A stretch of 50,360 nt of DNA, counting the filler, from Bipalium vagum (Eukaryota): the NCBI GenBank assembly GCA_037834085.1. It is 3 parts of 3 records of this genome, joined end to end, with 100 filler letters (N's around TTAATTAATTAA, not from the genome) between each part and the next. Parts side by side here need not be neighbours in the genome. Positions count along the whole stretch, not along the records: positions 1 to 16,874 come from JBBMKC010089008.1; 2 more parts are not named here. One strand, given 5' to 3'. Positions 1 to 50,360 of this stretch are shown here, one piece after another (position 1 is the stretch's first letter; each line of letters starts with the position of its first letter). The notes below the pieces were generated by a model. The model searched no databases and was not told where the DNA came from. It worked only from the letters and a program-made list of their open reading frames with translations. Both the position numbers and the translations under genes were made by a program.

Positions 1-112
1 GATAAGTTCACAAAAAGTTTATCACGAATTGGGTGCTGATGGTGTTTTTGGAGTCTTGTTTGGTCGTAGTCTCCACAAAACAAATAAAAATTAAACTTGA
101 TTTAACACATGA

Positions 113-502
113 AAAGTTAAACAGATATTTTTTACTGGGCCCGGCACGAATATTCATAAACGTTTAGAAAACTATGAAGAAAATATTGAAAATACAAATG
201 TTCCTATAATTCAAAAACCTGATTCCATTCCAAATAGCAGAATTGATAATGCTGAAATGAAGCATAATGTGAAATATTTTTCAAAAAATTTGAAAGATCG
301 TCATATTGCTGATGTCAAAATGATTCACGAAATGAATAATATTCAAAATCCAACTCCACGGGAAAAACCTGAAAGAGCTTTGGTAAAATTAATTATAAAA
401 TCAAAGATCACACTATGTCTAGATCTTCCAAAAGAACCAAAAATCTTGGAAAATTCAAAATTTATTCCTCCTGAAAAAAGTGAAAGTATAGGAATACATT
501 AA
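113..502 (+). pseudogene. Polinton/adintovirus PLA2X-type phospholipase A2 (parvovirus VP1u-like) gene, degraded
   Basis: The frame of ORF 257..502 is open back to 113 and reads FFTGPGTNIHKRL...PNSRIDNAEMKHNVKY...DRHIADVKM. This matches the viral PLA2 pattern (Ca-loop xGPG; D-x-A-x-x-x-HD-x-x-Y; R-x-x-AD). The catalytic HD is HN here. Lies next to penton and ATPase remnants. Confidence 0.8.
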
Positions 503-882
503 AATGAAAATGAATCACTTATAAACGTTTGATAAAAGAATTGAAAATATTAATATTACAAGAGAGAAGTAAGAAAAGGGTATTAATTAATTCTAATCAA
601 AAATTTTTATTGTAGATCAACAAGTATTTCAAATTCAAGGAAGAATTAATAGCAGAATAAAATTATAATATAGATATAAATTAAACTTAGTTTTATTTAT
701 AGATTTAGATTTTAGATATTTTGTACACAAAATCAATAGTTTTCTCTGTGTACATTGTGTCAGCAGAATAATTACAAAATTATTTTAATTTGTGTACACC
801 TATTTAAGATAAAAAAATGTAAAAAAATTAAATCAATAAAGATTTCCGAAGAGAAAACTTTACCTTATTTAAATATTTGTGA

Positions 883-1253
883 ATGTCAAAATATGAATCT
901 TTTCTAGAAAATTTTATTACTGGATTGTTAAGATTTGAAAACAAATCTTTTAAAGAAGGTTATTATGAATCAAGACCAGTTAAAATTTCAATGATAAATA
1001 AAATCATGATTGATTGTAATATTGTTAAAGGAGAATTTTATATTGGTAGAAGAACAAATATTATTTTTGACAATCCATCAAATACTGTTCCAAGAGGATA
1101 AAGAATCATTGAAAGACCAAAATGCCCAATTTATCATCCTTTAATTACAAGAAATATTTCTGAAATAAAATTTAAGATATTTGATAATAATAAAGAATTA
1201 GTAAATTTTAATTTAGAGAAATAAGTTTTACTATACATTTGAAGCAGGTGTAA
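883..1253 (+). pseudogene. Polinton/adintovirus minor capsid (penton-like) protein, C-terminal part, degraded
   Basis: YESRPVKISMINKIMIDCNIVKGEFYIGRRTNIIFDNPSNTVPRG*RIIERPKCPIYHPLITRNISEIKFKIFDNNKELVNFN, then a frameshift into ISFTIHLKQV*. Matches the Polinton penton C-terminal pattern (CN.V.G...PPGY.I.E.P..IY.P...I.D....VNF...LHL). Stop at 1099-1101; the N-terminal part is probably in the decayed 600-880 region. Confidence 0.75.
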
Positions 1254-1339
1254 TCTACAACTCAAACAAGTTTGAGTTAAAAAAAATATAGAAAATTGCT
1301 TTATTGTGATGAATTCTTAAATAATAATTCTGTAAAATT

Positions 1340-1885
1340 GAAAAATCATTCTAATTTACCGAAAATTTTTAGAATGTTAATTATAGGTCCTTCTGGGTCT
1401 GGAAAAACAATTTTTATATAATGTTATTAAAACAAGATTATATTGATTACAAAAATTTAAGTTTTTTTCTAAAATAGTTTATCGTCAACCAGCCTTGAAA
1501 TATATAAAAGATTGTTTTATCAAAACAAAAAGAATAAGTTTGTTTTGATAAAAAAAAGAAGTTTGTCAATTGTTTGTAAAATGAAACAAAATATAAATTT
1601 GATGAAGAAAACTACAAATATAAAGAAAGAGAAATTAAAGTAACTTTGTCTGATAAAGCAAATGAAATTTAAGCTCCAGATAAATTACAAGAGTAAGAAA
1701 AATTTGATTGTCTTTGACGATGTAATAAATGAAAAAAACAAAATATTATGGAAATGCATTTCACTAGAGGAAGACATAATAAATGTTCAGTAATATATTT
1801 ATCACAACCTTTTTTTGATTTACCTTTAAGAAGTATAAGAAATAATTCCAATCTTTTAATTTTATTTAAGATTAACATTTTTAAA
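1340..1885 (+). pseudogene. A32-like (FtsK-HerA) DNA packaging ATPase of a Polinton/adintovirus, frameshifted and 3'-truncated
   Basis: Walker A FRMLIIGPSGSGKT (GPSGSGKT at 1386-1409) and Walker B LIVFDDV (1704-1724). After a frameshift: HFTRGRHNKCSVIYLSQPFFDLPLRSIRNNSNLLILFK, the RGRH..S...LSQ....P..IR.N signature. Confidence 0.88.
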
Positions 1886-1920
1886 ATAATTTGCACATCA
1901 TTAATTATTTACTATTTTAG

Positions 1921-3045
1921 ATGACAACATTTGTGCCGCAAAATAACCATTTGCGGGAAGCTTTATTATTTTTATTTAATTTAAAGAAAAATGCTGCCGA
2001 AGCACATAAATTATTAGTATAGACTTATGGCAACAATTCTTTAGCTGAAAGAACATGTCGGGAATGGTTTCAAAAATTCAAAAGGGGCAATTTTGACCTT
2101 AATGACAATGCCCACGGAAATCCACCAAAAAATTTGAAGACCCTGATTTTCAAGACTTGTTGGACGAAGATGACTGTCAAACTCAGGGACAATTAGCTGC
2201 TTCATTGAATGTTTCCCAACAAACAATTTTCGATCGTTTACCCGGTTTAGGAAAGATTCTAAAGGTGGGAAAGTGGGTGCCTCATGCATTCACAGAAAAA
2301 ATCCAAGAGCAGTGAAAAACCACATGCTAAATTTTGATCAAAATGAACAAAAGAAAATCTTTCCTTTATCGTATAATAACTGGCGATGAAAAATGGATAT
2401 ATTTCTCCAATCCCAGATGAAAAAGATCTTGGGTTTATCGAGGTCGGCTGACAAAGTCAACTCCACAGCGCAACATTCATGGGAAAAAAGTATTGTTATG
2501 CATATGGTGGGATCAAAAAGGTATCTTGTACTACGAACTTCTGAAACCTGGTGAAACTGTGACTGCCAATCGCTATCAACAGCAGTTAATGCAACTAAAC
2601 GAAGTAATCGCTGCCAAACGACCAGAATGGGCTGATAGACATGGGAAGATAATATTGCTTCATGACAAAGCTCGGCCTCATGTCGCAAAAACCGTTGATG
2701 AGGCTATAAAACAATTGAAATGGGATGTCTTACCCAACCCGCCACTCTCCAGACATTGCTCCGTCGGATTATCATTTATTCCGTTCGATGGCACATGGTC
2801 TGTCAGAGCACAGCTTTATATCTTATGAGGATGTAAAAAAATGGCTAGATCATTGGATTTCTTGTAAATCAAATAATTTTTTCTATGATGGCATACATAA
2901 ACCGCCACTAGTTTGGGAAAACGTTGTCATGAGTGAAGGAAATTATTTTTAATAAAAATCTTTTATAAATTTGCTTTGGTTGTTTTTTATTTATTTGATT
3001 TTAAATAAGGGTAAAAACGGCGGAGTCATATTTGTAGACCAAATA
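1921..3045 (+). mobile_element. Mariner (DD34D, Mos1/mauritiana-like) element; nearly full-length but disrupted transposase; only the 3' TIR retained
   Basis: MTTFVPQNNHLREALLFLFNLKKNAAEAH start, then WVPHAF, TGDEKW, MLCIWWDQKGILYYELLKPG, LLHDKARPH, SPDIAPSDYHLF, EGNYF* (2952). Stops and frameshifts present. TIR-like end aaaacggcggagtcatatttgtagaccaaa+TA at ~3014-3045. No matching 5' TIR seen. Confidence 0.95.
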
Positions 3046-3369
3046 TTATTTATTTTTAGTAATCTTTTGTTATCTTATGATAAATTTCCTTTATTTTACA
3101 ATTTTTTTTCATGTTTTTAATTAATTTATTATTTTATTCATTTTTATATACATAATAATAATTTACATACTATTCATTAATTATTAAACATGATAATTTT
3201 CGTACTATTATTATTTAATATTAATATATATTATCTTTTATTTTTTGTTTCAATCAAGGACGATTTACATATCAAATACATATATTTTTTTATTTTTAAA
3301 AACTTATTACAATACACATAAAGTTCAGATTAAAATATTATTATGATTATGATGATTATTATTATTACC

Positions 3370-4155
3370 GTAACTCTATTATATCTATCAAGAAGCTGAT
3401 TTTCACCGAACAAATATAAGGGAATGCCGATTACGCGTTTCTACCTTAAAGTACAACAGCGGCATGTACAGCCACAATTCCATTATTTCTGTAAAGCTCT
3501 TACCACGAGAAGTACCAGTAGCCGCTGCTGTTTTAGAAAACGCTTTTTAAATTTGATAAAATGAGAATTGATGACAGGATAACAATCGCTGTTAAAGTAG
3601 ACACCATAACTCGACAGGTTGTCACAAGAGGAACAATTTCGCATAATGGAGAATGTGAGGGAGATCAGAAAGTATTAAATGGAAAAGAGGTTAATGAAGT
3701 GGTTGATATCGAAGATAACCAAATTGAATTACTAGCTTATGAAGGAGTTTTTGATGCTAATACTGGCTAATTACTATCCAGACCATCTTGTAATACGAAA
3801 AAAGATTTTTGTGTCACACAGAAAGCCACTCTATTATACAAAGCAGTAAAAATCTGCGATTTCTAAAAATGAAATCTTTTCAAGAAATATCCGGAGTTCA
3901 ATCTGTAGTGTCTCAAAACGAATATAGCAAAATGCCGAGTAATTATCAAACGGCGCCCCGAAGAAGCTCAACAATGGACAAATCTAAAACACCTATAGTA
4001 TTAATTACAACCGATAAAAATGAAATTATCCGATTATTAATAAAAAAGGAAGTTGTCAAATGTGGGGTAGCAGTTCAAGAAACCCACTATAAAGGTATTT
4101 ATGTAACTCAGCAGAAAGTACCTTCAGTTAAAAATAATTCGGATATAAAATTTTA
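3370..4155 (+). pseudogene. Chuvirus-like viral glycoprotein (env-like), N-terminal half, degraded
   Basis: IYQEADF..TNIRECRLRVSTLKYNSGMYSHNSII (cf. the Q...CK.....CGMHSH.S pattern), GTISHNGECEGD, KCGVAVQETHYKGIYV. Multiple stops and frameshifts. Confidence 0.75.
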
Positions 4156-4189
4156 TTTCAAAAAAAAAATTTACATGCTAGATAAATAC

Positions 4190-7150
4190 AATTAAGATCT
4201 TTCAGAATCAAATGGGCATTTGACATCGATTAAAAATAGTTTTTTTGATTTCGTGAATTCAATTTGCAGGTCAATGTGCAGTGTTGATTGAATGTATTGA
4301 ATCTCAACATTGATAGATACTTTTGCCTCTGTGTAAGATAAAAGTTGTTGAGCTAGATAATCTTGAATTGAATTGTGAGAGAGAATAAATATTCTTGAAG
4401 GTAAACATCCAAAGAGAACATGTGTTAGTGATTCTTCTAATTCCGAGCATCTGCGACATCCTCTGTTTGCGCTTCCATGCTTGCATTTATTTGGATAGAG
4501 TATGATCGTGCTTTATGGATAAAATACCAGACTGAGATAGATATTTTCCCCTGAAATATTGGTGTTGTTGACAGCTTTGAAGACCCAATACTCATGGCAA
4601 ATCTCTCAGCACTTTGTTGACCACTCCATTTTTGGTTCCACGAGTTTTGTACGAGTGTATGAAGTAATTTTGAGTCTTCAGGATTGATTAGAACTTCACG
4701 TTTCGTTTCTTGTTCAAGGCATTGGGCAAATTTGAGACAAATGCCTTTTTCATTTTTTATGAATGAAAGTGATAGAATGCCTATTTTTCAATTGGGAGAG
4801 AGCAGCTCTAAATTTTGTCCACCAGCAATTCAGTTGACAATGTTTATCACATTTATTTAGCCCTGTAAGAGCATCCTCAGTTGAGCACAATCTAGAACCT
4901 GTTGAGATTTTGGTCGAATTACAAAGAGAAGAAATAGAAATATTTGCAGTGATGTCATCGACGGAGGACAGTAGTTGGAAGCCTTGTGTCAGTGATTGTA
5001 TATAATATTCATTTAAGATTGAGATCAGACCAAGCCCTCCGACCTTTCGAGAAGAATACAAGTATTTAATAGATGACTGACGACCAAGGCCAAAAATTGA
5101 TTTAATTATTCTGCGGACAATTGATTCAATGGCATCTTTTCAGTATGTCAGATCTTTATGCGACAAGTAACAGTTGCGAAAAGAAAAAATTTACCAGATT
5201 TGGGCAGCATTCCCATTCGAGAAAGACATTCGATGATGTATTTGACACTATTATTACCGAAAGCGTCTGCTACGTCTAAAAATGCCATGTGCAATGTCAT
5301 GTTGAGTAATTTTCGTTGGCGGTCTAATAGTGAACGAAGTACAAAATTTGATTCTGCGCAACCATTAAATAAACCGAGACTTTTTTGCATTGGATGCAGC
5401 AGGTTATTTTCGTTGAGCCAGCCCGAGATTTGACGATAAAGAGCAGAAGCAAAAATTTTGTAGGAGCATTCATTCTAGAGAAGCTATTGGACGACATGAG
5501 TTTATGTCATCATATTAACCCTGCTTCATTGGTTTTAGAATAAGTTGTGTTCGGAAAGATTTCCATCGTTTAGGGATTTCGTGATTTGCCATGATGCTGT
5601 TTAGTAAGAAAAGATGAAGTTCGTAGATCGGATGACAGTATTTTATATCTGAATAAGATATATTACTCAGACCTTATGCGGTATTCTTAACACCTTTCAT
5701 TATCCTATGAATTTCATCAGATGAGAGTGGATAAAAATCAAAGTAAGGACCATGTTTTATTAGATTTTTGAGATCTGTTTGATGCCAATCAACTGGAGGT
5801 GGAGAGATTGTTTTTTTCATTATAGTAATCGTAGATGTTTTGTATAGATGAATTACGGTCAGCTACTGTTTCGTCAATTATTATTTGGAAGGCAATCGCA
5901 GGTTTGTATAAGAAGACTTTTCGAAGGTTGTAATCTGTTACAGGTCTTTTTATTGATGATCATAAACAATCGTTTTTCCTTTATTGGACGCATCTCGAAT
6001 ATAATTTTTACAATTTTATTATCAGCCTCATCGTTTGAACATATTAATTGTTTAATATCATCCAGGAGTTTAGCAGCGAGCTGTACTCTGTAAATGTACG
6101 TATTTTGTACCTGTTAGTGGTGGCTAAAAAATCGTGGATCAAGACAATATATTGATTAATAAAAACATCGCAGACGAAAAGAACACAATAATTTTTTAAA
6201 GTGTCAAAGTATGGAAAGAAGATCATGGTTTTGTCTTGAAACATTTTAAGTGTGAAATACGTTTTAATGAATTCAAGATTTTTAGTGACTAAGGCTTTGG
6301 ATATTATTGGATTGGTGACAATAACATCCGGAGAGTTAATATAATGGAAGCAGTATGTAACAATGTGTTTATCCTTGAAAAATAATAAACCTGAGAGGTC
6401 TTTCAGCGAAGAATTGAATGTTGTGGAATCAGTAGAAACAGTAATCTTATTGAAGGAGTTACATGAATTTCCTTGGTCTGAGAGCCGAGAGATGAGTCGA
6501 CTAGATTTTAAGAGATTGTGTACTTTTTTTGGAATCTCTTTGATGTACAAGGGAGTTATTGAAAAGTTATAATCATCCAATTTATGACTGATCATTGCTC
6601 CGTAGACAGCAACAAATCGTCCGCAATCATAGTCATTGTTCTGCCTGGTAATAGTTAATTCTCAGTGAATGACTCTTGTATTCAGTTTAAAAGATTCTTT
6701 CAAAGCTTCAATAAGATTTCTAATCTGTTCATGCACATACTCAGGCATGAAAGCGGATGGAAGAGGATTAAGGTAAAAGGAAACTCTAGTTATTTTACAA
6801 AAGAAAAATATGATCCAATGTTTGTTTAGGATATTCAGTGGAAATATGAGCCTTTCAGCTATGTACGCTTCAGGCGTTAAAGCCGGACACGATTCATTTC
6901 TATTGGCAAGGCCAAATACAATAAGAGTATTGACAGCAAAATTTTGAAAGTTATTCACATTTTCGGACAAATAACAATGAATGTCGATATCAGTAAAAAG
7001 AGAATGATTATAAAAAGGAAATTCTTTGTCTGATTAAGTGATATCAGTGCTATCTACACCTGTCAAATCTATTAGATTTGAATCAGAGTAGACTGTTGTA
7101 GGCACTATTTGTCAATTCTCAAATTACTTGTGGCTCAACCAGTTTCAATC
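4190..7150 (-). mobile_element. NeSL-like RLE non-LTR retrotransposon (Ulp1/C48 protease + RT + CCHC + restriction-like endonuclease), degraded and internally deleted
   Basis: Minus strand in order. Ulp1: RLIFPLNILNKHWIIF...QNNDYDCGRFV (Cys codon 6623-6625). RT: WKSFRTQLILK...RPIA...YKIF, QKSLGLFNGCAESNFVL...AFLDVADAFG. Thumb: YLYSSRKVGGLGL. Then WYFIHKAR, CCHC knuckle CRRCSELEESLTHVLFGC (4405-4458), SHNSI, and RLE LHIDL...LIDVKCPFD (~4207-4290). Confidence 0.9.
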
Positions 7151-7160
7151 TTATTCTAAT

Positions 7161-8110
7161 TATAAAGGTATTTATGTAACTCAACAGAAAATAACAAAAG
7201 CTTCAAGTAAAGATAGTAACGATATAAAATTAGTCTTATATATGAACAACAAAGTAGATTATCTATACCACTATCTACAAAAACAATTAAAGGATGTCTA
7301 CCAAGAAACAATATTAAATGATTGTAAGCTGGCAAAGGAAGTAATGAAAAATAAACTATTAATAGCCATAAATAATCCCGAATTAACTTCACATCTAATA
7401 ATTCAAAACTGTGTTTTTGGAAGAAGAATGGGTGAAGTACTATCAAGTTACAAATGTTTAAAAGTTAATGTACCAATAGCCCGATACAATGAAAGCACCA
7501 GTGATTTACCAGTGTTAAATCAACAAAAATTATGATTCGTAGCACCAATTGCACAAATACTGTTAGAATTTAACGTACATCCGCAACGATCTATTTGTGG
7601 ACCAATTATATCGCCTATATAAGATTGGTGAACAATGGATCTCCTTACCAGAAAGTAAACCACCTCGAGAAGCGGTACAAACTATTGACGTATTAGAGCT
7701 ACAAAACATGATTGAATTCCAACCTCTTCGAACTATAAACGATGGTGGTATATTCGCTATGAAAGATATTGAGCAAGGCAATAAATTAATTTCATTTCCT
7801 CAGGCACAAGAAAGAGGTATCATAGAAATGATAACTAAAATATATAATCAACTGACGGGAAAAACAGATTACAATTTATTATTTGGCGCAGAGCATTATA
7901 TGCATGCAGCAAAAAAAATGTAATTTCTTATATTTGGGGAGGATTCACAACTTTTGGTACATGGGTGGCAGGATTCTCAGGCATATATTTCATTTGTCAA
8001 ATAATAAAAGGCATTGGGAATAGTTTTATGTCCGGAAAAAGTTTGCATCATGCATGGAGAATTATATTGGCAATTTTTCCTCCAATTGAAAACAGATAAT
8101 TGCACAAAAA
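7161..8110 (+). pseudogene. Chuvirus-like viral glycoprotein, C-terminal half including the membrane-proximal and TM region
   Basis: LYMNNKVDYLYHYLQKQLKDVYQETILNDCKLAKEVMKNKLLIAINNPE...MGEVLSSYKCLKVNV...DLPV...FVAP...LYKIGEQW...GGIFAMKD...FPQAQE, then IWGGFTTFGTWVAGFSGIYFICQIIK and AWRIILAIF. Colinear with chuvirus G and chuvirus-derived env proteins as I recall them. Confidence 0.82.
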
Positions 8111-8290
8111 ACATAAAAAAGACATCGAAGCCATTAAAAAATATGCACTTCAATACAAGACTGTTAATCATGTATCAAAACGGAGACGACATCATAGCCA
8201 TAGTAGTCGAAAACACCATTATTCTAGTAACATTAACAATAACAATGAAGGTGGTTAACCGTTGTCAATATAATGAGACTGTCGTGAATT

Positions 8291-8900
8291 AAAGTTGTTT
8301 ATGGTGCAACTAGTCTCATTTATAATAAATGCAAACGTAAACCTCAAGTACCTTCTTTACCCTCTCCTATAAAGAGGATGAAAACAGTACTAGATAGTGG
8401 ACAAAGTAGACATTCTTTGTATCCTCAAACGGGGCTGACTAATCATCGTCAATCTTTACGCGATAATGATGTAATATTACGATTAGGAATACCCCAAAAA
8501 CCGGCATGCATGATCACAGAAGATCAAATAAATGATAATCGACCATATGTCCGCATTAAAATCAATGACCATTCTTTATGTGCATTAATTGTAACCGGTT
8601 CAATAACTTCTCTTATTCACAAATCAATTCTCACACCAAACGAATTACAAATAATGAATAATACAAGAAAAATGGTATTAGGCATAGGAAGCATGCCGTA
8701 CTACCTGGTATGGACACTGAGTTGTCAAATATAGTTATTGAATCACCGATTATTTTGTAACATCAAGGTTGGAGAGGATAACGCACATAAATGTGTACTT
8801 GGAATGGATGTACTAAAACAAATTCCCGATTTAATGTTAATCTTTGCCACAGGTGAAGTCTTTGATGCGAAAAATCAAATACGCCAAACAGCTCTCCAGG
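8291..8900 (+). pseudogene. Retroviral-type aspartic protease (retropepsin) remnant, N-terminal part of an LTR-retroelement pol
   Basis: NRPYVRIKINDHSLCALIVTGSITSLIHKS (D-T-G active site mutated to V-T-G), flap KMVLGIG, C-terminal CVLGMDVLKQ. In-frame stop at 8732-8734. The frame is open upstream to 8288. No RT motif visible downstream. Confidence 0.85.
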
Positions 8901-9148
8901 CGTTAGTCCAGCAGCTAACAATGAAAACACCGCCTCCAACGACGATCCTGAAAATACCCTACATGAAATCATTGATCTATCTCAAACGGCAAATACGCAA
9001 ATTATCAACCACGTCAATATACATGGTGATTGATAATTAACTCCTTATTGAATTATTGAATTATTTTTTTAAACTTATAAGGTATTTATAACATAAATTA
9101 AATCGATCATTTTCATATTAAGATTTAAAATTAATATGACCAAGCGTT

Positions 9149-9310
9149 GGTGCTCCTCCACATTTTGCTATCATTGTTCGTCAATGGCTGAATAAACATT
9201 TTCCTGGGAGATGGTTAGGTCGTCATGGTCCTCATGAATGGCCGGCCAGAAGCCCTGATTTAACAACCTGTGATTTTTTCCTTTGGGGTTGGTTGAAGGA
9301 GAAAGTCCCA
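9149..9310 (+). mobile_element. Tc1/mariner DD41D (rosa/VS-type) transposase fragment
   Basis: GAPPHFAIIVRQWLNKHFPGRWLGRHGPHEWPARSPDLTTCDFFLWGWLKEKV; 41 residues lie between the expected second Asp (just before GAPPH) and the third Asp. Confidence 0.9.
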
Positions 9311-9550
9311 AATTCGTCGGCCCAAAACAGTGCAAACACAAAATAACGATATTTTGATACAAAACAATATTCTTTTGTTTTTATTATTTGCAAATATAAT
9401 TTTTATTTATGTGTTATGTGAGAGTTAAAACCCGGGGTTTAATTTTAATTAATTTTCTTTCTTATCTGTTTAAATAATATAAAATACAATATAAAATATA
9501 AAAAATATTATTATAATTATAATAAATAATAAAATAATCATTTTGATAAT

Positions 9551-9767
9551 AAACTATCAACCAAAAAGATCTATTATTTCGATGGATTTACATAGAAAGA
9601 TTTCGAGAAAGTGTCTAATTATTTTGACGAGATTTACAAGATTAAAGTGAAAAATGTTAAAACCTGCTTAAAAGGATGCAATTGGGGTCAGCCTAAATTC
9701 CACCGGTGAGCACATAGAATTCATTATCGACGGCATGAGATCGTTTGATATCAACCTGTGTGATGTT
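9551..9767 (+). pseudogene. SSRP1: SSRP1/Pob3 (FACT small subunit) N-terminal PH-domain gene fragment
   Basis: KLSTKKIYYFDGFT*KDFEKVSNYFDEIYKIKVKNVKTCLKGCNWGQPKF, then a +1 frameshift into GEHIEFIIDGMRSFDINLCDV. Aligns with recalled SSRP1 YKYDGFRESEFEKLSDFFKTHYRLELMEKDLCVKGWNWGTVKFGGQLLSFDIGDQPVFEIPLSNV. Confidence 0.8.
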
Positions 9768-10289
9768 ATAAAGTTACTAAGAATGATTTTTTCAACAAAA
9801 ATTTTAATAAACATCACTATAGATAAAATTATACAATAATATTTTATATAATAATTTAGAAAGTAGTAACATAAAGTTACTATAATTAAAACATAATAAA
9901 ATAAAATAATATAAATCTTTTTTTTTAACTTACTTAACTTATTGTTTTAGATTTTTGTGATTCCTGTGGGATATATATGAAGAAATCTTCCTCAACACAA
10001 ATAATCAATAATATAATTGTTGCAACTTACTTACCAATTATAAGAAAATTAGTTCAAAAGAATCATGTATAATAAGTAATGAACAAATATATATTGTCAA
10101 TTGACAAAAGACTAAAATTAAAGTTAACCCAAATGTAATAGATTCTTTTAAAGTCCGTTTTCTCGTACCTCTACTTTATATATAAGAGACTTGGAAACCA
10201 TTATGCAATAGAATACAATTAAACCACTGATGTAAGAGATTACTATTACACAACGAAACCTCTTGAGTGAGTATAAGAAGGGAAGTATA

Positions 10290-10900
10290 ATATAGATTTC
10301 TACATTGAATAGATGCATTCAAACAAGACAAGTGTTGGCAACTACAGATCAAATAAATGTGTTAGAAATGGCGAAGAATAAAACCAAGAAAAAAGTAATT
10401 TTTCAATTGATCTTTCCACATTTCACAAAATAAAACCCCCAAAAATACTCTCCGTAAGGCATTTGAAACAAGGAAAAATTTTTAATGCAAACGAAATAAA
10501 GTCAGCATTTACAAAGAGTTAAACCAAGCTTTATCAGGCGCACTCCCAAAATGCATCAAATGCAATCACAACAGAAAAGCTTGGATTAATCATGATATAT
10601 AGACGCATAATTAAAAAGTTTTGATAAAACCTTAGATTGCAAAATCGAAATATTCTACTTTTCGTAGATAATGCACCATATGTCTTAAAATATTTGATAC
10701 CAATTTGACAAATATTAAGATTGCTTATTCCCACCAAGTACAACTTCTTTGATCCAACCATTAGACCAAAACATCATGAAGAATGTAAAAGACCTCTTAG
10801 TAATGGAAATTTCCTTTATTGTTCAACATCTTTTTTTATGAAAGTGGTTTTAATTCAAGAATGGTTAAATATAATTGTAAACTTTAATCAAGAATATTAA
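10290..10900 (+). mobile_element. pogo/Tigger-type DDE_1 transposase remnant
   Basis: IFNANE (cf. IFNADETG), HNRKAWIN, LRLQNRNILLFVDNAP, TNIKIAY.PPSTTSLIQPLDQNI across frameshifts. Confidence 0.85.
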
Positions 10901-11379
10901 TATAAAAGATACAACTATCAATTTCACAATAAATTGTTCATCTTATTAACAAAAACAGGGTGATAAAATATTAAACAGGAAGATAAAATATTATAACTTT
11001 TATAATTGTGAAGACTCCCACAATAAACATTTATATTTTAGTGATCCAATAAAAACACAAATGTCTTTTTTTGTAAATTTCTATATTGTGAAATTAAAAC
11101 TGTCAAAGAAAATTATTAGTTTAATATTTTAATAAAATTCTATTATTTTATTATTATTAATAATTATTATTATAGTAATATGAAAAAACAAGGAAAATAT
11201 AAAAAAATAAGGAATTATTAAAAATAGATAATATGAACTACTATTTATAGAAAAGAATAAAAGTAAAACAATAAGGATTTCTAAAAATAGAAATTTAACA
11301 AAATAAATTTTTAAATATGTTAAGGTTTTGGAATAATAATAATAATAATATTTTTAAAAATAATTTTTAGATTTTTCTC

Positions 11380-12207
11380 TGACACAATCCCGCTGTGGGG
11401 ATTTTTCGGCAGATTAGTTAATGGATTCCCTGACAGGATCCATTAGCCTTGATAAGACTATCTCGGCGTAGAAATAGTTAATGGCTATTAGGGAAAATAG
11501 CCGTCTCTAAGCGTAACTATAAAAGGAGACGTTAATGGCAGAGTCCCCAAAAGAAAATAAAAAGAAAATTCAATTCAAGAATATTCCATTTGCGCCGAAG
11601 ACGATTCAAGGAGATTCTATTTGCGCCGAAGACGTATCAAGGAGATTTCGTTTTACCAAAAACGTTGCAAAAATATTTTCGCAGAAGACTGTACCAGGAT
11701 ATTGGCCGAGGATGATTTCAGTAATTATTTCTCTCAAGACTACGATTATGCAGCCGGATTTTACAAGGGGACCCAGCGACCTTGGGAACCTCTAGGTGAC
11801 CTGAGAAGGGCCTAGAGGGTGACTCGGGGACCCCTTGTCGCTCTTGGTGAGACCGATCCATTTAATTATTTTGTTTTCGTTATTAAATTATTATTATTAA
11901 TTATTGATTTGATTATATTTTTCTTTAGTATTAACGTTGTCATTGAACTTGGTTTTATTTCATTTTATTCGTTGATAAAGTTTCGGTTTTAATTTGAATT
12001 GATTTAGAAGTTGTAATTGTTGTGTTAGAGCGAATAAAGTTTTATTTTAAGTATTTTAAATTAGTTCTTAAGGGTGCGGATACAGTATTGTGGAGTGTGT
12101 TTTGATTCGAAAAGGTTGAGAGGAATTATGGACACAACGATTTATAAAAAGTAAGGAGTCACGTGCACACGAGCACAGGATCACACGTTCTAAGTATAAT
12201 AGTAACA
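11380..12207 (+). repeat. LTR-like interspersed repeat, copy A (related to 34080-34830)
   Basis: Starts TGACAC and ends GTAACA; TATAAAA at 11518; AATAAA at ~12033; internal ~30-bp direct repeat (atttgcgccgaagacg). Shares colinear blocks with copy B. No TSD found. Confidence 0.55.
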
Positions 12208-12999
12208 AATAGGAAATATAAGTTTATAAAAATAAAAATCAGATAAAAAAATTATGTATTTAAACGAGAAAGAGTCAGAAAAACGAACGAAAAATCAAAG
12301 GACAAACGAAAGGCAAAGAACAAATATAGCACCAAAGAATTCAAAGAAGTTTTCATTTGACGTCACGAGACGTAACCAGATACTAGCAACCATGTATTAA
12401 TCTGGATATAGATAGTATATGAACTTCTACAACGAGGAAAACGAAGAACGTCTATTGAACACAATAAAACGGAGATCATCTATTTAACCTTAGAAAACGG
12501 AAAATTGCCTTTCAAGAGAAAAGAATGTACATTAGCACGAGGAAATCATCTATTGCATTAATTAAAAATAATTCTTAGGGTTATTATCATTATATAAATA
12601 TTAATAAAATTCTGTTTGAATTTCAACAAAAATTTGATTATAAATAAAATAAATTATTATTGATAACAATCAATCTTTACCGACTGTTCTAATTAAATTA
12701 TCTCTTAAATAAGTCCTCGATCTTAGTCCAGAATTAAATAATTTTTGTTATTCCTTCTTCTTTTTTACTGTTCATAGTTTACACAGTTGCTAGCTGAAAA
12801 ATATTATCAAAAATTATCTTACTAAACTAAGTTTGTACATAAAAATATCTGAACTTTTTTTAATTAAATAATAATTGTAGAAAGATTTTTATTGAAAGAA
12901 ATTATCAATAAATATTTTAAATCTAAGTATTCTCTCAATTAATATCTTGTTCGTTTCAGTTTTATATTGTGATAGTAAAGTTCACTTGTGTTTTGAGCG

Positions 13000-13060
13000 T
13001 TCATCCGTAAATCCTTCTGATCATAGTTATTTTGTTGAGCTATCTAAAAGGCCTTAAATC
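13000..13060 (+). repeat. Interspersed repeat fragment shared with 33652-33712
   Basis: catccgtaaatccttctga...ttgttgagctatctaaaag vs catccgtaattccttctga...ttgttaagtgacctaaaag. Confidence 0.5.
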
Positions 13061-16005
13061 GATTTTCATAACTTTATTAACAACAAAAATACTAGACAAA
13101 TTCATCTTCGCTAGCAAAAAACCACTTTCAGCCAGCATGTGAACCATTGGCCGAGATGAGCAACAGAATTAATTGGGCTCATCAAAATAATTTTGATATT
13201 TCAAAAAAATATTGAATTATTTCAAACTTGTTTTAAATGAATTGTAAAACTAATTTCTTCATTATTAAAATCACTTCATTTTTATCATAGATTATTTTAA
13301 ATTTTATTTCATTTTTTGTTTTTTTCAATTATGGAATAATAATTTAGAAATTTAAAATTTTGACTTTGAAAACAAAATTTTTTTGCTTTTAGGAATTAAA
13401 ATTTTTGTAATTTTGAGTTTATTGAAATCAGTTTTGTAAAAATTTTAATTAATATTTATAAAAAAAATTTTATAAATTAAATGTTTTAAATATTATTTTC
13501 TATGTTACTGAATAATTTTTCCTATTATATTCATTTAAATTCGCCGAAGGCTCAAAAGACGAAGTCGAATTTTTATAATATTTTATAGATTAAAATCTGT
13601 TAAATATTTTTATTTTATATATTTGAATATAAAATCACAAATTTCATACTTATATATTTTCGGAATTTCTTTATATTTTTATATATATTTTATATATTTT
13701 ATATATTTTTAAAATCATTTAAGATTTTTTTCTGATTTATTAAATTTTTTAAAAATATATATATTACAATCATCACGAAAGAATTCATATTTCTTTTTAT
13801 TAATCATTTTAGCACTCATTTTATATCCCATTTTTAGAAATTAAAAGTTTATTACGTCAAAATTTGTTGTTAATTGGAAATAAGTTTTTTTATTTTTAGT
13901 CATTACAGTTTTTTAACTTGAGTTTTTTATAATATTGATTAAATTCTTTAAAATATTTTTTTAAAAATTTTATCATTTTATATTTGAAAATTGTATATAT
14001 ATATATATATATATATGTTAAATATTTTACAACTTCTACATTTAAAAAGTTCGTCTCTTGAAAATAAAGAAATCTTTTACATGTAGACTTTCTCTATAAA
14101 TTCTACATTAATTTTTAATAACAAAATTCACATTTTTGTATTTTATGAATTTGCTTTATTGCTTCTAAATGCTTTTTGGATTTCATATGTTCTATTATAT
14201 AACTTTTTGAAAAATATTTATTACAATCATCGCAATTAAAATTTTTGTTTATTTTCATTTTATTTATTTTAAGTCCTTAAAAGAAATAATGACAAAACTT
14301 GACGGAGATGACCAAGAAGAATTATCAGTAGGTATATAAAAGGCCAAAGTAATAAGGTTTCAATGCAAAATAGACTGAGAGACATGCATACCTCGAAAGA
14401 TGTACGAATCATTACGAGAAATATTATTATCAATTGGCACAAGGAAGATATCATTTAAGCACTTTTTGAAAATTCTTTTCAGGACGGAAACTAAAAATGT
14501 GGAGAAATGTGGGGATCCAAGAGGAAAAAAAGAAATCAATACTACATGCAAATCTGTAAAAGTTAAAATTATAAACTACTGTAAATAGTTTTCTGACATT
14601 AGCATAAACTATTTTGAGTTTGAGTATTATGAATTAATTTGATATATTGTTATTTTAAAGTATACTTTGAATTTGTAAAACTTTGTAAATTAGTGAAATA
14701 AAATTTATTATAAAAGAACTCGTCTTAGTTTTATTTTTTTTTGAAAATGTCATCAGTGCACTTCAAGAATTTGGAGTCATAAAATAAAGTGTAAACTTAG
14801 ACACCTTCAAACCAAACAATTAAATAAGAGATTTCTTTCTATATACTATTTATATTAATTTCGTTAAGAATTGATTTCACTTCATGATGACGTATATAAT
14901 TCACATATTTGACATTTACAACATTATTATTATTATTTGAATCTTTAATATTTATTATAAAATAACTGTTCATATACATAATTCCTTTCACCACTAACAT
15001 ACAAATTTATTTTCTAATTCATTTCTAACAAAATCAATTTCTTTCACTTCAAATTTATCATTATTATTAATATATAGATAACATGGTTTTGAATTGGAGT
15101 TTGAATCATTTTTATAAATTATTATGTGTTGAATAATAAGTTAAATATTCTTAATTTTTATACATTTTTAAAAATTTTAACTTATTTTTAAAATGTTTTC
15201 TAATTTCTCTTTACTATAAAGTTTCCTGAAAAGGAATGTTAAATAATTTGGAGAAGGATTTGAAGAATATTGATTTACATTCATATTAGTCGTGATTTGA
15301 TTTTGGAAATAAGTAAATTAAACAAACACAATTATATGATTTAATTTTATACTTGAGTTTTCTGTAACTCATTTTCATAAAATCTAGTCAGAATTTTTTC
15401 TATATAAATATATAATTTCTATTCTATTAAGTAGCCTTATTATATGTTATCGGATTTCACAGGATATTACAATAGGTCTTGAGCTGTTGAGTCTTTTATA
15501 GGCGAACCTATAGTGGACCTATTGTTCACGGTTGAATCAGTCTATTTCTTGATTTTTTAATTTCCTTTTAATGATCATTTTGCTTTTCTTAATTCATTAT
15601 AAATTATATTTACCTATTCTATTATTTGATGTTATTTAAGTCAGTATTCGATTCATTGGTTTTCTCATTATTTATTAATGATTTTATTTCGTCGAATCTT
15701 CATTAATTTTTTTAGCATTTGCTAACTTAAACGTAATTATTATGGATTATAAACATTTATTAATATTATTATTATAAGATTATTGATAAATAAATAAACC
15801 AATATCCAGTAGACAGTTTCGTCAATATTTTGATTTACTCATAGGACTATTGTAAAATCTAACCATATAAAAGATTTTGGAATCAGATTAAGCATAGTTG
15901 GTTAATATTTTATTATTAACGAGTGTGTAGAAACTCCCTCAATCAATGACAATAAAATAAACAACTCATTCAACGTCAATTAAACCAGCGCCAATAGTTC
16001 TCAAG

Positions 16006-16095
16006 TTGTCAAAATAACAATGACATTTTGTGTAATATTCCTTAATGATTTGTCAAAAAAGAAACAATGACATTTTGTGTTATATCCTTTAATGA
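16006..16095. repeat. Imperfect ~45-bp tandem duplication
   Basis: ttgtcaaaa..acaatgacattttgtgt.atat.c.ttaatgat occurs twice in succession. Confidence 0.75.
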
Positions 16096-16874
16096 TAATA
16101 TTTGTATGATAATATATGTGCATGTAAAAATGTCTTATTTGTGTTTTTAGATTATTAATAAAAATTTTCTAATTATCTGTAAATCGCCCTTGATAGATAA
16201 ATTAATTAATTAATAATAAATAAATAAAAGATCATATATATTTGTATATTGTTAAAAAAAATTTTTTAAAAAAGGCAAATGGAAATTACTAAGACATTAA
16301 AAAAAATAAAAGATAATAGCAGGCAAAAAAAATACCTAAATAGAAATAAAATAAGTAAAGACATAATAAAAATAAAGTTACTATTTTTAAAAAATCCAAG
16401 AAAAGTACGAGTAAAAAAAGGTAGGTCAGAAAATTAAGAAGGACTACAAAAAACTAAATAAAATCCAGGGCTTCGCAAGAAACAAGAACTTAATTAAAAA
16501 TCAAGTCATATTAAAAAGGATTTATTAAAAGTACTTCAATTCATAACAAGCCTGCAGATTGAAAAATTCAAAATAAACCTATAGATTGCAAAAAACCGGC
16601 TTTAATTCAGAAAAACCTGTGAAGGCTACTCCCAGACACAGACAAATCGAAAAACAATTGAGTATCAATCCGAACTTTAATAACCTTTGAACTTTACCCC
16701 CTTAATATAAATTCGAACTTGGTAAACTTTTTGATCTAAATTTTAATGTTATTCTTTTAATTTTTTTTGTGATCCCCAAACCCTTACTGTGTATAATTTT
16801 TATATTTTTGAATTTGTAAATGATTCGATTGTCAAATTCCGGAAAGAAAATAAATAAATTTCAATATAAGTATT

Positions 16875-16974
16875 NNNNNNNNNNNNNNNNNNNNNNNNNN
16901 NNNNNNNNNNNNNNNNNNTTAATTAATTAANNNNNNNNNNNNNNNNNNNNNNNNNNNNNNNNNNNNNNNNNNNN
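16875..16974. other. Artificial contig linker (44 N + TTAATTAATTAA + 44 N)
   Basis: Exactly 100 bp. The 12-mer gives stops in all six frames. An identical structure lies at 33552-33651. Confidence 0.97.
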
Positions 16975-17735
16975 TCAAAAATAAATCATTCTAATTCAAA
17001 AAAATATCAGATAAAATCGATTTATTTCATTGTACATTGTACTCGAACATAATCAATATATTACGAAATTAGGATGCTCATATTAATGGAGAATGTAATG
17101 TGACCCGTTTGCTAAAGGAAATGAAGAAATAGATAAATTAATTTATTAATATATAATGAAATTTCTGTCATCTTGACACAAAATAAATATTCAAATATAA
17201 TATCTATAAAATTATGATCTCATCAGAAATAATATATTAATAATGAAAATCCCCGAGCTTGCTGTTTTAAAATTAAAATATAAAAATATATTTTTCGTTG
17301 TCAGTCTTTATAAATGTCCTCCTTATCAGCTTTCAAAAGAATGTATTTCACTCGGAAAAGCTTCTTAATTAAAGAACTCGCAGATGTAGAAACAAATTAA
17401 CACTAATGAATAATTTTTGTAATTAATTACGAAAGGGGATAATTATCATTTTCGGATTTCTCATTGTACCCCATGTAAAACTATTCCAGTTTATTTACAT
17501 TTTCCTTCAGTATTCCTTAAGCTTTCTCTCTTACCTTCCAGTTCATATGTTATCATCTTTCAGTTCCGGTACATATAACCAAAAACTCTACTTCAATTCT
17601 TATTACCTTTCGGTCTTTTCAGTCCGTTCATTTCTTTTTATTTATATTTTAACCTACAGAATATTACTCAAATAGGAATTCTTCGAGTTTTGATTTTTTA
17701 TTTTTCTTTTAACGTTATTCAAATGTCTTTATGTA

Positions 17736-17737
<2 letters not shown>

Positions 17738-17783
<46 letters not shown>

Positions 17784-17784
17784 A
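17738..17784. repeat. (TA)n/(TG)n microsatellite
   Basis: Read directly from the sequence. Confidence 0.9.
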
Positions 17785-19089
17785 TAAATGTCTATATGTA
17801 TAAATATATAACTTCGGGAAATCGAGTTTTAAATCTTTGAGTTCTCTGTAAAATCTTCTGTTACATACTCTGTAAAAGACTAATCTCCATACGTTGACAA
17901 ATGTTCTTCTTTGATATTTTGGGATATCATTTCAATAATTTATTACTATCTCTTCTGCAATTTCACGGTTCTGTTTCCTGCAAGTTTGATCAATTCTTTC
18001 AGGAAAAGTTTAACCCTGTTATCAGAAACAGATGTCATTTCTCAGAGATAAAGTCTTTTGTTCTTTTAGAAATATGAGATTACCTTTCTTACTAAGAATT
18101 TTACAAAAAATATATATTTATTATTTTCCCATGTATCATAAAACGCTACATTTAACAATCCGGACAAAAAATTATTCGCCGTCCTTTTATCTTTGCTTGT
18201 GATGCTTAACTTAGCATAAATTAATTATTCATTTAATTTTATTAATTAAATTAATTAATGTTTGATAAAAATTATTCTCAATAATCAAGTGAAAAATTTC
18301 TCGATAAATTAGCGAATTCTGCAAAATCATTAAAACTCAAATTTCTTAATTTCACCTTCCACGCACGGCTTCCCCCGCACATGACGCCCATCAACGGTTT
18401 CTGGGACTGGAAAGTTGTTTTAATGAAGTATGTATCATTGTATATTTGTTTTACAAACCTTCCAGGTGCAAGGTATGGGAATTTCGATTTTCAGTCTGGT
18501 GTAACCAGATCCATTATTGATTGTATCATTAATATCATCTTCAACCAAACTTGACGCTGTACGGCAAAACGATTCTCTATAGTCCATCGATCATGCCCCA
18601 ATAGCGTAGTTTCAGTGGAAATTTCAAGACAATTAAAAATAAAAATAAAATAATTTGGATTCATTCCTCATTTCCTGCATTGAGAATTTTCCTTCCCAAA
18701 CACCAGCAGACATGTTGCGTATTTTTGCCCGCATACATTTCATTCTTCATAGTTCCAATGATGATGCACGGTTATATCTCTGCATTTGCTCATCGATTTT
18801 TAATTGTTTTCTAGTATATATTATATTTTTTATAATTACTGAATTTTGCCTTGAAAATAATTGAATTCGAATATAATTATGGAAAGATCTTTTGTTCATT
18901 ATTTTTATGATAATTCATGTAAAATTATGGTTCATCTCAAGTTGTGAAATTGTTGAGAATTTATCTCTTTACTTATTTCTATTTGAATTTACTTATACTT
19001 TTTATATTTTATTTTATACTTTCCTTTTTGCTGACAAATTTTATAATATTAAGAAATTGAGAAAAATCGAGTAAAACAAATAAAACACT

Positions 19090-19549
19090 GTGACATAATT
19101 TTCATCACCAATCCCAAAACATGCCACCTTCAATATCTTATCGTCAAAGAATTGCTAACCATTATACGATTTTCAATGTTGACTTCCGTCAGTTGGTGTG
19201 GTATCCACATTGTCCTTCCTTAAGAATCATTTTCACAGCATGAAGACGTTTGCTTATGGTTGCTAGAATGACATTTAAATGTTTTACAAGTTCGTTTTCT
19301 GTTTGAACTGAATTTTCCTTCAATAATGCTTTCAAGTATTTATCTTGAAATTTTTTAGTTGACCAGAACGTTCTTTACCACTAACATAAAAATCACAACT
19401 TTTGAATCGTTTAAACCAATTTTGGCTAGTCTGTTGTGTCCATAAGTTTCTTGAAGCACACAAGACCAATCAGCGGCCTATTTCTTTTGATTAAAACAAA
19501 ATAGTAATACTTCTCGTAAATGGAGCTTTGATGATGTAAACTTTGACAT
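19090..19549 (-). mobile_element. Mariner (mauritiana-like) 5' transposase fragment
   Basis: MSKFTSSKLHLREVLLFCFNQKK...NWFKRFKSCDF...ERSG...TISKRLH...WIPHQLTE, with stops and frameshifts. Confidence 0.85.
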
Positions 19550-20758
19550 AGTTGAAAACAAAAGAAAACAAAATTCACGAATATTGATATATTTAATTTT
19601 AATATAAAATATCAATAATTTAAAAAGATTTATTTATCATTCTAAAAGAATATGTAGTGCAAAAATTATACTATCTCTTAGAAAATGCAAAAAAATAAAT
19701 TATAAACCAAATATTTAAAAATACTTTTATTTTTATTTTTTTAATATTATGCATGAACCTAAATTATAAAATGTAAAAAATATGTAATATTTTCTTATAT
19801 TATTTTTTTAAAAATACCTTATAAATTATAAGTTATAATATATATTTCCTTTAGAAAAAGATAAATTGAAAACCTAAGCAGCAAAATACATTTTTATCGA
19901 AAATTATTATCAAATTACACAGGAAAACATAATAAAAACTAAACAATAATATAATTTATGATAAAAAGTATTCATCCCTGAAATAAAAGCATTGGATAGA
20001 ACAACCCCATTGAATAAAAAAAATGAAATTTGGTACATTAAAAAATAAAGGGTGAAATCGATTTTGTAGTGCATTGTAAAGGGAATTTCACTTGAAAAAT
20101 TTTTCGACTTTTAGATAGAAGGCATTGTAAAATACTAATTTAACAAATTTCTCAAATTCTTCAAATCTGATTTCTTGTTTCAAGCAAGCAAATTACTTTT
20201 TTAATGCATCAACTCAGACAATTTATATTTTTCCCAAGCACGAAGACCAGAATTTAATAATATCAGAAAATGTTTTTCATAAAGTTAATTATAAAATGAA
20301 AATTGAAACGTTTCCAAAATTTGTAAATTATTAATGAAAATAATACATATATGTATATAATATTAATATATGACCTTGAAATAGTACAGATCTCGAATAA
20401 TGTTGAGAAAAATTTTCTTGGATTCCACTTTAAAATTATAATATGCTCTCTTAATCAATATTGATAATGGCTTAGTAATGTCTCTTGATCAAATCTGTAG
20501 ATTTTATAATCAGTTATATTATTTTATTTATATTTTTTCCAATAAATAAAATGAATTTATTTTCAGGAGAATTCGGTTTCGTGAAATATTATATATATAT
20601 CGATCATATTTCACAAAGAAAATTGAAATACAGAATGATCTCATAATACATAAACAATTTTGATAAAATATTTTTATAATTTTATAAAGAATATGTTTCC
20701 CTTTCGAACCCCTACTTTAAAAGGACGATAATCTAAACAATTTTCTTAACATTACGTC

Positions 20759-21400
20759 CAGTCTACTCTCGTTATAATGAACTCGCGTTAACAGCTAAAA
20801 ACGTTTATTATATATATAGCTGACCTTTTCATTACACAAATATGTTACGTACTCATAATTAAGTTAAAATCATTCAAAACGAAATTCTTTATTAATTTAT
20901 ATCGGAGAAACATTTTATTATCGCTTGTTTCTGTTACTGTTTTCGAAGTGCGTTAATAAAATTCTCAATTTATGCAACGAGATAAATATGTCATCAGGAA
21001 CCAGTGGTTTGTCACCAATATAAGACGGTAATGTTTCAACAGCTTGAATGCGTCAGTTAAAGATGCCTGAACTTCTGAAGACTCTTCTTCTGAATCTAAC
21101 TGACATTGTAACAGTAAAATCTTGCACAAGATCGTCTTCGGTTGGCATAAACGACACATAAAGCTGTTCATCAAATGTAGGTTAGCCGTGGATATCAAAA
21201 TCTAGCAAATGTAAATCAGCAATAAACGATTCCGGTTCGTCATTATCTACATGAATTAAATTTGAATCATATGAATTCGAAAATCGACATCTTGCCAAAC
21301 TATTTCTGATACAATTTCAATCCAATCTTTACATACTGACACCCATGCACCATAAATGAAATATATTGTTTTCCTTATATTACGCGATTCTACACTTATA
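20759..21400 (-). mobile_element. pogo/Tigger-like 3' remnant with terminal repeat
   Basis: CAGTCTACTCTCGTTATAA..AACTCG Tigger-type terminus at 20759. The minus strand reads AW..V...I.NC and an acidic tail (DEQL....TEDDLVQ...DSEEESSE) typical of Tigger C-termini. Confidence 0.55.
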
Positions 21401-23028
21401 CATTTCATTGATTAAAACACGAAGCCATCGCTTTCTGTAATGTATATTAAAATGAAGAAATTTTTTTCCTATTAAATAATTCTTTTCGAAACTAATGAAA
21501 TTATTTATATATTAAAATTAAATTTAACTGAGTCTCTTGGCTTAATTTGGAAAATGAGCTATATTTTTTAGAACCAGAATTGTAATATGAAAAATATTTC
21601 AATAAATTATTTGAGAATTTTATAAATAATTTCAGAAATTATGTGAAAAATTAATGAAAATTTCAATTTGAACATAATAATATAAAAAGATGCCCCAATC
21701 CAAATGAAAAGTATTTAATAAAGTGGAAAATGTAAATTCAAAGACTGTAAAATTGTGTATCTCATTAATATTGTATTCTCAGTTGTAGACATTTTTCAAT
21801 TTTTCAGATTGTATTTAAAATTTTTTATTAATGATAAAAAATGATTATTAATAATATTAAATAATTTTTTTTTAAAAAAATTTCCTTTTAAGCTACGTAT
21901 TTTGCTTGATGAGAAAGCAATTCTATTCATTAATTTATTGAGATTTTTATAAATTCAACTTATTCTTCAAATGCCTCATTGTTTTAACTGAACTGTTTAA
22001 TATTGATGTTTTTAATTTATTTTTTATTAAAATCAAGACTTATGAAATAACAATTAATGTTATATATATATATTAAGTACGTTTTGCTTGAACTTTTGAT
22101 ATCCATCTTTACAAAATATTAATTAAATCTTCATTGTTATGGTGAATAATAAATATAGTACAAGTATTGATTTTTTCAAAATTGATTTTAATTTTTTTAT
22201 TATTTTTCAATTAAATTTAAATAGCCAAATCACATAATTTTTCAAATAGGTCTATCAAAAATTGCCTTTTGCCCGAGTCCAATCTGGATCTCAGGGATCC
22301 GTAGAATTGTAAAACATATTTTAATGCAAGACAATAAAAGTTCAAATAAAAAGAATAACTTGGAAAATTGACTGAAGTCTTGAAAACCACCATAAAAAGT
22401 GAGAGCCCATCAGCAGTAAATTAAAGAAATTGTAGAAAACTTGATGAAAGATAATTGAAAATCAACTTTGAAAATTATTTTCTTACTTTATTTCATCTGT
22501 AAAGATCGAAACAAATGAGGAAATTATAGAAATAAAAGGGATAATAAATGATTGGAAAAAAATATAACGATTATTCCGAAGAAGGCAAACAGGAAATGTG
22601 TAAATTAAATTAAGAGGAAATTTTGCCAAATAGGCAGTTTGATTGAATAATGATACTTAAGAGCCCACTATAGAGTGAAATTAGCAGAAACAAAAAGGAG
22701 CCCACATAGAATTTATTGGAGAAAATTGAGGAGAAATGATAACAGGGGACATCAGTCGATAGTGATATTCTATGGAAGCGAATATGAGCCACCATTTCTT
22801 CAAAGATCAATTTACAAAACTTAATTCATCAAATATTCTTCAGGTGAATTTATAAAGTTTGAATCCATCTATTCTCCTATCAATTATCATCACCATGATT
22901 TTTTTGTTGTATAAAATAATTATCCATATTAATGATAGGTATATTTAGGTCAAAAGAGAATAAAATAGAAAAATTATTCCTTATGTTCATCTTTCTCTAC
23001 AAATGTCTGAAAAATATTCAATATTTAA

Positions 23029-23029
<1 letters not shown>

Positions 23030-23097
<68 letters not shown>
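23030..23097. repeat. (TTA)n microsatellite
   Basis: Read directly; it accounts for the poly-Leu of ORF 22932..23123. Confidence 0.95.
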
Positions 23098-23099
<2 letters not shown>

Positions 23100-25676
23100 C
23101 AAGTATTTTTAATTTCAAGTTAATGTAGCTACTTGAGAGTAAGACTTATGAATTTATTAATTGGTAATAATTAATAATAATAAATAAATCGGTTAATGAA
23201 TACTAAACATATCATTTTACTTAAGTCTTAATCTCAGTTTCTATTCAATATCAAACGTATTAATCTTTTTATCCAAGATAATTAAATACATTTTCAATTG
23301 AGAGTAACATTAATTATTCAATCTAAAAATCACAGTTTTATATAGGCTCACAAAGGAAATCGTAAAAATTTCAAAGAAATAAATTTTAACTCTGTTTATT
23401 TATATACAAAATCGAATATACAATCGAACATATCATAAATCGAATACAAACAAAAATATTGAATAATTAATAAAATGTAAATAAAATAAAGATTAATTTA
23501 AGAATTACTTAAAATATGAAATATGAAGGCCAATAGAAAGGTTTGATGAAAAACAATTAATGACACAGCCACCTTAGATGTGATTTCTTTACATTACCAT
23601 AAAAACGTTGATTGGTCAGTGGTTTTCATGCCCTATAAAGACTGAACAAGCATTCAAATTACACCTTTGCTTATATCAGTAAGGGGACACGATTCAAGAA
23701 TTGTATTGCACAAATGACAATGAATATTTTGAAAGACAATGGTGTCATTTATCTTAATTTTTTTCTATAATACCAAAGCTTTTTGATTACGCTTCACATT
23801 ATTATTAATAATATGGATGGTGACATTTTAAAATATCCTGGTTTATTTATTTTATTGTTAATTATTCATTATTATTACATTAAATATGAATTCAACAGGT
23901 TATAGTATGTTATTACAATTAAAAAAGAGGACAAAAATCTGAACAAGTATCTTAATTAGGATTTATTACAATAACATTATTTAAATTAGGAGATTGAGGT
24001 AATAAATTTCTACCATTTAGAATTCCATAATAATTATAATAATAATCTTATATAAATTTTTTAATGTCTTTTTCATTTGATTATAAATTAATAAAATTTC
24101 TAATAAGGGATAAATATTAACGTTATAAAATTCGAAGACATCTCCAATTTCATGTATCTATTTTGTCTACTAAGATGAATTGGGAAAATGGTATATTATC
24201 AAGATAACACTCTTATTTACGAGGTAAAGACTAAGAGGATTGTTCTAATAAAAATACTAATGCTCTAATTATTTATCAAAGATTCGTTTCCTGGTGGGAA
24301 ATATACCGCAGGAAACTCTCAATACATAAATAATTAATTCTTAAATCTAGCTGCTTATGCTCCCACAGTACGAACTCGTATGAAAGAAATTGAATAGCAA
24401 GAAATATATATATATATATATATATATTTAATGAATAATAAAAAAATAAGAAATAAAAATGGGATTGAACAGTAAAATAGAATATTTTCGGTAACTGGTT
24501 TCGTTCTATTCTCATATCTTCATAAAAAATCGTGGTAATTATCACGATGAGGTTATATTAATACATTTATTAACGCTAATAATGTGGGAATTTGGAAGAA
24601 TATATATAACTTCAAACTATAATTTTAACAAAAGAAATAAAGACAATAATATTCATAAATACTATTCACATTAAATAAACGTTCCAGGTAACAGTACATG
24701 AAAGTAAAATTGAGAAATAATTAGAAATAATAATTATTAATTTCAGAAAAGTTTTCTCTCCCAGTTAAATTTTTCATGGTAAGACATCAGTACGTGTTAA
24801 TGATGCAGTTACAGCAAATATCCCCTTCACTTAAAAAAGGAATGTTGCTCTTGAGATTAACTTGTAATAAATTATTCTTGTAACGGGATTTCTCAATTTT
24901 TTCTGATTTGTATTTCTGGGAAAAAATTTTAATTTACTTTGTAAATATTTTTATCAATTTTTTTCCACAAAAAAGAACTCTTAAGTGAATAAATTCGATA
25001 ACATTTTAAAAGAACATGGAAAATTTTATCAAACAAAAAAAATTAAAAATTAAAGATTCAAAATTTTCTTTACCTTAATTTACCTCAAAATATATTTATT
25101 AAATGAAAACCAGAAAATTTCCCCTATTCTAATAGACTTTCATTTTTCACACTTTTTCCAAAGGCATACACAAAGCCCTTTTAGTAAAATAAAATAATTC
25201 GTAGGGAAATTTTTTTTATTATATTTTAAACGTAAAGTGTGTATATTGTAATTTTATTTTCAAACATACCTAACCGTACAAATCGCTAATACGTATATAA
25301 ATATATTACATCTGAAGATATATATTTCCTAGACATTAGTCTTTTATACTCATTTGTAATATACTTTTTAAAAAATTTTCTAAATGAAAAAAAATCAATA
25401 AATAGAAAATTAAAATAATTTATTTTTGAAAATTCCCAGGACAGAATTATTTGAGTTTATCTAAAATTTCGGTTGGAAAAGTCAAAATGGATAAATATTT
25501 GAAATAATATACTTTACTTATATTCCATAACATTTATTAGGATAAAATCCTTCTTCCTCCTTACCTGTTTTCTATGACTAATTTTTCAGAAAATCAACAG
25601 AAATACATGATTTTTTTGTTAAAAAGTCCTAGGAAAATCATATAATAAATTATTTTAAATGAGTATATTTGTTTTC

Positions 25677-26229
25677 CAGGGTGTCTCAAAAAATGAATAC
25701 ACACATTAAATATAGATCGTTCAATAATTATAAGTCCCTATTACTTGTTTTATAGTTTGTTTAAATACTTCAATAACTGGTAAGAAATTACCGCTATTTA
25801 AAACCTATAAATTTATTCTTAAAGGTTGAATCATGTATGGTAGTCGGACTTTGAGCAGCGAAAAATTATTATCAAAAATTACTTCAATTTTAAAAATATA
25901 AGAGGTACAGACCATGTTCAAAAAAGAATTTCAGATAGATTCTCCAACGAGATTGACAGTCGAATAAAGGATAAATTCGAAAAAGATGGAACTATTAATA
26001 ATGTCAACAATGATCTTTCTGGAAGACGGGGAATATCGATAAGTACGACAAAGGAAGACAGAATACTGGAATTGCTTAATCGAAGCCCATAAACATCTGT
26101 GAGACAACCAAGTCTTGAGCTAAGAATCTATAAAGATTCTGTTCACAGAGCTTTGAAGCACTGCAAAATGAAATGCTACATACCGAGGTTAGTTCACACT
26201 ATCAATGAAGATGTGTATACATTTTTTTG
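25677..26229 (+). mobile_element. Internally deleted rosa/DD41D-like element (5' TIR + N-terminal HTH + partial 3' TIR)
   Basis: 5' cagggtgtctcaaaaaatgaatacaca; inverted tgtgtatacatttttttg at 26212-26229. Coding remnant FEQRKIIIKNY...FKKEFQIDSPTRLT..IKDKFEKDGTI...SGR. Confidence 0.7.
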
Positions 26230-29200
26230 TATATTATCATTTATTAATGTCAAAATGTCGTAAAATGTAAATCATTGTCCATACACCTGTTCTCAGAAGA
26301 TTTTTATTTATAATTTAATTAAACTCAATCTTTTTTTCATTATTTTCCGGAGGCAGAATATCTGTGGAAAAAAACTTCAGTTCTCTATTTTCTGTAATTA
26401 TATGTTAAAAGTACCTGAAATTAATATTATTTATAAATATAAATTAAAACAAATAATTTTAATTTGAAATATTTCGATGTTATTTTCTTGCGGGTATACA
26501 ATTTTCCGTCATTTTACGACAATTATAAAAGAAAAATTAATTTGATAAAAAAAAGAAAAACTTGTGCCATATTCGTAATTAATTTTATGTAAAGTATTTT
26601 TTATAACATTTGTTTTATTTTATACAAAAAACCCATTACAGTGAGGTCGTATTTTGCACCGATTTCGTTTTTTACAAGAATGAAATCTTTTTATTCCATC
26701 GACATGCCGTGCCAGGCGTGAAACGTTACACAGAGATTACATATATAACTTTAATATTATACAGTTAATAAAATTATATCTATTTATGGATAAGAGGTAG
26801 TCAACATGAGACGAAGTTCTGATTGAAAATTAAATAAAATTTTCTTCCTTTTGTCTCTTTTAATTCATTTTTAATGTTTATTAAATTTTCATATTATTGA
26901 TTTGTTATTTAAGAAATTATTATTTAATGTTTAATTTTTTTAAATCTAATCTCAATTATTTCTTTATTTTTTTACATCCTATTTTAAAATTAATAATTAT
27001 TTGCTTGCAATATAAGCACAAATTCTCTGGAAATTCTATTAGTTTTACTTAAACCAGAATTTCATGTGCACTTAAAATAATTTAATTATTTCCACAAAGA
27101 CTTTAATAAAGGATATTAAATAATAAAAAAATTACTAAGCGAAGTCACTATTTTGATTATGCATGAAATTCACATCAGAAAACGCATGTAATCTACCTTA
27201 CTGAAATCGGGCTTATGTTGTCAATTAAGATTGAAAATCGTATTTTATTTATTTATTTATATTTTTGTTTTTGTTTTGTATTTGACAATATGAAACAGGT
27301 TTCAGAACTCAGATTACAGATTCTTTATATTATATTATTTATTCTTAAAATTGGTAATATAAAGATGAAGTAATCAGTCTGGAATATGGAGTCTACTTCA
27401 ATATCCAAACCAATGTGACTCTTAAAGATGATCCTTCTCTTCAAATATCCATCGATCCTATTTAATTATGATACACAAAGGTTGCTAAGTAGAATGATTC
27501 CCTTATTGAAAAATTTTATTTTAAAAAATTTGTTAAATAAAAACTTTTAAACGTAAAATAAATCTTTAATATTCCAATCGATATTCGCAAAATAATATTT
27601 TGATTTTTATTTCAAGGTCAAGAATATTAATTGATTCAGTAACACTGAGTTCATATTACTCACGTATACATTTTTATGAAACTATTGTTTCGTTGATTAG
27701 TAATATTATTGTTTTTAGATGTGCAGATATGATATTCGTTGTTTTGATAACATTCCTGTTTCGCCGGCCTGCTATTCATTAGCAACTAATTTACATATAC
27801 ATCAAACGAAACAGATTTTAGAGCGGCCGATCTCAGTAAACAAAGGTGTCAACTTTACCCTTGGGTAGTAGTGAAAATATTATGTTTTTACTCAACTTTC
27901 TTAGTTTTTGTTAATTTTTTTTAGAGAAATTTTTGTAAGAATTCATAAAATTAGTAAAAAATATTTCAATATATATTTCATTTTTTTATATCCAATCATT
28001 TTTCAACATTGTTTGGTACATATCTCAACTTTGTTTTGAAAAATAATATTTTAATCTTAAATGTTATTTTACAAAAAAACCCCATGAAATTTGAAACATA
28101 TATATTTAATGATAAAACTGTTTTTTCAACGTTATCAATCATTTTTTTTACATAAAATACAAAATTAACGTAAAAATTGTTTGTTTATTTTTGTTTGAAT
28201 AAGACAAATGATTGTTTGAACTTCTAAAACGTATATCTCTCAAATTTTTTCTACACATTAAACAGAATTATAAACTGTCATTGTTTGTTTTATTGCATAG
28301 AAATTATCAAAAGTTAAAAATATTTTATAATTATATCAAAATATTAGATATATTTTTTGTTTGTTAAATCTTAAAATAATTGTTTTTGCATGTGTGAAAT
28401 CAGTGTTAATTAAATCTTGAATTACATTTATAATAGAAAAAATATTTTAATTACAACGCATTGTTTATTTTTAATGAATTATTTAATGTATAATTAATAT
28501 TATTATTATAAATTTATGAAAACAATTATTTTTACTAATGTTATTATTTAAAATATTAAGTTCTTAAAATTAAAAAATCAATAAAATTTTTAAAAGTCAT
28601 CTTTTTTCAATGGAAAAGAGTCTATAAATAAAACAATAAAAAATTAATGATTACTTGAAAAGATTAAGACAATAATTCGTGGAAGCTTTCTTTTGATCAT
28701 TTTTTACACAGGCTTAATCATTTAATCAATGAAATACAAAATTGAAAAAATATATTTATTTATATTTATTTAGTAGAAAAAAATAAGGTAAAACTTGAAA
28801 ATTAATCAGATAAATTTTGAAAATAATTAAGTTATTAAAAACTCCTGTATATAATATTAATATAAAAATAATCTTAATTATCTTTTTTAACTTATTCTCA
28901 TGAATATGGATTTTCTTTTCAAGTGATATTTCGAATTTATTATATTTCGAAAAAGAACAATAAACATAATTTAATCAAACTATCATATGTTACAAATTTA
29001 TCCTTCATTTTAAAATATTTCTTTATGAATATAAATGTCTTTTTTTATAAATTTTATATTTATTATTCATTTTATATGTAGATCTGATTTTTAAAGGTAA
29101 ATTAACAGAAATATTTTCAAAAATGTTGTCATTAAAAGATAATATCTTATGAGACATTTTAATAAATTTTTTTATCATGAAAAAGAAAAAAAACATTAAA

Positions 29201-30969
29201 GAAAACAGATTATTTCAAAATATTTACGATGACATCCTAGAAAATTATACATTATATTTATCTATAAATCAATGATTAAGAACGAGGTTAACTCAATTAA
29301 TTAATAAATGTTAGTCGAATTACACGTTATTTTAGTGTTGATAGAATTATCGTTTAATAAAAATTAACAATTAAAAATAAAAAAAATAACTACCGGGTTT
29401 AGTTGATTCTTTCTTTACAAATCCAACCGAGTTTTGGAAAAATGAATTAAAAATAATTTCATTTATGGATATTATTTATCAATCGAATTTGAAATATTCC
29501 CAAAGTAATCGGAAAATAATATTAAAACAATTTCAATCTTTTCCCGGTTATTTGTGCTACTTTGATTTCTGTTGTCTGTGTGCGTGAATGTATGTATAGG
29601 CATAATACACGTGCAAAACGTATCGGTGTGTATTTGTAATAATATTTTTCATTTGAAATCGTCTCGTTTTAATAATATTAGCCAATAAGACCTCAACAGT
29701 GCCAAGTGTGTGACGAATCAAAATCAAATGGGAAGTAGAAATTCTCGTGGCCTTGAAACTGTATGCTTTTTCATCATGTACTGAGGAAATGAGTTCAGTC
29801 CTAATGTCTCTAGACTCTCTCCTCAACGAGGCTAGGACGAATAGGACGTAGACTTTGAGGAAATTTTAATTTTTAATACCTTTGCTTGCTTCCAACATTT
29901 CCATTTCCTGAAGAAATTCTTAATTTATTTATCAATTGTTAATATTTGTTCAAAATCAATGCCCAGGAAATAAGTAATAAATTTATTAACAATATTTGTT
30001 ATTTTATCATTATTGAATTTATTTTTTATTACCATATGAATTTTCATAAATATGTTCGGTTTAACCATTTTCTCAAAGAAATTATTCGTCCGCTATTGAT
30101 AATTCTCAAATATATTTGAATTAAATTTTTTTCTGTTTGATACTTTTGGTTTCCTTTCCACAGGTTACCATATTCCAGTGTTCTTCAGCTGTGGGTCGAT
30201 GACGATTTTGCAGGGATCACATAAGCCTGTTGGAAATTTGTGTTTAATCTATTCTAACATGAAAAACTTATCATAGTACGATTTTTTCTCATTGGTAGTT
30301 CATATTTTTTATCATAGTTCTTATTTAAGAATAGATCATGCAGACAACTGAATCAGAAAGATTTAAAATATTTTAAAGTTTAATTATTGTCTATGAAATG
30401 GCGTGACAATACTCGACGTAATTGAAAAGCACTGTCGTTTTTAATTAGTAATATACCATCACTTTATATTCCATACTATCAGGTAATATTTTCATGATGG
30501 CACAACCCATGAAAATGAATCTCAGACAAAGGAATGCTAAGAAAAAATATGATCACTATTTTTAAAGTACGATCTTGCTTCAATAGATAAAGTGGGACTT
30601 TTTTTTGTAAAGAAGTTCTATCAGCCGAATTTATGAAGCTGAACAAAATGTTACCCCATGCCTATTGGTTAGACTATTCAATAAGCTTCCAGTTCTGGTA
30701 GCTACTGATCTGAATAACCAGAATAAACTATAAAAGCATCTCTTGGAATTGGAGAGTGGAAAGTAGTAATTTGAAAACTAATAAATCGTTATATGATCGA
30801 GTACAGAGTGATCCCGATGAATCCGCTTTTCAAGAATTTTGTTTGAGTTTGAAGATTGACGTGTGCTCTTGTAGATTCGGCAATTTTGTGAAACCAGAAT
30901 TAAAGTAGTCATAAAGTACTTTTATAAATGATTTCCATGAATCTTTATCTAACAAGGGTATTTGAAACT

Positions 30970-31262
30970 AGCACCTGCTTTCGATATTTGTAACTGCCCT
31001 GTCATTTCACAAAACATTACGTGTCGATCGATTTCAATGATAGACTTTATTTTGTCATCAGAATTTTCCACTGGCCTCCCGGAACGGAGAACATCGTGAA
31101 TCTCGAAGGTTTTTAATTTAAATTTATTATTCCAAATTTGAAATGTTTGGTTATGGAATCAAAACCATAGATCGTGCTTATTTTTCTATGCGCATTTGCA
31201 GATGTTTTACTTCTAAAATGAAAAAGTAAAATATTTCGGAAATGCTCTTTGTTATTATCCAT
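30970..31262 (-). mobile_element. Mariner (mellifera-like) 5' transposase fragment
   Basis: MDNNKEHFRNILLFHFRS...ANAHRKISTIYG...DVLRSGRPVENSDDKIKSIIEIDRH. Confidence 0.85.
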
Positions 31263-32140
31263 TTCAAAAGACGCTAAATAAATTTTAACAACTCATATAA
31301 GATGGTTTATTTAAAGAAAGTTATCTTTACTTATTATAATTAAAAGATTATATTAGTTTTAGATTTACCGTATTTTCAGGTACATAATACGCACGTTGTT
31401 TTTAAAAATTTTATTTCATGCCTTTAAAAAAATTTGTATATTACGCTTTAACATATAATACGCATGATAATCTTTGTTTAAATATACAGATTAAATTAAA
31501 AAATTAAATTTTTAAAAACACCGTTATTTATGTGTCAATAATGCTAAAACTTAATCAAACTGTTACAAAGACTTATCCAGACTACAGCGTGAGATATTTA
31601 GGTTATCACAACGATCTACAACATTTCAGAATGTCTATGTTCTCTTGGTTTAGTGAAAATGGATCTTTAAATACTTTCAACTGAGTTGATCTTTAACAAC
31701 AGTAAATCTGTTTTGAAACTCATCTAACAAATGTTAAATTTGACTTTGAAATTTTGTGTTGTGCTCTGACTGAAAAGTGACTAAATTCTTCTCAAGGAAG
31801 TTCATTCTTGAAAAATGTCATTTTAATATGAAATCCTTTTACAAAAGTAAGAAATTCAGGTGCGAATTGAGATATACGCTAAGACAATTAAAATAATTAT
31901 TGATTAAGTCCTGCGATCTTAATGGTAACTTGTTTTTTTCTTAAGATAAACAAATTTTTACAATAGTCTAAATAAAATTACAAAACACCACTTGATTTGT
32001 TCGAAAATTGTTCTCTTTCACGGTCTAATATCTGAAAGAAAAGGAACTGAAAGGCAATTACGCTAACTTATGAAGACGGTTGACAACAGGGCATTCAAAT
32101 ACAAGATCCTGCAATTGGATTAGAAAGTTTGTACAGGGTT

Positions 32141-32284
32141 GAATTGAATATTGGGTTACAAGAACTTAGTCCTTATAGACAAATGTTGGATGTCTACTAG
32201 TCAGGTTTTAAAGAATTGAATATTGGGTTACAAGAACTTAGTCCTTATAGACAAATGTTGGATGTCTACTAGTCAGGTTTTAAA
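32141..32284. repeat. Perfect 72-bp tandem duplication
   Basis: 32141-32212 is identical to 32213-32284 (gaattgaatattgggttacaagaac...tcaggttttaaa). Confidence 0.95.
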
Positions 32285-33551
32285 GACCGATGGTAAATAA
32301 TACCTCATTTGACAGTGAAGCAAATGAAAGTTTCTTTTGAAATACTTGACTTTAAACTTTGTTTCTATACTAAATCTTTATTCAGTCACCTAAACGAATA
32401 AAGCTTTCATAACATTTACCGAAATGTTAAAGAGATAGATCGAAATTGGGATAACGACCGATGCAATACCATATAATAGCTTCTTAAATTCATATTCAAT
32501 TGACAGAAGCAAATAAATAGTTTAGTACAAACGTATAATGCGCATACTCATTTGTTTAAAATTTTATGTTTTTGTATATAGAATACGTCCATTATATACC
32601 TGAAAATACGATATTGCTTATGCAAATAAAAAAAATAATAATACGTTGGTAGAAACCGATTGAACTTTCTGGACAACTCAATAGTAAAGACACACTTGCA
32701 GATTTGTAAAAAAATTGTGACAATTGAGGATTTGTCTGATATCATAAGGACATTGATACTATGCGGTATGATTTGAGACATTTGTTGTGATTGTGTTGAT
32801 ACTTGTGTTATTTTGATTATCGGTCAAATAGGTCATCGAACTCAACTATAAAATTTTGGAGTCAGATCTTTCATTGAGCCTGCTTAATATCGGATATCGA
32901 TACGGTGAACTGCCGATGTGATTCTTCGTGATCAGCGAGGTTTTTTGAAAATTTGGGAGTTAAAATTGATATCCATATATTGTGTAATTTCAGTTCTGAG
33001 TTCCTTTGTGGATAAGGAACTCGTAGTAAATCGTGTGAATAAATAATATAATAATAATAAAATATAATTACTAAAAAAAAGTATTGGTAGAGAAGATGGT
33101 TTGTCTGAGAATGTAACATTAAAAATATTTTTGAAGTGAAAAAGGATTTTTATAATGGATTACAAGTTTTTGAAATTGCATGTAGAAGTTCACTGGTAAT
33201 TCGACCGAGCTCATTTCGGAATATTTTGAAGTGGCTGAAACTCTTAGTTACTATGATGAAAGAATGATAAGAAGTTTTTGTAGTAAAAAGTACTTTACGA
33301 AAATGATGTAAGCAATAAAACATGCAGAAGTTATTACAGTGTACAAAGAAATTGATATTTTGAGATAACAGCATGCTAAGTCTGTAAATATCACAACCAA
33401 AGGAAACAAAGAATCGATGAACTTGTTAAGATTCTAGAGAATGATGGACACAAAGGATGTTAAAGGTCGGAGCTTAAATGTCTCTCAGGTCTCAACGGTT
33501 GAAGGTTGCGTTTGTGCGTGTTCGACTTTAATTAAAATTCACTAAGAAAAC

Positions 33552-33651
33552 NNNNNNNNNNNNNNNNNNNNNNNNNNNNNNNNNNNNNNNNNNNNTTAAT
33601 TAATTAANNNNNNNNNNNNNNNNNNNNNNNNNNNNNNNNNNNNNNNNNNNN
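33552..33651. other. Artificial contig linker (44 N + TTAATTAATTAA + 44 N)
   Basis: Same structure as 16875-16974. Confidence 0.97.
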
Positions 33652-34079
33652 CATCCGTAATTCCTTCTGAGAGTCGTAATCTTGTTAAGTGACCTAAAAG
33701 ACATAGTTAGTTTTATAAAATCAACTCAGTAAGGTCAACCTTAACAATATTTACATTTAATTTAATTGAATTTTTAGTGTGATCTACTATTAAAACATTT
33801 AATTTTGTGATTGAAGATATTTTTAGTGATTATTTGAGACATTGCGGTTGTTATTGTTACTTTAGTAATAAAGAATTGCTCGTAGTTGTTTTGATTCATT
33901 CATTTGCGTATACGTATTGAAAAAAGTGAAGGAGCCAGTAAACTTTGCGAGCTAAGTTCTACGACAGTGTTCACATTATAATATAATAGCGTAACAATAA
34001 TAATAATAATAATGATAATAATTAAAAAATTTTAAATAATTTTTTTTTGCTTTTAAATTATTTTTAAAGCCAATATATC

Positions 34080-34830
34080 AAAATCTCACCACCGAGTTTA
34101 ATTTATGGCTATTAAGGAAAATAGCCCTCTCTAACTGTAGGGGTTGGTGATCGTAGACAAATCTCTACGTGTATATAAAGAGACGGCTATTCCCAGAATA
34201 TGACCAAAAAATAAGAGGAGTTTTACATTATCATTATTACGTGGAAGAAGATTGTTATTGTCTAGCAGAAGATTATTATTTCTTAGAAGTGTTATTGCCT
34301 AGAAGGATATTGTTTTGGACGCGAAGAATATTTCGAAGAATATTGCCAAGGATCATTTCGTCGGAAAAAAAATTAGTAATTTTGTTTATGTTCGTTAATG
34401 ATGACATCGCAAAAGGATTATACAAGAGGTCCCAGCAAGTTTGGGAATCCCTAAGTGACCCGCATAAGACCTGGGGACCCTTTTTCGCTCCGTGTAAGGC
34501 TTTTCTCGATTTCTTTTTATCTGTTTTGTGTTCTTAATTTTTAATATTCTTTTGAACTTCATTTATATTACATATTATTCTTAATCATAAGGTATTTTAA
34601 CGTGCATTTGTGTTAAATTGATTTTCAGACAGTTAATCACTTTTGATTTTGATTCTTGAGTTCGTTGCAAATTTTGGTGATTCGTGTTAGCAGTTCAGTT
34701 TTGCATTATAATAAAGTTTAATAATAAATTTGACTCAGCTGCTGTGCAGATAAAGTATTATTGTGGGAGTTTTAATTCAAATTGTATTTAGCTTTGTACA
34801 GTGACAATAGAATTACGAGCACAACATTGT
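34080..34830 (+). repeat. LTR-like interspersed repeat, copy B (related to 11380-12207)
   Basis: Blocks shared with copy A, in the same order: tggctatta.ggaaaatagcc.tctctaa; TATA + gagacg; tacaag.gg.cccagc...ttgggaa..c.ta.gtgacc...ggggaccc.t..tcgctc; aataaagttt; gtgc.gata.agtatt; gaatta.g..cacaac. Confidence 0.6.
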
Positions 34831-35794
34831 TATAAATACTTATTACTCTGAACCTGAAATAATGTATCCAGCTTTAGAAACAGATTGTGGGATCTTTATT
34901 ACTTTATGAAAAAATTAAATAAACGCCGACATTCAAAAATTGTAGAAAGATTAAAAATTACTTATTGAATTATTTATTTTTTAATAATAAAAATATAACA
35001 AATGACACAAATGACACAAATGACAGCATTGCCAAATGAATTGGTTAGAATAGTGATAGACTCATACAATTATGGTTAAGATATGTAATCAGATTATTTC
35101 AAAGATCAAATTGATCGTATTGTTAAATTAAAAAAAAGTAATCTTCAAAGAAAATCAAATGAATAAATAGAAAAAAAATTTAAAAAAGAAACAAGTCAAT
35201 TAAAAGTGAAATGATTCGCCAACCCCTGTCGATGAGTTCTTGGATCGTCTAATTGGCATATAGACGACTGAGCACGACAAGAGTGATGATTACATAGTAA
35301 AATGATGTTTACACCATATTATTATAAAAAATACATCAGTATTAATAAAAACAAATTAATCATGACATAAATTTTCCAATCTTTCACCGATAAAAGTTTT
35401 CTGAACAATAAAAATTTCCGAAAAATGGTAAATTGAGCAAGAAAAATAATTTTCGAGTTTTTTCTAAACTAAAAAATATTTTGTATTATCACTATATATG
35501 AAATGATTTAATTAGGTACCCTCACAATTTTGAAAAAAATGTTCCATCTAGTCACTATATATAATTATTTTTATGTTTTTGAATTAATTTATAAATAGAT
35601 TTTTTAAAGTTTAACATTAAATATATTGATTAATATAATAATGATAATATCTAACTTAATATTTTTCCGTATGATATTTTAATGACTACTAGTTTCTTAA
35701 AACTGCCTCCAGAATTTTGTTTGATTACATCAAATTAGTGTGATTTTAGAAATATTAAATAAACAATTATTGAAAAAATATTTTTGAATTTTAG

Positions 35795-38700
35795 ATGATC
35801 TACAATGTATGCATTCCTATTAGTCTTCTGATTTTATGTGTACTTAATGCTCCTGTTACTATCAAAGATACTAATGAAGAAGAAATCCACGATGGGACTG
35901 TAATAATAATCTAATTTTGGTTAATTATATCAAAATATTTATTATAGCTGCCCAGAGTAGAATATGGAAATTATTTGAAGCAAGTCATCGAAGTATTGGA
36001 AACAGATCCAGAATTTAAAAAGAAAATTGAAGCACTGGGTAACGATTCTGATGTGAGCTTCTTGTGATTTGTTATGACTCGTTGTGTTAGTCGATAAATG
36101 CTGAGGAAGTTATAATTTTTATTTTTTGTTAGTCAGATTTATATAAAATTATAATGAAGAATTCAGAAATTAGACGAACATTTATACGAAAAAATTTTTA
36201 AGTATGAATTGCTATTTAGATTCCCGAGGCAATTTTTGGGCCACTACGAAACTGAAATTATTTTAATCTTTATTTTACGGCTTCCATATCGGGCTTAGTT
36301 TTATTTATTTCGTAACAGATAAATCTTAAAGGACTTCATCAGATCTTTATTATAATGTGTTGGTAGTTGTATCAAGATTTTTGTCATTAAATGTTTTTAT
36401 TTTTATTCATTTATCTGGAAAGTACGAAATTTTGTGAAAACACCTCATTTTAATGGGGATCTCTCCAGTTAAGAAAACTGTTAACCGAGGCCGTTACATT
36501 TTGTTCTAGAACTATCACTGACAGGCTTAACCGTGTGATAAATAACTATTTTTGGAATTAATTAGCCTTTTAACGAAATTTTTAAAAAAATTTTTAGGTA
36601 AAAATATTTGTTTATTACATAGTTTGCAATCGATTTAACAAGTTCCAAACGCCAGGTCAACTTGTAAGTCAACGCTGTAGTATTACTAAGCTTAAATTCG
36701 TAATAGTAAATCTTTCGCTTTTGCTGTTTTTTAAATAATCTTTGAAATAATCAAAAGAATATTAAAATCTGAAGCAGTTAAACAAAGCCTTATTATTTTG
36801 TACATAATTATCATTTTTCTTATGAAAATTGTTAAAATGTTTTCTTACAAAAATACCTTACTGTGAAACCTAATTTATTTTTCGAAAACCTCAATCCAAA
36901 AATTTCCAAATTACTAGGGTGAAGCAAAAGTTCGTGCTCCGAATCTGGAGCAGAAATTGAGGTGGTATGTAAAGAAATTTATTAATCGAAACAAAGAAAT
37001 TGGTATTTTGACCAGATAAGAATGCTAGCAGATCGGTGGCGTAAAAACATTCAACCTGATGGACTTTATTTTGAAGAGTAGTGTTATTGTTGTAAATAAA
37101 TATATAATTTTGAGTACGAACTTTTGTATCACTCTAGTACAGTGGTTCTCAACCTAGAGGTGTTATGGTAGGTGTTCAAATCATTACATGTGAAAATTCG
37201 TGTTTTATGATGCTATTAAATAAATAGTTTGATGCTGATTAAACTAGTTCTGTTCACAATTACCTTAGCAACTACAGTTAAGTACTTTATAGGTAATGTT
37301 ATTATCTGATAATCTTATTATAGGTTGATTTTATTAATAAAATTTGTTTTATTAAATATGGTGAGTTATGACTTATTTTTAGTAATATTGACTTTCTTTT
37401 GGGTCGCCAAGATCTTAAAAATGGGGAAATAGATTGTCATAGAAAAGGTTGAGAACCTCCATTCCATTATATTAAATATGGTGTCAGAAGGGAGATAACA
37501 ATTTTTAAATTGAAGTTAGAATAGAAGGATTTGTATATCATCAGATTACAAATGAACTATGAACTTTAGGAGATAAGACGTCATTTACTTATATTTTTCA
37601 ATATTATTGATTATTTAACTTTATTAAAGATATTCAAAAACAGGTCTTCCAACTTTAAATTTGTATTGATTCATTTCTTTTTCCGATTTTTACGCCTATT
37701 TTTATCGTGGGTTACATAATTTCATTACTGCAACTGTTATCATGATTTGTAAAAATTGTTAAGCCTAGAAAGAATTTTTATTGATTATTAGATTAATTAA
37801 AATTTCAAGAAAATGTCTGATTGGGTAAAGATTTATTTCATAATATATATTGTAACTCGATTATACAAACATCACTGTCGCGACAGAAATTCACTTTCCT
37901 TTATTATTTTTGATTAGAATTACTTTTGAGTATTATTAAAAATTATTATTATTTCCTAACAATTGGTTTATAACTCTTAATATATAATAGAAATAACGTA
38001 ATTTTAATATCTGCATTTTTCACAATTTTTACAATCTTGTATTTTTTTATGTTTAAATTGGAATAATAAAGTAGGAAAGTTAAATTGTTTATGTTTATAC
38101 TTTTATGAATTTCTCTGTTTTTCTTCCATGTAACTATTTCATATTATGGATCAATCTAACTAGTGACCCATTTCTTTAAATAATTAGTGAGTTATTTTGT
38201 TCATAAATCTGTTTTTTAATTTTAATATTAATCAAATCAGTTACTACTGGGACAGTGTTTCCAAACTTTGGCGATCAAATGAATTTATGGGCGATGAAAA
38301 TTGAATACAGAGTTAGTGGGTGAGCAACTGTGAGCAAATTAAAATTAATTTTCATAACTTGTATGCATTATGAAAAAAGGACATCTGAGCATTAATATAA
38401 GACTTCTAACTTTTTTGCAAATAAATTCGCAAAAATTACAATCTTGTTTTTAAAAATCTTTTAAGTAGTTGAATGCTGCTCAAAAGCACGATACCATTCG
38501 TCTATTTTACTGTTATAGTATGTTATATATATCTTCTTGGATGTTATAGAAGTCACTGTCGACGCCTTATTTGTATTAATTGCTCTCAAATGTCTTTATC
38601 ACCTTAAAAACTCTTTTACTATCAATTATTTAATACATTTTAAAAAATTATTTTATTATTCCAAATGACAAGCTAATCAATTATATATTCACCACTGTTA

Positions 38701-41700
38701 TCAATTATCGTATTCCAACGTTCTTCATACTTAACGATTCCATTTTTGAAAATGCTAAAATCTTTGGATTTGAAAAAAGTCGTTAATCTAAATTTGACAT
38801 TATCAATATCTTTGAATGATCTTTTCCTCAAATCATGTTCCAGAGACCAGAATAGATAATAATCAGACGGAGTCATGTCAGATGAATATGGATGATGCGA
38901 TATAACATCCCATCCCAGGTGTTTGATAATCGCTTGTGTCATTCTTGTGGAATGAATATTATCCCTTTCGTTTGAAAATTAATTTTTGAAGTAACCGGTC
39001 CAATTGATCATAATAAATTGCAGAATTAATTGTCGGACCAATTTTTAATAGTTCAAAATGAATTATCCCAATATAATCAAATCATAAATATAGAACCTTC
39101 TTTTTATTCTCTTACTGTTAGAATTTGGGTTTCACCTGAAGAGAGTTACTGTTTTTCCATTTATTAGTCTTAAACAAGCTAATTTTTCATCACAGTGATA
39201 ATTATATATAGAAATGGGTAATTTTTCTGTTTTATCAACAAATCATTACAAGTTATTCGACACTGAATTTGTTATTTTCGAAAGATTATGAGGAACAAAA
39301 ATTCTCTTTTTTATTAACTTTGCCAATTTTGTAGGTGTTTTCTTTACAAGCTTTTGTACGCCAGTAAGTCAACATCCAGCTTGGTTGGCCTTTCAGAACG
39401 ATGACCACCAGAAAGTTCAAAGTCACCAGATCCACATTTGTTGGCTTTCGTTGGGCCTCAAAATATTACCTTTATACTGCAGAAATTTCTCTTGTGCTGC
39501 ATTTTTTTCTTTATGGAACAAAAACATCATACAATGCTTCAAATGAGTCTCATTGATTTCTAAATAAATGAAGACAAAATTAATTATAATCTTGAAGAGC
39601 ATGAAATTTACTCTAAAATAAATTAAATTGAACAGACTAATGCATGGCATATAAGGTAATTAACTTTAAATAAGCATATTAAGTGATTGATTAATTTCAG
39701 TTTCACCTGATTAAATCCTGAAAATTATCAAAATTAGGTGAATTTGATACTAAGAATCACACAGCCTGTTTATATTATTTCCAGAATATTAAATTTCTTC
39801 CACAATTATTCAAATAACTTATTTTTAATTAGTGATCACGTGTTCAAACTTCTGTTCATAGGAGCTTTTAGAGTTGAGAAATTGCATATTCTGCTCAATT
39901 ATTTATAATTATTAATTATATAATCGATAATCAATAATAGAATTTTTGTATATTTTGCATAGAAGAATTATATTTAACTAAAACATTTATGATATTAATT
40001 TTTATATGATTCTTATTGATTAAAGTTTTTAAAAATTTATCTTCTGTTAAAAACTTTTCTTTTGACATCCAGATAATGAGTGTCGTAAGTCATTTCGAAC
40101 TGGTTTCGCATAATGTTCGCACAAGGCTCGACGAATTGAAGCGAATTGAACTGAACAGGTTAAACAAAATGGAAGCAAGATTGGAGAAACTTCAACAAAC
40201 CAGTAGTCAAATGTTAAGTAGGGTCGACAAAGACCATGTCAATATAGTTAACAATCACAATTTTGAAAAAGAGGACTTGCGTCGATTGATAGCGAAGGCA
40301 TGGATTTCTTATGATTTTAATGAATTGACTTCACATATGAAATAGACTGTAGAGATTGCAAATAAATTGGATCTTGAGGCCGAAGAAGAGTATCGTCGGT
40401 ACCAAATGGAAAAAGAAATGATGAGAAGATTGAGATTATCGAAAATCAAGTCAAAGGAAATGCGAGAAAAACAAAGATTATTGGACGAGGAAGCCCAACG
40501 AAGACACCGGAATCATCCTGCTGTTCATTACCCGGTAGGTTGAATACTGATGATTTCGCTTAAATCTATCGTTTCTATTATCATTTCATTAAACTTGCAA
40601 AATTATTCAGTGATGTTCTGTGATGTTCTTCGAGTTTAGATGCTGAATATCTTTTCATTTAGTTTTCATTTTATTTTTATAACAATGTTATCACATTTCT
40701 GACTCATAAAAACCGTCATAAATAAAGCAATTTTTTAATCGAAGCAATTTTTTAATCCATAAGAACTTTAAAACAACTAAGTTGTTTTTAATTCATTTTA
40801 ATTTATTGCTATACCCCAAAAACCGGGAATCTCTTAATAAATGATATAGTATTACGTATGGGACACTGTCGAGAAAAACACAAATCGTCGTGCCAGTACT
40901 ACAAAAGCTCAGTTAGTCTACAGAATTAAAGAACTTTTTGAGGCACTTCCAAGGGTAAGTATGAAATCAGCATACTCCAGGTTCCGGAGCGGCATCCATT
41001 ATGTAATAGACGCCAATAGTAGTTATTTTGAATAAAATAATGTAATTTACTTGTGTACTGTATTTCTTTGAAACATAAAATTTTTTAGTTACCAAGAAAT
41101 CTTTCTTTTTCTTGATGAGACTGTCAGATTTATCCCGAACACCCTGTAGTTAAAATTTCAATGTAAAACACTGATTGCTCAATGGTCCTTTAAACTTGTC
41201 TGAAGGAGCTAATGAAAATTGTACAAAACACATTTTTCAAGTGAATTTTCAAATCTTTTTTAACCTTGTATGGCATGTGTTAAGTGAAATGATGTCATTT
41301 AAGGGATAGTACCAATTCAGATTATCTGTGGTGTTAAATATCAATATCTATTACTGAAAAGAGAGTGCTAATTACATTCGTCAAAATTCATGAATGATTT
41401 CAGTGTTCATTTATTTAATAATGATTGGTCGATGTCTTCCTACAAACAATTCCGCTCTCTTTTTCTGCCATCATCATAAAATATACCACTCCAAATTTCT
41501 TATTGTTATTGATAATATAATAAAAATATTGATTTTTTAAGACCTTATTCTAATTTTCCATTCAGGGGACAGAGGAGCAGCTGAAAGAAGTTTGGGAAAA
41601 GGAAGACAAGTTGGATCCAAACTCTTTTAATCCTGTTACCTTCTTCAGGCTTCATGGTTACCTTTTTTTGTAAATCAGTTTATTAAATAGTTTCAATTTT

Positions 41701-44700
41701 CTTTAAAAATTTTTAAAAAAATTAATTTTTTGATAATGGCTTAAAATCTTGAGTTTAATCTATAGTTAATATTGATCATAATACTAGGATGATGCAAAAG
41801 TTCGTGCTAAAAATTATATTATTTATTTACAATTATTACACTACTCTTCAAAATTAAATTCATCAGCTTCAATGATTTTATGCAACCGATCTGCTAGCAT
41901 TCTTACTGGTCGAAGTACCATTTTCTTTGTTTTGATTCGAAAAACTCTTTACAATATAAAATTTCTTTACAAGATTTTTTGAGGACGTTCTTTTGCATCC
42001 CATTAGTTTTAGATTATTGCGAAAGATTTGAAATACCTTTACAACTGTGCAAATTATATTTAAATCATGAATTAATATTGAATTAATTAACATTAAATGA
42101 ATTTTTAAAAATATTCACACTTGTTATAATTTCTTTAAATAGAAATGATATTCGAATCCTATTTCGATATTGCTGGAAGCGAAGGTTTTCAATCAGGGAA
42201 ACTACAAAGGAGATATGTGATATGTTGAAGACGTTGGAGACAACTGTTTCTCATTGGTACAAACGTTTTAGCTGCAATGATACAAACTTTGAAGATCAGC
42301 TCAATCTGGATGGACAATGATGACTGAGGATGAGTCATTATCGAGCAGTATTTGGTGTTGATCACAAAATAGTTTTGAGACACTTTTAGTCACTTGATTA
42401 AGTTCATAAGAAGCAACGTGCAGACTCATATAAAGTAATTAAATCTCAAGTCAATCGACGCTTTGAAATTTAAGAAATCAAAAATTTGTTAACTTATTTT
42501 CTCGTTTGATGAAAAATAGATTTACCTTATAAATTACAACCAACAAAGGAAGTGGGTTGCAAGAGGCCAGGCTTCTCTATCAATCTCAAGCTAAAGTCAA
42601 TTCAGTAAGAAAGTGATGAACTCTGTTTGATAGAATCTTGAAGGCTTTCTTTACTTTTAAATTATTGTTTATTAAAGAGAAGTATCCGATACTGGTTCGT
42701 AGAAACCCGATTCTCTTCCATCAAAACAATGCTAAACCACAGAGGACAAAGAAGAAGCAGAATAAGTTAAAAAAATTGGACGAGGTCGATGTTCTTTCGC
42801 ATTCTCTTACAGCCCAGATGTTGCATCATTGGATTATGGAATCTTTCTATCCATGCAGAACTTCTTACAAGGTCATCGATTCAATTCATTTAATGAATTT
42901 GAAAAATTGTGCAAAAATTTCTTTCAATCAAAGCCCCAGGAATGGTACTTCAAACAGATCAACAAGCTTATAGAAAATTGTCGATAATGATGGAATTTTT
43001 AAAATATATCTGTGCAATTGGTTTTTGTTAAAAAAAGCAGGATAATAATTTTTTTATTACTTTTGTGTAATGTAAATTTTAAATTTAAATGTGAAATTTA
43101 AGAAAAGTTTCAGTTTTAAAAATACTAATCAATAAAACTTAACTGAAAGTAACTGCTAACGTGGTGATCATCACCAGATAATTCCTGAAACATTTCTTGA
43201 ACTGTAAATTTTCAGAATAAACGATAATGTTGAAAAATCTGTGTGCTAATTGGTACTCTAAAAACTGTAAGGAAAACCGGTTTGATAATAAATCAAAACC
43301 ATTTTTTTTTCAAATTTCAATCCTGTCTATTAAACAAAATTATATTTTTAAAATAATGATGATTTATCAAATATAGAAAATCTATTATATCAGTTCATCA
43401 ATTATATGGTTTAGTCAAATAAAATTCATATCTATTAGAAATCAATAAAAAAAAGATTTTGATTTTGTAAATTTAATTAATCAATAAAATCAAATTGAAT
43501 TGTGAAATGTAACAAAATTTCGATAAAACCAATTTCATTTATCAATTTTGAATGAGAAAGATTAAAAACGTTTTGTGTCACTTATTAATATATATTTTCC
43601 GTAGATACCAACGAAGATAGTCATCTAGACATTGCTGAGATTGAAGCCATAATGCAAACGGAGGTAGTTTTCTTTTATTGATATGAATAAATATAACGAA
43701 ATTTTTGCATTATTTTCTTATGGGTACATTATTTCTGTTTAGAAAGTTCTTGGGGTATTTTATATTTATACATAGTTGATCGAAGATAATCAGCAAATAC
43801 TTAAAAATTGGCTGCTTTCACTGAATGTAACTCAACAAGTAATTTGTATGAGAAAAATTGATATGAGAAAAATTCATAAGGCTGGAAAATGAATACCTTT
43901 GAATTGACATAAGAAAAGGACAAAAGGAAAATAACTTTACTAAAATATTATTGAAAGGAATAAAAGAAAGTTTTTGGCATTCCGGATAATTAGTGTAGAT
44001 GAAAATTAAAATTATTTTTGAAATCCTAAATATTCGTTTATCTAGGCCGATATACAATTTAAACATAAAATACGAGTGGATGATATGAGCAAAAAGTATT
44101 TTGTACAATATTCTATTGAATCCAATGGAAACTGTTATTAAAAATTGCAGTGAAAATTCAGTTAAATCTAATTTAATGATAATTTAAGTCAGTTTCATAT
44201 TTTAAAATGTTAATTTTTAAATGACCAAGATTTTATGAGTAAATTTACTTTTTAAACTATTAGAATTATTAGTAATATTCAAAATCGATTTACTCTTTTT
44301 TACGTTATATATTTTTGAATAATTTTACGAGATATTTATTTATTTAAAATGTTTTGATATTTATTTGATATTAAAAATAATAAGTGGAATTTTATTTGAA
44401 ATTTAAAATGTGCTGGTGATTATAAAGTAAAGAGAAAGTTGGAAGATTTAATTACTGAATCAATTAATTAATCAATATAAGTAGTTGATTTAAACAATAT
44501 TTATCAGAAGACTATTGTATAATTGTTATATTTTATCACTGTGGTGCACGAAATGTGCTTACAAAATGCTTCAACATATGTCAAAATTTGTTAAGATCAA
44601 ATATTTCCTTCATGAAGATATTTCACGAAAAATTGTCTATCCTACATGTCAAACTATTCAAAAGTAATCTCTTCACTGATCTAACATCAGAAGTGATAGT

Positions 44701-46384
44701 CCATTGAAATTGTTTGTAAAATCCGTATCTGACTTTAAGTTGGTTTATCAGGACGGTTTTCATTTACCAAGGGAACCAAATAAAATGGGACATAGTTGAT
44801 TCAATTAAGTTGTTTTGCTATTTCTTACTTTAAAAATAGCGAAAAACATTTTAGGCAACCTAATAATATTAAACTTGTTATTAAGATTTTTATTTGAAAA
44901 TTTTATAAAATAAGTTAAAAGTACTTTAAAAATAAATTAAATTTGAAGTCAAGAGTCTTCTAGGAAATGGTACATAATATTTTTTGAGGCAGAAAATTAT
45001 CGACACAAATTTTCATTTCTTCACTATTATTTAATCAGTGTCATTTGGAGAAATATTGATCAAGAAATCTGATAACGAAAAGTTGTCAAGTCTATTTTGC
45101 ATACTAGGTGAAGTTTTTTTTAATCGAAATTGTGGTTTTCTTTTAACCACTCTGAAGAATAATGCTTTAATGATTGACTAAACTAGATTAAGAGGAACTC
45201 AAAATTTCAACTAAATGGCATAATTATAAGAAAAGCAAATCTGATTTATTGTTTCCCTGTTTGACCCATAATTTTTTTTCGTGAAAAATTTTTTTGAGCT
45301 GAAAAAATTTTATTTTGATCAAGCTAGTATTTTCATCTCTCATATTTGTCAGGATAAACCTATTTTAACCAGATTTTCCGATTACTCTAATCATTAATAA
45401 TATCGCTTTAATGATACTGTTGATTTATTTAAAAATTTCGCAAAATTCTTTTGACATCAATTCTAATCTGATGTTTAGCTGAAAAAAGTATATGAAGTCA
45501 ATAATTCTGACGATGATATCGTGGAGATGTACAACGAAATGTTAAGAATGCGAAAAGAGGTTTTCAAAGAAGCGGACACTAACAAAGATCGAATGATTTC
45601 TTTTCCAGAATTTATTCGATGGACAAAATCTGAAGAATTTAAATCTGAAAAAGATTGGAAAGTAAGTCAATTTGTTATAGCTATTAATAATAGTAATACA
45701 TTAATAACATTCTAAATGATTTGATATAGAAAGCATTTTCCATTTACAGATCAGTATAAGATTAAAAATTATTCAATTTTTAATGAATATATAAAATATA
45801 ACGCTACTTTCTTGCCAACTCAATAAAAGCTCGAATTCTTATGTAATCTTATCGATAATATTTTAATAATTGATTTTGTGATGGCTGATCTCATTTTGAT
45901 ATATTTCAAAAAAATATTAAAAAAAATAACAGAAATTAAAATATTTGAAAAATAAAAATAAAGATTTTAAAATGTATAAATTAATATGAAATAAAAAAAA
46001 ATGTTTCACAAATAATATGATTTCGATAAAATATTATCCAAAATAAAATATTTAAAAGAAATATTTGAAAATTAAAATATTGTAAAATTAATAATATTTT
46101 TTGACTGAAAAATGTGTCAACAAAAGAAATATCATAAATGAAATCATGCAACTAAAAATCGTTTAAACTTTTCGATAAGATTTTTCTATTAGACTCAAGG
46201 GGAATTAAATGAATCGCTTTATTCATCAGAAGAATTCGACAAATTCCTTAATGAATTTAAAGGAACACATCCCAATATTACATTAGAGGTTAGTTGATAC
46301 TCTTAATATCACCTTAGTAATATTATTATTTCACCGAAGGATATTGAAAGTTCTACTGTTGGCGAAATAACGAGGTCTTTGTGA
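35795..46384 (+). CDS. NUCB2: Nucleobindin (NUCB1/NUCB2 family; signal peptide, nesfatin-like region, two EF-hands), ~365 aa, 9 coding exons
   Basis: Exons 35795-35899, 35948-36052, 40073-40297, 40346-40534, 41566-41656, 43605-43663, 45479-45661, 46193-46288 and 46340-46384 join in frame. Hallmarks: [108 protein letters not shown]. The last mini-exon is less certain (the alternative is a read-through stop at 46297). NUCB1 vs NUCB2 cannot be distinguished for an invertebrate. Confidence 0.93.
36914..37137 (+). mobile_element. Mariner-derived MITE (224 bp) with TIRs and TA TSD, in NUCB intron 2
   Basis: TA-ctagggtgaagcaaaagttcgtgctc ... gagtacgaacttttgtatcactctag-TA. Interior encodes the transposase C-terminus [26 protein letters not shown]. 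Confidence 0.9.
37140..37461. mobile_element. hAT-type MITE remnant
   Basis: cagtggttctcaacct at 37140 and inverted aggttgagaacc at 37446-37457. No 8-bp TSD evident. Confidence 0.65.
38673..39560 (-). mobile_element. Mariner transposase remnant in NUCB intron 2
   Basis: N-terminal [22 protein letters not shown]; C-terminal [28 protein letters not shown]...[16 protein letters not shown]. Confidence 0.9.
40810..41148 (+). mobile_element. Tc1/mariner superfamily (maT/DD37D-like) 3' remnant in NUCB intron 4
   Basis: [26 protein letters not shown]...[17 protein letters not shown], followed by terminal ...caccctg-TA. Confidence 0.7.
41784..41990 (-). mobile_element. 3' end of the same mariner family as the 36914 MITE, opposite orientation
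   Basis: TA-ctaggatgatgcaaaagttcgtgct TIR and the reverse complement of the ...agaatgctagcagatcggt... segment. Confidence 0.85.
42144..42995 (+). mobile_element. Mariner transposase remnant in NUCB intron 5
   Basis: [12 protein letters not shown]..., [30 protein letters not shown]...[14 protein letters not shown]. Confidence 0.85.
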
Positions 46385-47339
46385 TATATTTATGATTTTT
46401 GTATTTTCAATTTTATTTTACGTGTCTGGTGTTATGTGATCTTAAGCACTGCATTTATTCAGTATTTCTTTGCAATATTTGTCAAATTTGTGATCGTATA
46501 ATTTCTTTATTTTCTTGTTAGCATTATTAAAATATTTTTTGTGAAAATATATAAAATATTTGTTCAATGTGTTCTTAAAATATTTATTATGAAAAATATT
46601 TTATTGGTCTAATTGATTAATTTTCAATTCACAAATGCTATTGAAACCATAGAAGATTCTGATTTTTATTCTTATTAAATATTCTTGAAAAGTCTTATTT
46701 GAACTTTTTATTACATTTGCGTTCAATCTCATTAATAAATGAAATTATTAAATCGTGTGTGTCTGTGAGAGACAATGTAAGATTTACTCATTTTTACTTT
46801 AGGAAGTTCCGGTCTGTTTGAAATGAGATAATTTAGTATAATTCGAGACTAATGGGATTTCAGCTTAATTCCTAATTTAAACCAACGAGCTCAAAGATAT
46901 TGAGTTTCTGCGAAAATATATAGAGAAAAAAGCAGTGAAACTCAACTAAACCAATGTACTGAGCCGATAGGGAAAAATAATATCCGGTAATATAAATTTT
47001 AATTATTATTAAATTTATTTTTCAAAGAATTAATTCAACTTTAATTATTATATGCAAATAAATATTTTTGAATTATTAAACCATAAACCAACCATTTTTA
47101 AGATATCCAAAACATTTTAATTCTAAAATAAGTAAGTGATATATGTAATAAAAATAGTTTTTAGAATAAAGAAAAAAATGATGTAACAAAATTTTGAAAT
47201 ATATAATAAGATTGTAACACATAATGCTTATGAAATTATTTTCATAAAATTTTAGAAAATACGAGGAACGGATAAAAAGTCCTTAAGCTCATACAGAAAT
47301 CGGATTTTATACAATAAATGGTTGTACCAATATATAGGT

Positions 47340-48270
47340 GATTCAATACTGGTTCACCAAATTCAGATCTGGAAAATCAAGCCTTGAAAATAAATCAAAA
47401 GATAGATCTGGAACAGTTCATGACAACAAAGTTTTGAAGGATTTAATTGATCAATAACATTGACAAAACTCACGTGAAATTATAAGGACACTACATGTTC
47501 ACCATACAACAGCTTTGTGTCATCTTCATTCGATTAATAAATTCAAAGTGTTGGAAAAATGAATTCCACTGAAAAAAAATGATGGATGGTTTTGAATCAT
47601 GCTTAGGGCTTCTGAAAAGAACAGAATAGACCCTTTTCTTCATAGAATAGTAACGTGTGACGAAAAATGGATTTCTGAAAAAGATCGTACCAATGTATTG
47701 ACAAAAGTGAATCCTCAAAATCTGTTCCAAAGCCATTTATCAATAAAATGAAGCTCTTGATATCAGTTTGGTGGGTGTTCGAGGTATCATTGATTACTTC
47801 TACTTGTCAACTGATGAAAAGATGATTTCGGATATTTACTGTGATTATTTAGACAAAATGCATACAAAGTTTAAGAAACAGTGGCCTGCATTGTGTAACC
47901 ACAGGGACCTATTTTGTTGCAAGATAACGCCGGACCTTATGTTTTAGTGAAAACTATTCTTAAACTTTCTAATTATTGGAAAGCAACCATATTCGCCTGA
48001 CCTAGCCCAAACTGATTTCCATTTATTAAAGTCTGTTGCTTAATTTCTACAGTAAGAAGTTTTACTAATCAGGAAGATTTGAAAAATGCGGCCTAGCAAT
48101 CTCTTTGTTTTCAAACCCAGCATTTATTTAAATCTGGAATATTATGTACTAACAAAACGCTGGCAGATGTGTGTTGATACTGAAAAAATATTGTATAATG
48201 GTCTTTTTCTCACTTATTTTTGACAGCTAACAGTTATTTAAAAATGATCTTTCATATACACCAACGTAAT
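47340..48270 (+). mobile_element. Mariner transposase remnant with 3' TIR
   Basis: WFTKFRSG, FLHRIVTCDEKW, ISVWW, LLQDNAGP, QPYSPDLAQTDFHL; terminal atctttcatatacaccaacgtaa-TA. Confidence 0.88.
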
Positions 48271-49960
48271 ATCAATATATTTTATAACTCAATAGTCGAT
48301 TCGAGTGTTTCTCTACTATTATTATTATTTAAAATTAAAAGTCCTTTTATTGAAATATTAATATTGTGAGATAAATTGAAAATTAGTCCATGCGCACGTG
48401 AAGGTCCCGAGCTTGAATTCCGGTATCTCCGATTAATTTTCAACTAACAAATATTACATAAACTAACTAAAGCTTTATGTAAATCTAAATCTGCTAGAAT
48501 TTATTTCTTATAATTTAAAGATTTTCCTAAACTAGAAGATTCTTTTACTTCGAAATGTTCAAAATTGGTATCCATTTATTACTTCAATCGTTTTTATTTC
48601 ATAATTACAAACTTAAAATAAAGCATTTAAATAATAATGTTTCTAATAAAATTTTAAAATTTATTATTTCATTTTTATTTAACAAAATTAATAATGTATG
48701 TTTATCATTTTGTTCACTGTTATTACAATTTATTCAATACATTGAATAGCGTATTCTAACACCATAATAGTCTTATAAGTTAGCATTTCGAGAATTCGCC
48801 TATCGAAATATTTTGATTCATTATTTGTCTTATTCAAATTTTGTCTAATTTCACTTTTAATTTCAACTTAAAACCTTACTTTCAAAATTTATTTACTATA
48901 ATGGATATTTTTATTTAATATTGCAACAGTATATTCACTTAATTCAAATTTCTATCCCCTTCTTTAACAATGTTTCTTATTTATTATAAAATTATATTGT
49001 TTATAAATTTAATTCGTAAACGCTATTGGTTATTTAAGTAAAAATTATAAATTGTTAACTTGAAAGTACCCAGTAGAAATTTGTATGGAAAAAAAGTTAA
49101 TGTGAAATTTTAAATGCAGTTCATATTTTTGATTTGTAATAATTTTAAAATGGTAACAACACTGTTATTATATATTTAATTATTAATTTTTGAGGTGCAA
49201 CTTTTTTTGCCGAAATAAATTTAACATTTGAAATTCAGTAAATATTATTATATTGTAAGATACACTAATACTCAGAACATTATTTCATTTATCATTAAAT
49301 TAAAAATTTTCAATTTCAATTTCATAATATATTAACATTCAAATATCATGGTGTCATAAAATAAAATAATGGAAAATATATAAAATTAAGATATCTAAAT
49401 CAACATTCAAAGATTATGACCATTGATTCAATTTCTCAAAACTCCCGTGTTTACCAAAATTGAAATAATAAAAGTTTAGTTTACAAAGAATAATATTTCA
49501 CATTGTATATGATTGGCGCGTAAGTAATGCAAAGAGTTATTTTGTATGGTCAGTTTTATTTACGAAAGAAAGTTTATAATTTGTTTGACATCATTGTGCA
49601 GTCTTCTTTTAGATATTTTGTTATGGTCTAATTTTATTGGCTTTCTACATTTGTTTAAATTAGTCTTGTTTTAGATATCACTTAAAAAGAGTTCTTTCAT
49701 AAGGAATCCAGAGCTTTCATAAAAACTAGCCAGCTGTTAAATATGCTAATGAAGAATATACTTTAGAATAAACTGTTACATTCTTTATTTAATGAATAAA
49801 TTTTGTTAACTTTAAAAAATGCATTACTTATGCGTCAACTTAATATATTACATTATAACCTAATATAAATAAATAAATACAAAAGCACAATAAAAAAATA
49901 TCAAAACTAAATTGCATTGGTATATTTATTGATGAATCAAAAACTACATCAAAAATTTAC

Positions 49961-50360
49961 TTCCTTTGACATTCAATTTTAGTTTCAAATTAGAATCATT
50001 ATTCTTCAAATCAGCATTTTTCATATCCAAACAAGTGTTATCTTTATTTTGTGTGTTCAGATCAACTTTAAAATTGATATCATGGTCTTTATCGTTATCC
50101 CTGTTGATACTTAAACCATTGCTATCTTTATTTTTACCGTTCAGGTCTAGCTTGAGCTTGATATCTCGATCAATTTCATTAATCTTCTTGATATCGATTC
50201 CATTCTTATCATTACATTCACCATTGAGATCTACTTTAAACTTGAAATCACTATCTTTGCCATTATCTCTCTTAATATTTATACCATTGTTATCATTACT
50301 TTGTCCGTTGACATTAACTTTAAAATTGAAATCATGGTCTTTATCGTTATCCTTATTGAT
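49961..50360 (-). CDS. Partial exon of an unknown Asn/Asp/Lys-rich 28-aa tandem-repeat protein (runs off the window end)
   Basis: 133 open codons from 50360: INKDNDKDHDFNFKVNVNGQSNDNNGIN / IKRDNGKDSDFKFKVDLNGECNDKNGID / IKKINEIDRDIKLKLDLNGKNKDSNGLS / INRDNDKDHDINFKVDLNTQNKDNTCLD / MKNADLKNNDSNLKLKLNVKG. Probable GT donor at 49960; otherwise a stop at 49944-49946. Confidence 0.75.

What the first reader, a model, noticed from the sequence alone, without database searches (positions are those of the whole stretch)
3370..9040. Chuvirus-like fusion glycoprotein placed directly upstream of a retropepsin: a possible env-before-pol retroelement architecture
Seen: a chuvirus-like glycoprotein (3370-8110, split by a LINE) is followed on the same strand, ~450 bp after its TM region, by a retroviral aspartic protease, with no recognisable capsid or CCHC gag between them. 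The intervening DNA encodes a basic stretch (KRRRHHSHSSRKHH, ~8180-8220) and a segment VVYGATSLIYNKCKRKPQVP...HSLYPQ that is in frame with the protease. Established: chuvirus-type glycoproteins have been captured as env-like genes by LTR elements (e.g. the mosquito Copia element Anakin), and env normally lies 3' of pol. Inference: the ancestral element may have had a G-(tail)-PR order, possibly as one polyprotein, i.e. an unusual enveloped retroelement lineage. This is the best candidate here for an undescribed system, but the copy is heavily decayed.
Basis: partly seen in the sequence, partly recalled or inferred. Interest (0 to 1): 0.8.

Follow-up and report, generated by a model that had tools for sequence, protein, structure and literature searches.

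The report
Decayed envelope-before-protease retrotransposon remnant
This is a broken leftover of a virus-like jumping gene in an animal genome whose envelope protein sits in front of its enzymes; the odd order is real and shared by many relatives, but it has already been described in worms and other invertebrates.

Summary
A Monjiviricetes-type fusion glycoprotein (G) is followed on the same strand by a retropepsin (PR). The junction is native. Among 153 G relatives retrieved, 14 carry a PR, and in all 14 G lies directly before it in one protein. Three read Gag-G-PR-RT-RNaseH-integrase end to end, and the one tested (P0152) has a Ty3-like Pol. The window's G groups with these 14, and spacing and a tail motif match. 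The order is not new: GAG-ENV-POL gB-type Ty3/gypsy elements are published for nematodes, bryozoans and flatworms (PMC13524379, citing Sacco 2022). Anakin is Pao, not Copia (PMC7642597). The window copy is a dead fragment with no gag, RT, integrase or LTR. The two G halves overlap by about 36 diverged codons. Seen in relatives only, and not found in my literature searches: 2-4 protease copies (9 of 14), a YP tail motif (11 of 14) and a second membrane domain after integrase. Likely mechanism: one membrane-threaded polyprotein in which Pol rides into particles on the spike's tail (inferred). Verdict: new member of a known kind.

The parts
3377..4190 (+). N-terminal-side piece of the class III (gB-type, chuvirus-like) glycoprotein; 5'-truncated, three frames, one internal stop
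   Evidence: tblastn with relatives, E to 1e-26; best blastp matches are the G-PR polyproteins and partial proteins; break count
4088..4195 (+). Left copy of a ~36-codon G stretch that recurs at 7161-7280
   Evidence: 77% over 71 nt; differences by codon position 13/5/13, 2 synonymous and 17 non-synonymous codons of 36
4192..7150 (-). Inserted decayed non-LTR retrotransposon of NeSL/R2 type: Ulp1-like protease (~6581-6850), RT motifs (~5150-5650), CCHC and restriction-like endonuclease motifs (~4192-4510)
   Evidence: Peptidase_C48 E 3e-4; RT and endonuclease by motif in the translation, weak R2 RT match E 0.9; Ulp1 domain known in nematode NeSL and Utopia (PMC4640811 passages)
7161..8147 (+). 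C-terminal piece of the glycoprotein: ectodomain half, main TM (~7944-8006), second hydrophobic stretch (~8055-8090); three frames, two stops
   Evidence: PF24664 E 2.6e-28; phmmer best hit E 6e-28, 42%
8100..8255 (+). First part of G's cytoplasmic tail, in G's frame, with the basic/His-rich stretch (8178-8219)
   Evidence: aligns weakly to the tail of P0152 (z 3.0, 3 of 300 shuffles)
8288..8533 (+). Rest of the tail/linker, in the protease's frame, with the LYP motif 38 codons before the protease (~8417-8425)
   Evidence: YP at 10-45 residues before the first PR in 11 of 14 relatives; window position
8534..8860 (+). Retropepsin (aspartic protease) domain, inactivated (active-site aspartate absent, stop at ~8732)
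   Evidence: profile from relatives E 9e-16; 28% over 106 aa to the first PR of P0003, E 2e-10; Pfam E 6e-4
8861..9040 (+). Open continuation after the protease, unassigned; the element ends near here
   Evidence: no significant match to the PR-RT spacer of 9 relatives; no Pol hit

Best explanation
The locus is a dead, doubly truncated fragment of an enveloped Ty3/gypsy-type LTR retroelement with the order gag-env-pro-pol, later hit by a NeSL/R2-type LINE. SHOWN in relatives: one protein reading (Gag capsid, CCHC) - hydrophobic signal-like segment - class III fusogen ectodomain - TM - tail - retropepsin - RT - RNase H - integrase. INFERRED mechanism: the polyprotein is threaded through the ER membrane. 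Gag stays cytosolic ahead of an internal signal peptide; G folds in the lumen as a gB-like trimer; the TM returns the chain to the cytosol, so PR-RT-RH-IN hang from the spike's tail. Pol would then be packaged through Env rather than as Gag-Pol, and freed by the adjacent protease after budding. The YP(x)L-like tail motif may recruit ALIX/ESCRT for budding (weakest step). The window copy does none of this today.
For: G before PR in one protein in 14 of 14 PR-bearing relatives among 153 proteins. RT after PR in 8 of 14 (plus the start of RT in P0013), integrase in 7, gag marks before G in 6, all of these together in P0005, P0026 and P0152. P0152 Pol best matches Ty3 Gag-Pol, E 1e-128. P0152 (3761 aa) lies on a 12,004-bp contig and P0005 (2627 aa) on 9,084 bp, leaving little room for splicing. 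The window's G falls in one node with all 14 (SH-aLRT 91); P0003 is the top match for both the G piece and the PR. TM-motif-to-PR distance 197 codons against 109-369 in 10 relatives. All 14 G proteins examined that have an N-terminus carry an internal hydrophobic segment just before the mature start, 148-1364 residues into the chain. AlphaFold model of natural relative P0004 (mean pLDDT 84) matches herpesvirus gB, Foldseek E 2.6e-13. Same order published.
Against: The window holds no gag, RT, integrase or LTR, so its own Pol class is unseen. G and PR are now in different frames with stops between. Linker homology is significant for only 1 of 14 relatives (P0152, z 4.5, 0 of 300 shuffles, best of 42 tests). 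G-versus-PR similarity correlation is not significant (rho 0.51, p 0.06), and the PR tree does not place the window's PR. The 21-row G node is not starred (91); the smallest starred set (26 rows, 96) also holds 5 proteins without PR. 8 of 14 polyproteins show no gag mark before G. No DNA of any relative could be fetched, so single-ORF status and LTRs are not verified on DNA. Two distant G relatives are fused to Pol pieces differently (P0050 RT before G; P0125 G then RNase H). Foldseek TM-scores are low (about 0.33, rmsd 11-12 A).
Confidence: 0.88

Rival explanations
1. Chance junction: a deletion fused the env of one element (gag-pol-env order, or a chuvirus EVE) to the protease of a neighbour.
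For: G and PR are in different frames now; linker homology weak in 13 of 14 relatives; the region is a pile of decayed elements.
Against: The nearest G relatives are G-PR polyproteins; spacing within their range; the YP motif, found in 27 of 54 stand-alone G tails and 11 of 14 polyprotein linkers but only 3 of 16 times before later PR copies, lies in the PR's frame here.
Confidence: 0.05
2. The G is a Maverick/Polinton fusogen (MFUS-1-like) belonging with the A32-type ATPase remnant 1.7 kb upstream, and the PR is unrelated.
For: Pox_A32 E 9e-5 at about 1360-1650, same strand; nematode Mavericks carry a gB-like fusogen (bioRxiv 10.1101/2022.07.12.499685 passages).
Against: A mariner lies between them; both G pieces match gypsy polyproteins best; Mavericks use an adenovirus-like protease, not a retropepsin. 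MFUS-1 itself was not compared.
Confidence: 0.03
3. Gag-less element or host-domesticated G-PR gene: the G-PR cassette was functional on its own.
For: No gag or RT in the window; 8 of 14 relatives show no gag mark in the same protein, and P0001, P0002, P0008 end after several PR copies without RT.
Against: The window copy lacks the signal peptide, has at least five frame changes and four stops and no active-site aspartate; the gag-less relatives' N-termini align to the post-CCHC region of gag-bearing ones, so gag is probably upstream.
Confidence: 0.04

Closest known systems
GAG-ENV-POL HSV/gB-type Ty3/gypsy errantiviruses of Nematoda, Bryozoa and Platyhelminthes (Chary and Hayashi, eLife 2026, PMC13524379)
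   Same: gB-type env placed before pol; Ty3/gypsy Pol (in relatives). Supplementary file 1 lists 36 nematode, 10 bryozoan and 9 flatworm elements (term counts halved).
   Different: The passages read do not mention a fused polyprotein, repeated proteases, a tail motif or a post-integrase membrane domain (zero hits for 'fused', 'polyprotein', 'fibronectin'). Their sequences could not be compared, so clade identity is untested.
Nematode endogenous retroviruses, NERV (Sacco et al. 2022, J Gen Virol 103:1739)
   Same: Env and pol in flipped order in a metavirus (as cited in PMC13524379); a continuous gag-env-pro-pol ORF (recalled; paper not held).
   Different: Host of the window unknown; RT monophyly with NERV untested; whether NERVs have repeated proteases is unknown to me.
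Anakin (mosquito Pao element with chuvirus glycoprotein; PMC7642597)
   Same: Same glycoprotein family captured by an LTR element.
   Different: Anakin is BEL/Pao; the Pol of the relative tested matches Ty3, and G precedes PR.
Maverick MFUS-1 (bioRxiv 10.1101/2022.07.12.499685)
   Same: gB-like class III fusogen in a mobile element.
   Different: DNA transposon, stand-alone ORF, adenovirus-like protease.

Membership tests
GAG-ENV-POL gB-type errantivirus / NERV | Class III gB-type envelope protein | tested here: met
   PF24664; model of natural relative P0004 matches herpes gB, E 2.6e-13; the window's own protein was not folded
GAG-ENV-POL gB-type errantivirus / NERV | env upstream of pro-pol on the same strand | tested here: met
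   G 7161-8147 then PR 8534-8860; 14 of 14 PR-bearing relatives alike
GAG-ENV-POL gB-type errantivirus / NERV | gag upstream of env | tested here: inconclusive
   Absent from the window, which is cut inside G; present in 6 of 14 relatives
GAG-ENV-POL gB-type errantivirus / NERV | Ty3/gypsy RT-RNase H-integrase after PR | tested here: inconclusive
   Absent from the window; RT in 8 and integrase in 7 of 14 relatives; Ty3 best match for P0152
GAG-ENV-POL gB-type errantivirus / NERV | Flanking LTRs and tRNA primer site | tested here: inconclusive
   No flanking direct repeat in self-comparison, as expected of an internal fragment; primer site not searched; relatives' DNA not obtainable
NERV (Sacco 2022) | One continuous gag-env-pro-pol ORF (feature recalled) | tested here: inconclusive
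   Met at protein level in P0005, P0026, P0152; broken in the window; not checked on DNA
NERV (Sacco 2022) | RT clade membership and nematode host | not testable with these tools
   No RT in the window, no NERV sequences on hand; Ulp1-bearing LINE only hints at a nematode
Anakin (BEL/Pao) | Pao-type Pol | tested here: not met
   Relatives show RVT_1, RT_RNaseH_2, Integrase_H2C2, rve and no BEL/Pao-specific Pfam family; Ty3 best. Tested on relatives only
Maverick/Polinton fusogen | Stand-alone fusogen among PolB, capsid and ATPase genes inside inverted repeats | tested here: not met
   Only an A32-type ATPase remnant beyond a mariner; G groups with gypsy polyproteins
Chuvirus endogenous viral element | G alone or with viral N or L, closest to stand-alone viral G | tested here: not met
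   Closest relatives are G-PR polyproteins; most stand-alone ~650-aa G proteins fall in the other half of the tree

The most novel reading that the evidence does not exclude
The window marks a distinct clade of enveloped gypsy elements whose whole proteome is one polyprotein crossing the membrane up to four times, flavivirus-style: Gag | signal | gB-like spike | TM | late-domain-like tail, 1-4 retropepsins, RT, RNase H, integrase, (retropepsin) | second signal | FN3-like ectodomain | TM. Pol is packaged on the spike tail; repeated in-element protease duplication supplies intramolecular dimers where a trimeric spike offers an odd number of monomers; the post-integrase protein is a separate attachment factor, giving a herpes-like split of binding and fusion in a retroelement.
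Probability: 0.3. Interest if true: 0.68.

Novelty: new member of a known kind. Interest (0 to 1): 0.36.

Why it matters
The env-before-pol order is published but, in the text I could read, not explained mechanistically. The relatives found here make a testable model: with env in the middle of one ORF, Pol cannot be packaged as ordinary Gag-Pol and must follow the spike. They also show repeated proteases and a second membrane domain that I did not find described. The window itself adds only one decayed, partial copy.

Tried and rejected
Word-index protein searches with the window's PR (0 of 817 candidates) and G piece (0 of 237) found nothing; the full HMMER scan did. The cluster look-up for 10 relatives could not be made, so their hosts are unknown. 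Two scans of bacterial/archaeal genome contigs for stray copies found none (0 of 21 and 0 of 89 pattern matches confirmed). PR tree (19 rows) did not place the window's PR. G-PR similarity correlation not significant. No match of 8830-9040 to PR-RT spacers. Troyka considered and dropped: no envelope (PMC12440569). ESM Atlas on the post-integrase domain of P0152 gave only FN3-like leads at 0.78, below its 0.9 mark; cross-similarity of that domain among 5 relatives is clear only for the near-identical P0007/P0151 pair and marginal for P0151/P0152. A two-element origin of the G halves was tested by codon position and is not supported by synonymous excess, nor excluded. Searches for prior description of repeated proteases, the tail motif or a fused env polyprotein listed nothing on point by title and abstract start; Sacco 2022 and most subscription papers are outside the library, figures and bioRxiv supplements were not visible, so absence from print is not shown.
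Full report
Observation. The window is AT-rich animal DNA (GC mostly 17-37% per kb; a nucleobindin-like exon at 40010-40345, NUCB1_N E 3e-17) full of decayed elements. The glycoprotein is real: PF24664 Monjiviricetes_fusion, E 2.6e-28, and tblastn with relatives maps it to 3377-4190 and 7155-8147, each in three frames. The protease is below Pfam cutoffs (E 6e-4) but scores E 9e-16 at 8534-8827 with a profile built from relatives only; it lacks the active-site aspartate and has a stop near 8732. The basic stretch (8178-8219) is in G's frame, which closes near 8256; the segment from 8288 is in the protease's frame. Between the G pieces, on the minus strand, lies a non-LTR element with a Ulp1-like protease (E 3e-4) and RT and endonuclease motifs seen by eye (R2 RT only E 0.9). 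Ulp1 domains are described in nematode NeSL and Utopia elements (PMC4640811, passages), a hint at the host and no more. The G pieces overlap by about 36 codons, 77% identical over 71 nt, with 2 synonymous and 17 non-synonymous codon differences: a long duplication at the insertion followed by decay, or two copies; undecided. The G-PR junction lies wholly in the right piece and is unaffected.

Relatives. Two word-index searches failed. A full HMMER scan with the 153-residue right G piece gave 214 hits, 150 listed. Pfam on 19 long hits found a retropepsin after G in 11; a local profile over all 150 found the same 11; a search with P0005 added three. In all 14 of these 153 proteins G lies directly before the first PR, in one chain. 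RT-RNase H follows in 8 (and begins in a ninth), integrase in 7, capsid and/or CCHC marks precede G in 6, and P0005, P0026 and P0152 hold everything. P0152's Pol matches Ty3 Gag-Pol best, E 1e-128. P0152 takes 11.3 kb of a 12.0-kb contig and P0005 7.9 kb of 9.1 kb, so splicing artefacts are unlikely, but no DNA was seen: the cluster look-up could not be made and two contig scans were empty. Two distant hits join G to Pol pieces otherwise (P0050, P0125); both lie outside the window's group.

Does the window belong with them? In a quick tree of 102 rows (101 of 153 proteins covering over 200 residues of the query; 52 left out) the window's G sits in a 21-row node with all 14 polyproteins and 6 proteins without a PR (partial, or ending at or just after the TM) (SH-aLRT 91, not starred); the smallest starred set (26 rows, 96) adds 5 more without PR; the window's branch is long. 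P0003 is the top match for both G and PR. The TM-motif-to-PR distance is 197 codons against 109-369 in 10 of 11 relatives measured. A YP dipeptide lies 10-45 residues before the first PR in 11 of 14 relatives (8% expected; range chosen after looking, rows not independent), before later PR copies in 3 of 16, and in the last 70 residues of 27 of 54 stand-alone-length G proteins. It is thus a G-tail feature, and in the window it stands 38 codons before PR in PR's frame, which argues that tail and protease were one ORF. Against: the linker aligns significantly to 1 of 14 relatives only (P0152, 0 of 300 shuffles), G and PR similarities correlate weakly (rho 0.51, p 0.06), and the PR tree leaves the window unplaced. 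No gag, RT, integrase or LTR is in the window: the copy is cut inside G and just after PR.

Mechanism. Shown: domain order; an internal hydrophobic segment just before G's mature start in 14 of 14 proteins examined, 148-1364 residues into the chain; a gB-like fold for natural relative P0004 (pLDDT 84; Foldseek E 2.6e-13 to HSV-1 gB, TM-score only about 0.33). Inferred from established membrane-protein biogenesis: Gag is cytosolic, the internal signal opens the ER, G is luminal, the TM stops transfer, and PR-RT-RH-IN are cytosolic and tethered to the spike, to be packaged with it and cut free by the protease. YPXnL motifs bind ALIX in retroviral budding (PMC8402826, passages); strict YPxL occurs at this place in 4 of 14 relatives and in 14 of 54 stand-alone tails, while the window fits only the loose form, so a late-domain role is a lead.

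Features of relatives only. 9 of 14 have 2-4 retropepsins, all with an intact D-[ST]-G motif; copies within P0008 and within P0013 group together with strong support, pointing to repeated duplication; 4 have a PR after integrase. P0005, P0007, P0021, P0151 and P0152 carry a further pair of hydrophobic segments after integrase enclosing a 200-400-residue domain; FN3-likeness is a weak lead (motif by eye). P0004 and P0001 have a weak Bcl-2-like match before G (E 1e-3 and 0.2). The window shows one PR and none of these.

Comparison with what is known. Chary and Hayashi (PMC13524379; abstract, section 5 part 1, sections 14 and 22, passages, rows of supplementary file 1; bioRxiv version passages) report that nematode, bryozoan and flatworm errantiviruses carry gB-type env in the order GAG-ENV-POL, in several clades, following Sacco et al. 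2022. That paper is not held; I saw only its title and one citing sentence, and its continuous gag-env-pro-pol ORF is from my recall. Anakin is a Pao element (PMC7642597, abstract and passages). Maverick fusogens (bioRxiv 10.1101/2022.07.12.499685, passages) are a weak rival because an A32-type ATPase remnant lies upstream. The window works like a GAG-ENV-POL errantivirus and meets the two features it can show; gag, Pol class and LTRs are inconclusive because they are lost, and clade identity with NERV is untestable here. Searches for repeated proteases, a tail late motif or fused env polyproteins in such elements (zero hits for 'fused', 'polyprotein', 'fibronectin' in PMC13524379) found no description, within a library that lacks the key paper; figures and bioRxiv supplements were not visible.

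Verdict. New member of a known kind, interest 0.36. The bolder reading, a clade built as one multi-pass polyprotein with spike-tethered Pol, multiplied proteases and a second surface protein, has probability about 0.3 and would deserve about 0.68.

Noticed in passing
window 1347-1900 (+), with 850-1260 upstream: Decayed A32/FtsK-type packaging ATPase (Pox_A32 E 9e-5), probably a Polinton/Maverick remnant; the upstream segment has no Pfam match.
   Followed up: partly
window ~1945-2950 (+): Mariner transposase remnant (HTH_48 E 8e-18, Transposase_1 E 7e-25) between the ATPase and G.
   Followed up: partly
window 4088-4195 and 7161-7280: About 110-bp diverged duplication of G flanking the LINE; if a target-site duplication it is unusually long (a rotifer R9 element makes about 126 bp; recalled). 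The LINE's endonuclease motif abuts the left copy, so its 3' end looks truncated.
   Followed up: partly
window ~9130-9310 (+): Short Tc1/mariner-like transposase fragment right after the element's end, recognised by eye in the translation; no Pfam hit.
   Followed up: no
window 11380-11860: GC-richer island with short internal repeats and a TATA-like site; a 36-nt piece recurs at 34099-34134. Possibly a solo LTR or element end; no protein match.
   Followed up: no
window 40010-40345 (+): Nucleobindin-like host exon (NUCB1_N E 3e-17).
   Followed up: partly
window 49944-50360 (-): Open frame made of 84-bp (28-residue) Asn/Asp/Lys-rich repeats running off the window; no Pfam match.
   Followed up: partly
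window 36968-37139 and 41782-41953: 173-bp inverted repeat pair, 84% identical, 4.6 kb apart, enclosing a mariner-like ORF and the nucleobindin exon.
   Followed up: no
window 16875-16974 and 33552-33651: Assembly gaps: N runs around a 12-base palindromic linker.
   Followed up: no
proteins P0001, P0002, P0003, P0007, P0008, P0013, P0151, P0152, P0153: Two to four retropepsin domains per polyprotein, some after integrase, with C2H2 fingers between copies in P0151 and P0153.
   Followed up: partly
proteins P0005, P0007, P0021, P0151, P0152 (after integrase): Second signal-like segment, ectodomain (weak FN3 lead) and TM at the C-terminus.
   Followed up: partly
proteins P0004, P0001; P0008, P0020, P0151, P0152, P0153 (between gag and G): Accessory domains: weak Bcl-2-like match in the first two; a shared unnamed helical plus ubiquitin-like-looking block in the others (shared by alignment; fold guess by eye).
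   Followed up: partly
protein P0005: A complete animal-type retroelement polyprotein is deposited as a hypothetical protein of a Flavobacteriaceae MAG, most likely a contaminating contig.
   Followed up: partly
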